NCBI GenBank assembly: GCA_965219685.1
Contig: CBDCOH010000002.1
Location: 2,720,001-2,784,000 of the forward strand
Source of the DNA: Candidatus Spongiisociaceae bacterium
GTDB lineage: Bacteria > Actinomycetota > Acidimicrobiia > Spongiisociales > Spongiisociaceae
DNA: 64,000 nucleotides
Reading direction: 5' to 3'
Shown: one piece after another, positions 1 to 64,000 of the stretch
Position numbering within the stretch: the stretch's first letter is position 1
Layout: each line of letters starts with the position of its first letter
Position numbers and translations under genes: made by a program
The notes under the pieces: model-generated
The model's input: the letters and a program-made list of their open reading frames with translations, nothing else
Databases searched by the model: none
What the model was told of the DNA's origin: nothing

Positions 1-2
1 CA

Positions 3-737
3 GCGGCCGTCGAGGTGGATGTGGCAGAGGTGCTGCGCCAAGCCCGGGCAGATGTGGTGATCTCGTACCTGCCTGTCGGGTCGCAAGCGGCGACCGAGTA
101 CTACGTGGAGCAGGCGCTGGCGGCGGGATGTGCCTTCGTGAACTGCATTCCGGTGTTCATCGCCCGCACCGATGAGTGGGCGGACCGGTTCCGGGAGGCG
201 GGACTCCCGATAGTGGGCGACGACATAAAGTCCCAGGTGGGTGCCACGATCCTGCACCGGACCCTCGTGAACCTCTTTCAGGATCGGGGGGTGAAGGTGG
301 ACCGCACCTACCAACTCAACTTCGGGGGCAACACCGACTTCCTCAACATGTTGGAGAGAAGTCGCCTCGTGTCCAAGAAGGAGTCCAAGACCAAGGCGGT
401 CACCAGCCAACTCGAGACCCGCATGCCGGTCGAGGACATCCATGTCGGGCCCTCGGACCATGTTCCGTGGCTGACCGACCGCAAGTGGGCCCACATCCGG
501 CTCGAGGGCACCTCCTTCGGCAACACCCCGTTGGATGTCGAGGTCAAGTTGGAAGTATGGGACAGCCCCAACTCAGCCGGGGTGGTGATAGATGCCGTCC
601 GCTGCGCGAAGCTTGGTCTGGACAGGGGACTATCAGGTCCACTTTATGAAGCCAGTGCGTACTTCATGAAGTCCCCACCCCGCCAGATGCGGGACGGTGC
701 AGCAAGGGAAGCAGTGGAGCGGTTTATTCGTGGATAG
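3..737 (+). CDS. ino1: myo-inositol-1-phosphate synthase (5' end outside window)
   Basis: Motifs [31 protein letters not shown] and [16 protein letters not shown] are typical of the bacterial enzyme. Confidence 0.95.
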
Positions 738-747
738 CGGCTGGCGG

Positions 748-857
748 ATGGTGAATGGTGAATGGTGAATGGTGAATGGTGAATGGTGAATGGTGAATGG
801 TGAATGGTGAATGGTGAATGGTGAATGGTGAATGGTGAATGGTGAATGGTGAATGGT
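748..857 (+). repeat. heptamer tandem array (ATGGTGA)x15 plus a partial copy
   Basis: Perfect 7-nt repeat starting 10 nt after the ino1 stop codon. Confidence 0.98.
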
Positions 858-995
858 AGACACAGCACGTAGATGCATAGTTTCAAGCTGTACCGCGAAT
901 GCGATTGCCCTCCCCTCGGTGGCCCGCTCGAACTCGGACAGCCCTTGTCGACACCGGGGAAACTATGTGAACTGGCTCTAACCGTCGACTAACAA

Positions 996-3302
996 CTAAC
1001 AACTGATGATCGGTGGGGGAGCGAAGGCGGAGTGGATGGGGACCTCTCCCAGCCACTTCTCAACGCGGACCAGGCAGGTGTGGGCGGCGGGCCCTTGCGC
1101 CAAGCTGGACGTTCCGAGATCGGATGTGAGGGCATTGGGATTGCCGTGAAGGCAGGTGCGATCGAGATCCGGCTCGGGTCCGGGCGAGTACCAGGCGCCC
1201 GTCGCCAACTCCACCACGCCCCTGCGAAGCCGATCCGTAGTCGAGACCCCTGCCAGGCACGCTCCCCTGGCGTTGAAGACCCGCACGACATCGCCCGCCT
1301 CTATGCCGCGCACGTCCGCGTCGTCGGGATGCATGCGGATCGACTCGAGACCGGCGATCTTGGCTCTCCGACTTGTCGACCCGTGGTCCCACTGGCTGTG
1401 GAGCCGGGTCCGGGGCTGGTTGGACACGAGGTGAAGGTCGAGTTCGCCGGCCTCGCCCAACCACTCTCGCGGCGCCATCCAGGTTGGATGGGGTGGGCAG
1501 TCGTCGTATCCGAATCCGGCAATCGCCGACGAGTACAACTCGATGCGGCCCGACGGGGTAGACAGCGGGTGGCGCTCCGGATCCTCGCGGAAGTCCTCTA
1601 GCAGGATCCGCTTGGGCTGATCACCCGCATACCGCCGGTCCAGGAACCCTGCTTCCCAGAACTCCTCGAACGCGGGGCAACCCGGCTCACGCTGCCGCAG
1701 CTTCTCGTAAAGATGCCGTACCCATTGATCCGAGGTCCGTCCCTCGGAGAAACCGTCACCAACTCCGAGCCGGTCCGCCAGCCCGCCGAAGATCTCGTAG
1801 TCGTTCCGGGCTCCACCCACCGGGGCGAGGGCCTGCTGGATGGCGAAGATATGAGTGTCGGTAGGAGCTCCGCCCAGATCGTTCCGCTCGAGCGCAGTCG
1901 TAGACGGTAGGACCACGTCGGCGTGCTTGGCCGTCGCCGTCCAGAAAGGCTCGTTGACGACCACCGTGTCCGGACGCTGCCAGGCCGTGCGTAGCCGGTT
2001 CAGGTCTTGGTGGTGATGGAAGGGGTTCCCTCCTGCCCAGTAGACCAGCCGGATGTCCGGGAAGGTGTAGGTGCCGCCGTCGTACGTGAACTCGTCGCCT
2101 GGATGGAGCAGCATGTCGGAGATGCGCGCCACCGGTATGAACGAGTCGATCGGCCGCCTCCCCCAGGGAAGGAAGGGAAGCCATGAGTTCGTTGATCCGT
2201 TACCGACCGAGGCCATCGCCCCGTACCCGATGCCGAGACCTCCACCAGGAAGGCCGATCTGGCCGACCGCCGCCGCAAGGGCGATGGCCGCCCAGATCAC
2301 ATGCTCGCCGTGGTGGGACCTCTGGAGTGACCAACTGACGTTGATCATCGATCGCCGCTCGACCAGCGAGCGGGCCAACGACCGGATCTCGGAAGGGCGG
2401 ATCGTGGTGATGCCGGAAGCCCACTCGGCGTCCTTGGCGATCCCGTCCTCGGAGCCGGTTACGTAGGCGGCGAGGGCGTCCCAACCGGTGCAGTGGTCGC
2501 GAACAAAAGCGCGGTCGTAGGAGCGGTCGGCTATGAGCGTGTGGATGAGCGCCAGCATGAGAGCGATGTCGGTACCCGGCCTGATGGGCACCCAGGCCGG
2601 CCGGAGCGAATCTCCCAGGTCGTCGGCTATGGGTGAGACGTTGACAAAACGCGCACCCCCGTCCGCCCAGCGGCGCAACCAGCCTCGGAGTTCATGACGG
2701 CCTACCCCTCCGTGCTCGATCTGGGCGTTCTTGAGAGGGATGCCCCCGAAGGCCACCACCAGTTCGGTGCTCTCTGCGATCACATCCCAGGAGGTAAGCG
2801 CGTTCTGGAAGCGCCACCAGCCGAGCCCGAGCACATGGGGCAGGATGACCTCGGCAGCAGCGAGGCTGTACGTGTTGACCGACCGCGTGTACCCGCCGAT
2901 CGAGTTCATGAACCGGTGAAGCTGGGTGGGCGCATGGTGGAAGCGGCCCGCACTGGCCCAGCCGTACGAGCCCGCATAGATGGATTCGTTGCCGAACTCC
3001 GTCCGCACGCGGTCCAATTCGGCAGCCACGAGATCGAGCGCACGGTCCCATCCGAGCTCCACGAACCTGTCTTTCCCGCGCCTCTCGGGAGCAGTCCCCG
3101 GCCCACCTTCCAGCCAACTCTCCCTCACCGACGGCATCCTGACCCGGCACCGCTCCACACCGACCATCGAGTACCCGATCGGGGAAGGATCCGGGTCGTC
3201 CCTAAACGGTCGCACCGCGCGAATGGACCGTCCCTCGGTCTCCACCTCGTAGGCACCCCAATGGGTGAGGGTCAAGGTCGAGTTTCGTTTCGCATCGCTC
3301 AA
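996..3302 (-). CDS. molybdopterin (Mo-bisPGD) oxidoreductase, biotin-sulfoxide/DMSO/TMAO reductase family, cytoplasmic
   Basis: N-terminal THWG, GSYGWASAGRFHHA, candidate Ser ligand in NTYSLAA, WAGGNPFHHHQD, RLHSQ; no Tat signal. Confidence 0.92.
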   Translation of the reverse strand: MSDAKRNSTLTLTHWGAYEVETEGRSIRAVRPFRDDPDPSPIGYSMVGVERCRVRMPSVRESWLEGGPGTAPERRGKDRFVELGWDRALDLVAAELDRVRTEFGNESIYAGSYGWASAGRFHHAPTQLHRFMNSIGGYTRSVNTYSLAAAEVILPHVLGLGWWRFQNALTSWDVIAESTELVVAFGGIPLKNAQIEHGGVGRHELRGWLRRWADGGARFVNVSPIADDLGDSLRPAWVPIRPGTDIALMLALIHTLIADRSYDRAFVRDHCTGWDALAAYVTGSEDGIAKDAEWASGITTIRPSEIRSLARSLVERRSMINVSWSLQRSHHGEHVIWAAIALAAAVGQIGLPGGGLGIGYGAMASVGNGSTNSWLPFLPWGRRPIDSFIPVARISDMLLHPGDEFTYDGGTYTFPDIRLVYWAGGNPFHHHQDLNRLRTAWQRPDTVVVNEPFWTATAKHADVVLPSTTALERNDLGGAPTDTHIFAIQQALAPVGGARNDYEIFGGLADRLGVGDGFSEGRTSDQWVRHLYEKLRQREPGCPAFEEFWEAGFLDRRYAGDQPKRILLEDFREDPERHPLSTPSGRIELYSSAIAGFGYDDCPPHPTWMAPREWLGEAGELDLHLVSNQPRTRLHSQWDHGSTSRRAKIAGLESIRMHPDDADVRGIEAGDVVRVFNARGACLAGVSTTDRLRRGVVELATGAWYSPGPEPDLDRTCLHGNPNALTSDLGTSSLAQGPAAHTCLVRVEKWLGEVPIHSAFAPPPIISC

Positions 3303-3405
3303 GACGTCGGTCCTCCGACTGCTGGAAGCATCCCACGACCGGCCCCAGGCCGGCTGGGCAACCGTCCCAAACCCTACCGAGGCCCGCTCGTCACAGATGG
3401 AAATC

Positions 3406-4176
3406 TCACTCCGGCGTGACGTAGGCGGCGGTTATCCCCCCGTCGACCATCAGGTTGGCGCCGGTGACATAGGAGGACTCATCCGACGCCAGGAACAGGG
3501 CCGCGGCGGCCACCTCGTTCGCTTCGCCGAATCTCCCCATGGGTACATGGACGAGCCGCCGCTGCCTCTTCTCCTCCGTGTCGAGGAAGGACATCAGCAA
3601 TTCGGTGCATAGCGGCCCGGGCGAGAGTGCGTTGATCCGGATGTTCTCCCGGGCGTGGAGAACCGCCAGCTCACGGGTCAGGGAAAGCACCGCGCCCTTC
3701 GAGGCCGTGTATGCGATCTGCGGGGTGGCCGCACCCATGGAGGCCACGAAGGAGGCCGTGTTGATGATGGAGCCGCCGCCCGAGCGCCGCATGGCGGGGA
3801 CCGCGTGCTTGCAGCCATAGAGGACACCCTTGAGGTTGACGGCCAGCGTCTTGTCGATCGTCTCCTCGCTGGTGGAGACGGCGCCGGCGTCGTCGGCGAG
3901 CATGACGCCGGCGTTGTTGAACGCGATGTCGAGCCGTCCGTACGCCGCCTCGGCGGTCCCTACCGCACGGGCGACCTCGCTGTCAACGGACACGTCGGCG
4001 CGCACCGCAGTGGCCTCGCCTCCGTTGCTTCGGATGATCTCGACGGTCTCATGGTTGTCGTCCGAAATGTCGGCCGCCACGATCCTGGCGCCCTCCTCGG
4101 CGAAGAGAACGGCAGCGGCCCGTCCGATGCCGCTGGCCGTTCCGGTGATGAACGCCACCTTCCCGTCGAGTCTCAT
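3406..4176 (-). CDS. short-chain dehydrogenase/reductase
   Basis: TGxxxGIG, NNAG and YxxxK (YTASK) motifs. Confidence 0.93.
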   Translation of the reverse strand: MRLDGKVAFITGTASGIGRAAAVLFAEEGARIVAADISDDNHETVEIIRSNGGEATAVRADVSVDSEVARAVGTAEAAYGRLDIAFNNAGVMLADDAGAVSTSEETIDKTLAVNLKGVLYGCKHAVPAMRRSGGGSIINTASFVASMGAATPQIAYTASKGAVLSLTRELAVLHARENIRINALSPGPLCTELLMSFLDTEEKRQRRLVHVPMGRFGEANEVAAAALFLASDESSYVTGANLMVDGGITAAYVTPE

Positions 4177-4438
4177 AGCGGTTCCTTCCGCTCGGCTTCA
4201 GGTCCGGCGTCTCCCGGCGTCTGCCACCGCATCATCGCTAACGCGAGAGGGTATTCAACGGCGCTCGATCATGCATCACCGGAGGGCACCGACCGAGCCG
4301 GCGGTAACCTTGCCGAGCGGCTACCGGTTGTAGTGGACGGCGGACCACACACTGCCGCTCGACCCGGTTCCGTGACCGTGATCGATCGAAGGGAACGCCG
4401 TCCGCGCAACGCGGCGGAAAAGGTGGAGACGAGCATTG

Positions 4439-5236
4439 ATGGGCGCATTCGACAAGTCTGCCATCGACAAGGACGCGCGGCAGTACGCCACCAGGGTGAG
4501 GAAGGGCGAGGTGGCCCGGTACGTGCTGCTGCCGGGAGATCCCGCCCGCGTCGACCGGATCGGGACCCACCTCGATGATGTGACCCCGGTGGCGAACAGC
4601 CGGGAGTTCCATACGATCACGGGTTCCTACAAGGGCATCCCGGTCAGCGCTACCTCCACCGGTGTCGGTTGCCCGTCGGCCTCGATCGCCGTCGAGGAAC
4701 TCGCCAACGCGGGCGCCACCCACTTCATCAGGGTGGGCAGTACTGCCGCACTCCAGCCACATATCCGGACCGGAGACATCGTCATCAACACGGGTGTCGT
4801 CCGCAACGACGGTACGACCCGAGCCTACGTTCCCGACACTTACCCGGCCATTGCCGATCACTTCCTCGTCCACGCCCTCATAGAGACGGCTCGGGACCTC
4901 CGCTCGGAGGCAGGGTTCGAGATGCACATCGGCCTGGGCGCATGCGACGACGCATTCTACGCGGAGACTCCGGAGTGGATCGAACGCCATTCCCGCCTCG
5001 GGCTGCTGAACATCGAGATGGAGAGTTCCGCCATCTTCACGGTGGCTCAGCTCCGTGGCGTCCATGCGGCGATGGTGTGCGGTGTGTCCGGCAGCCTGGT
5101 GGTGGCCGACTTCGACTACGACCGGGGAGAGCACGGCAACCAGCGCCTGGTGGCAGCCTGGGAAAACGCGATCGCGATCGCCCTGGAGGCGGTCCTCCGG
5201 TACGACGCGGAGTACTCCGCGCCCCTCCCGGCATGA
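4439..5236 (+). CDS. nucleoside phosphorylase (uridine phosphorylase-like, PNP_UDP_1)
   Basis: LLPGDPAR, STGVGCPS, IRVGS and NIEMES motifs. Confidence 0.9.
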   Translation: MGAFDKSAIDKDARQYATRVRKGEVARYVLLPGDPARVDRIGTHLDDVTPVANSREFHTITGSYKGIPVSATSTGVGCPSASIAVEELANAGATHFIRVGSTAALQPHIRTGDIVINTGVVRNDGTTRAYVPDTYPAIADHFLVHALIETARDLRSEAGFEMHIGLGACDDAFYAETPEWIERHSRLGLLNIEMESSAIFTVAQLRGVHAAMVCGVSGSLVVADFDYDRGEHGNQRLVAAWENAIAIALEAVLRYDAEYSAPLPA

Positions 5237-6348
5237 ATGTGAACGACGGAGCAACTCCGCACGACCTGGACGCCTTCATCGAGGAGATGCCCAAGGCCGA
5301 ACTGCACGTTCATCTCGAAGGGACGATGCAGCCATCCACAGCAGTCGAGTTGGCCGCACGCCACGATCTGACCCAGACCCTTCCCACCACGGATCCGGAG
5401 CGACTGTCCGGGTGGTTCGAGTTCACGGACTTCGCGGACTTCATTCGCGTGATCGTCGCCTCGCAGAACCTGATTCGTACATCCGATGATTTTGCGCTGG
5501 TCACCTACCAGGCCGGCGCCGACATGGCTCGGCAGAGCATCCGCTACCGGGAATTGACCGTCTCCCCGTACAACCACACCCACTACTTCGACAAAGGGCT
5601 ATCTTTCCGCGACCTCCTCAACGGCCTGGAAGAGGGACGGAGGAGCGTCAGAGCGGACTTCGGCGTGGAGATACGCTGGGTGTTCGACATCGGCCGAAAC
5701 CTCTGTTTCTCCGGCCCCGACCGTGCGTACGATCCCGAACCGGCCGATACGACCCTGCGTTACGCACTCGCCGGACGCGAGTACGGGGTGATCGGATTGG
5801 GCATAGGCGGCGACGAGGAGGGCCGCCCTCCGGAACCGTTCACCCATGCTTTCCGGGCGGCGAAGCGGGAGGGTCTCGCAAGCGTGCCTCACGCCGGGGA
5901 ATCGCTGCGGGATTGGAGTGCGGACCACGTAAGGGGATCGATCTACGCCCTTGGAGCCGACCGGATCGGGCACGGGGTCGGGGCGATCAGGGATCCCCAC
6001 GTCCTCGCCCTCCTGCACGACCGGGCCATTCCCCTGGAAGTGTGTCCCACCAGCAACCTCAAGACCCGTGTGTGCCGCGATCTCCGCCTGCATCCCTTCC
6101 CCCATCTCGACGCCATGGGACTGACCCTCACGGTCAACAGCGACGACCCTCCGTTCTTCGGAACCACGCTGACCGACGAGTACAGGCTCCTGGCCACTGA
6201 GTTCGGTTACGGACCCGAGGACCTCGTGCGGATCGCCCGCAACGCTTTCGTATCGGCCCTATGCGGGCCTGCCCTACGCCGGGCCCTCCTCGATGAGTTC
6301 GACGCGTGGGTTCGTGAGCACACCATGGAGGCAAGCCCCGAGAATTGA
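5233..6348 (+). CDS. add: adenosine/adenine deaminase
   Basis: PKAELHVHLEG, HAGE, RIGHG, EVCPTSN and NSDDP motifs; ATG at 5233 overlaps the upstream stop (ATGA). Confidence 0.9.
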   Translation: MNVNDGATPHDLDAFIEEMPKAELHVHLEGTMQPSTAVELAARHDLTQTLPTTDPERLSGWFEFTDFADFIRVIVASQNLIRTSDDFALVTYQAGADMARQSIRYRELTVSPYNHTHYFDKGLSFRDLLNGLEEGRRSVRADFGVEIRWVFDIGRNLCFSGPDRAYDPEPADTTLRYALAGREYGVIGLGIGGDEEGRPPEPFTHAFRAAKREGLASVPHAGESLRDWSADHVRGSIYALGADRIGHGVGAIRDPHVLALLHDRAIPLEVCPTSNLKTRVCRDLRLHPFPHLDAMGLTLTVNSDDPPFFGTTLTDEYRLLATEFGYGPEDLVRIARNAFVSALCGPALRRALLDEFDAWVREHTMEASPEN

Positions 6349-6368
6349 TTCCTCCCTGGATGGCTCCG

Positions 6369-6449
6369 TCAGCCGGAGTCGTCGTGGACGAGACGAACGG
6401 TGTCCCGGGCGATCAGCGACTCCTCGTCGGTGGGTATCACCCAGATGTC
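6369..6449 (-). pseudogene. ackA: acetate kinase, detached 3' fragment (DIWVIPTDEESLIARDTVRLVHDDSG*)
   Basis: Minus-strand translation gives the conserved acetate kinase C-terminal VIPTxEE motif and continues the fragment at 7800-8920. Confidence 0.9.
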
Positions 6450-7799
6450 GGCCCTGCGCGGAAATGTGGGATGGGTGGGTTGAAATCCTTGGATTGGGGG
6501 TGAGGCCCCGCTGGAATCGGTGAAGACCAAATCGCCGAATCCCAGGAGGGGCCTCGATGTCTGATGTTATGTCTGTTCGTCTGCACTTGTCGGGTGTTCG
6601 CGTTAAGGGGGTGCCGGTCGATTCCGTTGATCGCCTCGAGGTTGAGGTGGAATCGACCAGGGAGTGGTCCCGGTGTCCTCATTGTGGGTTCCGCTGCTCC
6701 AAGGTGTGGGACCGGCGAGCGAAGCGGGTTCGTGACTTGGAGGTGAGCGGCCGGCGCACGACTCTGGTGTGGCGTCGCCGCCGGTTCTGGTGTGGTAACT
6801 GTGAGGAGCGGCACCTGGAGGACCACGACCAGTTCCGGGCGGGGTTGACTCGCCGGTTCGCGCAGCGTCTTGTTCAGGACGCCAGGCGGATGTCGATTAG
6901 GGCGGCTTCCCGTCATCACGGGGTGGGTTGGCATCGGATCATGGGCCTGGTGAGAGCTGAGGCGGCTCGGGTAGCGAAGCGTCGCCGCTCCCGACCCTGT
7001 CGGGTGTTGTTGGTGGACGAAACGTCGATCCGGCGCCGGCATCGTTATGTGACCGTGGTTGCTTGTGGCGACACCGGCAAAGTGTTGGCGATGATCCCAG
7101 GCCGGACGAAAGCGTCTCTGACCAGGTTCTTCAGAGACCAGGGGGCATGGTGGTGTCGGCAGGTGGAGATCGTCGTCTCCGACGGATCACGCTCATACCA
7201 GGCAGCCATCGCCCAGTACCTGCCCGACGCCCGCCACGTCCTCGACCGGTTCCACGTCGCGCGGTGGTTTACCGAAGGCTTGACCCTGGTACGCCGTGAA
7301 CTGCAACGCCGCCCCCCAGATCAGCGGCCCCCCACATACGAGCCGGACCTTTTCCGAGCCCGGTTCACCCTCCTACGGCGGGCGGATCATCTCACAGACG
7401 GGCACCACAAGCACCTCGACCGCCTATTCGACGCTCACCCCCGGCTCCGCACCGCCTGGGACGCTCTCCAAGAGCTCTACCAGCTGTACCAATCCGAAGA
7501 CCTCGACGGCGCCAACCAGGCGCTGGGGCGGTTCGCCGACCTCTACGCCACCGGTCAGATCCCCGAATACCACGACATCGTGGACACCATCATCGCCTGG
7601 GGAGAAGAGATACTGGCCTACCACCGCAGCAGACGAGCAACCAACGGACCCATCGAAGGAATCAACAACCTGCTCCAAGTCCTACGCCGCGTCGCTCACG
7701 GGTTCACCAACACCAACAACTTCGCAGCCCGAGGAATCCTCGTAACATGACCCACCACACCGACCACAGCGCCCAAAACCCACGAAATCGCGAAGCCTC
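6450..7799 (+). mobile_element. ISL3-family insertion sequence with 8-bp target-site duplication CAGATGTC (6442-6449 and 7800-7807)
   Basis: Imperfect 21-nt terminal inverted repeats GGCCCTGCGCGGAAATGTGGG / GAGGCTTCGCGATTTCGTGGG, flanking direct repeat, internal transposase. Confidence 0.9.
6557..7750 (+). CDS. ISL3-family transposase
   Basis: Zn finger CPHCG...CGNC; DDE residues in LVDE, VVSD, LDRFHV and TNGPIEGINN. Confidence 0.95.
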   Translation: MSDVMSVRLHLSGVRVKGVPVDSVDRLEVEVESTREWSRCPHCGFRCSKVWDRRAKRVRDLEVSGRRTTLVWRRRRFWCGNCEERHLEDHDQFRAGLTRRFAQRLVQDARRMSIRAASRHHGVGWHRIMGLVRAEAARVAKRRRSRPCRVLLVDETSIRRRHRYVTVVACGDTGKVLAMIPGRTKASLTRFFRDQGAWWCRQVEIVVSDGSRSYQAAIAQYLPDARHVLDRFHVARWFTEGLTLVRRELQRRPPDQRPPTYEPDLFRARFTLLRRADHLTDGHHKHLDRLFDAHPRLRTAWDALQELYQLYQSEDLDGANQALGRFADLYATGQIPEYHDIVDTIIAWGEEILAYHRSRRATNGPIEGINNLLQVLRRVAHGFTNTNNFAARGILVT

Positions 7800-8920
7800 C
7801 AGATGTCGGTGGGACTCCCGTCGGAGGCGATCGACCGCTCTCCCCCACCGCGGTTGCGAACGGGATCCACCACCAGGCCCAAGTGCTCCAGACCTTCCAA
7901 GACCATCGAACGGACCTCGCCGCTGTTCTCACCGATCCCTCCCGAGAAGACCACTCCGTCGCAGGGACCGACCTGCGCAATGAAGGCGCCCAGATACCGG
8001 CGGACCCGGTGGACGAAGGCTTCGATGGCCAGGGAGGCAGATCCCTCACCGGCCCGGGCAAACTCGGCCACCCGGCGGAAGTCAGCGGAGAGCCCGCTGA
8101 GGCCGCGCAACCCTCCCTCCCTCTCCAGGCCGTTGCGGATCTCGGCAGCCGGAAACCCCGCCTCCATCAGGTGGAAGACGACCGCCGGATCGATGTCTCC
8201 GCTGCGCGTGCCCATCACCAGCCCTTCCAGGGGAGTCATCCCCATCGAGGTGTCGACAGCCCGACCTTTCCGGACCGCGCACGCGGAGGCCCCGGCGCCG
8301 AGATGGAGCGACACCAGGTTAGGTCGGGGCTTGTCCCAGATCCTCGCGGCCCGCTCGGCCAGGTAGCGGTGGCTGATCCCGTGGAATCCGTAGCGCCGCA
8401 CTCCGTGATCTCGCCACCAGTGGGTGGGTACCGCGTAGCGGTAGGCGTGAGGCGGCAGCGTCGTGAAGAAAGCGGTGTCGAACACGGCCACACCCATTGC
8501 CGCGGGGAGGAATTCTCCGGCGGCTCGGATGCCGGCTAGGTTGGCCGGGTTGTGGAGAGGGGCGAGGCTCGCCAGGGTGTCGATCGCTTCGATCACCGGG
8601 CTGTCGATCATCACGGACTCCGTGAAGCGTTCGCCGCCATGTACGACCCGATGTCCCACCGCCGTGATCTCGTTCAAGCGGCCGAGCGCCGGGGGCGATC
8701 CGATCTCCATGAGCGCCTCTAGGAGCCGTCGCACGGCAAGGCGGTAGTCGCGGACCTCTGCCTCGACCGTGGCCTCCCGGTCACCCACGCGATGCCGGTG
8801 CCGACCCCGGCCGGTACCCACTTCCTCGATGATGCCCGCCGCTAGGGAGCGCTCCGCTCCCGGCCCGTACAGCCTGTACTTGACCGATGAACTCCCGCAG
8901 TTGATGACAAGTATCCGCAT
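7800..8920 (-). pseudogene. ackA: acetate kinase, 5' part interrupted by ISL3
   Basis: ILVINCGSSSVK, GHRVVHGG, APLHNPAN, RYGFHGISH, DTSMGMTPLEGL, GGIGENS; homology stops at the IS boundary. Confidence 0.93.
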
Positions 8921-8996
8921 GAACTCCTCGACCGATGCAGCCCGTTCTGCTCAAACTACCGGCGAGAGTCCGCATCTCCCGGACGCGGTGTCTGGA

Positions 8997-9045
8997 TGTC
9001 CGATGTCGGTTGTCCGATGTACGTCGTCGGTTGTCCGATGTCGGC
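8997..9045 (+). repeat. degenerate heptamer array (TGTCCGA/TGTCGGT)x7
   Basis: Seven 7-nt units upstream of the ackA start. Confidence 0.85.
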
Positions 9046-9103
9046 ACTCACTCAGCTACCGGGGAGGGTTCCGACCACGAATCGACGAGGCGTGATAGCC
9101 CTT

Positions 9104-9131
9104 ACCGGCAACCGGCAACCGGCAACCGGCG
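9104..9131 (+). repeat. heptamer array (ACCGGCA)x4
   Basis: Four units immediately after the hybrid kinase stop codon. Confidence 0.9.
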
Positions 9132-9134
9132 ACG

Positions 9135-11540
9135 TCAGGGCTTGGCGAGGCGGTACCCGACGCCGGACTGGGTGAAGATGTAGGAAGGGTTCCTGGCGTC
9201 GTCTCCCAACTTGTGGCGCAAGTTCTTGATGAACGAGCGGAGTAGGCGGTGGTCGGCCGGATGGTCCTCGCTCCAAACTCTGGTCAGCAGCTCGTCGTGG
9301 GTGAGCACCCGGCCGGGATGTCGGGAGAGTTCAAGGAGCAGCTTGTACTCGGTCGGGGTGAGTGGCACGGGTTTGCCTCCCAAGGTCACCGCGCGCTCCA
9401 GGTGGTCGACAGCTAAGTCGCCACACATGTAAGGCTCGATCCCGCCATGCGGATGCGCCACCGCCTGCCGCAGTGCGGCTCCGACCCTGGCGACGAGCTC
9501 CACCGGAGAGAATGGCTTGACCACAAAGTCCGCGGCGCCCAACTCGAATGCCCTGGCGATGGCCTGGCCCCGGCCCCGCCCGGACAGAACGATGACCGGC
9601 GTGTCGGAGTCGGAACGGATGCGTTTCAACAACTCGAACCCGTCGACTCCGGGAAGGACGAGATTCACCAGTACGAGTTGTGGGCTCTCCGACTCGAGCA
9701 GCTTGCTCACATCGTCCACCTCACCGGTGACCACCGGTGTGTATCCCGCCTTGGAGAGGGTGTTTCGGACGTAGCGCAGTATCTGGGGATCATCGTCTAC
9801 CACCAGGATGCGGTCGCGCGTCCGGGACTCGACCCCGGGATCCGTGGAACCCTCGGTGGTGTCGATCCGCCGGTCGGGTACGGTTCCATTGACAGTCGGG
9901 ATGGTGAAGATGAACCGTGTCCCTTTTCCCTCCCCGTCGCTCTCCGCCCAGATGCGGCCTCCGTGGGCTTCCACGATGCCCCGGCAGATGGCAAGGCCGA
10001 GACCGTGACCTCCGACACGGTGGTCTGCCTCGGCGTCGATCCGCGAGAACTTGGTGAACAGGTGCGGGAGGTGCTCGCCCGCTATGCCCCGACCGGCATC
10101 GTCAACCGAGATCACTACATGCGTGTCCTCCAACCAGCCGGTCACCCGGATCGGAGACCACTCTCGGGAGTACTTGGAAGCGTTGGAGAACAGGTTGTGA
10201 AGCACTTGGACTATCCGCTGGCCGTCCGCGGCCACCCGCGGCAGGTTGGGCGCCACCTCGATGTCGAGGCTGTTGCGGTAGCCACCGCTGAGGAACGCGT
10301 TCCTAGCCTGGTCGATCAAGGCCGCGATATCGGTCGGCTCGGCAACGACCGAAAGGGTCCCGGCCTCGATTCGGGTCAGGTCCAGCAGGTTGTTTATCAG
10401 GTCCCGCATCTGGTCGGCCTGCTCCTCGATGATGCGGAAGAACTGGCGTGTCTCCGCCGGGTCAAGCGGTGATGTGGTGCCCAGCACGGTGGCGGCGGAA
10501 CCCTTGATCGAGGTCAAAGGCGTTCTCAGTTCGTGGCTGACCATTCCCAGGAAATCGGTGCGCAGCCGCTCCAACTCCTCCAGCGGGGTGATGTCCTGGA
10601 TCGTAGCTACGACCGCGACGAGTTGGCCGTCCTCGGCATGGATCGGTGTGGTGTTGATGAGGGTGGTCACCCGCTCACCGGAGGGAAGGCCGATCACCAG
10701 TTCCTCGGCCCGTACGGTCTCACCGGTGCGCACCGATCGTTCATGGGGGATGTCGTCGGGCGACACGACAGTTCCGTCCATGCGCCGGAACTCAAGGCTC
10801 TCAAGGACAAGCGTACTGTCCTGATCCTCACCGGATCGGAAACCCATGATACGGCGGGCCTCGTTGTTGACCTTGACCACTTTCCGGGTGAGGACATCTA
10901 AGACTAGAACTCCCACCGGCGATGTATTGACCAGGGCTTCGAGATCGGCTTTGGCCCGTTGCTCGTCGCCGTAACGGCGCGCGTTGGTTATCGCCAGCGC
11001 CGCCTGGTTGGCGAACATCTTGAGGGTCTCCTCATCCTCCAAGCTGAACTCGTCGACGGTTGCCCCCGTGCTGATGTAGATGTCGCCGACGTGCCTGTCT
11101 CCAACCCGGATTGGCGTACCCATGCACGCCCCCACCTCAACGGGGAAGTCAGGGAAGCCGGCAGCATCCGCGTAGGCCACCAGATCACGGGTTCTCAACG
11201 GTTCCGGCAACTTGATGAGATACTCGAGGAAGGCCCAGCCCTTCGGGTATTGCGACACCCGCTCTCTTTCCTCGTCGCTCAGACCGGAGAACAGCAGGTC
11301 TTGAGGCTCGCCGGCCTCGCTGTGGGTGGAGAGCACGCTGTAGCGCGCTTCGGTCAGGGTCCGGGCACTGTCAACGACCTCCTGAAGGACGGTGTCGAGG
11401 TCGAGGTCCTCGCTGATCCGCAGGATTGCCTCGGTCAGGTTGGAGAGCCGAGCCCGCAGAGTCTCGATCTCGGCGCGCAGACGCTCGCCGTCGACCGTAC
11501 CCATCACGGCGTCACCGACAGGGTTGCCACGCGGATCCAC
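9135..11540 (-). CDS. cytoplasmic hybrid sensor kinase/response regulator: GAF-PAS-HisKA-HATPase-REC-OmpR/KdpE winged helix
   Basis: H-box SHELRTPL, N-box NASKYS, G-boxes DAGRGI and GLGLAI, receiver ILVVDDD...KPF, C-terminal LTPTEY...LRHKLGDD...GVGY; no transmembrane helix. Confidence 0.9.
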   Translation of the reverse strand: MDPRGNPVGDAVMGTVDGERLRAEIETLRARLSNLTEAILRISEDLDLDTVLQEVVDSARTLTEARYSVLSTHSEAGEPQDLLFSGLSDEERERVSQYPKGWAFLEYLIKLPEPLRTRDLVAYADAAGFPDFPVEVGACMGTPIRVGDRHVGDIYISTGATVDEFSLEDEETLKMFANQAALAITNARRYGDEQRAKADLEALVNTSPVGVLVLDVLTRKVVKVNNEARRIMGFRSGEDQDSTLVLESLEFRRMDGTVVSPDDIPHERSVRTGETVRAEELVIGLPSGERVTTLINTTPIHAEDGQLVAVVATIQDITPLEELERLRTDFLGMVSHELRTPLTSIKGSAATVLGTTSPLDPAETRQFFRIIEEQADQMRDLINNLLDLTRIEAGTLSVVAEPTDIAALIDQARNAFLSGGYRNSLDIEVAPNLPRVAADGQRIVQVLHNLFSNASKYSREWSPIRVTGWLEDTHVVISVDDAGRGIAGEHLPHLFTKFSRIDAEADHRVGGHGLGLAICRGIVEAHGGRIWAESDGEGKGTRFIFTIPTVNGTVPDRRIDTTEGSTDPGVESRTRDRILVVDDDPQILRYVRNTLSKAGYTPVVTGEVDDVSKLLESESPQLVLVNLVLPGVDGFELLKRIRSDSDTPVIVLSGRGRGQAIARAFELGAADFVVKPFSPVELVARVGAALRQAVAHPHGGIEPYMCGDLAVDHLERAVTLGGKPVPLTPTEYKLLLELSRHPGRVLTHDELLTRVWSEDHPADHRLLRSFIKNLRHKLGDDARNPSYIFTQSGVGYRLAKP

Positions 11541-12086
11541 CCGCTACCCGTGTCACGTGTCTCCGCCGTCTCTACCGCTACCACCCCTAGCCTCCACTAT
11601 ACGTTTATGCTCCGGTGTCCCTTTACGTGTCCAACTGTTCACGTATCACGCGTCGCCCACTCTCCGGCAAGCCGAAGGTGATGTGCTGATGAGGCCGGTA
11701 AGCCCATCAGAACACTCCGATCACCGATGGTGTGACACGACGGGCAGGGTCCAGTTGTCTCAAGCCCGCGCAGCAGAACCAGTACCGACCCGCCACTATT
11801 CATTGTACAGAGGGGACGTCGGCATTGATGCAGTATGAAGTGTCTCTATATTTGTGCTAGTAAAAGTGAATAGATCCTCATGTTATTTTGTTTGTTGAGC
11901 GCCCAAAGCCGGCTCAAGCGGGTTCGGTTGATTGGCATATGTGCCATTCCAGTCCCTCGTGGACTTCCACCTACAACGAAGGCCCACAGATGTGGGCAGT
12001 TGCCAACGTCGAATCAATACTGAGCACTGCTAGCTGGTCTCCGCGGGGGGATACCGACCTGCTGTAGCCCGTCGGTGTGGGCCTCG

Positions 12087-13853
12087 TCAGAACGCCCACA
12101 GGCGAGGAATGAAGATGACGGACAGGATGCAAAAGAGAATGTTGAGCGGCATCCCGGCGCGTAGAAAGTCCGTGTACCGGTATCCCCCGGGGTTGTAGAT
12201 CATGGTGTTGGTCTGGTAGCCGACCGGCGTGGAGAACCCGGTGGAAGCGGCGAAGGTAATGGCCATCAGCAAGGGCCGGGGATCCACTCCGATCTGCTCC
12301 GCGGTGGAGATGGCTATGGGAGCCAGCAGCACCGCCGCCGCCGCGTTGCTCATGGTCTCGGTCATGAGGGCGGCCAGCAGGTAGATGGCCGCCAGGACGG
12401 CTACGGGTCCCATAGCCCCCACCAATCCGACCGCGTATTCGGCCATGAAGCCCGCCGCTCCGCTGGTGTGCATGGCGATGCCCAGGGGGAGCACCCCCGC
12501 CAGAAGGAAGATGACCTGCCAGTTGATGGCCTGATAGACCTCCTCGGGGCGGAGAATGCGGGTCATCACCAGGGCGACGCAGCCGAGCAGGGCGGCGGCC
12601 AGGATCGGCAGCACGTCGAAAGCCGCTAGGCCCACGACCACCGCGAGTATCCCGATGGCCAACGGGGCCTTGCGCCGTAGGACGGAGCCGGGCACCTCGT
12701 TGAGGACAATGAAGTCGCTGCTGCGGCGCATGTCCCGTATCGCCGCCTCCTGCGCCTGTACCAGCAAGGAGTCGCCCACGTCGAGTTTGATCGATCTGAG
12801 CTTGTCGTTGATGGTCTCGCCCCTGCGCTGCATGGCCAGCACCAGCGCCCTGTATCGGCTCCGGAAATCCAGGTCCTTGAGGGTGCGCCCTATCAGCGCC
12901 GAATCAGGTGCTACCAGGACTTGGACGAGGCGCAGGTCCTCGGTCTGGAGGGTCTCGTCGCGCAACGTGAAGTCGGCGTCTATCCGCAGCCCCATCGTGC
13001 CGCGGAGGCGTATCAGGTCCGGCAGGGAACAATGCACGAGCAGCACGTCCTCGGGCTGGATGACCCGGCGAAGGGGAGCCCATCCTTCCTCGCCCGCATT
13101 GAGGACCCGCAAGACCGTTATATCGTGGTCCTCCCCGAGCTTGCTGTCGAGCACCGACTTGCCCACCAGCGGGGAGTTGTGCCGGACCCTCAGTTCCGTC
13201 ACGTACTCGCCCAGGTGATACGTGGCCGCCAGTTCCTGCGCCTGGCGGTCGGGCAACAGCCACCGCCCGAAAACCAGGAAGTAAGCGGCCCCCGCTACGA
13301 AGAGGATCAAACCCATCCGTGTGAACTCGAACATGCTGAACGATCCGTACCCGGCCTGCTCGGAGATCGAACTGACCAGGAGATTCGTGGAAGTGCCGAT
13401 CAGGGTGCACACCCCGCCGAACTGGGAGGCGTAGGAGAGGGGTATCAGGAGCCTGGAGGCTGACATCTGCCGACGGTTGGCGAGGAGGGTCACCAGGGGA
13501 ATGAACACCGCAACCGCAGCCGTGTTGTTCACGAAGGCGGACATGATGGTGATCGTCACCATGATGACCACCAGAGCCGTGTAATGGTTCCGGCTGTATC
13601 GCACCATGAGCCGTCCCACCGCAGCGGTGGCACCGGTTTTCTGCAGTCCGGCACCTAGGACGAACATGCAGGCCACGGTCAGGGTCGCCGGGTTGCTGAA
13701 GCCGGAGAATCCCTCATGGAGCGTGACCAAACCGAGAACCAGCAGGAGTCCCAGCCCCAGCATGGCCACAATATCCAGGGGGTACTTCTCGGAGACGAAC
13801 AGCGCCACGATCCCGACGAGAATGACGACGACCAGGATGCCCTCGAAGGTCAC
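12087..13853 (-). CDS. SLC13/DASS family di-/tricarboxylate or sulfate permease with two TrkA-C domains
   Basis: GFSNPA, SAFVNNTA, TLIGTSTN and TPVGYQTN motifs; hydrophobic halves flank TrkA-C repeats. Confidence 0.92.
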   Translation of the reverse strand: MTFEGILVVVILVGIVALFVSEKYPLDIVAMLGLGLLLVLGLVTLHEGFSGFSNPATLTVACMFVLGAGLQKTGATAAVGRLMVRYSRNHYTALVVIMVTITIMSAFVNNTAAVAVFIPLVTLLANRRQMSASRLLIPLSYASQFGGVCTLIGTSTNLLVSSISEQAGYGSFSMFEFTRMGLILFVAGAAYFLVFGRWLLPDRQAQELAATYHLGEYVTELRVRHNSPLVGKSVLDSKLGEDHDITVLRVLNAGEEGWAPLRRVIQPEDVLLVHCSLPDLIRLRGTMGLRIDADFTLRDETLQTEDLRLVQVLVAPDSALIGRTLKDLDFRSRYRALVLAMQRRGETINDKLRSIKLDVGDSLLVQAQEAAIRDMRRSSDFIVLNEVPGSVLRRKAPLAIGILAVVVGLAAFDVLPILAAALLGCVALVMTRILRPEEVYQAINWQVIFLLAGVLPLGIAMHTSGAAGFMAEYAVGLVGAMGPVAVLAAIYLLAALMTETMSNAAAAVLLAPIAISTAEQIGVDPRPLLMAITFAASTGFSTPVGYQTNTMIYNPGGYRYTDFLRAGMPLNILFCILSVIFIPRLWAF

Positions 13854-14141
13854 GTCAGCCTATCGCTTGAGAACGAGAGGATCGGCACGGCTTTCATCCG
13901 GAACCGAGACTACCTGCTACTCAGTCGTCCGTATCCACTGGAGTTCCCTTTGAGTTCGCCCGGTGACCGGACACTTCCAAAGCGAGAGCGCGTTGTCGCC
14001 GACAGGGGCGAGGTGCAGAGTGCCGCGTCGTGCAGCCACCGCACCAGCCGGTGCACCTCAACGACGATGCTCAGCTCTGCCGAGCCTTTGGCATCCGTCG
14101 GTGGCACGGACCGGTTCTACCGTCACCGACCGGCCCGGCGC

Positions 14142-14561
14142 TCAGCTATCGACCACTATCGGCACCGCTTGAATCCGATTCGAGTACACAGCAACGAGAA
14201 GCGGGCCTGGGCGCGAACACTCCTCGACAATCCGGGGGAGGTTCCGCAGAAAGCGATCGGCCATCTCGCTGGCATCAAGGTTCTGCTTCGTGAGGTAGAA
14301 GCAGCGCACCTTGAACTTGACGATAGCCATCCGCTGACTCCGGAGCCGGCCGATCCGCTTGTCCTTGGTAAACGCTATCCAACCCCTTGAGCCCACGAGT
14401 TCGAGCCACTCGGCATCGGGGACATCCTGATCTCTCGGTCGGCCGTAGTGTTCCGTCAGGGTGATCAAGGTCAAGCCGGAGTCCCGAAGGATTCGCGGGA
14501 CCTGTACAGGCCCCAGACTTCGATCGAGAAAGAGCTCAGGCAGCCCTTCGGGATGCGACAC
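14142..14561 (-). CDS. PIN-like toxin, VapC45 family
   Basis: LFLDRSLG...DQDVPDAEW...FTKDKRI; overlaps the upstream DUF433 gene. Confidence 0.85.
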   Translation of the reverse strand: MSHPEGLPELFLDRSLGPVQVPRILRDSGLTLITLTEHYGRPRDQDVPDAEWLELVGSRGWIAFTKDKRIGRLRSQRMAIVKFKVRCFYLTKQNLDASEMADRFLRNLPRIVEECSRPGPLLVAVYSNRIQAVPIVVDS

Positions 14562-15255
14562 GGATGGCGTCCTCTATATGGTCCACAGGTACTCCGAACT
14601 CGTCCGTGAGTTCGGAGATCGACTCGCCGGCCAAGAATCGATGAACGATGTCCTCCACGCGGTACCCACCGGTGACGAATATCGGCGCGCCGGACGACCG
14701 GGTCGGATCAACGACAACCTCGGCATAGCGATAAGCGGGAACTCGGAAGACTTCGACGTAGCCGTCCTCGGAGTACCGGAAGCCCTGTAGGTACTCCTCA
14801 ATCACCTCTGCGAACACGCGCTGATCGTTACGGATGACGACCAATCGGCGCGCGGCTCGGCCAGCCTCTTCATCAGGATGACGCTCCGAGAAGTCGTATA
14901 GCAGCTCGGCGCCGTCCGTAAACAGCTTCTTGTGGGCCAAGGCATGGCGCAGGCCAAGTCCCTCCTGGAGCTTCTCCAAGGCGGGCCTGACCCGTTGCAT
15001 GGGAACCCCGCTCCTTCGGATGGCGGCCAGCGCCGTCGCTTCGGCGAGCCCGACGAAGGGGATGTAGGGGTGTCTCGACCGGTACGTCGGCGCGTGGGTG
15101 ATGAGGGGCTCGCCCCGGACCTCAGGGCGGCCGGGCGGTCGCCTCACGTAGCCCCGCGCCCATGTGGTAAGCGTGGTGGGAGGCACTTTGACGATGTCAG
15201 CCGCCTCTGTGATGGTGTACAGCGGGTCAACAAACCTGGCTTGGTCGAAGGTCAT
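14536..15255 (-). CDS. DUF433/HTH antitoxin, VapB45 family
   Basis: N-terminal MerR-like HTH (LYTITEAADIV); C-terminal DUF433 (VVVDP..SGAPIF...AGESISEL). Confidence 0.88.
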   Translation of the reverse strand: MTFDQARFVDPLYTITEAADIVKVPPTTLTTWARGYVRRPPGRPEVRGEPLITHAPTYRSRHPYIPFVGLAEATALAAIRRSGVPMQRVRPALEKLQEGLGLRHALAHKKLFTDGAELLYDFSERHPDEEAGRAARRLVVIRNDQRVFAEVIEEYLQGFRYSEDGYVEVFRVPAYRYAEVVVDPTRSSGAPIFVTGGYRVEDIVHRFLAGESISELTDEFGVPVDHIEDAIRVASRRAA

Positions 15256-15339
15256 GGTCGGTTCCTCCTGCCCTACGCCTCATTCAAGCATCGGGAGCGT
15301 ACCTATCACGACAATCGTGGCCCGGGGGTGGGGGTATTC

Positions 15340-15585
15340 GATGCCAGCGGCGACCGTCCGTCGAATAGCTGTCGCGAACGTTCCCTGCAAGTGCGGGCGA
15401 CAGCCGAGATCGACCATACCGGTCTCCTCGGCGCGTGTACTTCCACGTACTCCTCCTGTGCCAACATGGCCGGTGGGGCTCCCTCTCCTCGCTGCCGGAT
15501 CTCACGCCCCACCAGCTCGGAGAAGACCACACTCAACGTTTGGGAATCGGGGTCACAGGGTGGGGACTCTCGGTGATCGCCAACA
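15340..15585 (-). mobile_element. IS21-family remnant: left end plus decayed IstA N-terminus
   Basis: TGTTGGCGATCACCGAGAGTCCCC terminus at 15585; MLAQEEYVEVHA..R..WSISAVAR from 15467 resembles the actinobacterial IstA start, then degenerates. Confidence 0.7.
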
Positions 15586-15876
15586 CGACTGTCTGCTCCC
15601 TAGGACCTCGCAGCCGGAGATGCATCAGGCCGAGCCCGCCGTATTGTCAGAAGCGGAGACATCCTGATGAGCACAGTCTGCCCGTACGTTAAGGGTCGCG
15701 CGTGCATAGTGAACCACCGCCGATCCACCGTTCGCTCGGTTTCCAAACGCGATGGGCCCTCCCTTCGCGAGGCACCTCGGAGCCGAGTGCTTGGAACCAC
15801 CGACTACCGCCTCCTCGACAGTCGACTCCGAACCTCCAGCTCAAGCGGAGCGTTTCTTGCGGGGACGGAAAGCTGG

Positions 15877-16884
15877 TCATGCGGTCGGTTCTGCCAGCAG
15901 GTTGACGACGAGGCGGATCATCAGGTCCTTGCTGCGTGGAGGGCTCTCGGCGATGAGCAGGGTCAGAGCGGTTAGGGCCTGGGGATTGAGTTGGTGCTCC
16001 ACGCCCTCCTGTTCGAGATAGACCAGGAACAGCAGCGAGCCGATGCGCTTGTTGCCGTCAGTGAAGGGATGGTCCTTCACCAGGAAGTAGAGAAGGTTCG
16101 CCGCTTTCTCCTCCCTGGAGCGGTAGAGCGGCTCCCCGAACATGGTCTGCTCGACGTTGCCGAGGATGGCATCGAGCATGTCACCGCGGAGGCTGCCGAA
16201 GAGGTGGGTGGCCTCCCCGCGCACCATCAACTCCCGCTTGAACTCGGCGATCGTCTCAACCGCGCGGTCGTATTCCAATGCGGTATTGGCAGGTTTCGCG
16301 CCTGCCAGCGTCCCGAGCCGATCCTCGTCGTACTCCAAGAGCAGGCGCCATGTGGCGGCATAACCGGAGATGAGATCCAGGACAGCGCTCCCGGTGTCAT
16401 CGACCAGAGCCTGGTTCCGCAACGTCCGGGCCAGGAGATCCAGCGTTTCCCGCGCCTCGCTCAGCCCACGCTCGGCCAGCCGCCGCTCGTTCAGCGTGTA
16501 GCCTCGAACGAGGTGTTCGCGCAAGGTATGCGTGGCCCACTGACGAAATCGCACAGCCTGGCGCGAGTTGACCCGGTAGCCCACGGAGATGATGGCGTCG
16601 AGGTCGTAGTGCCTGATGCGGCGCCTTACCTGTCTCCCGCCCTCAGATCGAACTAGTAAGAAATCCTTGGTAGTTGCTTCCTCGTCCAGTTCGTCGTCGG
16701 CGAACACGTTCTGAAGATGCATCAGCACGTTCTGGGGAGTGGTGTCGAACAAGTCCGCCATCTGGCGCCGGGTCAGCCACACCGTCTCCCGGTCGAGGCG
16801 GACATCCACTTGCACAGCACCGTCCGCGGCCCCATAGACCACGATCTCCCCACCCGGGGACCGTTCCGCTGTTGCTCGGCTCAT
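15877..16884 (-). CDS. RhuM/Fic(DOC) family protein
   Basis: N-terminal RhuM (ETVWLT..QMADLF, YDLDAIISVGYRVNS, FRQWAT); C-terminal Fic motif HPFTDGNKR. Confidence 0.93.
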   Translation of the reverse strand: MSRATAERSPGGEIVVYGAADGAVQVDVRLDRETVWLTRRQMADLFDTTPQNVLMHLQNVFADDELDEEATTKDFLLVRSEGGRQVRRRIRHYDLDAIISVGYRVNSRQAVRFRQWATHTLREHLVRGYTLNERRLAERGLSEARETLDLLARTLRNQALVDDTGSAVLDLISGYAATWRLLLEYDEDRLGTLAGAKPANTALEYDRAVETIAEFKRELMVRGEATHLFGSLRGDMLDAILGNVEQTMFGEPLYRSREEKAANLLYFLVKDHPFTDGNKRIGSLLFLVYLEQEGVEHQLNPQALTALTLLIAESPPRSKDLMIRLVVNLLAEPTA

Positions 16885-17029
16885 GGTTCACATCGTACCG
16901 CCAGGCTGTGACACGCCGACGCGACCGCTAGGCGGATATGCGCTCAAAGGGCCGAGACACGAACGCCGCGGCACCCGACCGGGACAGTCCCGTAGAGGGT
17001 TGTTGATTTGGCTAACTTTCGTGATGCGG

Positions 17030-17210
17030 CCCTGCTACATCAGACTGAAGGTGTGCATATCTTTGCACCGGTTGCCTTCGGGGTTAGCTCGCTTCCCGAA
17101 ATGCGTTCCGGGATGTGCCGGGTCGCGACCGAACGATCACACCCGAGCTGGTCGGCCATCTGCCGCTGGGTCAGCCAGACCGTGTCCTGAACGACGCGCA
17201 CGTCGAGGCT
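17030..17210 (-). pseudogene. RhuM-family N-terminal fragment
   Basis: Minus strand reads DVRVVQDTVWLTQRQMADQLGCDRSVATRHI, then frameshift/stop. Confidence 0.7.
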
Positions 17211-17324
17211 TCCGGGCAGTTCAAACCCGCCCTACCAGCCCACCTCAGAGAGGAGTCATGCCATCGGCTTTTTCCGCTTCGGCCCACTGCTCTCGTGCAT
17301 TGCGCGCTGTTTCGACAGTGTCTA

Positions 17325-17620
17325 CCGATCCGAGGCTCTGGTCGAGAAAGAGCCTAGGCAGCCCTTCCGGATGCGACATGGATCGCGTCCTCCACATGAG
17401 CTGCCGGCACACGGAACTCCACCGTCAGTTGCTGCACCGTCTCGCCGGCGCGGTATCGATACAAGACATCCTTTACGCGGCACCCTCCCCTTGCGAAAAT
17501 CGGAGCGCCAGCCGACCGGTACGGATCAACGACAACCTCAGCCCGCTCATATCCGGGTACTCGGATGAGCTTCACATAGCCGTCTCCGGCATACTCGAAT
17601 CTCTGTAGGTAGTCGACGAT
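17325..17620 (-). pseudogene. truncated second VapBC45 copy (antitoxin C-terminus plus toxin N-terminus)
   Basis: IVDYLQRFEY...IHVASGRAA* parallels 14536-14800; MSHPEGLPRLFLDQSLG at 17379 parallels the 14561 toxin start, then similarity ends. Confidence 0.85.
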
Positions 17621-17717
17621 GGGGAGAGATCGCGCGACGGCAATCTTCGGACGGAGGCTGGCCAACTCTACGGTGGACTTCCGCTTGCCACGGGATCGAG
17701 CCGTCGGATGCCGGGGG

Positions 17718-19217
17718 TCAGATGCCGGCGGTTACGACCTTGGCGGCTTCGGCGAAGATGCCGGCGAGTTGGAAGGGGAGCACACCGGCCACGATCACAA
17801 ACAGGGCGGATATGCCCAGGGCCAGGGCGAGGGAACCGCTGAGAGGCCGGGTCCCCAGGGCGGGGTCGGGGGCGTCCTCGGGGAGGGGGTCCATCCACAT
17901 GGTCTTGGCGACCCGGGCGTAATAGACGAGGGCGATAACCGCGTTGACCGCGGCTATCACCGCCAGCGCGGTCGCCCATGCGTTGGCGGGGCGGAGGATG
18001 GCCAGGAACATGGCGAACTTGGCGTACCAGCCGGCCAGTGGTGGGATCCCGGCCAGCGAGAAGAAGAAGATGGCGCCGAGGGTGGCGACGCGGGGCGAGT
18101 AACGCCACATCCCGGCCCAGCCGTCGATCATCGCGGTGCCGGTACGGCGGGCTGCGGCTATCACCACTCCGAAAGCGCCCAGGTTCATGAAGGCGTAGAT
18201 GATCACGTACACGATGGTGGCCGACGCGGCCTCCTGGATCACACCGGCGTCGCTGGTGACAGACGCGGCGGCGAACGGCACCAGGATGAAACCACCCTGC
18301 GCTATCGACGAGTAGGCCAGCATCCGCACGATGTTGTCCTGGCGGAGCGCGGTCAGGTTGCCCAGCGTCATCGACAGCGCAGCCAGAACCCACAGCGCCG
18401 GTCCCCAGATCTCGGTCACCGACGGGAACGCCTTGTAGCAGAGGAGCAACAGACCCACGAAACCGGCGGCCTTCGAACCGACCGACAGGTAGGCGGTCAC
18501 CGGTGTGGGGGAACCCTCGTAGGTGTCCGGCGCCCAGAAGTGGAACGGGACCGCGGTGATCTTGAAACCGAACCCCACCAGGGTGAACAGTACGGCCAGC
18601 CGGAAGGCGCCGCTGTCCAGGAGGTCCGCCCCGGCGGTGCGGATGCCCTCGAACGTCACCGACCCGGTCAAGCCGTAGAGGAAAGACATGCCGTATAGGA
18701 GGATGGCGGTGGAGAGCACCCCGAGGATGAAGAACTTCAGTGAAGCCTCGTTGGACTTCTCATCTCCCTTGCGCCAGCCCGCCAACAGGAACAGCGGGCC
18801 CGTGACCAACTCGAGACCCACGAACACCGTGATCAGATCGCGGGAGGAGGCCATGATCAGCGAACCGAGAATCGAGGTGAGCAGCAGCAGGTAGTACTCG
18901 CCCTGGTAATACCGGTCGCTCTCGATGTAGGAGACGGACATCAGCAGCACCAGGTACCCGCCCACGATGAACACCGCCTTGAGCACCAGGGCGAAGTCGT
19001 CCACCACGTAGGCGCCACCCAGCATCGACCTGGCATCCGGGCCCCCGCCGAACGCCAGGGTGACCAGCGGGACGGCCGCCAGGGCCAGGCCCACCACCCC
19101 GGCGAAGGCGGTCCAGTACTTGCGGGGTCTGGGCAGGGCCACGTCCAGACCTAGCACCACGAGGATGGTGGCGGCTACGACGATCTCGGGCGCCAGGGCG
19201 TGGTAGTCGAGGTCCAC
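17718..19217 (-). CDS. nuoN: NADH-quinone oxidoreductase subunit N
   Basis: EASLKFFILG, FKITAVPFHFWAPDTYEG, SLAGIPPLAG. Confidence 0.95.
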   Translation of the reverse strand: MDLDYHALAPEIVVAATILVVLGLDVALPRPRKYWTAFAGVVGLALAAVPLVTLAFGGGPDARSMLGGAYVVDDFALVLKAVFIVGGYLVLLMSVSYIESDRYYQGEYYLLLLTSILGSLIMASSRDLITVFVGLELVTGPLFLLAGWRKGDEKSNEASLKFFILGVLSTAILLYGMSFLYGLTGSVTFEGIRTAGADLLDSGAFRLAVLFTLVGFGFKITAVPFHFWAPDTYEGSPTPVTAYLSVGSKAAGFVGLLLLCYKAFPSVTEIWGPALWVLAALSMTLGNLTALRQDNIVRMLAYSSIAQGGFILVPFAAASVTSDAGVIQEAASATIVYVIIYAFMNLGAFGVVIAAARRTGTAMIDGWAGMWRYSPRVATLGAIFFFSLAGIPPLAGWYAKFAMFLAILRPANAWATALAVIAAVNAVIALVYYARVAKTMWMDPLPEDAPDPALGTRPLSGSLALALGISALFVIVAGVLPFQLAGIFAEAAKVVTAGI

Positions 19218-19221
19218 CCGG

Positions 19222-20805
19222 TCAGCCTCCGAACGCGGTCCGGGCCAGGTTCACGACCGCGTCGGTGGTGGCGCCGAACACGATCCTCGGGTACACGCCG
19301 ATCGCCACGATGGCAACGATGAGGGGCGCCCACGCCAGCCACTCGTAGGTGCCGACATCGGCGAACTCGTGACCCGACCACTCTTCCTTGGGCTCGCCCA
19401 GGTTCACCCGCTGCAGCATCCACAGCATGTACCCGGCGGTGAGCACGGTGCCGACGGCGCCGATCACCATGTAGGTCTGGAACTGGTTGACGTTCAGTCC
19501 GCGCAGCGGCTGGTAGGCGCCCACCAGGGACATGAACTCGCCCCAGAAGCCCGCCAGACCGGGCAGGCCCAGGGAGGCCATGGCGGTGAACGCCAGGATG
19601 CCGCCCATCCAGGGCATCAGCTTCTGGTTGCCCCCGAGCCGGGCGATCTCCCTCGTGTGGTACCGGTGATGCAGGGACCCCGCCAGGAAGAACAGAAGCC
19701 CCGTGATCAGGCCGTGGGCCACCATGCCGATCAGCGAGGCGTTGAACCCGATATCGGTCATCGTGGCGATGCCGAGCATCACGAAGCCCATGTGGCCGAC
19801 CGAGGAGAAGGCGATGAGCCGCTTCACATCGGTCTGGGCGAGGCAGGCCAGCGAGCCGTAGATGATCCCGATCACCGCCAGCAGACCGATGAAAGGCGCC
19901 CACTGGCGGGCCATGTCGGGGAGGATCGGGATCGAGATGCGGAGGAAGGCGTAGGAACCGAGCTTCAGGAGGATGGCCGCCAGCAGGACCGAACCCACCG
20001 TCGGCGCCGCGGTGTGCGCGTCGGGCAGCCACGTGTGGAAGGGCCACATCGGCACCTTCACCGCGAAGCCCAGGAACATGGCCCCGAACACCAGGAAGGC
20101 GAAGGTCCCGCTCCCGAAGGCGTTCTCGGCCCCCAGCGCGATCAGCGCCGGGATGTCGAACGTGTTGTCGCCCAAAAAGTCACCGGAGCGGAAGTAGAGG
20201 GCCAGGAAGCCGAGGAGCATGAAAGCCGACCCGAACAGGGTGAAGATGAAGAACTTGATGGCGGCGTAGAGGCGCATCGTCACGGTGCGGCCCAGCACCG
20301 GGATCCGCCGCTCGCTGCTGTCTCCCCAGATGCCGATCATGAAGTACATCGGCAGGAGCACCAGCTCGAAGAAGATGAAGAACAGCACCAGGTCGAGCGC
20401 GACGAAGGTCCCGTTCATGCCGGTGAGCAGCAGCAGCATCAGGGCCAGGAACCCCCTGACGTTGCGCGGCTCGTCCCAGTGGTCCCAGGAGTAGACGACG
20501 GCCAGGAAGGTCACCACCGCCGATAGCACGAGGAGCGGCAGGCTGATGCCGTCCACCCCTATGTGGTAATTGGCCCCGATGGCGGGGATCCAGCTCTCGG
20601 TCACCTCGAACTGGAAGCGCTCCGCGGACCGGTAGTCGAAGGAGGCCGCCGCTAGTACCGCCAGCAGGCTGGTGGCTCCCGTAACGACCAGCGCGGTCCA
20701 CTTCTGGGCCGTCTCGTTCGCTTTGGGGAAGGCGAACAGTACCAGCGCACCTACCGCCGGCAGGAACACGATGAGGCTGAGCCCCGCGGATTCGAACCAG
20801 GCCAT
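19222..20805 (-). CDS. nuoM: NADH-quinone oxidoreductase subunit M
   Basis: GVDGISLPL, VKVPMWPFHTWLPDAH, LGLPGLAGFWGEF; start ATG 20805 after GAGGAA. Confidence 0.95.
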   Translation of the reverse strand: MAWFESAGLSLIVFLPAVGALVLFAFPKANETAQKWTALVVTGATSLLAVLAAASFDYRSAERFQFEVTESWIPAIGANYHIGVDGISLPLLVLSAVVTFLAVVYSWDHWDEPRNVRGFLALMLLLLTGMNGTFVALDLVLFFIFFELVLLPMYFMIGIWGDSSERRIPVLGRTVTMRLYAAIKFFIFTLFGSAFMLLGFLALYFRSGDFLGDNTFDIPALIALGAENAFGSGTFAFLVFGAMFLGFAVKVPMWPFHTWLPDAHTAAPTVGSVLLAAILLKLGSYAFLRISIPILPDMARQWAPFIGLLAVIGIIYGSLACLAQTDVKRLIAFSSVGHMGFVMLGIATMTDIGFNASLIGMVAHGLITGLLFFLAGSLHHRYHTREIARLGGNQKLMPWMGGILAFTAMASLGLPGLAGFWGEFMSLVGAYQPLRGLNVNQFQTYMVIGAVGTVLTAGYMLWMLQRVNLGEPKEEWSGHEFADVGTYEWLAWAPLIVAIVAIGVYPRIVFGATTDAVVNLARTAFGG

Positions 20806-20837
20806 CTCGCTCGTTCCTCCTCTTTCTGCCTTCTTGA

Positions 20838-22904
20838 TTACTGCGTGACGAGCACGAAAACGACGACGAGCAGCAGCGCTCCCACGACGAAGGCGCCTGC
20901 ATATTGCTGCACCTTGCCCGTCTGTACCAAGCCGAGCCGCTTGCCCGCTCCCCTGGTACCTCCCGCCGCCGCATTGAGCACCAGATCGATGCCCTGCTGG
21001 TCCAGCCGGCCGTAGACCAGATGGCCCAGCCAAGCGGTCACGAATCCGGCGCCGTTGACGACCGCGTCGATCACGTAGCCGTTCACCCAGTCGACACCCC
21101 GGGCGATGGGGCCCTTGATCGGGTTAACCACCCCGTTCATGTACAGGTCGTCGAGGTAGTACTTGCGGCGCAGGAGCGGGTAGAGGACCGGAACCTCCAG
21201 CCTGTCGCGAGCCGCCTGGGTGGCGGCCTCCGGCGAGAAGATCAGCCATCCCAGCACGATCCCGGCCACGGCCGCGGCCAGCCCGTAGGCCGCCAGGTCC
21301 CACTCGATGGCCGAAGGGTGGTAGTCGCCCATGGGGACGATCCGGGCGCCCAACCAATCGGTGAAGTTGCGGATCGGACCCCAGGACACGCCCGGGATGT
21401 TCAGGAGACCGGCGATGATACTGGGGATGGCCAGCGCGACCAGCGGACCGGTCATCACCCTCGGTGATTCGTGGGGGTGGCCGTGGCCCTTGTACGTCCC
21501 GAAGAAGGTCAGCGCCACCGCCCGGGTCATGTAGAAGGCGGTCACGAACGCGCCGGCGATGGCCACCCACATGAACCCGGTGTAGCCCTCGTGGCCGAGG
21601 GTGGCCAGGATCTCGTCCTTGGACCAGAACCCGGCGAACGGGATCACCCCCGCCAGCGACACCGACCCGATCACGAAGGTCCAGAAGGTGACCGGCATGT
21701 CGCGGCGCAGGCCGCCCATGTCGCTCATGTTGTTGGAGTGGACAGCATGGATGACCGAACCGGCCCCGAGGAACAGCAGGGCCTTGAAGAAGGCATGGGT
21801 GAAGAGGTGGAACAGCCCGGCCGTGTACCCGCCGGCCGCCACCGCCGCCATCATGTATCCCAACTGGGAGACCGTCGAGTAGGCCAGGACGCGCTTGAGG
21901 TCGTCGGCCACCAGGGCCAGGAAACCGAGAACGAACAGCGTGATGACCGCGATCGTCACCATCCATGGCCGCGCCTCGGTCGCCATCTCGTGGTACAGGG
22001 GAAAGGTCCGCGCCATCAGGTAGATGCCGGCCGTCACCATGGTGGCGGCGTGCATGAGGGCCGAGACGGGGGTGGGACCGGCCATGGCGTCGGGCAGCCA
22101 GACATGGAGCGGGAACTGGGCGGACTTGCCCATCGCTCCGAAGAACAGGAGCAGACCGCCTGCAAGCGCTACCGCTCCGAGGGTGTTGGCGTGCGCGGCG
22201 GCCGCCTCGTTTAGGGCCGAGAAGCGGAAGGACCCAAGGGCGGTTCCCAGCAGGATGGTCCCGAGAACCAGGCCCACGTCGGCCACCTTGTTGGTCAGGA
22301 AGGCCTTGACGGCTGCGTCGCTGTTCTCCTTGTGTTCCCAGTAGTGACCGATGAGCAGGTAGCTGGCCAGGCCCACCCCCTCCCAGCCGATGATCAGCTG
22401 GATCAGGTTGGGCGCCCCGACCAGCACGAGCATCGACCCGGCGAAGAGCGACAGGGAGGCGAAGAACCACGGGACCCGGACATCACCCTGCATGTAGCCC
22501 ACCGCGTAGACGAAGACCAGGAAGCCCACGAAGGCCACCACCCAGTACATCATGATCGACAACCCGTCCACCACGAAGCCCAACTCGTACGACAGGCGGT
22601 GGCCGGCGATGGTCCCGATCTCCCCGATGGTCAGGTTCACCTCGCGATAGATCCCCCCGACCATGTTCTGGACGAACAGAACCGAAGCCCACACCAGGTT
22701 GATGCCCATCGCGCCGACCGCCAACTCGGAACCCTGGCCCTTCATGCGCTTGCCCACCAGCACGATCGCCAGGAAGGCCACGAACGGGAGCACCAGCATG
22801 ATCCAGGCCGTGCCGGCGAAGAACCCGCCGGAAGAGAGTTCCGCGGCTTTGCCCTCGGTCTCGGCGGCCAGGACCAGAGGAGCGGAGGCGATCGGGCTCA
22901 ACAC
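20838..22904 (-). CDS. nuoL: NADH-quinone oxidoreductase subunit L
   Basis: GKSAQFPLHVWLPDAMAGPTPVSA, HAFFKALLFL, FWSKDEIL. Confidence 0.95.
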   Translation of the reverse strand: MLSPIASAPLVLAAETEGKAAELSSGGFFAGTAWIMLVLPFVAFLAIVLVGKRMKGQGSELAVGAMGINLVWASVLFVQNMVGGIYREVNLTIGEIGTIAGHRLSYELGFVVDGLSIMMYWVVAFVGFLVFVYAVGYMQGDVRVPWFFASLSLFAGSMLVLVGAPNLIQLIIGWEGVGLASYLLIGHYWEHKENSDAAVKAFLTNKVADVGLVLGTILLGTALGSFRFSALNEAAAAHANTLGAVALAGGLLLFFGAMGKSAQFPLHVWLPDAMAGPTPVSALMHAATMVTAGIYLMARTFPLYHEMATEARPWMVTIAVITLFVLGFLALVADDLKRVLAYSTVSQLGYMMAAVAAGGYTAGLFHLFTHAFFKALLFLGAGSVIHAVHSNNMSDMGGLRRDMPVTFWTFVIGSVSLAGVIPFAGFWSKDEILATLGHEGYTGFMWVAIAGAFVTAFYMTRAVALTFFGTYKGHGHPHESPRVMTGPLVALAIPSIIAGLLNIPGVSWGPIRNFTDWLGARIVPMGDYHPSAIEWDLAAYGLAAAVAGIVLGWLIFSPEAATQAARDRLEVPVLYPLLRRKYYLDDLYMNGVVNPIKGPIARGVDWVNGYVIDAVVNGAGFVTAWLGHLVYGRLDQQGIDLVLNAAAGGTRGAGKRLGLVQTGKVQQYAGAFVVGALLLVVVFVLVTQ

Positions 22905-22911
22905 AGGATGC

Positions 22912-23217
22912 TCACCACCTCATCAGGTCCAGTTCGTCGATGTTGCTGGAAGCGCGGTTGCGGAACACCAGCAGGATTATGGCCAGGCCGATCCCCACCT
23001 CGGCGGCGGCGATGGTGATCACGAAGATGGCGAAGATCTGCCCGTGGGCGGCCGCCGTGTTCCAGAAGGCTTCGAAGGCCACCAGGTTGATGTTGACCGC
23101 CGCCAGCATCAGTTCCACCGCCAGCAGCACGGTGACCGCGTTGCGGCGGGAGAGCAGCCCGTAGATACCGATCGAGAACAGGATCGCCCCGAGGACCAGG
23201 AACTGGGTGAGGATCAT
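22912..23217 (-). CDS. nuoK: NADH-quinone oxidoreductase subunit K
   Basis: RRN...ELML...[10 protein letters not shown]. Confidence 0.95.
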
Positions 23218-23230
23218 CGGGGCTGTTCCC

Positions 23231-23797
23231 TCATACGCGTTGCCCCTCTTCCTCCTCGAGCGGGGTGAGGTCCTTGCGGGCCAGGGTCACTCCACCGATC
23301 AGGGCCGCCAGGAGGACGAAACCCACTGCCTCGAACGGGATCAGGTAACGGTTGATGAAGCCTTCTCCGAGCACGCCGGTAGCCGTGGCGACGCCCACCG
23401 CGGGGAGCGGTTCCCCGAAACCTGCCACCTCCTCGGAAACGGCGATGATCAACCAGAGTGTCACTGCCAGCACGGCTACGGAGGCCAGGGCCGCCGGCCA
23501 CCTGGTGTCGTGGCTCAGGTTGGTCTCCCGGCCGATCGGAGCCCTGGTAATCATGATGCCGAACAGGAACAGGACGATCACCGCGCCGATGTAGACCAGC
23601 ACCAGCACCCAGGCCACGAACTCGGCGGACAGGAGGATGAACAGGCCGGCGGAGGCGGCCAGGGCCAGGACCAGGAAGAGGGCGGCATGCACCACGTTGC
23701 GGCTCGTGACAACCCGCAGCGCCGCCACCACCATCGGCACCGCCATCGCCAGGAAGGCCCAGTTGACGGGCTCGGCGATCCAGTCCGCGAAGGTCAT
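23231..23797 (-). CDS. nuoJ: NADH-quinone oxidoreductase subunit J
   Basis: [22 protein letters not shown]. Confidence 0.93.
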
Positions 23798-23834
23798 CCC
23801 GTCCTCTCCCGGACGTCTCCTGCCGGACCGGGGT

Positions 23835-24356
23835 TCATGACTGCGCTCCCAGGCCCGGGGGGACGGTCGGCATCCAATCCTGGAGCCGGTCCATGTCGTG
23901 CATCATCGGTCCCATGTCGTACTCGGAGTACTCGTACTCGGGGGTCCAGAAGAGAGCGTCGAACGGACAGACCTCCACGCATATCCCGCAGTACATGCAC
24001 AGCGCGTAGTCGATGTCGAAGCGGTCGAGGGTGGCCCTGGCCCGGGGGCGCCCGCCGGGGCGAGTGGGTGGCTTCATCTCCTTGTGCCCCTCGATGTAGA
24101 TGCACCAGTCGGGACAGGACCGGGCGCACAGCATGCACACGGTGCAGGCCTCCTGCTCGAGCGCTATCACGCCTCTCGCTCTCGGAACCGGCGTCTCCTT
24201 GATCTTCGGGTAGTTGACCGTCGCCCGCAGGCCCACCCTGCCACCGCTCAGGTTGAATGCCCAGGTACGCAGCATGGTCGTGAACGTGACCCTCATACCG
24301 GTCAGCATCCCGAGCTTGGGAACCTCCCGAAGGTTGGGCAGAGCGGGAAGTTTCAT
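23835..24356 (-). CDS. nuoI: NADH-quinone oxidoreductase subunit I (2x4Fe-4S)
   Basis: CTVCMLCARSCP and CMYCGICVEVCP. Confidence 0.95.
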   Translation of the reverse strand: MKLPALPNLREVPKLGMLTGMRVTFTTMLRTWAFNLSGGRVGLRATVNYPKIKETPVPRARGVIALEQEACTVCMLCARSCPDWCIYIEGHKEMKPPTRPGGRPRARATLDRFDIDYALCMYCGICVEVCPFDALFWTPEYEYSEYDMGPMMHDMDRLQDWMPTVPPGLGAQS

Positions 24357-25364
24357 CTAGACCACCACCTTTAGGACCGCCGTGACGATGATGTTGAGGA
24401 TCGAGATCGGGATCAGCCACTTCCAGGCCAGCGTCTGGAGCTGGTCCTCGCGGAGCCTGGGAAGGGTCCAGCGGAGCCAGATCATCAGGAACACCAGCGC
24501 TCCCACCTTGGCGAAGACGATCAGCGGGGACAGCAGGCTGTCGGTGGGGATCCCCCAGAGGCCGTATCCGCCCAGGAAAAGCGTCACAGCGATGGCCGAC
24601 ATCGTGAACATGTTGGCGAACTCGGCCAGGAAGAAGAACAGGAAGCGGAACCCGGAGTACTCGGTGACGTAACCCATTACCAGCTCCGACTCGGCGATCG
24701 GCATGTCGAAGGGGAGCCGGGTCAACTCGGCGAGCGCGGCGATCATGAATATGACCAGACCGACGAACTGGGTCAACAGGAAGGGCCAGCCTTGGGAGAC
24801 CTGCGCTTGGACGATCCCCTGCATCGACATCGTGCCCGCCTGGATGACCACTCCTACCGTGGCGAGGACCAGTGGCAACTCGTATGCGATGAGCTGCCCC
24901 GCGGCGCGCAGGCCTCCGATCATGGAGTACTTGTTGGCGGACGACCAGCCGGCCATGAGCACGCCGATCGTTCCGACCGACGAGATGGCGAGGGCGTAGA
25001 AGATCCCTAGATCGAGGTCGCGGACGATCCCGTAACGGGACGGATGGAGCGGAATGACAACGAACAGGGCCATGGTCCCCAGGAGCACGAGAGCCGGCGC
25101 CCACTTGAACACGGGACGGTCGGCCTCGGCGGGGACTATGTCCTCCTTCTGGATGAACTTGACGCCGTCGGCGATGAGCTGCGCCCACCCGTAGCGGCCA
25201 CCTGCGAAGTAGGGTCCCACCCGGCTCTGCATGTGGGCCGACAGCTTCATCTCGGCGTAGCCGATCACCATCCCGATGGCAGGTACGGCCGCAGCGACCA
25301 CCGCCAGCTTGATCCCAAGCTCAAGCCAGAAGACCAGCGCCAGCGTCATCGGGCCAGGAGTCAT
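24357..25364 (-). CDS. nuoH: NADH-quinone oxidoreductase subunit H
   Basis: MQSRVGP, ADGVKFIQKED, RLPFDMPIAESEL..GY.TEYSG, PRLREDQL. Confidence 0.95.
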   Translation of the reverse strand: MTPGPMTLALVFWLELGIKLAVVAAAVPAIGMVIGYAEMKLSAHMQSRVGPYFAGGRYGWAQLIADGVKFIQKEDIVPAEADRPVFKWAPALVLLGTMALFVVIPLHPSRYGIVRDLDLGIFYALAISSVGTIGVLMAGWSSANKYSMIGGLRAAGQLIAYELPLVLATVGVVIQAGTMSMQGIVQAQVSQGWPFLLTQFVGLVIFMIAALAELTRLPFDMPIAESELVMGYVTEYSGFRFLFFFLAEFANMFTMSAIAVTLFLGGYGLWGIPTDSLLSPLIVFAKVGALVFLMIWLRWTLPRLREDQLQTLAWKWLIPISILNIIVTAVLKVVV

Positions 25365-26545
25365 CGGTCGACGTCTCCCAGCACGAAATCGAGGGAGCCC
25401 ATGATGGCGATGAAGTCGGGAACGAGGGCGCCATCCAGTATCCAGGGGAGGATGGACAGGTTGGAGAAGGAGGCCGAGCGGATCTTCAGCCGGTAGGGTC
25501 CGAGACCGCCGAGCGAAACCAGGTGGTAACCCATCTCGCCCTTGGGGTTCTCGGCCCGCACGTAGGTCTCCCCCGCCGGCACCTTGATGATGCGGGGCAC
25601 CTTTGCCTGCAACGGACCCGACGGGATGCCGTCGATGGCCTGGCGGATGATCCGGGCCGACTGGCGGATCTCCTCCAGGCGCACCCACCACCGGTCCCAG
25701 CAGTCTCCGTTCTCCCCGACGGGGATGTCGAAGTCGAAGTTGTCGTAAGGGAGGTAGTCCGACACCTTGCGCAGGTCGAAGGCGCATCCCGAGGCGCGCA
25801 GGTTGGGACCGGACACACCGTAGGAGGCGCCCACATCCACGGGCATGATCCCTACACCCTTGGTGCGGGCCAGGAACACCTCGTTTCCCGCCACCAGTCG
25901 CTCGAGCTCGTCGCAGGTGTCCTCCACCTTGCCCATCGCGTCGCGCGTCTCGGCGAGGAAACCGGAGGGGATGTCCATCCCCGCCCTCTTGGTCGTGGGC
26001 CCCGCCGCGTAGACCGGCTTGACCCCGCCGATCCGGTTGAAGTTGGGATGGAACCGGCCCCCGGTGACCGACTCGAGCAGATCCAGCACCCGTTCCCGCT
26101 CCCTCAGCGCGAAGAAGAGCGGGGTGGCGGCGCCCAACTCCAACGGGTACGAGGCCATGAACACCAGGTGGGACGATATGCGGGCCATCTCCGTGAGCAC
26201 CAGCCTGATCCACTGCGCCCGATCCGGCGCCTCCACCCCCATGAGCCGTTCGGCCGCCACGATGAAGGGAACCTCGTTGGCGAACCCGGAAACCCAGTCG
26301 ATCCGGTTGATGATCGTGGTGATCTGCGGGTAGGTACGCACCTCGGAGAGCTTCTCGTAGCCGCGGTGCATGTACCCGATGACCGGGCGGACGTTGGTCG
26401 CCCGCTCCCCGTCGACCGTGGCCACCAGGCGGAGCACGCCATGGGTCGAGGGGTGCTGGGGACCGATGTTGAGGGTCATCCCCTCGGTCTCGAGTTCCAC
26501 CGAGACCGCAACCTCGGAGAGGTGGTGTGCCAGCGTTCGGTCCAT
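25361..26545 (-). CDS. nuoD: NADH-quinone oxidoreductase subunit D
   Basis: NIGPQHPSTHGVLRL, GYMHRGYEK, C-terminal GDVDR; no Ni-binding CxxC. Confidence 0.95.
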   Translation of the reverse strand: MDRTLAHHLSEVAVSVELETEGMTLNIGPQHPSTHGVLRLVATVDGERATNVRPVIGYMHRGYEKLSEVRTYPQITTIINRIDWVSGFANEVPFIVAAERLMGVEAPDRAQWIRLVLTEMARISSHLVFMASYPLELGAATPLFFALRERERVLDLLESVTGGRFHPNFNRIGGVKPVYAAGPTTKRAGMDIPSGFLAETRDAMGKVEDTCDELERLVAGNEVFLARTKGVGIMPVDVGASYGVSGPNLRASGCAFDLRKVSDYLPYDNFDFDIPVGENGDCWDRWWVRLEEIRQSARIIRQAIDGIPSGPLQAKVPRIIKVPAGETYVRAENPKGEMGYHLVSLGGLGPYRLKIRSASFSNLSILPWILDGALVPDFIAIMGSLDFVLGDVDR

Positions 26546-26585
26546 CAGCGGTTTGCCTGGGAAACGGCGTCGTGAAGGCGGACCA

Positions 26586-27185
26586 TCACGTTCCCGGGTT
26601 CTCGGTGCTGGGCGCGCCGTTCTCGGGCATATCCTCGACGTCCACCTTGCCGGGCCAGGGCTTCACCTCCCGGCTGAGCAGCGGGTAGCTCTTCCGCAGC
26701 GGAAACCCCTCGAACGCGTCCGGAAGGTAGAGCTTGATGAGATCGGGATGGCCGACGAAGTCGATCCCGAACATCTCCGCTGCTTCCCGCTCGTGCCAGT
26801 TGGCCCCGGCGTACACATCGGTGACGCTGTCGATCGACGGGGCGTCGTGTTCCACATCGGTCGAGATCACCACCAGGTCTCCGTCGGTGAGGTCGGAGAT
26901 CGCGCACAGCAACTCGTAACGCTCCGCCACCGGCTCATCGTGCCCGTCGCCCACCGCCACGTCGTTCGACCAGTCGATTGCGGAGAGCCACGACAGGAAC
27001 ACCAGCCCCAAATCGTCCCTGGCGACGGTCAGCGCCTCTCTCCATGCATCGGGAGACACCCGTACCTTGGCAGTACCGTGCGCCACATCGGCGTGACCAC
27101 CCACCGCGGACGCCACGGACTCCGCGAACGCGCCGAGCGGGTCGGTCGATCCGGGTGCGGTGGACTCAGACTGGTTGGCGGTCAC
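26586..27185 (-). CDS. nuoC: NADH-quinone oxidoreductase subunit C
   Basis: [26 protein letters not shown]; start codon uncertain. Confidence 0.93.
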
Positions 27186-27666
27186 GCTGCTTCCACTTCT
27201 CGCGGACATCTTCCTGGCTGATTTTCTCCTGCAGCAGGACGATCCCGTCCATCAGGGCCTCCGGACGGGGTGGGCAGCCCGGTACGTAGACATCCACCGG
27301 GATGATCTGGTCGACTCCCTTGGTCACCGAGTAGGAGTCCCAGTACGGCCCCCCGCAGTTGGAACAGGAGCCCATCGAGATCACGTACTTGGGCTCGGGC
27401 ATCTGCTCGTACAGCCGCTTGACGGCCGGAGCCATCTTGTCGGTCACGGTCCCCGCCACCACCATCAGATCCGCCTGCCGTGGTGAGGCGGGCAGGGGGA
27501 TGATGCCGAAGCGCATGAAGTCGTATCGGGGACCGGACGCGGCCATCATCTCGATGGCACAGCAGGCGAGTCCGAACTGGAACAGCCACAGCGAGTACCG
27601 ACGCGACCAGTTCAGGAGCCACGAGACCGGCTTGAGCCCGCCGAACCGCTCGGCGACTACGCCCAC
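27166..27666 (-). CDS. nuoB: NADH-quinone oxidoreductase subunit B
   Basis: [28 protein letters not shown]. Confidence 0.95.
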
Positions 27667-27682
27667 GACCGCGCCTCCGTCC

Positions 27683-28048
27683 TCACTCCCACTTCAGCAC
27701 CCCCTTGCGCACCGCGTAGAGAAGCCCTTCGAGCAGGGTGAGGATGAAGATGATGACGGCGATCACCCCCGGCAGGCCGAGATCCTCCGCAACGATCGCC
27801 CACGGGAAGATGAACACCGCCTCCACGTCGAACAGAACGAACAGCAACCCGAATATGTAGTAGCGGACGAAGGTCTGGTTCCACCCGTCGCCCACCGGAT
27901 CGACGCCGCACTCGTAGGTGGACATCTTCTCCTTGCCCGGGTTGGAGGGTCGCACGAGGTAGGTGATCCCGAGCGTGAGAGCCACCAGGACGACACCGAA
28001 AGCGGCGAAGGCAGCCACCGCGATGTAGTCCTGGAAGTATTCGCTCAC
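27683..28048 (-). CDS. nuoA: NADH-quinone oxidoreductase subunit A
   Basis: [25 protein letters not shown]. Confidence 0.95.
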
Positions 28049-28281
28049 GATCGCTCCGCTGTCGCTCGCCGCTTGCCTGGTAGGGCCGCCGGGACGTGGG
28101 CTCCGATCCGTCCCGTGCGGGCCGCGTCGGGACACACTCCTGCATCTGCCGAACCCTGGCGAGTATAGGTGCCAACCCCGTCCCCATGAATTCGGCCGGT
28201 GCTCCGCCCGGGTCCGCGGAGCAGGCGCTGCGGCGCGGCGACCGAACGGGATTCCACAGGCACGCCGCTACCGTTCGGCCG

Positions 28282-29406
28282 GTGACCATCCCCTCCGATC
28301 TCCTGGCTCCCGACTACTCGGGGGGATCCCTCAACAACCTGGTCGCCGAGTTGGAATGGCGCCTGGCCGGGTCCGCGCCCTCCCCCCGGCTCCGCACCGA
28401 CGTAGCGGATTGCATTCCAACCGCAGCCACCTACATCCTCTTCCTGATCGACGGGCTCGGCGTGCATCAACTCCGCCATCCGGCCGCAGGAGGGCTCGCG
28501 TCCTCGCATCGGGGGACTATCCACGCCCCCTTCCCGACCACCACGACCGTGAGCCTGGCGTGTGTCGCCACCGGCCTTCCTCCGGCTCGGCATGGCTTCA
28601 TCGGACACTTCCTCCTTCTCGACGGCCATCCTCGCCCCGTCAACGGGCTCAGGTGGATCGACACCGCCGGCCGCCCGGTTGGGTCCTACGCTGCGGGCCT
28701 CCTCCCGGCCCCCAACCTGTGGGAGCGGCTCGGCGCGGCCGGCGTCGAGGCGGTCACCGTCCAGCCGGACGCCTTCGCCGGAACCCCCCTGACAAAATCC
28801 CTCTACCGGGGTTGCCGGTTCGAGGGGGTGACGGGGACCGACGAACTGGTGCGGGCTGCGGTCGAGCTTGCCCGGGTGCCCGGGCGGCTCCTCTTCGTCT
28901 ACTACCACCTAGTCGACGTAGCGGCCCATATGCAGGGCCCGTCGAGCCGCGCCTACGCGCATGCGCTGGCCGATGCTTCCAACGCCTGGGATCGCATCGC
29001 GGCCCGCCTCCCCAGCCACGTCGCCATGATCGGGACCGCGGATCACGGGGTGCTCTCGATTCCAGAACCGGGGAAGCTCCGGCTGCGCAGCCGGGACACA
29101 CCGGGCCTGACCCTCTTCGGCGACCCCCGGTCCCTCTACGTCACCGGGCCCCGTGAGCGGATAGAGGACTTGGGCCGGTGCCTGCCCGCCACTTGGCACC
29201 CGCTCGAAGCGCTTGCATTGCTGTGGGGCGCCGGATCAGACCTCGGAACGAGGGTCCAACCGAGTCGTGTACGCAAACCGAGCGGCGCGTTCCTCGCTGA
29301 CCGTGGTCGCGTGCTTCTCCCCGGCCATATGGATACGCGCCTGGTCGGCTACCACGGGGGCCTGGAACCGGAAGAGGTGGAAATACCCATCCTACTTTCC
29401 GGATGA
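28282..29406 (+). CDS. alkaline-phosphatase-superfamily nucleotide pyrophosphatase/phosphodiesterase
   Basis: LIDGLG, FPTTT nucleophile, DxxxH, TADHG, GYHGG. Confidence 0.85.
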   Translation: MTIPSDLLAPDYSGGSLNNLVAELEWRLAGSAPSPRLRTDVADCIPTAATYILFLIDGLGVHQLRHPAAGGLASSHRGTIHAPFPTTTTVSLACVATGLPPARHGFIGHFLLLDGHPRPVNGLRWIDTAGRPVGSYAAGLLPAPNLWERLGAAGVEAVTVQPDAFAGTPLTKSLYRGCRFEGVTGTDELVRAAVELARVPGRLLFVYYHLVDVAAHMQGPSSRAYAHALADASNAWDRIAARLPSHVAMIGTADHGVLSIPEPGKLRLRSRDTPGLTLFGDPRSLYVTGPRERIEDLGRCLPATWHPLEALALLWGAGSDLGTRVQPSRVRKPSGAFLADRGRVLLPGHMDTRLVGYHGGLEPEEVEIPILLSG

Positions 29407-29626
29407 GCAACCCGGCGCCGGGTTCCGGCCTCTCAGCAGTCCATCTGGCTGCCTCCTGGAGACCGGCACGCACCGCCACCCGCGGCGGCTGATCACGAGG
29501 TGCACGAACCACGCACGGCTTCCGGTGTGAAGCCGGTGCGGTACTCGGGGTCGCCCGCCGGATCGGCCCTTTCACGGCGGACTCTGTCCAGGTTCTCCGA
29601 TATAGGGAACCACGTGTATATGGGTG

Positions 29627-30970
29627 CTACGTGCAGAGAGGCTCGTACCTGAGCCGGTGCAAGGCCAGTTCCTCCAGAATGATCTCCAGGCCGCGGACCG
29701 TCTGGGCGCGGTTACCGCCTCCGTCGTGCATCAGGACCACCGATCCATCGGTGAGGCGAGTCAGTATCCGATCGGCGATGGCTTCGCCATCGAGACCTTC
29801 CCAGTCGTTGGCGCTGACCGACCACAGATGCACCTCGAGCCCGTGCTCGGCCGCCCAGGTCCGAGTGTGTGTACGGGTCGCCCCATAAGGGGGTCGCAAG
29901 CACGGAGTGGCGTAGTCACCGAGGATCTCCTGTGTCCTCCCTATCGTCTGGTCGAACTGCTGGCGGGACAGCTTGGCGAGGTTCTCGTGGTTCCACGTGT
30001 GGTTCGCCACCGTGTGGCCCTCGGAGATGATCCTTTGGAAGAGATCCGGATAGCCGGCCACCAGCCTGCCGACCACGAAGAACGTGGCCCGAGCGTTGTA
30101 ACGAGCGAGTATGTCGAGGATGTGGGGGGTGTTGCGCGGGTCGGGACCGTCGTCGAAGGTCAGGTACACCACGCTCCCGGGCTCGATCGAGGATCTCGTG
30201 GAGATGGGCGGGGGTGGCAGGACACGTATTGTCAACGCGTAGTCGTTGAAGTCGTCGCGCGTGGAGACCACTCCCACCGTCCACGAACCCCCGGAGGGCA
30301 GCGCTGTCTCCACCCGCTGCGACCGCTCTTCCTCGGAGACGATCACCTCCTCATCGAGCCGTAGGTCGATCCATACGCCATCGCGGGCATCGACAGCGGC
30401 CAGCAGCGACTGGCCCGCAGCGGCGTGGACCGTGTAGGCCAGGCGGCGGTCCGGCCCGATCGAGCCGACCACCGTGGCGTGTATCTCCCCCCGGTCGAAC
30501 CGCACGTCTGAGTCCGGCCGGTACCGTCCCGAGAGCAGTATGTCCGATGCCAACGAGAGACGGCTACGCGAGACCTCGGGAGCCGCCCCCACCGGGTCAG
30601 GGGATGGATCCTCAACGGTGACGGGAGTCTCTTCCCCGTTCCGGGCGGAGGAGGCGGTCTCGGGCTGCTCGACCGGCTCGGTGACCGTTTGGGAAACCTC
30701 TTCCCGTGTCACCTCGCCCTCGGAAGCGGGCGCGGTCGTCGGGAGGGTCGACGCGGGAACGGTCCCGTCTTGACGGTCGTCCGGAACAGTCGAGGCTTCT
30801 AGGTTCCCGGCCGGGTCTCGTTCGGCCTCCTGGGCCGATTCGCGGACCGCTTCGACGGGATCCTCTCCGAATTCGGCGCCGCCCGAGTCGCTCGGAGTAT
30901 CCGAACACGCAACCACCAGCAGCAGCGCCAGACCGGCCACCGCACAACCGACCTTCCACCAGCGGTTCAT
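29627..30970 (-). CDS. lipoprotein polysaccharide/peptidoglycan deacetylase (CE4) with an acidic linker and PPC-like domain
   Basis: Lipobox LVVAC; LTFDDGP, HTWNH, RPPYG, LMHD. Confidence 0.9.
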   Translation of the reverse strand: MNRWWKVGCAVAGLALLLVVACSDTPSDSGGAEFGEDPVEAVRESAQEAERDPAGNLEASTVPDDRQDGTVPASTLPTTAPASEGEVTREEVSQTVTEPVEQPETASSARNGEETPVTVEDPSPDPVGAAPEVSRSRLSLASDILLSGRYRPDSDVRFDRGEIHATVVGSIGPDRRLAYTVHAAAGQSLLAAVDARDGVWIDLRLDEEVIVSEEERSQRVETALPSGGSWTVGVVSTRDDFNDYALTIRVLPPPPISTRSSIEPGSVVYLTFDDGPDPRNTPHILDILARYNARATFFVVGRLVAGYPDLFQRIISEGHTVANHTWNHENLAKLSRQQFDQTIGRTQEILGDYATPCLRPPYGATRTHTRTWAAEHGLEVHLWSVSANDWEGLDGEAIADRILTRLTDGSVVLMHDGGGNRAQTVRGLEIILEELALHRLRYEPLCT

Positions 30971-31132
30971 CCGAACAAACCATCCCCTCGAAACCCAAAC
31001 AGGCCTGATACGGAAACCTCCGCGATCACCATCACAAGATACACCCGGCTGGACCCTATCCGGTGCCTATCCGGGTAGGCAGCAGTCCAGCTGGTCGCGC
31101 CGTCAACCAACTACCAACTACGGACCAATCCC

Positions 31133-32098
31133 CTACGGTTCGATGAGGACCTTGCCCGTGGTCGCTCTGCCCTCAAGCGCCCGGTGGGCGTCGGCGGCTG
31201 ACTCCAAGGGGTAGCGCGCACCGATGCGGACCTCCAAACCGGCGGCGATCCAGTCGAAGAGCCGTTCGGACATGGCGAGCAGGGGATCGCGCTCCGCAAC
31301 GTGGTCGAACAGGGTGGGGCGGGTGAAGAACAGGGATCCGTTGGCGGTCAGGACCAGGGGATCGACGGGATCGACCGCGCCCGAGGCGTTCCCGAACGCC
31401 ACCATCAAGCCGAATCTACGTAGCAGCCCGAATCCCGTAGGGACCGTTGCCTTCCCGACCCCGTCATAGATCACATCCAGAGGGCGCTCCCCGCCGATCT
31501 CCCGGACCCGGTCCCCGAAGTCCTCCCTGCTGTAAACGATCACATGATCCGATCCTGCGGCACGGGAGATCTCAGCCTTGGCGTCGCTCCCGACCGTGGT
31601 GAAGACGGTGGCGCCCAGTTGCTTGGCCATCTGGGTGAGGATGAGACCCACGCCGCCGGCGCCCGCGTGGATCAGACAGGTCGATCCGTCCTCCAACGGG
31701 TAGGTCTCGGTGGCCAGGTACAGGGCGGTGAGTCCCTGCACCATCGATGCCGCCGCTTTGTCCAGGGACACCGCATCGGGAACCGGGACAAGCTGCTCGG
31801 CGGGAATCGCGATTCGTTCGGAGTAGGCGCCGAGGCGCGAGCAGAAGACCACGCGGTCCCCGCTCGACAGATCGTCGACGCCGCTCCCGACCGAGACCAC
31901 CGTCCCTGCGGCCTCGACGCCGGGCGTGAACGGCAACTCGACCGGGTACAGGCCGGTCCGGTGATACGTGTCGATGAAGTTCAGACCCGCCCCCGCTATC
32001 TCCACCACCACCTCGCCAGGACCGGCGACAGGATCGTCCAAATCTTCGGCCACCAGAACTTCGGGACCGCCGAGACTCCGTATCACGGTTGCACGCAT
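31133..32098 (-). CDS. qor: NADPH:quinone oxidoreductase (zeta-crystallin-like MDR)
   Basis: GLNFIDTY.R.G.Y, HAGAGGVG, YDGVG, RATTGK. Confidence 0.9.
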   Translation of the reverse strand: MRATVIRSLGGPEVLVAEDLDDPVAGPGEVVVEIAGAGLNFIDTYHRTGLYPVELPFTPGVEAAGTVVSVGSGVDDLSSGDRVVFCSRLGAYSERIAIPAEQLVPVPDAVSLDKAAASMVQGLTALYLATETYPLEDGSTCLIHAGAGGVGLILTQMAKQLGATVFTTVGSDAKAEISRAAGSDHVIVYSREDFGDRVREIGGERPLDVIYDGVGKATVPTGFGLLRRFGLMVAFGNASGAVDPVDPLVLTANGSLFFTRPTLFDHVAERDPLLAMSERLFDWIAAGLEVRIGARYPLESAADAHRALEGRATTGKVLIEP

Positions 32099-32207
32099 CG
32101 ACCTACCTCCCCGCATCGTCGCCTTGTCCGGCGGTACGCTAGCGCGGCGAAGAAACCGGTCGCTCAGGAGACGGTCAGGAGCAGGCCGCGGTGTCCGACC
32201 GGTCGGA

Positions 32208-32714
32208 TCACCTACTCCGCGCCATCCGCCGCCGGGTGCGGTCGTCGGCGATCATGGCAATACATGCGACTTCGAGTTGCTCCCTGCAACTGGTGCGACC
32301 GGCCCTGAGTCGGCGGATTCCATCCCCGGCGTATCCGATCGCGTTGAGGGCTTCAGCCTTGTTCGGCACATACGTATAGTCGTAGTCGGCCATGTAACGT
32401 TCCGCTTGTAGGTCCGTGAATACTCCGGCCACGAACAGCAGGTCCTCGTGACAAACCGGATTGCCTTCGAGCCATGGCACTCGGCCGCTGGCTCCGAGTC
32501 TGTGGAACACAGCCTGGGCGCCGCTGTGTTCCAGCATCCGTCGGGCAGCAACGCGTACCGTCGGCGTGAACAGGCGCTCCACCTCCTCTGTCAACGCCGT
32601 GAATAGCGCGTGGTAGGCGGTGGAGACGGCGCGCCGAAGAGCGGCATGCGCTGGACGACCCGGCCCCGCCGAGCACAGTGACTCGGCTACATCGAGTAGC
32701 CCCTCCGGTGTCAT
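32208..32714 (-). CDS. HEPN-like (UPF0332-type) protein
   Basis: RRAVSTAYHALF and R..ADYD signature of HEPN domains. Confidence 0.7.
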   Translation of the reverse strand: MTPEGLLDVAESLCSAGPGRPAHAALRRAVSTAYHALFTALTEEVERLFTPTVRVAARRMLEHSGAQAVFHRLGASGRVPWLEGNPVCHEDLLFVAGVFTDLQAERYMADYDYTYVPNKAEALNAIGYAGDGIRRLRAGRTSCREQLEVACIAMIADDRTRRRMARSR

Positions 32715-32733
32715 GGCATCCCGTCGTCGATCC

Positions 32734-33069
32734 TCAAGCGGCGGGTACCTCCGCGCCCATCCGGTGAGCCGGGTCCCGCAACTCCTCCCGTGAGCGGAAC
32801 AGACAGGTCACCCAAAGATTCTCACCGCCCAACTCGGCGAAGAACCGGTCGCGGACCATATTCCTGTAGCGGAACATCTCTTCCCGCGGCCATCCCTCGT
32901 CACCGTCTCCGGTGAGCGGCAATTCGACGACAGGGAGCACCACCCATCCGTCCAAGTCGTAGGGATCTGCGATGATTCGAAAGTAGCGGATCCGCGCCGG
33001 ATCACCGGTCCGCGCCAAGTCCTCGTTGATCCGGATGAGAATCCGTTCGCTCTGCTCCCATAAATCCAT
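32734..33069 (-). CDS. hypothetical protein, probable partner of the HEPN-like protein
   Basis: 111-aa acidic ORF 19 nt upstream of the HEPN gene on the same strand. Confidence 0.65.
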   Translation of the reverse strand: MDLWEQSERILIRINEDLARTGDPARIRYFRIIADPYDLDGWVVLPVVELPLTGDGDEGWPREEMFRYRNMVRDRFFAELGGENLWVTCLFRSREELRDPAHRMGAEVPAA

Positions 33070-33077
33070 ATACGTAG

Positions 33078-33097
33078 GATAGTACTAAAATACTATC
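33078..33097. promoter_or_regulatory. operator-like palindrome GATAGTA-N6-TACTATC
   Basis: Perfect 7-6-7 inverted repeat in an AT-rich patch 8 nt upstream of the 33069 start. Confidence 0.55.
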
Positions 33098-33116
33098 TAT
33101 AGCGAGCTGAGTAGCG

Positions 33117-34193
33117 TTAGACTACACGTCGCAGAGCGGCATCGAAGCGTCGGGCCACCGTCTCCCAGGAGTAGTGATCTACCGCTCGGGCTCGAGCCGC
33201 GGCGCCCATCTCATCCCGTCGATCGACGATCAGGCGCACCGCATCCACTATCCCTTCCACCGACGTGGCTACAAACCCTGTAACTCCAGGAACCACGGTC
33301 TCGGGAGCGCCCCCCGAGGTTCCCGCCACGACAGGAAGGCCGGACGCCGAGGCTTCCAGGTACACGATCCCCAGGCCTTCGGCTTCCAGACCCAGCCAGC
33401 GCGACCGAGCGGGCATGACGAAGACGTCGCAGGCGCGGTACAGCCCCGGGAGGGCCTTCCACGGAACGTCGGACTCGACCCGGACCGGGACCGTCGCTCG
33501 CGACGCACGCCGTTGGATACGGGCTTGGAGACGGCCCCTGCCCGCCAGGAGGACCTCCGCGGGGATCCCCGCGGCGTCCAGCCGCTCGGCAGCGGCGAGC
33601 ACCCGCAGGTGGCCCTTGCGGGGTACGAAACGGGAGATGCAACCGATCACCAGCGGCCTGTCCCCGGGCGGGCCGGGCCTGTGCTCGGCGGGACGGAAGG
33701 CCGCCAAATCGACGCCGGCGCCGAGTATCGAGGTCTCCGCGGCCCCCATTGCCGCCACCTTGCCGGCGGTGAAGGCGGACACGGTGAGCACCACGGAAGC
33801 ATTCCGGAACGTCCATCCCAGCACCTGCCGCAAGCCGGGCACCGCACCGGGAAGCGTCACCTCGGCTCCGTGGGCGATCACCACGAACGGGATACCGAAC
33901 GCCCCGGCGAGGCGGGGCCCTAGCTGTGCGAGCGGATGGGGCGCTCCGAACACCACCACCTCCGGCTCGAAATCCCTGATGTGATCCGCCACCCAGCGGT
34001 AGGTCCTGGCGGTGGGGACCAGGTACGACGCCCAGCCGCGGACAACCTGAGGATCGGCCGGAGCACCGGGGTGGCGGCAAGCCAGCACCCGGAACGAGAC
34101 CGAGGAGTGGCCGATCAGGTTCGAAAGGTACTGCTGGATCCCCCCTGCCTTCGGGGGGTAGTCGTTGGTGACCAGCAACGCCCGCACGGGCAT
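33117..34193 (-). CDS. GT4 glycosyltransferase (PimB'-like phosphatidylinositol mannosyltransferase family)
   Basis: LLVTNDYPP..GGIQ, SRFVPRKG, EGLGIVYLEASA.GLPVV. Confidence 0.9.
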   Translation of the reverse strand: MPVRALLVTNDYPPKAGGIQQYLSNLIGHSSVSFRVLACRHPGAPADPQVVRGWASYLVPTARTYRWVADHIRDFEPEVVVFGAPHPLAQLGPRLAGAFGIPFVVIAHGAEVTLPGAVPGLRQVLGWTFRNASVVLTVSAFTAGKVAAMGAAETSILGAGVDLAAFRPAEHRPGPPGDRPLVIGCISRFVPRKGHLRVLAAAERLDAAGIPAEVLLAGRGRLQARIQRRASRATVPVRVESDVPWKALPGLYRACDVFVMPARSRWLGLEAEGLGIVYLEASASGLPVVAGTSGGAPETVVPGVTGFVATSVEGIVDAVRLIVDRRDEMGAAARARAVDHYSWETVARRFDAALRRVV

Positions 34194-34275
34194 GACGGTA
34201 CCCGCCGCGACGGCCCGGACCGGTTGGGCCGCCATCCCCCCGGCGGGAGCCGGCTTCCGGTTACGATCAGCGGAC

Positions 34276-35358
34276 ATGAGAAGACCGCCGATCCGGACCC
34301 TCGACCTATCCGGGAGCCCCGCGGCGATGGGCCACGCGCACGGCACCGCCTACGCCGCCGAGATCCGGGCCTACACGAGGGAACGCATCGAGTTGGTCAT
34401 GTCGGGCCTGTGGAGCGGGGTAGCCCTCTCCCGAGGCGAGGTGCTCGGAGTGGCGGAAGCGTGCCTTGAAGCCCACGAACGCCAGTCCCCCGTCCTCTAC
34501 GAGGAGATGTCGGCGATGGCCGGAGCCGCCGGCATCACCCTGGCCGAAGCAGTGGTGGTGGGCGGATTCACCGACTTCGTCGACACCGTACGGGCCGAGA
34601 TGGGAGTCGGCCGCCCCGCCGAACTCCTGGAGGACACCTGCACCGCCTTCATCGTGCCGGACCACCGGGCCGCCGGCGCAGGGTTCTTCGGCCAGACCTG
34701 GGACATGCACGCATCGGCGACCGATCACGTCGTCCTACTGCGCATCAGGCCGGACGACGGACCACCGGCCCTGGTGTTCACGACCACCGGTTGCCTCGGC
34801 CAGATCGGGATGAACGGACTCGGAGTGTGCGTGGGCATCAACAACCTCAGCGCCGCCGACGGCCGGACCGGGGTCATGTGGCCGACGGTGGTCCGCCAGG
34901 CTCTTCTGTGCGAGAGCGCGGAGGAGGCCCGCGACGTCATCCTCTCGGCCGACCTGGCCGGAGGGCACAACTTCATGGTGTTCGACGGCGAGGGCGCCGG
35001 CTACAACATCGAGGCCATGCCGACCGTGCGACCCGTGACCGGCCTCGGGTCCGACGCGCTGGTGCACACCAACCACACCACCACCGGCGCCGCCGGGGCG
35101 GTGGAGGCCCCGAGACCCCCTGACCTTCGGGAGAACTCCCTTCGCCGGATGGCCAGCGCTGTCGAACACCTCGACCGCGACGACCTCTCGGTCGAGGACC
35201 TGATGGAGTTGACCCGGCGGGCCGTTTGCCAGGTGGCCGAGCCCCCGTACCACGTGGAGACCTCCGGCGCCACCGTGATGCGACCCAAGACGTCGGAGTT
35301 CTGGGCGGTCTGGGGGCTCCCCAGCATGAACGACTACGCCAGGATCGGGTTCCCCTGA
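34276..35358 (+). CDS. C45-family Ntn peptidase/acyltransferase
   Basis: G.AHG, autocleavage D-T/CT, GQTWD, GMN..G, HTNH. Confidence 0.88.
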   Translation: MRRPPIRTLDLSGSPAAMGHAHGTAYAAEIRAYTRERIELVMSGLWSGVALSRGEVLGVAEACLEAHERQSPVLYEEMSAMAGAAGITLAEAVVVGGFTDFVDTVRAEMGVGRPAELLEDTCTAFIVPDHRAAGAGFFGQTWDMHASATDHVVLLRIRPDDGPPALVFTTTGCLGQIGMNGLGVCVGINNLSAADGRTGVMWPTVVRQALLCESAEEARDVILSADLAGGHNFMVFDGEGAGYNIEAMPTVRPVTGLGSDALVHTNHTTTGAAGAVEAPRPPDLRENSLRRMASAVEHLDRDDLSVEDLMELTRRAVCQVAEPPYHVETSGATVMRPKTSEFWAVWGLPSMNDYARIGFP

Positions 35359-35456
35359 CAACCCGCCTCCCTTGGTGCCGCCATGCCGCAGCTATCCTCG
35401 GAAACCGGTGTGCCGGCGTCACGACACCGGTAATCGGCTCGTAGGGGAGGGACGTT

Positions 35457-36527
35457 ATGGGATCCGAGGTGTCGGCGGTCGGGCTCCACGGCATCACCAA
35501 GCGCTTCGGCGACGTGACCGCCGTGGACGAAGTCGACCTCGAGATCGCCGACGGCGAATTCTTTGCCCTTCTCGGTCCTTCCGGATGCGGCAAGACCACC
35601 ACCCTGCGCCTGATAGCGGGGCTCGAGTTCCCGACCCGGGGCAGCCTCCGCATCTTCGGCGAGGAGGTGGGAACCCTCCCCCCCAACAAGCGGCCGGTCA
35701 ACACAGTCTTCCAGAACTACGCACTCTTCCCGCACATGACGGTCGAGGAGAACGTCGCCTTCGGGCTCCGGATGCGGAGGGTGCCGAAGGGCGAGATCGG
35801 GTCGCGGGTTCACGACGCCATCGGACTGGTCCACATGGAGGGGATGGAACACCGGCGCTCCAACCAGCTCTCCGGCGGTCAGCAGCAGCGCGTCGCCCTG
35901 GCGCGCGCCCTCGTGAACAGCCCCAAGGTCCTGCTCTTGGACGAACCTCTCGGAGCCCTTGACCTCAAGCTCCGCCAGGCGATGCAGGTCGAGTTGAAGG
36001 GCCTCCAGCGTGAGGTGGGTATCACCTTCGTCTTCGTCACCCACGACCAGGGGGAGGCGCTGGCGATGAGCGACCGGATCGGCGTGATGAACGGCGGCCG
36101 CCTCCTGCAGGTCGGCACCCCCGAGGAGATATACGCCCGGCCTGCCAACCGTTTCGTCGCCGACTTCATCGGCCACACCAACCTTCTGGACGCCATGGTC
36201 ATGGACGACCGGTCGGTGACCCTGGCCAACGGCGTCCGCATACCCGCCGAATCGGGAGTAGCCCCCGGGACCAGGGTGGCGGTCAGCCTGAGACCTGAGC
36301 AGGCTGCATTGAACCGGCGGAACGAAGCGCCCTCGCATCACACTTCGGTCGACGGCACGATCGAGCAGATCACCTACCTGGGGAACGCCCTGGTGTACAG
36401 GGTCGTCTTCGAGTGGATGGACATGGATGTCCGGGCCGAGAACCGCCCCGGGATGGCGAAGGCCGCCGTCGGTGACGAGGTCACCGTCTCTTGGGAACCC
36501 ACCGCGGTCGCCGTGGTGGAGAACTGA
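35457..36527 (+). CDS. potA: polyamine ABC transporter ATP-binding protein
   Basis: GPSGCGKTT, VNTVFQNYALFPH, LSGGQQQR, LLLDEPLGALD. Confidence 0.92.
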   Translation: MGSEVSAVGLHGITKRFGDVTAVDEVDLEIADGEFFALLGPSGCGKTTTLRLIAGLEFPTRGSLRIFGEEVGTLPPNKRPVNTVFQNYALFPHMTVEENVAFGLRMRRVPKGEIGSRVHDAIGLVHMEGMEHRRSNQLSGGQQQRVALARALVNSPKVLLLDEPLGALDLKLRQAMQVELKGLQREVGITFVFVTHDQGEALAMSDRIGVMNGGRLLQVGTPEEIYARPANRFVADFIGHTNLLDAMVMDDRSVTLANGVRIPAESGVAPGTRVAVSLRPEQAALNRRNEAPSHHTSVDGTIEQITYLGNALVYRVVFEWMDMDVRAENRPGMAKAAVGDEVTVSWEPTAVAVVEN

Positions 36528-36532
36528 GCGAG

Positions 36533-37468
36533 GTGACCACCGCCACCGACACCCCTCCGCCGCCCGGTTCCGGACCGGAAGGTCCCGATCGGGCCGCGCT
36601 CCGGGCGACGCCGGAGTTCGAGAGAGCCGCCGCCAGGGCGGACTCGCGCCGTGGCTTCCTGCTCTCCCTCCCCGCCTACGCGTATCTCGCCCTGTTCTTC
36701 GCGATCCCGTTCGGGATCGTGATCGTGTACTCGGTTGCGACCCGCAACCGCATCGGCGGAACCGACCTGGCCGGGTGGAACCTGGACTCCTACCGCAGGC
36801 TCGGCGAGCCCATCGTGCGCGACATCCTGTTCCGGTCGGTGTGGATCGCCCTGCTCACCACGGTGATATGCCTCCTGGTGGCCTACCCCTTCTCGTACTT
36901 CCTCTCCACCCGTTCCCCAACGGTCCGCAACTTGATGCTGGTGTTCGTGATGATCCCCTTCTGGACCAACTTCCTGGTCCGCAACTATGCATGGCGGGTG
37001 ATCCTGGGCACCGACGGACCCCTGAGCACGGTCAGCCAGGCGCTGGGATTGGGACCTCAGGAGATCCTCTTCACCCACTCGGCCGTGATCATCGGGCTGG
37101 TCTACGGCTACCTCCCATTCATGATCCTCCCCCTCTACGCGGCCATCGAACGCATCGACCCCAGCCTGCTCGAGGCGAGCCGCGACCTCTATGCATCCGG
37201 GACCCAGTCGTTCCGGGAGGTCTTGCTGCCGCTCTCGATGCCGGGAGTCGTCGCCGGGTCCATCCTGGTCTTCGTGCCCAGCCTGGGCGCGTACGTGACC
37301 CCGCAGATCCTGGGTGGAGGCAAGTCGACCATGCTGGGCTCCTACATAGTGGTCCAGTTCCTCACCGCCAGGAACTGGCCGCTCGGGGCCTCGCTGTCCT
37401 TCGTTCTGATGACCGTGATGCTTGCGGCGACCCTGATCTATTTCAGGACCGGGGGGCGGAACCTGTGA
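36533..37468 (+). CDS. potB: polyamine ABC transporter permease
   Basis: IPFWTNFLVRNYAW, YLPFMILPLY, LLEASRDL. Confidence 0.9.
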   Translation: MTTATDTPPPPGSGPEGPDRAALRATPEFERAAARADSRRGFLLSLPAYAYLALFFAIPFGIVIVYSVATRNRIGGTDLAGWNLDSYRRLGEPIVRDILFRSVWIALLTTVICLLVAYPFSYFLSTRSPTVRNLMLVFVMIPFWTNFLVRNYAWRVILGTDGPLSTVSQALGLGPQEILFTHSAVIIGLVYGYLPFMILPLYAAIERIDPSLLEASRDLYASGTQSFREVLLPLSMPGVVAGSILVFVPSLGAYVTPQILGGGKSTMLGSYIVVQFLTARNWPLGASLSFVLMTVMLAATLIYFRTGGRNL

Positions 37469-38328
37469 GCCGCGGAGCCGTCCGTCCCCGCGGCACGACC
37501 AGGGCGGCCCTGACGGGCGGGGCCTGGCTCGTCTACACGTTCTTCTACGCGCCCATCGTCCTGCTGGTGGTGTTCTCGTTCAGCGACGACCGCAACGTGG
37601 GTCGTTGGGGAGGTTTCACCCTCTCCTGGTACGAGGATTTCATCCACCATTCCCAGTTGCAGAACTCGCTGTGGGTCTCCGTGCGCGTGGCCGTCCTCTC
37701 CACCGTCATCTCGGTCGTGCTCGGCACCCTGTCGGCCCTGGCCCTGGAGCGCTTCCGGTTCCGGGGGCGGCGGGTGTTCGACGCCCTGCTGTACCTGCCC
37801 ATCATCATCCCCGACGTCACGATGGCGGTGATGATGCTCCTGTTCTTCTCGGAGAGTATCCGTCTGGCCGAAGCCCTCCTGGGCCTGGAACTCACGAAGG
37901 GCTTCAGCACCATCACCATCAGCCACATCGCGTTCAACATCAGCTTCGTGTCGGTGGTGGTGAGGGCCAGGCTGTCGGGCATGGACGAGAACCTGGAGGA
38001 GGCGGCGCTCGACCTCTACGCCAGCCGGTGGCGGAGCTTTCGCTATGTCACCTTCCCCCAGATCGCGCCGGGCATCGCCGGCGGCGCCCTTCTGGCCCTC
38101 ACCCTGTCGCTGGACGACGTGGTCGTAACCCAGTTCGCATCCGGACCGGGCTCGACCACCCTGCCCGTGTTCGTCTTCGGAATGATCCGCCGGGGCGTCA
38201 CCCCGCTAATCAACGCGGTTTCGGTCATCATGCTGGCCGCCTCGGTGATGCTGGTGATCCTCTCCCTGGTCGTCCAGCGGATCCGTTCGGGTGAAACGCT
38301 GCGTGGAGCCACGAAGCGGACGAAGTGA
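37465..38328 (+). CDS. potC: polyamine ABC transporter permease
   Basis: YAPI...FSF, LEEAALDLYA, LSLDDVV, TTLPV; GTG overlaps the potB stop. Confidence 0.9.
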   Translation: MSRGAVRPRGTTRAALTGGAWLVYTFFYAPIVLLVVFSFSDDRNVGRWGGFTLSWYEDFIHHSQLQNSLWVSVRVAVLSTVISVVLGTLSALALERFRFRGRRVFDALLYLPIIIPDVTMAVMMLLFFSESIRLAEALLGLELTKGFSTITISHIAFNISFVSVVVRARLSGMDENLEEAALDLYASRWRSFRYVTFPQIAPGIAGGALLALTLSLDDVVVTQFASGPGSTTLPVFVFGMIRRGVTPLINAVSVIMLAASVMLVILSLVVQRIRSGETLRGATKRTK

Positions 38329-38333
38329 CCGCG

Positions 38334-38491
38334 GTGGGAGACAACTCCAACGTGGTTTCGGTCGAAGCGCCAACGCGGCAGCAGGGAGGATGCCGAAGAG
38401 GCCCATCCGAAAGGACCTGGGGGCTGCGACTGCTCTCCGACCAGGTGGACCCCAGCAGTGAACCCCGCTAGATAGTTCTCCGGCACCCTCC
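38334..38491 (+). ncRNA. candidate structured RNA or non-autonomous element resembling an IS110 non-coding end
   Basis: 5' hairpin GGAG-ACAA-CTCC; long stem GGAGGATGCCGAAGA (38385-38399) pairing with TCTCCGGCACCCTCC (38477-38491); family resemblance is from recall, not a search. Confidence 0.4.
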
Positions 38492-38563
38492 TAGAATCTT
38501 GACGCTGGCGCGCGCCAGCCTTGAGAAACTCTTGACGATGCGAACGAGAAGAGGGAGTTATCC

Positions 38564-39670
38564 ATGAGATCCGTTACGACGAGAAGCTTGCTTGCCGCCC
38601 TTTTGAGCCTCGCCTTGGTGGGCGCCGCCTGCGGCGAGGAGGACGGCGGAGCGGAAGCAGCCGACTGCGAGGTCGACCAGACCGACGGCGACCTGAACAT
38701 CTTCAACTGGGCCGAGTACATCGACCCCGAACTGCTGGATGCATTCGCCGCGGAGTACGGGGTGGGAGTCACCATCGATGTCTACGACTCCAACGAGGCC
38801 ATGCAGCCCATCATCTCCGCCGGCAACTCCGGATACGACCTGATCGTCCCGTCCGACTACATGGTGGCCATCCTCATCGAGGGGGAGGACATCCAGCCGC
38901 TGAACAAGGACGCCATCCCGAACGCGGCCAACGTCTCGCCGGATTTCGAGAACCTCATCTACGACCCGGACGGCACGTACTCCCTCCCCTACCAGTGGGG
39001 CACCACGGGTATCGCGGTCGACACGGCCGTGGTCGGTGCGGACTTCCCCCGGTCGTGGTCGATCATCTTCGACGCGAGCTTCGCCGATGCATACGCCGGT
39101 CGGATCTCGCTGCTGAACGATCCGCGCGAGACCCTGGGAGCGGCGCTCAAGTTCCTGGGTTACTCACTCAACACCACCGATGAGGACGAACTGGAGGAGG
39201 CCAAGGATCTGGTGGCCGAGGCGCGCGGCCGGGTGGCCGCATTCGACACCGACCAGGCCGATGAACTGTTGACCACCGGCGAGACCGCGATCGCCCACGG
39301 CTACTCCGGTGACATGTTCACCCAGTTCCTGGAGACCGACGACCCTTCCCGCTACGTGTACTTCGTGCCGGAGGAGGGCGGGACGCGCTGGATCGACAAC
39401 ATGGCGATCCCCTACGACGCCCCCAACCCCTGCACGGCCCACACCTTCATCAACTGGCTCCTGGACGGTGAGAACGGGGCGGCACTCTCCAACTACAACT
39501 ACTACTCCACCCCCAACGAGGCGGCGCTCGACGGGCTCGACGAGGATCTACTGGACTTCGTCAACGATCCGGCCGTGATCCCGGGCGGGGTCGGATCGTT
39601 GGAGGAGATCCAGGACACCGGCGACTTCGAGATCAAGTACACCGACGCTTTCATCGAGGCGGTCGGGTAG
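38564..39670 (+). CDS. potD: polyamine ABC transporter substrate-binding lipoprotein
   Basis: Lipobox VGAAC; NIFNWAEYIDP, YDLIVPSDY, PYQWGTTG, PEEG...WIDN. Confidence 0.92.
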   Translation: MRSVTTRSLLAALLSLALVGAACGEEDGGAEAADCEVDQTDGDLNIFNWAEYIDPELLDAFAAEYGVGVTIDVYDSNEAMQPIISAGNSGYDLIVPSDYMVAILIEGEDIQPLNKDAIPNAANVSPDFENLIYDPDGTYSLPYQWGTTGIAVDTAVVGADFPRSWSIIFDASFADAYAGRISLLNDPRETLGAALKFLGYSLNTTDEDELEEAKDLVAEARGRVAAFDTDQADELLTTGETAIAHGYSGDMFTQFLETDDPSRYVYFVPEEGGTRWIDNMAIPYDAPNPCTAHTFINWLLDGENGAALSNYNYYSTPNEAALDGLDEDLLDFVNDPAVIPGGVGSLEEIQDTGDFEIKYTDAFIEAVG

Positions 39671-39743
39671 GCCGAGCCCGCGACGACCGGTACCGGTCCC
39701 CCCGGAAGACCAACCTTTGCTCTCCGGGGGCGGCCGGTTGCGG

Positions 39744-40913
39744 TCAGGTTCCCGCCCTGGCGGGCACCGTTCTCTCCAGTTCGGCGCGCACCAGCGGGTC
39801 GTCCCCGTCGTCCAGCGCGTCCAGCCCCAGTCCGAGCCGGCGCGCGCACCAGACGGCATGGGCTCGAACGATCGGGTCCGGATCGGCGAGCGCTCCGTCG
39901 ACCGCGGCCCGGACCCGAGGATCGGAGGGTTCCCCTATGTTTCCGAGTGCCACCAGCGCGTTCCGTCTCAGGTAGCGGGGTTGGCGGCGGGGTATGTACC
40001 AGCGTCCGTAGCGAGCCATCAGTTCCTCGTCCGAGGCATCGAGTAGATCGAGCAGCGAGACCCAAGCCGTGTCTCCATGCCCGCCGATGTCCGCGGCGTG
40101 GTCACCGCCCGACCCGCCTTCGTTGGCCCGGCGGCGTCGACGTGTCGGCGTACCGAGCCGGACCCGCACCCGGTTGGGGGGGCACACGTCGGCACAGTCG
40201 TCGCACCCGTAGATCCGGTCACCCAGCGCCACCCGGAAGTCCGGGTCGAACACGCCGGTCTTCTGTACCAGCCATGCAAGGCATCTGCGCGCGTCCACAG
40301 TGCCGGGAGCCACGATGGCTCCCGTCGGGCAACCATCCAGGCATTGACGGCACGACCCGCAGCCATCCTGTACGGGCTCCGGATTGGCATTGCACAGTTC
40401 GGCGTCGGTGACCACAGCCCCTAGTACCACCAAGCTGCCCGCTCCGGGGACCAGGATGTTCGAGCTCTTCCCCCACCACCCGATGCCGGCCCGATGAGCC
40501 GCCGCCCGGTCCACCAGGTGATTCTCGTCCGCCACCACGATCGCGCGGTGCCCCGCCGCCCGCAAGGGCTCTGCGATCGACTCCAACGCCGATCGCAGGT
40601 CGGCGTAGTGGTCATCCCGAGCGTACGCCGCGACCCGCGCGTAGGGCCGGTCGTCGGTGGGCGGCTCAGGGTCCCCGCCCCAGAAGTCGAGCGCGCCGAC
40701 CACCAGGCTGGCGGCTCCCGGGAGTGAGCGAGCGGGGTCGGTGGAGCGGTCCGGGTTGCGGTAGGTGAACTGCATCCCGGCGTGCAGCCCCTCCTGCCTC
40801 CGCCTTCGGAGAACCTGCGCCGTGTCGTTGAAGGGCTCGGCGCGGCAGACGCCCACGGCGCGCAGCCCGGCGCGCCGACCGATTTCGATGAGCATGTCAA
40901 CCGTTACGGCCAC
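39744..40913 (-). CDS. queG: tRNA epoxyqueuosine(34) reductase
   Basis: VAAYARDDHY, CGSCRQCLDGCP, IYGCDDCADVCP, RRNALVALGN. Confidence 0.92.
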   Translation of the reverse strand: MAVTVDMLIEIGRRAGLRAVGVCRAEPFNDTAQVLRRRRQEGLHAGMQFTYRNPDRSTDPARSLPGAASLVVGALDFWGGDPEPPTDDRPYARVAAYARDDHYADLRSALESIAEPLRAAGHRAIVVADENHLVDRAAAHRAGIGWWGKSSNILVPGAGSLVVLGAVVTDAELCNANPEPVQDGCGSCRQCLDGCPTGAIVAPGTVDARRCLAWLVQKTGVFDPDFRVALGDRIYGCDDCADVCPPNRVRVRLGTPTRRRRRANEGGSGGDHAADIGGHGDTAWVSLLDLLDASDEELMARYGRWYIPRRQPRYLRRNALVALGNIGEPSDPRVRAAVDGALADPDPIVRAHAVWCARRLGLGLDALDDGDDPLVRAELERTVPARAGT

Positions 40914-41290
40914 TCCCCCATCGTGGCAGATCCGAACGAGAGGGATCCTCGACAGTCCCCGACCGGATCGGATAGCCCCACCCCCCCAGTGAGGACCGTC
41001 CCCTCGGACCGATGGTCGCGAAACATGCTCGGCGAAGGGGGTTGATGTTCCCCCTGTGCCATCGCATAGTGGGTGGACCAAGCACCCGGGCGGTTCCGAA
41101 GCGGACGTCCTTAGGACCGCTCGAGGGGTCAGATCGTCGGAACCCGCAGGGCTGAACGGGCAGAGAGGCGCATGTTCCGGTCCCCGGCAAGGTGGTGGTG
41201 GGGGTGGGCCCGGCGGAGGAGTCGGCTGGTGGGGTTTTCGCGACCTCGGGGCCTCCGGATGCTCCGGAGGCGGCTTGCCGGGTCTACTGC

Positions 41291-42667
41291 TCAGCGACGC
41301 AAGAGATGGTAGGCGGTCTCCCCGGCCCAGGATCGGCGGCCGGTCCTGAACTCCTTACGATCGGCCCAACCCATCACCGCGCGGGTACCCCTGATGCCGA
41401 GCCACCGAATCGGTTCCGGCTCCCAGGGGCGCGACTCGACCCCGACCCAGGGCAGCGAGGCCAACTCCGAGTCCGCGCCGGTCACGAGGTCCGCCAGGGT
41501 TCGGCCCGCCAGGTTGGACGGCGCCACACCTTCCCCGACGTATCCTCCGGCGGTTCCGAACCCGCGGTCGCGGTCGAAGCGCACCGACGGCATCCAGTTC
41601 CGGGGAGCGCCGAGCACCCCTCCCCATCGATGCGTTATCTCGACGCCGTCGAGCACGGGAAAGATCTCCACCAGCACACTTCGGATCAGGTCGTGGGAGC
41701 GCCGGTCCCGTTCCGTTGCAGGGCTGATGCGGGAACCGTATCGGTACGGGACGGCGCGACCCCCGAAAGCGATCCGGTCGTCGGCTGTGCGCTGGCCGTA
41801 AATCACCGCGTAGCGGTCGTCGGCGAACGTCGGACGGGTCGCCAACCCTATCTTGGCCAAGGTCGCCCGGTCCAGGGGCTCGGTGGCGATCATCAGCGAG
41901 TAGAGAGGCACCAACGACCGGCGCTGTCCGGGCAGGTCGCGGGTATACGCCTCGAGGGCCCGGATCACGACCGGCGCGGTGACCATCCCGCGGCTGGTGG
42001 TGACGCGGCCCTTCTCCAGCGAGGTCGCGGGCGTCTGCTCGACGATGCGGACCCCTCGTCGCTCGACCACCTCGGCGAGGCCCCGCACCAAACGGGCAGG
42101 GTCGAGGGCCGCGCAAGGCTCGTAGAAGATCCCTCCATGAAGGTCGGTGGGATTGGCGTACTCGCGGACCTGCTTCGGAGACAGGAGGCGGATAACGTCC
42201 TCTCCGATCCCATGGGACCGGTGCTGCTCGATCTCGGCCCGCTGGCGGCGGGCCTGCGCCCGGTTGCGCGCAAAGCGTACGACGCCCCCCCTCGCGAAGC
42301 CGCAGTCGATGCCCTCGGCGGCGACCACCCGCCCAACCTCGTCGACCGAACGGTGCACGTGGCGCAGCAGTCTCAGAGCGGCATCCTGGCCCGCACGCCG
42401 CGCGTAACTGCCCACCCCGGCCACCAGTTCGCCGACGCACCACCCACCGTTGCGCCCGGAGGCACCGAAACCACAAGTCTCCCGCTCGACCACCAGAATC
42501 GACAGGGACGGATCGCGCTCGACCAGGTAGTAGGCGGTCCATAAACCCGTGAAGCCGCCGCCGACGATGACGACATCCACCTCGGTGTCGCCGTCGAGCG
42601 CGGGCCGGGGTACGAGATCTCCCGGATAGTTCGCCAGCCATAGCGACAGGTTCGAGTACTCCGACAC
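41291..42667 (-). CDS. FAD-dependent oxidoreductase (DadA/PuuB-like amine oxidase)
   Basis: DVVIVGGGFTGLWTAY, GFGASGRNGG, THRWGG, GY.GEGV. Confidence 0.9.
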   Translation of the reverse strand: MSEYSNLSLWLANYPGDLVPRPALDGDTEVDVVIVGGGFTGLWTAYYLVERDPSLSILVVERETCGFGASGRNGGWCVGELVAGVGSYARRAGQDAALRLLRHVHRSVDEVGRVVAAEGIDCGFARGGVVRFARNRAQARRQRAEIEQHRSHGIGEDVIRLLSPKQVREYANPTDLHGGIFYEPCAALDPARLVRGLAEVVERRGVRIVEQTPATSLEKGRVTTSRGMVTAPVVIRALEAYTRDLPGQRRSLVPLYSLMIATEPLDRATLAKIGLATRPTFADDRYAVIYGQRTADDRIAFGGRAVPYRYGSRISPATERDRRSHDLIRSVLVEIFPVLDGVEITHRWGGVLGAPRNWMPSVRFDRDRGFGTAGGYVGEGVAPSNLAGRTLADLVTGADSELASLPWVGVESRPWEPEPIRWLGIRGTRAVMGWADRKEFRTGRRSWAGETAYHLLRR

Positions 42668-42690
42668 CGCCGGGAGTATATGATCCGGTC

Positions 42691-43308
42691 GTGAACGAAG
42701 AGCTTCGGTACTGCCAGATCGAGACCCGCTGGGCGGAGGACCTCGAGGCGCTGGAGCTAAGGGCGTTTCCCAGTGTCGATCCGGCTGACCTGTACTCGGC
42801 ACCCGAACTCACCGACCTTGCCGAGGCGTTCCCCGAGGGCAACTTCGTGGTGCTGGACGGCGACGAGCCGATCGCCATGGGTCTCGGGGTGCGCGTCAAC
42901 TTCGACCTGAGCAGGCCCCAGCACCGGCTAAAGGATCTCATGGCCGAGGGCGGAAAGGCCGGGCACAACCCCAACGGCGAGTGGTATTACGGAACCGACA
43001 TCTCGGTGGATCCCCGCTACCGGCGTCGCGGGATCGGGAGCCGCCTCTACGACCTCCGCAAGGGCGTATGCCGCCGGCTGGGACTACGCGGCATCATCGC
43101 CGGTGGCGTGATCCCCGGCTACGCCGACCACAAGGATTCCATGACCGCCGCCGAGTACGTGGCCAAGGTGGCGGCCGGCGAACTCTACGACCGTACGCTG
43201 AGCTTCCAGGTCAGGAACGGGTTCGAGGTCCGGGGCGTTCTTGAGAACTACATGCACGACCCGACCGTCGACAGTTGGGCGTCGTTGATCGTGTGGCCGA
43301 ACGAGTGA
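42691..43308 (+). CDS. GNAT-family N-acetyltransferase
   Basis: ISVDPRYRRRGIGSRLY acetyl-CoA motif; DRTLSFQ..NGF. Confidence 0.88.
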   Translation: MNEELRYCQIETRWAEDLEALELRAFPSVDPADLYSAPELTDLAEAFPEGNFVVLDGDEPIAMGLGVRVNFDLSRPQHRLKDLMAEGGKAGHNPNGEWYYGTDISVDPRYRRRGIGSRLYDLRKGVCRRLGLRGIIAGGVIPGYADHKDSMTAAEYVAKVAAGELYDRTLSFQVRNGFEVRGVLENYMHDPTVDSWASLIVWPNE

Positions 43309-43480
43309 GGTCGATCCGACCAACGAACCGGTTCCCCCTTCGTGTACCGCGCCCACAGCCGCTGACCGAGTGATCTACCCGAGTCGAGGGGTTCGGTCGG
43401 TTTGACTCTCGGGCCTGGCATGATATGTGGTTCACGATATTCTACGTACAATACGAGTTGTAGACTATCGGAACGGTGGT

Positions 43481-43867
43481 ATGGTTGACGCCATGGAGAT
43501 GGACGCCAACGCCCAGATCATCGTCGCTGTAGCTCTAGGTGTGCTGACCATCGTCTGGAACCAGCAGAGAAGCGTAGGCAATCTACGTCAGGAGTTCCAG
43601 GAAGCCAACAAGGAGCTACGCCGGGAACTCCAGGAAGCTCACTCTCAGATGCGTCAGGAGTTCCAGGAAGCTCACTCGCAGATGCGGCACGAGTCCCAGG
43701 AAGCCAACGCGCAACTTCGTGGGGCCGTAGCCAGGAACGGGGAGAGGCTGGCCCGGATCGAGGGACATCTAGGCATCGGTGTGGACGCTCCCCGCGCGCC
43801 CCGGACGAGCGGGACCCGAGCCCATACCGACGAAGCGGCTCAGACCCGCCACGCCGCAACAGGCTGA
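43481..43867 (+). CDS. small membrane-anchored coiled-coil protein with four 11-aa (33-bp) repeats
   Basis: N-terminal hydrophobic helix, RQEFQEAxxxx x4, RLARIEG tail. Confidence 0.7.
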   Translation: MVDAMEMDANAQIIVAVALGVLTIVWNQQRSVGNLRQEFQEANKELRRELQEAHSQMRQEFQEAHSQMRHESQEANAQLRGAVARNGERLARIEGHLGIGVDAPRAPRTSGTRAHTDEAAQTRHAATG

Positions 43868-43956
43868 CGGCCGTTTCGCTATCGACTCGGTGGTTCGTGA
43901 CCTGTCACCCACCGCAGGCCTAACGGGTCGTGGCGGGTGATTCGGGCGGCGTCTGC

Positions 43957-44457
43957 TCAGCCGAGGGCAGCGAGGGCGCCGTCGTAGTCGGGCTCGTCAA
44001 CTATCTCCGGCACCAGGTGCGAGTAGAGCACCGTCCCGTCGCGGTCGATGACCACCACGGCCCTTGCGCACAGTCCTTCGAGCGGTCCGTCCACCATGCC
44101 CACCCCGAACGCGTCCATGAACTCCCGGTTGCGGAACACCGAGCCTGTGACGACGTTGCCGATTCCCTCGGCTTCGCAGAAGCGGCCCGCCGCGAAGGGT
44201 AGGTCGGCCGAGACACACACGACCGTGGTGTCTTCGAGCGCGGCGGCGCGCTCGTTGAATGCCCGGACGGAGGCGGCGCAGGTGCCCGTGTCGACCGACG
44301 GAAAGATGTTGAGAACCACGCGCCCCCCGGCGAGGTCTCCGGAAGATACGGAGCCGAGATCCTTGGTGGTGAGGGTGAAGCCCGGCGCCGCGGCGCCGAC
44401 CGCGGGCAGGTCCCCGCTCGTGTTGACCGCGTTCCCGTGCAGTGCCGTTCGTGCCAT
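43957..44457 (-). CDS. tpx: thiol peroxidase (atypical 2-Cys peroxiredoxin)
   Basis: NIFPSVDTGTC, SADLPFA..RFC, EPDYD. Confidence 0.95.
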   Translation of the reverse strand: MARTALHGNAVNTSGDLPAVGAAAPGFTLTTKDLGSVSSGDLAGGRVVLNIFPSVDTGTCAASVRAFNERAAALEDTTVVCVSADLPFAAGRFCEAEGIGNVVTGSVFRNREFMDAFGVGMVDGPLEGLCARAVVVIDRDGTVLYSHLVPEIVDEPDYDGALAALG

Positions 44458-44566
44458 GCGTTTCTCCTTCGAATTCCGCGTCCGGCACCGGTGAATCGTG
44501 CGGCCGGCACCGAGAACGCCGGCCGGACGGCCGACCCGTCAAGGTTAGCGATCGCGGAATGCCCGA

Positions 44567-45796
44567 TCAGTCCTCAAGGTGTGACGTGATGTTGTAGGTG
44601 GCCAGGACCGGATGGCCGGAGGCTCCGATGGCCACCTGTGTGACCGAGGCGTTGTCGAGGGATGCGAGAAGCCGGGCCTTCTCGAATCCGAAGTCCAGCA
44701 CGGAACCTGCACAGGCTCTGATGGCCCCGCCGTGCGAGACCACCGCCACTCTCCGGCGCGGATGGGTCTCAACCAGCGATTCGAGGAACGGCGCCATTCT
44801 CCGCTGCACCTCGCTCCATGTCTCGCCGGCGTGATCCCAGCCGGGGCCGGCCCCACCCCTCAGGTCTCCACCCCCGCGTCGCGGCGCCTCCACCTCGGGC
44901 CACTTGTCTCCGTCCCGTCCGGCCAGGTCGACCTCCCCTAGCCCCGGAACCGCGACAGGTGGGCCACCACCGAGGATCCCGGCTGTCTCCATCGCCCGGC
45001 CGAGAGGGGACGAGTACACCTGGTCGATCTCCCCGATCCTGTCCCTCAGCCTCTCGGTCTGGAGTTTTCCGCTGGGATGGAGGCCGTCCCGACCGCGCCG
45101 ACCCCTCCGTTCCGCGTTGGCATAGGTAGCCCCATGGCGGATCAACTCCACCACCACCCCTCCTCCCAGCCTCATCTGTTCCGACCAAGCGGGAACGGGA
45201 GCCGGATGAGCCGCATCGTTGAACCGACGCATGACCGCTCCATCCCTCCCGAAGCTCAACTCGCAAAGGGAGGCGTTGGACACGAGCCCGAGGCGGCGTC
45301 GGTCCGACGGGAGGTCCAGAAGGAGCCGCAGGAGGGCGCCTATCAGGCCGGCGTGGGTCACGACCAGAGCGGTCTGACCTTCGTCGAGCCGGCTGACCAC
45401 GTCGTGAACGCCCTCCCAACCGCGCTCTCCAGCTTGCCGGGGAGACTCCCCGGTCACGCCTACGGGCATGTCGTAGTCGTAGTGGAGCCGCTCCAACTCC
45501 TCTCCGAAGTGAGCCATCACATACCGGCGGTCCAGCCCCTCCCACTCGCCCACGTCCCCCTCCCGCCAAATCTGACGGCGACGTGGCTCGAAGCCTGCGG
45601 CTCTCGCCGTATCCACGCACCGTTCCAAGTCCGACGACTCGACAAGCGCCAGGCGCCGACCGGCCAGCCTCCCCCCGGAGCGCCGCGCTTGGCGAAGCCC
45701 CCTGGATGTCAAAGGACTGGAACCTGTCCCCTGCCAGACCCCGCGCGCGTTGGCTGCCGACTCCCCGTGGCGCATCAGGATCACGTTCCTGGCCAA
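44567..45796 (-). CDS. tandem two-domain histidine phosphatase
   Basis: Two RHG motifs plus THAG and SHGG. Confidence 0.9.
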   Translation of the reverse strand: MARNVILMRHGESAANARGVWQGTGSSPLTSRGLRQARRSGGRLAGRRLALVESSDLERCVDTARAAGFEPRRRQIWREGDVGEWEGLDRRYVMAHFGEELERLHYDYDMPVGVTGESPRQAGERGWEGVHDVVSRLDEGQTALVVTHAGLIGALLRLLLDLPSDRRRLGLVSNASLCELSFGRDGAVMRRFNDAAHPAPVPAWSEQMRLGGGVVVELIRHGATYANAERRGRRGRDGLHPSGKLQTERLRDRIGEIDQVYSSPLGRAMETAGILGGGPPVAVPGLGEVDLAGRDGDKWPEVEAPRRGGGDLRGGAGPGWDHAGETWSEVQRRMAPFLESLVETHPRRRVAVVSHGGAIRACAGSVLDFGFEKARLLASLDNASVTQVAIGASGHPVLATYNITSHLED

Positions 45797-45839
45797 GTAC
45801 CCATCTCCTCGTCCGCCGTTCCGGCCGCGGTCCTTCGTC

Positions 45840-47084
45840 CTACCCGGCCCGTGCCTTCTCGAGATGGCCGGTAACGTTGTAGGTGGCGATGGCCGGCTTC
45901 CCGTCCGCGGTTACCACCACCTGGGTCACCGACGTGTTGCCCAGGGACCCGATGAGGCGAGCCTTCTCGAATCCGAAGCCGAGAGCGAAACCCGCGTAGG
46001 CACGTATCGCCCCTCCGTGGGAGGCTACCGCTACCCGACCCCCGGGGTGGGTCCGCTGGAGGGCGTTGAGGAATCCCGAGGTCCTGTTCTGGACGTCGCT
46101 CCATGTCTCGCCGGTATGACCGCGACGGATGTCGTTCCCGTCGGTGGGATACCCGCCCAGCTTGCCGGAAGCCTCGAGTTCTTCCCACAGTTCGCCCTCC
46201 CACTCCCCAAGGCTTATCTCCACCATCTCGTTGACCGGGATGGCCGGTCGCCCGAAAACGAGTTCGGCGGTGGCCATTGCCCTGCCCAGGGACGATGAGT
46301 AGACCTCATCCACCTCTCCGATCCAGCCGCTCAGCTTCAGGGACTGGGCACGTCCGGCGGGATGGAGGCCGTTGTCCCGCCGCCCCTGGACACGGCGCTC
46401 CAGATTGGCGTGGGTAACCCCGTGGCGGATCAGGTCGATCACGATCGCCCCTTGCATGCGCATGTCGGAAGACCAACCGGTCACCGGACCGAGATGGGCG
46501 GCGTCGTTGTATCTAATGAGAGCCGGGCCGTGGTCGTGGAGAGTCAGTTCGGAGAAGGCCGTATTGCTCAACTGAGCTAGCCGGCGACGGCCCGTGGGCA
46601 AATCCAGCAGCCTCCACAGCACCGCGCCGATCAGACCACCATGGGTGACGACCAGTGCGGTCTCCCCGTCGCGCAACCGGGCGACCAGATCATCCAGTGC
46701 CGCACACCCCCGCTCGGCGACCTGCCTGGGTGACTCGCCGGTCACGCCCATTCGCATGTCGTAGTCCCAGTGAAGCCGTGCGATCTCTTCGGCGTAGCTG
46801 TCCTGGGCAAGCCTTTCGGTAATGCCCTCCCACCGACCGATGTCGCCTTCCCGCCATGCGGACCGCTGGAGCGGCTCGAACCCGGCCACTCGAGCGGTGT
46901 CGACGGAACGCTCCAGGTCGGAGGATTCGACGATGGTGAACCGGCGCCCCGCCAGCCTTTCCCCGGCCTTCCCGGCCTGGGCGCGACCTCTCGCCGTCAG
47001 CGGACTGGAACCGGCGCCCTGGAACAGGTGACGCGCGTTGGCCTCGGACTCGCCGTGGCGCATCAGGATCACATGCTTCGCCAT
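45840..47084 (-). CDS. tandem two-domain histidine phosphatase (paralog of the neighbouring gene)
   Basis: Two RHG motifs plus THGG and SHGG; colinear with 44567-45796. Confidence 0.9.
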   Translation of the reverse strand: MAKHVILMRHGESEANARHLFQGAGSSPLTARGRAQAGKAGERLAGRRFTIVESSDLERSVDTARVAGFEPLQRSAWREGDIGRWEGITERLAQDSYAEEIARLHWDYDMRMGVTGESPRQVAERGCAALDDLVARLRDGETALVVTHGGLIGAVLWRLLDLPTGRRRLAQLSNTAFSELTLHDHGPALIRYNDAAHLGPVTGWSSDMRMQGAIVIDLIRHGVTHANLERRVQGRRDNGLHPAGRAQSLKLSGWIGEVDEVYSSSLGRAMATAELVFGRPAIPVNEMVEISLGEWEGELWEELEASGKLGGYPTDGNDIRRGHTGETWSDVQNRTSGFLNALQRTHPGGRVAVASHGGAIRAYAGFALGFGFEKARLIGSLGNTSVTQVVVTADGKPAIATYNVTGHLEKARAG

Positions 47085-47199
47085 GAACTCCTGCTCGCTC
47101 CGCTAGCACCGAGGCGCGCAGCTACCCACCCGCATGGCCGAAGCGCATGGACTCCGCCTGCCGTGCCCAGAACCCGATTCTCCGTTGGAACTGCCTGCG

Positions 47200-49263
47200 T
47201 CAGATGAACGCCGCCGCGAAGATGAGGGACACGATCGTCATGACCTTGATCACAATGTTCATCGCAGGGCCTGACGTGTCTTTGAAGGGGTCTCCGACCG
47301 TATCGCCGATGACCGCGGCCTTGTGCTGCTCGGACCCCTTACCCCCGAATGCACCCGACTCGATCAGCTTCTTGGCGTTGTCCCACGCACCGCCGGCGTT
47401 CGCCATGAAGATGGCGAGCAGGAACCCGGTGACGAGCGCACCGGCGAGTAGCCCGCCCAGCGCTTCCACATCGATGAACCCCACGACCAGCGGGAGGGCC
47501 ACCGCCAGCGCACCGGGCACGATCATCTCCCGAAGGGCGGATCCGGTCGCTATGTCGACTGCCTTGGCGTACTCGGGTTTCGCGTCCGGGTCACCCTTGA
47601 GCAACCCCGGGATCTCGCGGAACTGGCGCCTAACCTCCTCGATCATCCGGAAGGCGGCCCGGCTGACCGCGTTGATGGTCAGAGATGCGAAAAGGAACGG
47701 GAACATCGCCCCCAGGAACAGGCCGACCGTGGTCCCGACGTTGGTGATGTCTATGGAATCGAGCCCCACCGCCTGCGTGAAGGCTGCGAAAAGGGCGAGC
47801 GCGGTGACAGCCGCCGAGCCGATCGCGAAGCCCTTTCCCAGGGCGGCTGTGGTGTTGCCCAGGGCGTCCAACTCATCGGTGGCTTCCCGGACCTCGGGGG
47901 GCAGGTGCGCCATCTCGGCGATGCCGCCGGCATTGTCGGCAATCGGCCCGTAGGCGTCGACCGCCACGGTGATCCCAAGAGTCGACAGGACGCCGATGGC
48001 GGCGATGGCCACCCCGTAGATGCCTCCCCCTTCCCCGATCGCCCAGTCCCCCGCCGCGTAGGCTCCGGCGATGCCCGCCGCAACGACGATCACGGAGAAG
48101 GCGGCGGACCGCATCCCTTCGGCGATGCCCGCCAGCACCACCGTGGCGGGGCCGGTCTCCGTCTGGCGGGCGATCTCCTTCACGGTCTTGTAGTGGTCGG
48201 ACGTGAAAACCTCCGAGAGCTTGCCCACCAGTATCCCCACCACCAGGCCTACCAGCACCGCCAGGGCCAGACCGAACGGGTTCTCCACCCCGTCCGCGTC
48301 CCCGAAGATGACGTTCGTGAGGATCAGGGTTCCGACGACCGTGAGCGCCACGGCGACGTTGTTGCCCCGGTGGAGGGCCTTGGCGAGGTTGTCCCCCGTA
48401 ACCCGAACGAAGAAGGAGCCGATGATGGCCGCCAGCATCCCGACCGCCGCAATCGCCAGCGGGAACATGATGGCCTCGACAACGAAGGAACTCGAAGCGA
48501 ACACGATGGCCGCGTATGCGATGGGAGCGACGATCGAACCGACATACGACTCGAACAGGTCCGCCCCCATGCCGGCCACGTCACCGACGTTGTCGCCCAC
48601 GTTGTCGGCGATCACCGCCGGGTTCCGCGGATCGTCCTCGGGTATGCCGGCTTCGACCTTGCCGACCAGGTCAGCGCCCACGTCGGCCGCCTTGGTGTAG
48701 ATACCGCCCCCGACGCGTGCGAAGAGAGCGATCGAGGAACCTCCCAATCCGATCGCAGCGATGATGTTGTACTGGTCGGCGTCTGCGATCTCAAGAACGT
48801 TGACGAACAGCAGGTATCCGATCGTCACCCCTAGCAGTCCCAGACCGGCAACGCTGAACCCCATCACCGCGCCTCCCCGGAAGGCCACCGGGAGGGCCCG
48901 CTTGACGCCGCCAACCCGGGCCGCTTCGGTGGTTCTGGAGTTGGCGGAGGTTGCGATCCTCATGCCCACGAACCCTGCGGCGGCCGAGAGCACCGCCCCG
49001 AAGACGTAGGCGATGGACCCCCATGGCGCCCCCCATGGCAGAACCACGGAGATCAGGATGGCCAGAACGACGACGAAGACGGCCACCCATGTGTATTCAC
49101 GCTTCATGAAGGCGTCGGCGCCTTCGCGGATGGCTGCCGACAGCTCTCGCATCCGATCGTTGCCCGGGTCTGCGGCCAGAACTACCCGTGCGTAGTACAC
49201 GGCTAGTGCCAACGCCGCCAAACCGGCGATGAGGGCGCTCACCAATACAGCGTCTGAGGACAT
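47200..49263 (-). CDS. hppA: membrane-bound ion-translocating pyrophosphatase, K+-dependent type (possibly Na+-pumping)
   Basis: GGGIYTKAADVGADLVGKVE, DNVGDNVGD, GNTTAA (Ala marks K+ dependence), GDTVGDPFKD. Confidence 0.95.
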   Translation of the reverse strand: MSSDAVLVSALIAGLAALALAVYYARVVLAADPGNDRMRELSAAIREGADAFMKREYTWVAVFVVVLAILISVVLPWGAPWGSIAYVFGAVLSAAAGFVGMRIATSANSRTTEAARVGGVKRALPVAFRGGAVMGFSVAGLGLLGVTIGYLLFVNVLEIADADQYNIIAAIGLGGSSIALFARVGGGIYTKAADVGADLVGKVEAGIPEDDPRNPAVIADNVGDNVGDVAGMGADLFESYVGSIVAPIAYAAIVFASSSFVVEAIMFPLAIAAVGMLAAIIGSFFVRVTGDNLAKALHRGNNVAVALTVVGTLILTNVIFGDADGVENPFGLALAVLVGLVVGILVGKLSEVFTSDHYKTVKEIARQTETGPATVVLAGIAEGMRSAAFSVIVVAAGIAGAYAAGDWAIGEGGGIYGVAIAAIGVLSTLGITVAVDAYGPIADNAGGIAEMAHLPPEVREATDELDALGNTTAALGKGFAIGSAAVTALALFAAFTQAVGLDSIDITNVGTTVGLFLGAMFPFLFASLTINAVSRAAFRMIEEVRRQFREIPGLLKGDPDAKPEYAKAVDIATGSALREMIVPGALAVALPLVVGFIDVEALGGLLAGALVTGFLLAIFMANAGGAWDNAKKLIESGAFGGKGSEQHKAAVIGDTVGDPFKDTSGPAMNIVIKVMTIVSLIFAAAFI

Positions 49264-49317
49264 GGCAGGAACCTTCCTTGGAGCGGGTGGCCTGAGTATA
49301 TGGCAGGTGCCGGGTGG

Positions 49318-49401
49318 CTGGTGACTGGTGACTGGTGACTGGTGACTGGTGACTGGTGACTGGTGACTGGTGACTGGTGACTGGTGACTGGTGACTGGTG
49401 A
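49318..49401 (+). repeat. heptamer array (CTGGTGA)x12
   Basis: Perfect repeat upstream of the hppA start. Confidence 0.98.
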
Positions 49402-49438
49402 CCCATACCTACTTAATCACTGCTAACATATATAATTT

Positions 49439-49550
49439 TTCACTATTCACTATTCACTATTCACTATTCACTATTCACTATTCACTATTCACTATTCACT
49501 ATTCACTATTCACTACTCACTACTCACTACTCACTATTCACTATTCACTA
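49439..49550 (+). repeat. heptamer array (TTCACTA/CTCACTA)x16
   Basis: Sixteen units; the last contains the glcB stop codon. Confidence 0.98.
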
Positions 49551-51707
49551 ACCGACCAATCCTTTGCTCTCGGCTCGCCTGGTGTGGAGGATTGGCTCGG
49601 TGTAGCCCGAGGGTTGCGCGGTTCCCTCGAAGACAAGGTCGCAGGCTGCGCGGAAGGCCGGCCCATCGAACCCGGGCGCCATCGGTACGTAGGCGGCGTC
49701 ACCCGCGTTCTGGCGGTCGACCACCGCCGCCATGCGCTTCATCGTCTCCATGACCTGATCCTCGTCGACGACACCGTGGTGCATCCAGTTTGCGATGTGC
49801 TGGGACGAGATGCGACAGGTGGCCCGGTCCTCCATCAGGCCGATGTCGTTGATGTCGGGAACCTTCGAGCAACCGATCCCCTGGTCGACCCAGCGGACCA
49901 CGTAGCCGAGGATTCCTTGGGCGTTGTTGTCGAGCTCGGCCGCGATCTGCTCCGGTTCCCAGTTAGCGTCAACGGCCACGGGGATGTCGAGCAGGTCGGT
50001 CATCGGGCGTGGTTGGCGGCCTCGAATCTCCTGCTGGCGCCGGGCCACATCCACCTGGTGATAGTGGGTGGCGTGGAGGGTGGCGGCTGTGGGGGATGGA
50101 ACCCACGCGCAACTGGCCCCGGCCCTGGGATGTCCGATCTTTTGCTCCAGCATCGCCGCCATCAGGTCGGGCGCGGCCCACATACCCTTGCCGATCTGGG
50201 CTCGACCGCTCAACCCGCAGGCCAAGCCGACGTCGACGTTCCAGTCCTCGTAGGCATCGATCCAGACCTGGTTCTTCATCTCGGTCTTCCGGACCATCGG
50301 GCCGGCTTCCATGGAGGTGTGTATCTCGTCGCCGGTCCGGTCGAGGAAGCCCGTATTGATGAAGACGAGCCTCGACTTGGCGGCCCTGATGCACTCCTTC
50401 AGGTTGAGGGTGGTCCGCCGCTCCTCGTCCATCAGGCCGATCTTGATGGTGTTCGCCGGCAGGCCCAGCACCTCTTCCACCCGCCCGAACACCTTGTCGG
50501 TGAAGGCGACCTCAGCAGAGCCGTGCATCTTGGGCTTGACCACGTAGAGAGACCCCTTCCTGCTATTGCGGCCGGAGTTGTCGCCGCGCAGATCATGACA
50601 GCCGATGAGCCCTGTGATCATCGCGTCGACGAGTCCCTCGAAAGCCTCGCCGCCGTCCTGGTCGAGGATGGCAGGCGTCGTCATCAGGTGCCCGACGTTG
50701 CGAACCAGGAGAAGCGAGCGGCCGGGGAGGGTCAGCGGACTCCCGTCGACGCCAATGAAGGTGCGGTCCTCCGCCAGCCGTCTCGTGAAGGTTCTCCCGC
50801 CCTTGGTCACCTCCGCCGTCAGGTCACCCTTGATCAGACCCAGCAGGTTGCGGTAGGCAACGACCTTGTCGGCCGCGTCGACCGCAGCGATCGAATCCTC
50901 GAGATCCATGATGGTGGTCACCGCCGCCTCCAGCACGATGTCTGCGATGCCGGCCGGGTCGGAGGTGCCGACGGGATGGCCCCGATCGATGACGATCTCG
51001 ATGTGGAGACCGTTGTTGCGCAACAGGACCGAGCTGGGCTCCACCGGATCCCCGAGGTACCCCACCAGCTGCGACGGCCGCCTCAGGCCGGTCGCACGGC
51101 TGAGGATCTGGCGGACCAACAGCTTGCCGTCATGGACCGAATAGTGGATTGCGTCCCCGTGCTTCCCATCGGCGAGCGGAACCACATCGTCGAGGAAGCG
51201 GCTGCACCAGGCGACCACCTTGTCGCCCCGCCGCTGGTCGTAAGCGCCCGCCCCGGGCCGGTCGCCGAGAGCATCCGTACCGTAGAGAGCGTCGTACAGG
51301 GACCCCCACCGGGCGTTGGTGGCGTTGGTGGCGAACCGGGCGTTCATCACCGGCACGACCAGTTGCGGTCCGGCCACGGAGGCTATCTCGGAGTCGACAC
51401 CGGCTGTGTCGATGCTGAAGCTCCCACCCTCCGGTTCGATGTAGCCGATCTCCTCGAGGAACTCCCGGTATGCACTCCGGTCGAATCCCCCGTCCCGACG
51501 GCCGAGGTGCCACGAGTCAATCTGTGCCTGGAGAGCGGCCCTCCGCTCGAGCAGATCCCGGTTGATCGGACCGCAGTCGTGTACGAGTTCGGCTAGGCCT
51601 CTCCAGAAAACCGCAGGATCGACAGCGCTGCCGGGTAGGGCTTCGTCGGTTACGAACCCGAAGAGATCCGCGGCAACTTCCAGCCCCTCGACGTTGAGGG
51701 CGTTCAT
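49548..51707 (-). CDS. glcB: malate synthase G
   Basis: [53 protein letters not shown]. Confidence 0.97.
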
Positions 51708-51729
51708 AGGGATAGCGATGCTAGTCGGA

Positions 51730-52950
51730 TCAGGGCCGGCGGTGCACCAGGTCCCTCGTGATCTCCGACACGGACCGTACCCCGGTCAGCGCCATCGATC
51801 GCCGCATCCCCTCCTCGAAGAAGTCGAGAACCCACTCGACACCCTTGAGGCCCCCCGCCCCGAGCCCGTACAGGTAGGGCCGGCCGACCATGACCGAGTC
51901 GGCGCCGAGAGCGATCGCCTTGATTATGTCGGCGCCGCGCCGGACCCCTCCGTCACAGATGATCTCGACCGAGTCCCCGACCTCCTGCGCGATCGGTTCG
52001 ATCATCTCGATGGCCGTCGGCGCGCCTTCCAGCTGCCGCCCTCCGTGGTTCGACACACAAATCGCCTGTATGTCGTGCTCGACGGCACGGCGCGCATCGG
52101 CGACCGACTGTATGCCCTTGATGATCATCGGGCCGTCCCACAGCGACCGGAACCACTCGATGTCATCCCACGAGAGGCTTGCGTCGAACTGATCGTTGAC
52201 CAGCGTGGAGAGCGCCACCGCCGTCGTCCCGTCCTCCTCGTGGAAGCCGACGACGTTGGAGAAGGTGATCGGGTCAGCGTTGAGGAAACGCCAGGTCCAG
52301 CCCGGTTTCCGGATTCCTTCGAGCATCATGCCGAGACCGAGTTTGGGAGGCAGTGTCATCCCGTTTCGGACATCCCGCTCGCGGCGGCCGGGAACCACCA
52401 GGTCGACCGTGATACACAGCGCCTCGTACCCTGCGGCCTTGGCTCGTTCGATCATGTTGCGGACCAGGCCTCGGTCCTTCCACACGTACACCTGGTACCA
52501 GTTGCGGCCTCCCGCCCCGGCGTCGGCCACCTCCTCGATCGATCGGGTGCCGAGCGTCGACAGGGCGTAGGGTACGTTCCTCGCCGCCGCGGCCCGGGCC
52601 ACCGACAGTTCGCCCGGCGGATCGACGATCCGGGTGAATCCGGTGGGCGCGAGGATCAGAGGGAAGGGTGCCCTCTGTCCCAGAATCTCCGATGACGTAT
52701 CGATGCTGCTCACATCCCGCATCACCGACGGTACGAACTCCCAGTTGTAGAAGTCCTGCTCGTTCCGCGCGTAGGTCACCTCGTCCTCGGCACCCCCGTC
52801 TACGTAGTCAAAGACCCCTTGGGGAAGCCGCTTCTCGGCGATGGCGCGTAGGTCCTTGATATTGGCTGCCATCTGCATTCGGCGCAGGTCCGGGTCGCGC
52901 TGGAACGAGCGGAAACGAACCACCGACCGCATAGTTCTTATCATTCCCAT
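51730..52950 (-). CDS. FMN-dependent alpha-hydroxy-acid oxidase/dehydrogenase (LldD/glycolate oxidase family)
   Basis: [31 protein letters not shown]. Confidence 0.93.
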
Positions 52951-53172
52951 AGCGATGAATAGTACCTGCTAGAAACCAACCTGGGGTACCGACACGGGCC
53001 GCTGCAGTCCCTTCGGGATGCCCCTCCACGTCCAGGGCGCGGGAAGGAACGCGCCAGAGAAACAGGCTGTCGGATCCCGTGAACGGACTCGTGCGTTCCA
53101 AGCCCCCGCGACCCGGCGAACAGCAAAGGCTCTCGGGGCCGGCGAAGGCGGACCCGGGCCGGCGGCGTGCAG

Positions 53173-53916
53173 CTACCGGGTGCTTCGGCGCAACCGGCGG
53201 GCTCCCCATGCGTAGCGAGGGTGCGCACCCGCCGGTGGCCAGTAGTCGTCCTTCCGGTAGGCCCAGTACTCGAAGGGATTGTCGTAATAGGCAATGGTCT
53301 CGACAACCTTCCAGACATGCCTCCGCTCGCCTACCAGTGACACCACCAGGCCCACAACGGCGCCGATGCTCATCCAGGCCAGGTAGACCACCGGGTAGAT
53401 AGGACCCAGCAGACGGTTCTGGAACAGATGGGCGCCTTCGTGGACATCCACCAGCTTCCGCCGCCTCACCGCCCTCCGGGACTCACCCCGCAGACCGGCC
53501 GAGCCTCCCGCGCCGGACACCACGTTTCCCAGGGCAAGCGCGAAGCCCGGTCTCATGCTGAAGCCCTCCTCGTAGACGTGCCGGTTCGACCGCCTGCTCA
53601 TGCCCACGACGTACGAAGGATTCGGGTCAAACGCGTTGGCAAGGTGCAGCGCCAGCCCGCTCGCAGTGCCCACCAGTCCCCACGTCGAGTCGGCCAGGAA
53701 GCACAGCCACCCCCGGACACCCCGCCATTCATAGATTCCGACTCCTCCCGAGACCAGTCCGTTCAGCCCGCCGACAGCGGCTCCTGCGACGGCGGTTCCA
53801 GCCGCCACGACCTCGAGTTGGGACAGGGCCATCCAGCCCAGGCCGGCGCCCAACGCGCCTGTCGCCAAGCCTTCGAGGACAACACCTACCCGCCCGCGCC
53901 GACCGGTCCCACTCAC
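53173..53916 (-). CDS. glycine-zipper membrane protein with an HExxH motif
   Basis: GxxxG-rich N-terminus; DVHEGAHLFQ and NPFEYWAY; GTG overlaps the upstream stop. Confidence 0.7.
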   Translation of the reverse strand: MSGTGRRGRVGVVLEGLATGALGAGLGWMALSQLEVVAAGTAVAGAAVGGLNGLVSGGVGIYEWRGVRGWLCFLADSTWGLVGTASGLALHLANAFDPNPSYVVGMSRRSNRHVYEEGFSMRPGFALALGNVVSGAGGSAGLRGESRRAVRRRKLVDVHEGAHLFQNRLLGPIYPVVYLAWMSIGAVVGLVVSLVGERRHVWKVVETIAYYDNPFEYWAYRKDDYWPPAGAHPRYAWGARRLRRSTR

Positions 53917-54755
53917 AGGATGAAGCCCTTGTGGATGAGCGCCGCCACATCCATGGTGCCCGCCACCCCCACGTGAACGGCCACCCCCCACCAGATGGAC
54001 CGGCTCCGCAGTGACAGCGACCCGAGCACGGCGCCGCCGACGATGGCCGCCAATGCTTCCGCCATCGGCTTGCCGAAGTGGAGCATGTTGTACGGCACGA
54101 CCATCACGAACACCGCCATGTAGCCGAGTCGTCCGCTCAGCCCGTGAACCATGAATCCCCTGAAGAAGAACTCCAGCGCGGCGAACTGGAGTGCGTACAC
54201 CGCCCACCACAGTGCCATTTCGGGCCACAGTCCCTCCCCGGGAGCGAGATCGTAGAACGGATACTTCGCCTGGAAGGCGACGGTGTAGGACGCGGCGACC
54301 ACGAAGGGGACCGACACGCCGAGCAGCATCGCGTAGACCGGGGCGTGCCTGCCTATGCCCCTGATCCTCACCCCGTAATCCCGCACCCGCTCCTTCAACA
54401 CCAGCTTGATCGCCAGGAGCGGCGGCACCGTGTAGGCGATGACCTGCCCCACCCCCCAGAACAGGAGTCCGTTCCGCTGCCGGTACTGCGAGGTCTCGAA
54501 GGCCTCTCGAGCCCACTCCGCCAACCCGTCCAGTCCCACACCACCGATCAGGGTGACGAGCCAGTAGGGCTGCGACGTGGCGGCGAAGTTCAGGATCGTA
54601 AGGCTGAGAGCGGAGGTGACCAGCACGACCACCGCCTTGCGGTTGGCCTTTCCCCGCGGGGTAGCGGCCCGGTACGCGGCCGACTGATCGTCCCCATAGT
54701 CCTGGACGGCGGTCACGTACGATTTCCAGAAACGGCTGCCCATGATCGAACCCAT
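53913..54755 (-). CDS. CPBP (Abi/CAAX, Rce1-like) intramembrane glutamic protease
   Basis: LEFFFRG, HFGKP..E and SIWWGV.VH motifs; multiple TM helices; start uncertain. Confidence 0.85.
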   Translation of the reverse strand: MGSIMGSRFWKSYVTAVQDYGDDQSAAYRAATPRGKANRKAVVVLVTSALSLTILNFAATSQPYWLVTLIGGVGLDGLAEWAREAFETSQYRQRNGLLFWGVGQVIAYTVPPLLAIKLVLKERVRDYGVRIRGIGRHAPVYAMLLGVSVPFVVAASYTVAFQAKYPFYDLAPGEGLWPEMALWWAVYALQFAALEFFFRGFMVHGLSGRLGYMAVFVMVVPYNMLHFGKPMAEALAAIVGGAVLGSLSLRSRSIWWGVAVHVGVAGTMDVAALIHKGFIL

Positions 54756-55040
54756 CGGCGGGAAGGTTACGCACCCTTGCATTCGCCTTGGTCGGTACGC
54801 ACAGGTCCGCACCCCGTTTTCTCGTACCTCGAGCTCCGGGCCTTTCATGTTCCACCGGCCGGACACCGGAACGGTCAGCACCGATTCGCCCAGCACAGAG
54901 GGCAATTCACTGGGTAGCAGGACGGGATCTCTCGGCGCCGTCATCGGGAAACACGCGAGAAAAGCACGTGTGCCGTCCGGTCATAGTTAGCGCACATGTT
55001 TAGTATAGTTGGTTTATACCTGTTTTGGAGGTGTAGAACA

Positions 55041-55715
55041 ATGGTGTCGTCCACCTATGCAGGGTTCATTGACGCCGGATTTCTTCGCGCCGAGGGGGCG
55101 AGAGCCCTGGGCGAGAGCCCTCGCAACGTGCGGCTGGATGCGGAGGCGGTGGTCACTTGGTTCAAGGACGTCGCGTACCGGGAAGCCGGCACGTTCCTCA
55201 GGGCGTACTGGTATGACGCCAGGTTCGATCAGGGCCACGATCACGCTGACGGACAACGCCGGTTCTTCACAGCCCTGGCTCAAACGGCAGGTATCCAACT
55301 GCGCCTCGGACGTATCGTGGAACATAGGCCCTGGTTCGAACCTGGTATACGAGATGCGCTGAGAAGGACCGCAACCGGTTTGGGACTGGAACCCTCGTCC
55401 GTGATGGAGGAGTTCGAGCGGAACTGGACCTTCCGACCCGAGCGGAGGCAGAAGGGCGTGGACACTCTGGTGGCGCTGGACCTGGTCAGGCTCGCCGGCC
55501 GTCGGGTCTTCGACACAGCGGTGCTCATCTCGGGCGACCGCGACCTCGCCGAGGCGGTCCGCTCTGCGCAGGAACTGGGTGCCCGGGTGGTGGTCGCCAC
55601 CCCGGACCGCTACTGCGTCTCACGCGAGGTCATCGAACTCGCCGACAGGGTCATCGAGATCGACGAGGACGGGCTCCATCAGATACTCCCGCGGAGGGTG
55701 CCGTCGTTCCCCTGA
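55041..55715 (+). CDS. NYN-domain (LabA/DUF88 PIN-like) protein
   Basis: FIDAGFL, RAYWYD, QKGVD...ALD, ISGDRDL; RBS GGAGGT. Confidence 0.88.
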   Translation: MVSSTYAGFIDAGFLRAEGARALGESPRNVRLDAEAVVTWFKDVAYREAGTFLRAYWYDARFDQGHDHADGQRRFFTALAQTAGIQLRLGRIVEHRPWFEPGIRDALRRTATGLGLEPSSVMEEFERNWTFRPERRQKGVDTLVALDLVRLAGRRVFDTAVLISGDRDLAEAVRSAQELGARVVVATPDRYCVSREVIELADRVIEIDEDGLHQILPRRVPSFP

Positions 55716-55796
55716 TCGCCTTGACATAACCTACGAGCGCTCGAAAAACCTTGGCCCTCCCGCTATATGTCTGCGCGCCGGGCAGGAAGGACGGGA

Positions 55797-58106
55797 ATGG
55801 AAGGAACCGACCTCCTTCGGCTGATCGAACGCTGGCAGGACAGCACCACCTTCGGAGGCGACGTGGTCTACACGCGCCTCCTCCCCGCTCGAGAGGCCCG
55901 GTTCGAGGATCTCGTGCCGCCACCCACCGGCGCACTCGCCGACAGATTGGCCGCGAGAGGCATCAACCGTTTGTACCGGCACCAAGCAAGGGCAGTCCGC
56001 AACATCAGGGCGGGCAACCATGTGGTCCTGGTCTCCGGCACGGCCTCCGGGAAGACTTTGTGCTACCAGATCCCAATCCTCGAGCAGGTTCTACATGACC
56101 CGACCAGGACCGCCCTGCTCATGTACCCCACCAAGGCCCTGGCACAAGACCAGTTGGGCTCTCTCGACCGGTTCGCTATCCCGGGATTGGCGGCGTCCAC
56201 GTACGATGGTGACCTGCCGCCGCACCAGCGGAACCGGGTGAGAAAAACCGCCAACGTCGTCCTCACCAATCCCGACATGCTCCATTACGGGATCCTGCCG
56301 AATCACAGGTTGTGGGAATCGTTCCTCTCCCGGCTGGATCACGTCGTGATCGACGAGATGCACTACCTGCGGGGGGTGTTCGGAAGCCACAGCGCCCGGA
56401 TAGTCCACCGGCTCCGGCGCTTGGCGGCCCACTACGGATCGAGTCCGACGTTCGTCCTGACATCAGCCACTATCAGGAACCCCACCGAGTTAGCGTCACA
56501 CCTCACAGGGCTGGATGTGACGCTGTTGGAAGGAGACACTTCTCCGGCCGGGGAGAGGATGGTGGTCCTGTGGAACCCCCCTTTGGAGGATCCCGAGTCA
56601 GGTGTCCGGCGCTCCCCGATCTACGAAGCGTCACACCTTTACGTGGACCTGGTGCGCCGGGGGATCCGCACCATCGTGTTCGGGCGGAGCCGCAAGACGA
56701 CCGAGTTGATCCACATCGAATCCGCTCGGCGCCTCGGCAAGCTGGCGGATCGCGTCGCTCCCTATAGGGCCGGATACACGGCGGAGGATCGACGGGAGAT
56801 CGAGCGGCGGTTCTTCTCGGGCGAGTTGCTGGGCGTCACGGCCACTAACGCCCTCGAACTGGGGATAGATGTCGGAGGCCTGGACGCCGCTTTGCTCTGC
56901 ACCTTTCCCGGGACCATCTCCTCCTACCGCCAGCAATCCGGTCGCGCCGGAAGATCCCGCGAAACCTCCATGGTCGTGTTGATCGCAGGAGAGGACGCCC
57001 TGGATCAGTACTTCATGCGTCACCCCGATGAACTGCTGGCACGCCCGCCCGAGCCGGCGGTCATCAACCCCGACAACCCACGGATCCTCGATGTGCACGT
57101 GTCCTGCGCCGCCCACGAACTGCCCCTCGCCCTCTCCGACCGCCGGTACTTCGGTGAGGAGTTGGAGGAGGCCGCCCGCAGGCTGGTCCTCACGGGAAGC
57201 CTCCGGCATCGGCACGGGAGGCTCCACTGGACGGGCCGGCGATCACCGGCGCACCAGACGAGCCTCAGGTCCTCGGACAGACGCTCCTTCACGCTGTACG
57301 ACGTGCTGGCGAAGAAGGTCATCGGTGTGTTGGAGTGGGAAAGGGCCTTCTCCGACGCGCACGAGGGCGCCGTGTACCTACACCGGGGCGCCACCTACCT
57401 GATCGAACGCATGGACCTGCACCGCCGGGAGATACTCGCCCGGCCCGGTCCGGTGGGCTACTACACAGAGCCCTACATCGAGAAGGACCTGAGCGTGGTC
57501 GACACCGAGCGGTCCTCGGAGATCGGCCGGACGGCATGCCACCTAGGTCGGGTGAGGGTGGCGTCGCACGTGGTCGGGTTCCGGAACCGCTTCGAAAGGG
57601 GGACAGGCGGACACCGCGAGATCAACAGACTCGACCTACCCCCGGTGGAGATGGAGACCCAGGCGTTCTGGTTCGCACTTACCGACTCTCTCCTGGAAGG
57701 AGCCGGCCTCGAGAGCCGACAAGCCCCCGGAGCCCTGCACGCCGCCGAGCACACCATGATCGGCATGATGCCGCTGTTCGCGATCTGTGACCGCAGCGAC
57801 ATCGGTGGTCTCTCCACCGCATACCATCCCGATACCCGGGGCCCGGCCATTTTCATCCACGACGGGTACGACGGGGGAGCGGGTATCGCTCCCACCGCCT
57901 ACGAAACCGCTGGAGAACTGGTCGCCGCCACCCTGGAGACACTGCTGCAGTGCCCCTGCTCGACCGGGTGCCCTTCGTGTGTCCAGTCGCCCAAGTGCGG
58001 CAATTTCAACGAGCCTCTCTCCAAGATCGGAGCCATCCGGCTTCTCAACGCCTCGCTGGACGAGCCCGCTAATCCAGTCAATCGGTTGGGTGGATCGAAG
58101 CCCTAG
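55797..58106 (+). CDS. DEAH-box helicase with DUF1998 (MrfA/SftH/Hrq1 family)
   Basis: TASGKT, DEMH, SAT, TNALELGID.G, GRAGR, C-terminal CPC..GCPSCVQSPKC. Confidence 0.93.
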   Translation: MEGTDLLRLIERWQDSTTFGGDVVYTRLLPAREARFEDLVPPPTGALADRLAARGINRLYRHQARAVRNIRAGNHVVLVSGTASGKTLCYQIPILEQVLHDPTRTALLMYPTKALAQDQLGSLDRFAIPGLAASTYDGDLPPHQRNRVRKTANVVLTNPDMLHYGILPNHRLWESFLSRLDHVVIDEMHYLRGVFGSHSARIVHRLRRLAAHYGSSPTFVLTSATIRNPTELASHLTGLDVTLLEGDTSPAGERMVVLWNPPLEDPESGVRRSPIYEASHLYVDLVRRGIRTIVFGRSRKTTELIHIESARRLGKLADRVAPYRAGYTAEDRREIERRFFSGELLGVTATNALELGIDVGGLDAALLCTFPGTISSYRQQSGRAGRSRETSMVVLIAGEDALDQYFMRHPDELLARPPEPAVINPDNPRILDVHVSCAAHELPLALSDRRYFGEELEEAARRLVLTGSLRHRHGRLHWTGRRSPAHQTSLRSSDRRSFTLYDVLAKKVIGVLEWERAFSDAHEGAVYLHRGATYLIERMDLHRREILARPGPVGYYTEPYIEKDLSVVDTERSSEIGRTACHLGRVRVASHVVGFRNRFERGTGGHREINRLDLPPVEMETQAFWFALTDSLLEGAGLESRQAPGALHAAEHTMIGMMPLFAICDRSDIGGLSTAYHPDTRGPAIFIHDGYDGGAGIAPTAYETAGELVAATLETLLQCPCSTGCPSCVQSPKCGNFNEPLSKIGAIRLLNASLDEPANPVNRLGGSKP

Positions 58107-58162
58107 GCCCTAACAATCGTACCCTAGGTCGGCAGACTCCGCTGCAAGACCCACTGCAGCAT

Positions 58163-58325
58163 CGATAATGAGAATCACTAACTAAGCGAGGGCCGAGCTT
58201 TCATGAAAAAGGGGCTGACAATACCGTCCTCAACGATAACGAGAATCACTAACTAAGCGAGGGCCGAGCTTCGCAAAAGGGCTAACTATCCGGCGTTCTC
58301 CGAACAATAATGAGAATCACTTACT
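58163..58325 (+). promoter_or_regulatory. three Fur/Zur-like boxes (ATAAYGAGAATCAC) in a 71-bp-period tandem repeat
   Basis: Units start at 58163, 58234 and 58305; the first two share a 38-nt core with 1 mismatch; similar to the Fur-family consensus GATAATGATAATCAT. Confidence 0.7.
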
Positions 58326-58527
58326 GCCCCATGTGTCGACTTGAGACTGAGTGTTCAGGTTCCTACACAAGTCGATAACTCCGCCGTTCACTTGTGCTAC
58401 CGTACGCGCCGAGTCCCCCTATCCAGGTGCGCTCCGCCCGCCGATTGATCGTGGCAGATGAGCACCCTGCAAGTGGGATATCGTGACCGCATATGCGGGA
58501 TAACACCCGCAAAGTGGAGTTCGACAT

Positions 58528-59754
58528 ATGGGAAGCAAGACCTCACATCAGCACGAGGCCGGGGATCACGAGCATCATCATGCCGATCACGGGCATTTGC
58601 ACGACCCCCACGAGTGCGACACCCACGAACACCACGGCGATGATCCAAAGCATGTACACGACCCGCACGAGTGCGACACCCACGAACACCACGGGCACGA
58701 CCACTCGGGACACGACGACCACGACCACGACCACCACGGGCATGACCACCCGGGACACGACGACCACGACCACGACGACCACTCAGGGCATGACCACGAT
58801 GACCACGACCACTCGCACGACTACACGGATGTCAACCGGCGCAGCCTCGTCATAGCCCTCACCCTGATCGCGGGCTTCATGGTCGCCGAAGTAGTCGGCG
58901 GCATCTTGTCCGGGAGCCTGGCCTTGCTGTCCGATGCTGGGCACATGATCACCGATGCGGCGGCGATCGCCTTGGCGCTGGTTGCACAGCGGATGGCTCA
59001 GCGCGACGCGTCGGCCGAGCGCACCTTCGGATACCGCCGGGCGGAAGTACTGGCGGCGATGCTGAACGCCTTGAGCCTATGGTTGATCGCTGCCTGGGTG
59101 TTCTTCGAGGCCTACCACCGCCTCAGGGACGTGCCGGAGGTCGAGGGTGGCCTGTTGCTCATCGTCGGGGTTCTCGGCCTTCTGGTGAACATCGCCGCCG
59201 CCTGGGTCCTCCACCGGTCGGCGGAGCACAGCATGAACGTCGAAGGCGCATTCCGTCATGTGATGGCCGACCTGATGGGTTCGGTCGGCGTCGTCATCTC
59301 CGGAGTCGTCATAATCACGCTCGGTTGGACGATCGTCGATCCCATCCTGAGCATTTTGATCGGGCTTCTGATCCTGGCCAGTTCCTGGCGCCTCACCGTC
59401 AAGGTGTTCCACGTGCTGATGGAGGCCGTTCCCGAGAACATCGACGTGTACGCGCTCTGCCACGAACTGGAGGAACAACCGGGTGTCACCCTTGTGCACG
59501 ACGTTCATGTGTGGACCATCTCCTCGGGGCACGAGTCGTTCACCGCTCACGTCCTCATCGATCCCTCCTACCAGGGGGACATGGACGATCTCATACACCG
59601 TATGCAGGCGATCGCCCGCCACAACTTCGGCATCGACCACATCACGATCCAAGCCGAGAAGTCGCTGGCGGGTTGTACCGAAAAACACCATGTCGGCCAC
59701 CTGATGGCAAGGAAGCGGGCCGGAAGGAAGAAGAAGAGGTTCGCCCTCGCCTGA
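58528..59754 (+). CDS. cation diffusion facilitator exporter (CzcD/ZitB-like) with a ~100-aa His-rich N-terminus
   Basis: SGSLALLSDAGHM.TD, TFGYRRAE, HVMAD, HDVHVW, HITIQ. Confidence 0.93.
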   Translation: MGSKTSHQHEAGDHEHHHADHGHLHDPHECDTHEHHGDDPKHVHDPHECDTHEHHGHDHSGHDDHDHDHHGHDHPGHDDHDHDDHSGHDHDDHDHSHDYTDVNRRSLVIALTLIAGFMVAEVVGGILSGSLALLSDAGHMITDAAAIALALVAQRMAQRDASAERTFGYRRAEVLAAMLNALSLWLIAAWVFFEAYHRLRDVPEVEGGLLLIVGVLGLLVNIAAAWVLHRSAEHSMNVEGAFRHVMADLMGSVGVVISGVVIITLGWTIVDPILSILIGLLILASSWRLTVKVFHVLMEAVPENIDVYALCHELEEQPGVTLVHDVHVWTISSGHESFTAHVLIDPSYQGDMDDLIHRMQAIARHNFGIDHITIQAEKSLAGCTEKHHVGHLMARKRAGRKKKRFALA

Positions 59755-59791
59755 CAGATGTATCACGAACCACAACGAAAGGAGCAACTAG

Positions 59792-60019
59792 ATGGGCGGA
59801 CATAACCCGCACGAGTGCGACACCCACGAACACCACGGCGACGAGCCGGGGCACGTGCACGACGACCACGAGTGCGACACCCACGAACACCACGCAGACG
59901 AACACGAGCATGACGAGCACGAGTGCGACACCCACGAACACCACGGCGACGAGCCGGGGCACGTGCACGACGACCACGAGTGCGACACCCACGAACACCA
60001 CGAGCACCAAGCAGCCTGA
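59792..60019 (+). CDS. 75-aa His/Cys/acidic repeat peptide (4x HECDTHEHH), putative metal-binding or storage peptide
   Basis: Strong RBS AAAGGAG upstream of the ATG; 24 His and 4 Cys; same repeat as the CDF N-terminus. Confidence 0.75.
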
Positions 60020-60191
60020 ACCTCATTACCAACCGGATCCTGCTGTGCCCTCACGGGGGTACAGCAGGTCGGTCGGCTGAATTCGGCTCCATGCTCCGAG
60101 GTCAACAAACGGCTCTCCCCCACCCACCGCCTGTTCGGGAGTCCCGGCCAGGTAGGCGAGACGCCAGACGCTCTATCGGTTAAACCCTTAG

Positions 60192-60221
60192 CCCCTCTAA
60201 TCCAGCGACCCGTTAGAGGGG
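60192..60221. terminator. hairpin between convergent transcription units
   Basis: CCCCTCTAA-N12-TTAGAGGGG just past the permease stop. Confidence 0.55.
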
Positions 60222-60228
60222 ATCGCGT

Positions 60229-61053
60229 CTACTTCGCCATACTCGAGCGTAGGCTCGAGATAGCAAGCACGACGAAGAAGAGAATCACGGGCAGCACCGC
60301 CATGGTCGCGGAGCCCGACGTATTGGCGTGGAAACTGATCACCAGCCCGGCCAGCACGCTGAAAACGCCGATGCCGGCACTGGTAAGGATCATCGTCGGC
60401 ACTCTCCGAACGAGCAACGCGGCGGTTGCCGGCGGCCCGACGAGCAAGCCCAGTGCGAGAAGGGTACCCACGGTGCGGAAGGATCCAATTATCGCCAGGG
60501 TTATCAGCGCCAGAAGCACTCCGTTCGTCAGTCCGGGATGCATCCCCAGCAAGCGGGCTTTCTGCTCGTTGAAGGAAAGGGTGAGAAAGCCCCGGTACAT
60601 CAGAACGGTGGTCAGTATCACGATGACCGCCACCGCCACCAGCAGGAGTATATCCCCGGATGTCACACCCAGGGTGTCTCCGAACAGGATGGCCGCGAGG
60701 CTCCCGCTGTAGGATGGGGTTCGGGAGATGAATATCACCCCCAGCCCCAACATTCCCACGAACAGGAGGCCGATGCCCGTGTCCTCGGCGAAGACCGTCT
60801 GGCGATGCACGAGGTTGATACCACCGATCATGACCAGAGCGGCCAGCGCCGCGCCGATGAAGATGTTGAAGTCAAGAAGGATAGCGAGGGCTATGCCTGG
60901 AATCACGCCGTGAATCAAGGCATCCCCCAGGAAGCTCATCCCCCTGATCACCACCCACGTCCCTACCATCGAACCGGAAACGGCGGCAAGCGTGCCTCCG
61001 ATCGCTGCCCTCTGCTGAAAAGCCAACTCGAACGGTTCGGTAAACCACTCCAC
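60229..61053 (-). CDS. Zn/Mn ABC transporter permease (AztB/ZnuB family)
   Basis: GTWVVIRGMSFLGDALIHG, EDTGIG, ILFGD, FRTVGTLL. Confidence 0.92.
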   Translation of the reverse strand: MEWFTEPFELAFQQRAAIGGTLAAVSGSMVGTWVVIRGMSFLGDALIHGVIPGIALAILLDFNIFIGAALAALVMIGGINLVHRQTVFAEDTGIGLLFVGMLGLGVIFISRTPSYSGSLAAILFGDTLGVTSGDILLLVAVAVIVILTTVLMYRGFLTLSFNEQKARLLGMHPGLTNGVLLALITLAIIGSFRTVGTLLALGLLVGPPATAALLVRRVPTMILTSAGIGVFSVLAGLVISFHANTSGSATMAVLPVILFFVVLAISSLRSSMAK

Positions 61054-61098
61054 AGAGTCCCATCGTAGTGGGGCTAGGACCGGCTCAGTTCCCTGGAG

Positions 61099-61192
61099 TG
61101 GTGAGTGGTGAGTGGTGAATGGTGAGTGGTGAGTGGTGAGTGGTGGAGCCTTAACACACCACGATTCACCAATCACCAGCCACCGATCACCA
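61099..61192 (+). repeat. paired inverted heptamer arrays: (TGGTGAG)x6-7 at 61099-61147 and (ATCACCA)x4 at 61165-61192
   Basis: Complementary arrays separated by 17 nt, between the SBP stop and the permease start. Confidence 0.9.
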
Positions 61193-62545
61193 TCAGCCAA
61201 GTATCTCGGCGATCCTCTCAGCGTTAACTCGGAGCATCCCGATGAGGCTGTCTGCGCCCGAACCGGGTTCGCCGAGCGATCCGGTATAGAGTTCCACCAC
61301 CGCCACGTCGGAACCGGCCTCAGCCGCGAGTGCCTCTGCCAGCGCGGTGGACTCGATCGTCTCGGCGAAGATCGCCCGAACCCCTTCCTCCTGGATCCGC
61401 TCCACCAGGGCAGCAAGTTCTGCGGAACTGGGATCCGCCAGCGTCGCCCCGCCCGGAATAACCGTATCGACGATCTCGAAGCCGTACCTTGCCGCGAAGT
61501 AGCCGAGAGCATCATGGTTGGTGATCAGCTTGCGGTCCTCGGCGTGAACCGGAGCGAGGATTGACCTGATCTCCTCGTCAAGCGCCTCGAGTTCTGAAGC
61601 GTAGGACTCGGCCCGGCCTTCCCAATCGATCGACGGATCGAGCGCTGTCAACTGCTCGGCGATCAGGTGAGCGGCCTTGGCGACGCGCAGCGGATCCAAC
61701 CAGAAGTGGGGATCCCCACCAGTGTGGGCGTGCCCCTCATCCTCGTCATGGCCCTCATCCTCATCATGCTCATGACCCTCATCCTCATCATGGCCCTCAT
61801 CCTCATCATGCTCATGACCCTCATCCTCATCATGGCCCTCATCCTCATCATGGCCCTCATCCTCATCATGCTCATGACCCTCATCCTCATCATGGCCCTC
61901 ATCCTCATCATGCTCATGACCCTCATCCTCATCATGACCCTCATCCTCATCATGGCCCTCATCCTCATCGTGCTCATGACCCTCATCCTCGTCATGACCC
62001 TCATCTTCGTCATGACCCTCGTCCTCATGCTCATGACCCTCATCCTCGTCATGCTCCCCCATATGCTCGTCATGCTCACCCTCGTCCTCATGGGCATGGG
62101 CGCCTCCGGCGAACGGCAAGGGATCGAGCAGGTCGCCGACCTCCAGCAGGTTCACGCCGTCTGCTTCGGCTGCTTCCAGCACGTCGATGAGCCCCTCCTC
62201 CAACTGGATCCCGTTGGACACCACGAGGTCCGCGTCGTGCAGTAGGGCCACCTGGGCGGCCGAAGCCCGGTAGTCGTGCGGATCGGCGCCCACGGGGAGC
62301 AGCACGACCAGGTCAGCGTCGGTGCCCACTATGTTCGACACGATGTCACCCAGGATCGTGGTGGTCACCACGACCATGAGGCGTGACGACTCCGCGGCCG
62401 CGCCGGATTCACTCTCGCTTGCAGATGCTGCATCCGAGGTCGCCTCGGCGGTCGTTGCCACTTCTTCTCCGTCCGAACCGCAGGCCGCAAAGAGCAGCAG
62501 GCAAGCGAACATCCAAGACAGGCTACGGTTCCGGAGGGTGGTCAC
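61193..62545 (-). CDS. cluster A-I metal ABC substrate-binding lipoprotein (ZnuA/AztC family) with a ~125-aa His/Glu/Asp repeat loop
   Basis: Lipobox FAAC; GADPHDY, DPHFWLDP, NHDALGYFA; (HDEDEG/HEHDEDEG)n at about 61730-62100. Confidence 0.93.
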   Translation of the reverse strand: MTTLRNRSLSWMFACLLLFAACGSDGEEVATTAEATSDAASASESESGAAAESSRLMVVVTTTILGDIVSNIVGTDADLVVLLPVGADPHDYRASAAQVALLHDADLVVSNGIQLEEGLIDVLEAAEADGVNLLEVGDLLDPLPFAGGAHAHEDEGEHDEHMGEHDEDEGHEHEDEGHDEDEGHDEDEGHEHDEDEGHDEDEGHDEDEGHEHDEDEGHDEDEGHEHDEDEGHDEDEGHDEDEGHEHDEDEGHDEDEGHEHDEDEGHDEDEGHAHTGGDPHFWLDPLRVAKAAHLIAEQLTALDPSIDWEGRAESYASELEALDEEIRSILAPVHAEDRKLITNHDALGYFAARYGFEIVDTVIPGGATLADPSSAELAALVERIQEEGVRAIFAETIESTALAEALAAEAGSDVAVVELYTGSLGEPGSGADSLIGMLRVNAERIAEILG

Positions 62546-62564
62546 GGGTATTCCTTTCTGGGAA

Positions 62565-62585
62565 AAATGAGAATAAGTATTATAA
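62565..62585. promoter_or_regulatory. Zur/Fur-like operator upstream of the metal SBP gene
   Basis: AAATGAGAATAAGTATTATAA, an AT-rich patch sharing the AATGAGAAT core with the 58163-58325 boxes. Confidence 0.6.
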
Positions 62586-62650
62586 CTATGGAGGACGGGA
62601 CTGCAACAAGGTCAAGACCAGGACGGATGGATCGGTCGGTGGCGAGGCGG

Positions 62651-63079
62651 TCACTCCCGCATCCGATGACCGTCCTCGGGGCCGGCGCCCGGCCCTACCA
62701 GTAACGCGACCGGGGAGAACTCAGCCGCGGCGGTGGCTTCCATCGTTATCTCCCGGAACCCCAGGACGGCCGTCCTCAACCGCGCGGTGACGACGGCCGT
62801 TCTGGGACCGTATCCGGGGTCATAGGGGCAGGAGCACCGGACGAGCCGAGCGCCGTTGGCGCGCACCAGACGATCCGCCTCCTCTGAGGGCGAGCCGGTG
62901 GCGCCGAAGGGACGGAACGTCACCGGTGCGGCGGCGAGCGCCCCGGCCTCCGCGGCTGCTACCACCTTCTCCCTCGCCAGGACGACCTGTCCTATCGCGG
63001 CTAGGCCGTACATCAGCACCAACCCGAGTACGACCACACCAACCGCAGCAATCGCCGCCGAGCCTCGCTCCGATCTCAT
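62651..63079 (-). CDS. TadE/Rv3654c-like pseudopilin
   Basis: ERG/SA prepilin site, hydrophobic helix, AAEAGALAAA, ANGARLVRC. Confidence 0.8.
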   Translation of the reverse strand: MRSERGSAAIAAVGVVVLGLVLMYGLAAIGQVVLAREKVVAAAEAGALAAAPVTFRPFGATGSPSEEADRLVRANGARLVRCSCPYDPGYGPRTAVVTARLRTAVLGFREITMEATAAAEFSPVALLVGPGAGPEDGHRMRE

Positions 63080-63453
63080 CCGTTGCCTGAGGGAACCTCG
63101 ACCCTCATCGCAGTGGTCGACTCGAGCGGCACCCGGAGTCCTCCCAGGGCCGGGAGAACGGTGTGGCTGATCGCAACAGTGACCCGGGCCTGGCCGCCCA
63201 CCACCGGCGGGCGCGAGACTGTGACCCTCGCGCGTCGTCCGAGTTCCTCGCCGAGCGCAGTCCGGGCCGCCTTGATCGCCCTGGCCGGATCGGGGGCGAC
63301 GGCGGCCACGCGAGCACCCTCACGTGACGCCGTCGCCAGATGCAGGGAAGTCCTCGCCATTACCGCCACCTCGACAACCCCGACGATGAGGAGGAAGAGC
63401 AGTGGCATGACGAGGACGAACTCCATGGTGGCCGAACCTCCTTCCGCCCTCAG
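63076..63453 (-). CDS. TadE-family pilus assembly protein
   Basis: EGG/SATMEFVLVMP, ASREGARVAA; exact start unclear. Confidence 0.8.
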   Translation of the reverse strand: MRAEGGSATMEFVLVMPLLFLLIVGVVEVAVMARTSLHLATASREGARVAAVAPDPARAIKAARTALGEELGRRARVTVSRPPVVGGQARVTVAISHTVLPALGGLRVPLESTTAMRVEVPSGNG

Positions 63454-63650
63454 CCGATGAGCCCGTGGATGCCGCGCACCACCGCGCCGAAGAACTTTCC
63501 GAACAGGCTCGTCTTGTTGATCCACGCCAACAGCAGCGATGCCAGCCCGGCCGCGCACATACCTACCAGGGTGTACTCGACGGTTGCCTGACCTTCTTCT
63601 CCGGCGACAGCGCGGATCGCACGACGGACCATACGGGTGATTGCATTCAT
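63450..63650 (-). CDS. Flp-type pilin (DUF4244-like)
   Basis: EEG/QATVEY Flp motif followed by a hydrophobic helix. Confidence 0.85.
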   Translation of the reverse strand: MNAITRMVRRAIRAVAGEEGQATVEYTLVGMCAAGLASLLLAWINKTSLFGKFFGAVVRGIHGLIG

Positions 63651-63718
63651 TGTGGGTTTCCTTTCTCCCGCCGCGGCGGGTAGACCGGCGTCCGGCCGGT
63701 GCGGGGGGAAGTGACATC

Positions 63719-64000
63719 TCAGAAACTCACGATGGGGCCCAGGAGGCGCACCATCGAAGGCAGGACCAGCGGCCCGACCATGAGGATCAGCAAGCCGGGG
63801 AGCATCAGCAACGTGAGCGGGAGAACCATCTTCACGGGAAGGCGTCGGGCCCTCTCCACCGCTGCCGCCCGGGCCGCTGCCCGGTGCTCGGTGGCCAGGG
63901 CGGTCAATGCCAGACCGAGTGGCGCTCCCGAGAGTTGCGCCGCTCCCACCTGGCGGAACATGCGACCACCGACACCGCCCGAGTTCAGTAGCGAAGCGGC
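63719..64000 (-). CDS. TadC/type II secretion F-family protein (5' end outside window)
   Basis: GAPL...ERARRLPVKMVLPL...LP C-terminal signature. Confidence 0.85.
   Translation of the reverse strand, partial: AASLLNSGGVGGRMFRQVGAAQLSGAPLGLALTALATEHRAAARAAAVERARRLPVKMVLPLTLLMLPGLLILMVGPLVLPSMVRLLGPIVSF

Follow-up and report, generated by a model that had tools for sequence, protein, structure and literature searches.

A family of small His/Cys repeat proteins linked to a CDF exporter subtype in marine Chloroflexota and one family of Acidimicrobiia

A family of small His/Cys repeat proteins, found in uncultured marine Chloroflexota and in one family of the Acidimicrobiia, is linked across the two phyla to one subtype of CDF exporter. 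The member described here lies in the window, the 64,000-nt stretch of DNA from a Candidatus Spongiisociaceae bacterium that was analysed. Its gene reads as a genuine conserved gene under purifying selection, and the features of the locus are collected in Table 1. We incline to the view, with somewhat better than even confidence, that the peptide is a disordered cytosolic zinc buffer whose metal would be exchangeable with the neighbouring ZitB-like CDF.

The peptide gene and its family

The initial annotation had described a 75-aa ORF with an AAAGGAG ribosome-binding site, 37 nt after a CDF gene and built from four HECDTHEHH units. All of these elements were re-derived from the sequence, with the 37-nt gap running from the CDF stop codon (59752-59754) to the peptide ATG. 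The peptide contains 24 His (32%), 14 Glu, 12 Asp, 6 Gly and 4 Cys residues. There are 26 acidic residues and no basic or aromatic ones. The units are joined by a 10-residue linker, used twice, and by ADEHEHDE. Hydrophobic residues are limited to 2 Val, 3 Ala and 1 Met and form no stretch, and neither a signal peptide nor a membrane segment is present in the 75 residues. Judged by its composition, the peptide is predicted to be cytosolic. An AF2 model made with a 59-sequence alignment has a mean pLDDT of 44.9 and a pTM of 0.13, low values that match the expectation for a protein that folds on metal only.

Table 1. Features of the peptide locus (window coordinates).
Feature	Position	Strand	Remarks
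ZitB/CzcD-like CDF with His-rich N-tail	58528..59754	+	Pfam Cation_efflux 3e-44, ZT_dimer 5e-09
Two HECDTHEHH units with GDDPKHVHD linker in the CDF N-tail	58609..58692	+	Share the 27-nt unit of the peptide gene
CDF C-terminal Cys/His motif C-T-E-K-H-H-V-G-H	59674..59700	+	Pattern match; conserved in peptide-linked CDFs
Shine-Dalgarno AAAGGAG	59778..59784	+	7 nt 5' of the peptide ATG
His/Cys repeat protein gene	59792..60019	+	ATG ORF, 75 aa; codon-position tests and relatives back coding
Four HECDTHEHH units in the peptide ORF	59810, 59867, 59918, 59975	+	Exact 27-nt DNA repeats
Antisense ORFs overlapping the peptide gene	59642-60010 and 59788-60123	-	122 and 111 aa; Val- or Ser/Cys-rich
Strong stem-loop, candidate transcript end	60039..60068	+	Inverted repeat 20 nt after the peptide stop, between convergent genes
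AztB/ZnuB-like ABC-3 permease	60229..61125	-	Pfam ABC-3 5.9e-54; convergent with the peptide gene
AztC/ZnuA-like substrate-binding protein (SBP)	61193..62545	-	Pfam ZnuA 4.4e-59

The DNA encoding the nonapeptide had been noted to recur in the N-terminus of the adjacent CDF, and this is borne out: the 27-nt unit occurs exactly six times in the window, four times in the peptide ORF and twice in the CDF N-tail, where the copies start at 58609 and 58666. The unit found no match in 100 shuffles, and no copy beyond these six is present in the 4.42-Mb genome. The two 84-nt halves of the peptide ORF are 100% identical. Contigs of X5, a run from a separate study, are 95-99% alike to the window, and one of them covers 58792-59834, joining the end of the CDF gene to the start of the peptide gene; these short-read contigs stop at the repeats, so that none covers the entire peptide ORF.

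The evidence for coding is as follows. A search of 40 other related genomes found full-length relatives of the peptide (80-89% identity) in 10. Among 56 distinct four-unit genes, the three codon positions differ by 5.1, 5.6 and 25.6 per pair, and 70% of the differing codons are synonymous. Since these 56 genes were picked by a regular expression for the unit, the test was redone without that expression on 64 ORFs selected by length and Cys register only; positions 1, 2 and 3 of these relatives differ by 5.25, 5.88 and 25.72 per pair. The values for the 32 codons that lie outside the motif and had no role in selection are 5.04, 5.73 and 16.71 per pair, and 56% of the differing codons are synonymous. 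The codon-aligned antisense frame fails the same test, with 3.8% synonymous. Conservation of the open frame in relatives had been set beforehand as a test that could refute the gene, and the frame is kept, with a third-position bias that the antisense frame does not have. The length, start and Shine-Dalgarno site of the gene are also conserved among relatives, and sites resembling GGAGG or AAGGAG lie 5' of the chosen start in nearly all of 81 loci. All six frames at the peptide gene are largely open, and a composition-based (GC3) filter chose the antisense ORF at the loci of several relatives. With the antisense frame just as open, automated annotation may place the gene on the wrong strand.

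The core of the family, taken from an alignment of 20 sequences (A1), is a pair of units: H-x-H-D-x-H-E-C-D-x-H-E-H-H, then GDEPG, then H-V-H-D-x-H-E-C-D-x-H-E-H-H. The window peptide has the H-E-C-D-x-H-E-H-H pairs with the 13-residue linker that characterize this alignment and a second one of 59 sequences (A2), in which the unit columns are invariant partly by construction because its rows were chosen by the unit expression. Among the 64 ORFs chosen without that expression, eight deviate by one or two residues in one unit. Unit number is 3, 4, 6, 7, 8 or 10 in 78 distinct sequences and 2 in many further genes, for an overall range of 1-10.

The initial annotation did not recognise a family for the peptide, and our searches agree: there is no Pfam-A match at E up to 0.1, no NCBIfam match at E up to 1 and no hit in a PDB sequence search at E up to 1, and the best ESM Atlas score, 0.77, is to an unnamed cluster. 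A word-indexed search of 5.8 billion clusters returned 35 small proteins of 43-103 aa. None of the 35 has a name or a Pfam domain, the source label, where given, being "hypothetical protein", and the exact sequence of the window peptide is absent from that collection. When 1.84 billion representatives were searched with a profile, 29 hits were obtained, all of 34-133 aa, with no long fused forms among them. Two long members of the peptide clusters, P0037 and P0053 (peptidase M20), are unrelated to the family and were set aside as cluster artefacts. A literature search with motif strings and keywords found no report of such a protein in the papers covered. The family gives a name-worthy identity to dozens of short ORFs that are now unnamed or labelled "hypothetical".

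The repeats are subject to turnover. The halves of four-unit genes have a median DNA identity of 90.5% within a gene, compared with 83.3% for the same half between genes, and the within-gene value is the higher one in 51 of 56 genes. This greater likeness within genes indicates that the halves evolve in concert. In five Chloroflexota relatives (L084, L087, L095, L102 and L103), the third unit is H-E-C-D-T-H-C-H-H, and the second Cys, which replaces a Glu, always precedes an ADEPG linker. Two congeners of the window genome have short forms: in G002 (L121), the CDF-then-peptide order is present and the peptide is contracted to a single-unit ORF of 17 residues, and in G006 (L025), there is a one-unit remnant only.

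The linked exporter, its neighbours and their distribution

The window CDF matches the CDF superfamily model TIGR01297 with 280 bits. Among equivalog models, ZitB scores highest, though with 274 bits it stays below its cut-off of 408; the protein is therefore ZitB-like rather than a certified ZitB. It has the features of a zinc-type CDF, with Cation_efflux and ZT_dimer domains and a His-Asp/His-Asp transport site whose four residues (H139, D143, H244, D248) show no variation across the 62 aligned CDFs. Directly after the cytoplasmic domain comes a motif, G-C-x-E-x-H-H-V-x-H-L, that is found in all 63 CDFs of this kind neighbouring the peptide gene at the best 80 of 251 loci (see below). Within it, C383 and H391 are invariant (62/62), and E385, H387 and H388 are at least 90% conserved. 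In a second sample, a pattern caught the motif in 14 of 25 CDFs, an undercount due to a narrow expression, and the remainder were seen by eye.

Long His/Asp-rich N-tails are also present in all 63 neighbouring CDFs of the best 80 of 251 loci. The proposal that the peptide mirrors the N-tail of its exporter holds for the window CDF (two Cys-containing units) and for those of a congener, L100 (three units), and of L081 (two units), but not as a general rule: HEC units are found in the N-tails of 2 of the 63 neighbouring CDFs and in none of the 25 of the second sample, leaving 61 of 63 and 25 of 25 without them. Sharing of the module is thus a rare, lineage-specific fusion. In the window, the six 27-nt units are identical and the linkers of the CDF tail and the peptide gene differ. 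This arrangement points to a recent exchange of units between the two genes, which lie 1.2 kb apart.

To describe the neighbourhood of the family, one genome per species was scanned, giving 392 pattern matches, of which 251 were confirmed; the locus analyses use the best 80 of these 251. A CDF is present at 64 of the best 80 of 251 loci, 63 of these being relatives of the core of the window CDF and the other (L066) a more distant CDF directly 5' of the peptide gene. The 63 CDFs at these best 80 of 251 loci are arranged tail-to-tail with the peptide gene in 54 cases, downstream on the same strand in eight and upstream on the same strand in one; the last is the arrangement of the window itself, in which 37 nt separate the CDF from the peptide gene downstream and the permease gene converges on the latter. 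In convergent pairs, the median stop-to-stop gap is 104 nt (n = 52). In an even sample of Dehalococcoidia, which shares eight genomes with the best-80 set, a CDF lies within 5 kb of the peptide gene in 25 of 32 genomes; one genome, G926 (L155), was not placed in this neighbour tally. Of these 25 genomes, 16 have the peptide gene immediately before the CDF in the same direction, eight have the two genes tail-to-tail, and in one the CDF is 3.8 kb off. The peptide-CDF gap in tandem pairs is 145-210 nt at the seven loci measured. These counts overstate the number of independent events, since related genomes are not independent. Still, the co-occurrence with CDF genes that had been put forward as a check is found in both samples, and the CDF stays, in three orientations, as the rest of the neighbourhood changes between lineages. 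The tail-to-tail loci also show that the peptide gene is free-standing, as first described, and not the broken 5' end of a CDF gene.

The linkage has exceptions. Only one of the five CDF genes of the window's genome is linked to the peptide. Genomes of genus g7, a genus of the window's family, keep the peptide gene and have no CDF of this subtype anywhere in the genome. Conversely, G301, from another family, carries the CDF subtype together with zinc importer genes but lacks the peptide; of the pattern matches fetched from genomes of the class without the peptide, only that of G301 is a true CDF of the subtype. The C-terminal motif and the peptide can thus occur apart. At eight of the best 80 of 251 loci, neither a CDF nor an importer gene is a neighbour. 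The forms with seven or eight units (129-147 aa; L027, L029, L035 and L048) are without adjoining zinc transport genes. In L027 and L035, a gene for an MMPL-family transporter lies upstream and one for a 570-650-aa protein downstream; the latter protein matches DUF2207_C in L035 only, and a tRNA gene comes next in L027.

The second recurrent neighbour is a zinc importer. In the window, the best NCBIfam model of the permease is AztB (266.7 bits, cut-off 280) and that of the SBP is AztC (279.5 bits, cut-off 350). A permease gene lies upstream of the peptide gene on the same strand at 13 of the best 80 of 251 loci and is the sole zinc neighbour at seven of them; at L099, there are importer genes only, more than 3 kb away and on the other strand. 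In genus g7, the order is helicase, then, on the opposite strand, SBP, permease and peptide, with no CDF. Compared with g7, the window's genus has the CDF and peptide genes inserted at the same place in the opposite orientation. The helicase, encoded at 55767-58106 (+) directly upstream of the CDF gene, is MrfA-like, with a DEAD-box and an MZB zinc-binding domain, and is the syntenic anchor common to the window and g7. The window SBP has a His/Asp/Glu-rich insert that is far longer than the usual ZnuA loop. It is encoded by repeat arrays at 61731-62092, in which tandem repeats with units of 18, 42, 60 and 102 nt are nested (up to 92% matches). At the junction of the SBP and permease genes (61096-61145), the heptamer GAGTGGT is repeated 7.1 times (95% matches); since seven is not divisible by three, slippage would change every reading frame that crosses it.

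The genomes of the best 80 of 251 loci are all MAGs, titled Dehalococcoidia, Chloroflexota, SAR202, Acidimicrobiia, Candidatus Spongiisociaceae or "bacterium". The family is present in 32 of 301 genomes in the even sample of the class around a Dehalococcoidia-titled genome; the corresponding count for the class of the window is 2 of 301, and both genomes belong to the window's own family. The peptide family is found in none of 400 other genomes of the window's phylum, so that within the Actinomycetota samples, it is restricted to that family. Among viral contigs, there were 25 pattern hits, none confirmed as a peptide gene. In a quick, unrooted tree of 62 CDF rows, 12 Actinomycetota-type rows cluster with support of 80 beside 11 Chloroflexota rows, and a fully supported split separates these 23 from the remaining 39 Chloroflexota rows. 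The patchy distribution suggests transfer of the peptide-CDF pair between the phyla.

Zinc and the proposed role of the peptide

The His-Asp/His-Asp site, the ZitB-like scores of the CDF and the AztC/AztB-like importer make zinc the probable metal, as far as protein families allow, and the evidence points to zinc over Ni or Co as the metal bound. We suggest the following mechanism. The apo peptide, being very acidic, would be disordered and would fold on metal binding. Its H-E-C-D-x-H-E-H-H units, paired through 13-residue linkers, would bind a divalent metal, most likely Zn(II). Each pair of units may form one Cys2His2-type site from two C-x-x-H half-sites joined by the GDEPG turn and, in addition, several weaker His/carboxylate sites. 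The peptide would thereby buffer zinc with high capacity on the cytoplasmic side of its transport, the capacity scaling with unit number. Captured zinc would stay exchangeable for the CDF, whose His-rich N-tail and C-terminal Cys/His motif offer matching ligands. A complex prediction with two copies of CDF residues 95-408, the peptide and four Zn gave a score of 0.00 and a pLDDT of the partner below 50, and counts as evidence neither way. Counting against a buffer that works with this exporter are the g7 peptides, which lack the CDF subtype, the eight of the best 80 of 251 loci without either neighbour, and G301, which carries the CDF subtype without the peptide.

It is tempting to propose a closer partnership, in which the peptide, as an exporter tail that stands free, docks on the cytoplasmic domain of the CDF through zinc bridging to the C-terminal Cys/His motif and serves either as a dedicated chaperone that delivers zinc or as a regulatory subunit that sets the activity of the pump. 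The presence of the Cys...HHVxH motif in 63 of 63 neighbouring CDFs, and by eye likewise in the second sample, speaks for it, as do the scarcity of the CDF subtype elsewhere in the class (only G301 among fetched matches), the fusion of the module into the CDF N-tail in three lineages, and a precedent in the N-terminal HCH motif of ZnT8 as described in the accessible portion of PMC7428307. Nevertheless, we regard this partnership as unlikely: the peptide gene is intact and conserved in g7, where this CDF subtype does not occur, and a unit number anywhere between 1 and 10 is more in keeping with a capacity device than with a fixed surface for docking. In its boldest form, the idea would make the peptide the first cytosolic zinc metallochaperone, or trans-acting regulatory tail, for a CDF exporter, detachable and tunable in copy number and docking on the C-terminal motif, and the pair would have moved between Chloroflexota and one family of Acidimicrobiia in the same marine hosts. 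This bold form, too, seems to us improbable, at perhaps one chance among several.

A role on the import side is doubtful. Here, the peptide would be a zinc reserve or escort made together with an AztABC/ZnuABC-type importer when zinc is low, and it would keep the zinc taken up ready for distribution. The gene is indeed downstream of and co-directional with the permease gene at 13 of the best 80 of 251 loci; all of the g7 loci examined have the permease-peptide order and a conserved leader of about 100 nt, and in Dehalococcoidia, znuA-znuB-peptide with a convergent CDF behind it is a recurrent gene order. However, permease-peptide gaps of 150-700 nt make a separate promoter for the peptide gene probable, no Zur-type site was found, and the CDF is by far the commoner neighbour, standing in tandem with the peptide in the window and in 16 of 32 sampled genomes.

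We attach a similarly small likelihood to the peptide binding Ni, Co, Cd or Cu in the manner of Hpn, in which case its link to zinc genes would stem from a pump of broad specificity. Co and Cd are further substrates of HD-HD CDFs such as CzcD and ZitB, and a composition of 32% His with four Cys resembles that of Hpn. Against this, the constant neighbours are of zinc type, no nickel/cobalt riboswitch is found in 26 loci or in the window region, and urease, hydrogenase and Ni/Co transporter genes are not among the recurrent neighbours.

It is very improbable that the ORF is non-functional, whether generated by the repeats, left over from a CDF 5' end or an antisense shadow, since the recent tandem repeat with its identical copies, the open frames with the filter's choice of the antisense ORF in several loci, and the decayed copies in G006 and G002 are outweighed by the third-position bias that persists in codons outside the selection and already contradicts this explanation, by the conserved length, start and Shine-Dalgarno site, and by the mostly convergent position relative to CDFs that own complete N-tails.

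Returning to the zinc buffer, we note that the peptide by its putative role resembles small cytosolic metal-binding proteins, yet it matches no family model. Hpn and the Hpn-like protein of Helicobacter pylori are small and cytosolic, a third to a half His with few Cys, and are thought to store or buffer nickel. The peptide is like them in being a small, presumably cytosolic, His-rich protein with few Cys, a likeness of composition. It differs in that Hpn is a nickel protein of another phylum with no known exporter neighbour and is not known to contain an H-E-C-D-x-H-E-H-H unit. SmtA and BmtA are Cys-rich cytosolic proteins with a Zn4Cys9His2 cluster in a zinc-finger-like fold, encoded beside metal-homeostasis genes. 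The peptide shares with them this type of gene neighbourhood, small size and, putatively, the sequestering of zinc, but it has one Cys per nine-residue unit and is rich in His, Asp and Glu. Assignment of the peptide as a prokaryotic metallothionein of the SmtA/BmtA type was rejected because there is no Pfam or NCBIfam match and only four Cys occur in 75 residues.

Copper pumps have dedicated chaperones; CopZ is a soluble copper chaperone, and CopA is its P1B-ATPase. As with this pair, a soluble protein shares a module with the N-tail of an exporter, in the window, L100 and L081 only. The fold, metal and transporter family are different, and the module is shared in 2 of 63 neighbouring CDFs and 0 of 25 in the second sample. 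For zinc delivery to CDF exporters in the cytoplasm, the peptide is a concrete, clonable candidate buffer or chaperone. If the chaperone or regulatory-tail idea were true, the peptide would be to zinc and the CDFs as CopZ is to copper and the P-type ATPases.

Structurally, the HCH motif of human ZnT8 is the closest precedent for a Cys/His element in front of TM1. In the available part of the ZnT8 study, this N-terminal motif completes two zinc sites on the C-terminal domain of the neighbouring subunit, and transport needs it (PMC7428307). ZnT8 is likewise described there with the element ahead of TM1 in an HD-HD CDF, and the window CDF has both N-tail units and a C-terminal Cys/His motif. The HCH of that account is, however, a tripeptide within the transporter, whereas the peptide is a multi-unit repeat and mostly a separate protein. 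A 2023 review, in the portion available to us, describes the small protein MntS as modulating the exporter MntP, and its table gives CDFs as regulated by zinc at their own C-terminal domain only, with no small-protein partner (PMC10710835). The peptide, as proposed here, would resemble MntS as so described in being a small protein that acts on a metal exporter, with the difference that MntP belongs to its own family and not to the CDFs. The accessible part of another source gives the expanded loop of RcnA as an example of a His-rich, low-complexity stretch in a transporter (PMC11247825). Loops and tails of the CDF, RcnA and ZnuA type are like the peptide in being low-complexity His/Asp stretches on a metal pathway, but they are Cys-free and part of the transporter, whereas the peptide family stands alone with an invariant Cys per unit.

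Transcription and upstream leaders

The 37-nt gap, together with a hairpin that is found only after the peptide gene, argues for one transcript with the CDF, so that the window peptide gene is probably co-transcribed with it. The segment 60020-60095 folds with -36 kcal/mol (z = -4.03); because the stem-loop is without a T tract, its function as a terminator is putative. Co-transcription is not the rule for the family, since the genes are convergent at 54 of the best 80 of 251 loci. A promoter scan returned no sites, and its one terminator-like site lies elsewhere. No gene for a metal-sensing regulator recurs near the peptide gene, and a Zur-box-like consensus has no matches. Rfam models detect only tRNA and SRP RNA in 26 loci, with no nickel/cobalt riboswitch, and only sub-threshold chance hits in the window region.

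Two conserved non-coding stretches were noted. At seven loci (L056, L073, L077, L083, L085, L092 and L097), about 100 nt upstream of the peptide start, there is a conserved leader containing TGCTA(T/G)CCT. Covariation gives no support for a structure of the g7 leader (term +0.25); base pairing is conceivable between a CCTT stretch in the leader and the Shine-Dalgarno AAGG. At the tandem loci with two units, L125-L133, the 145-210-nt spacer, which has no Rfam match, ends in a conserved stretch with a short GGAC...GTCC hairpin before the CDF start.
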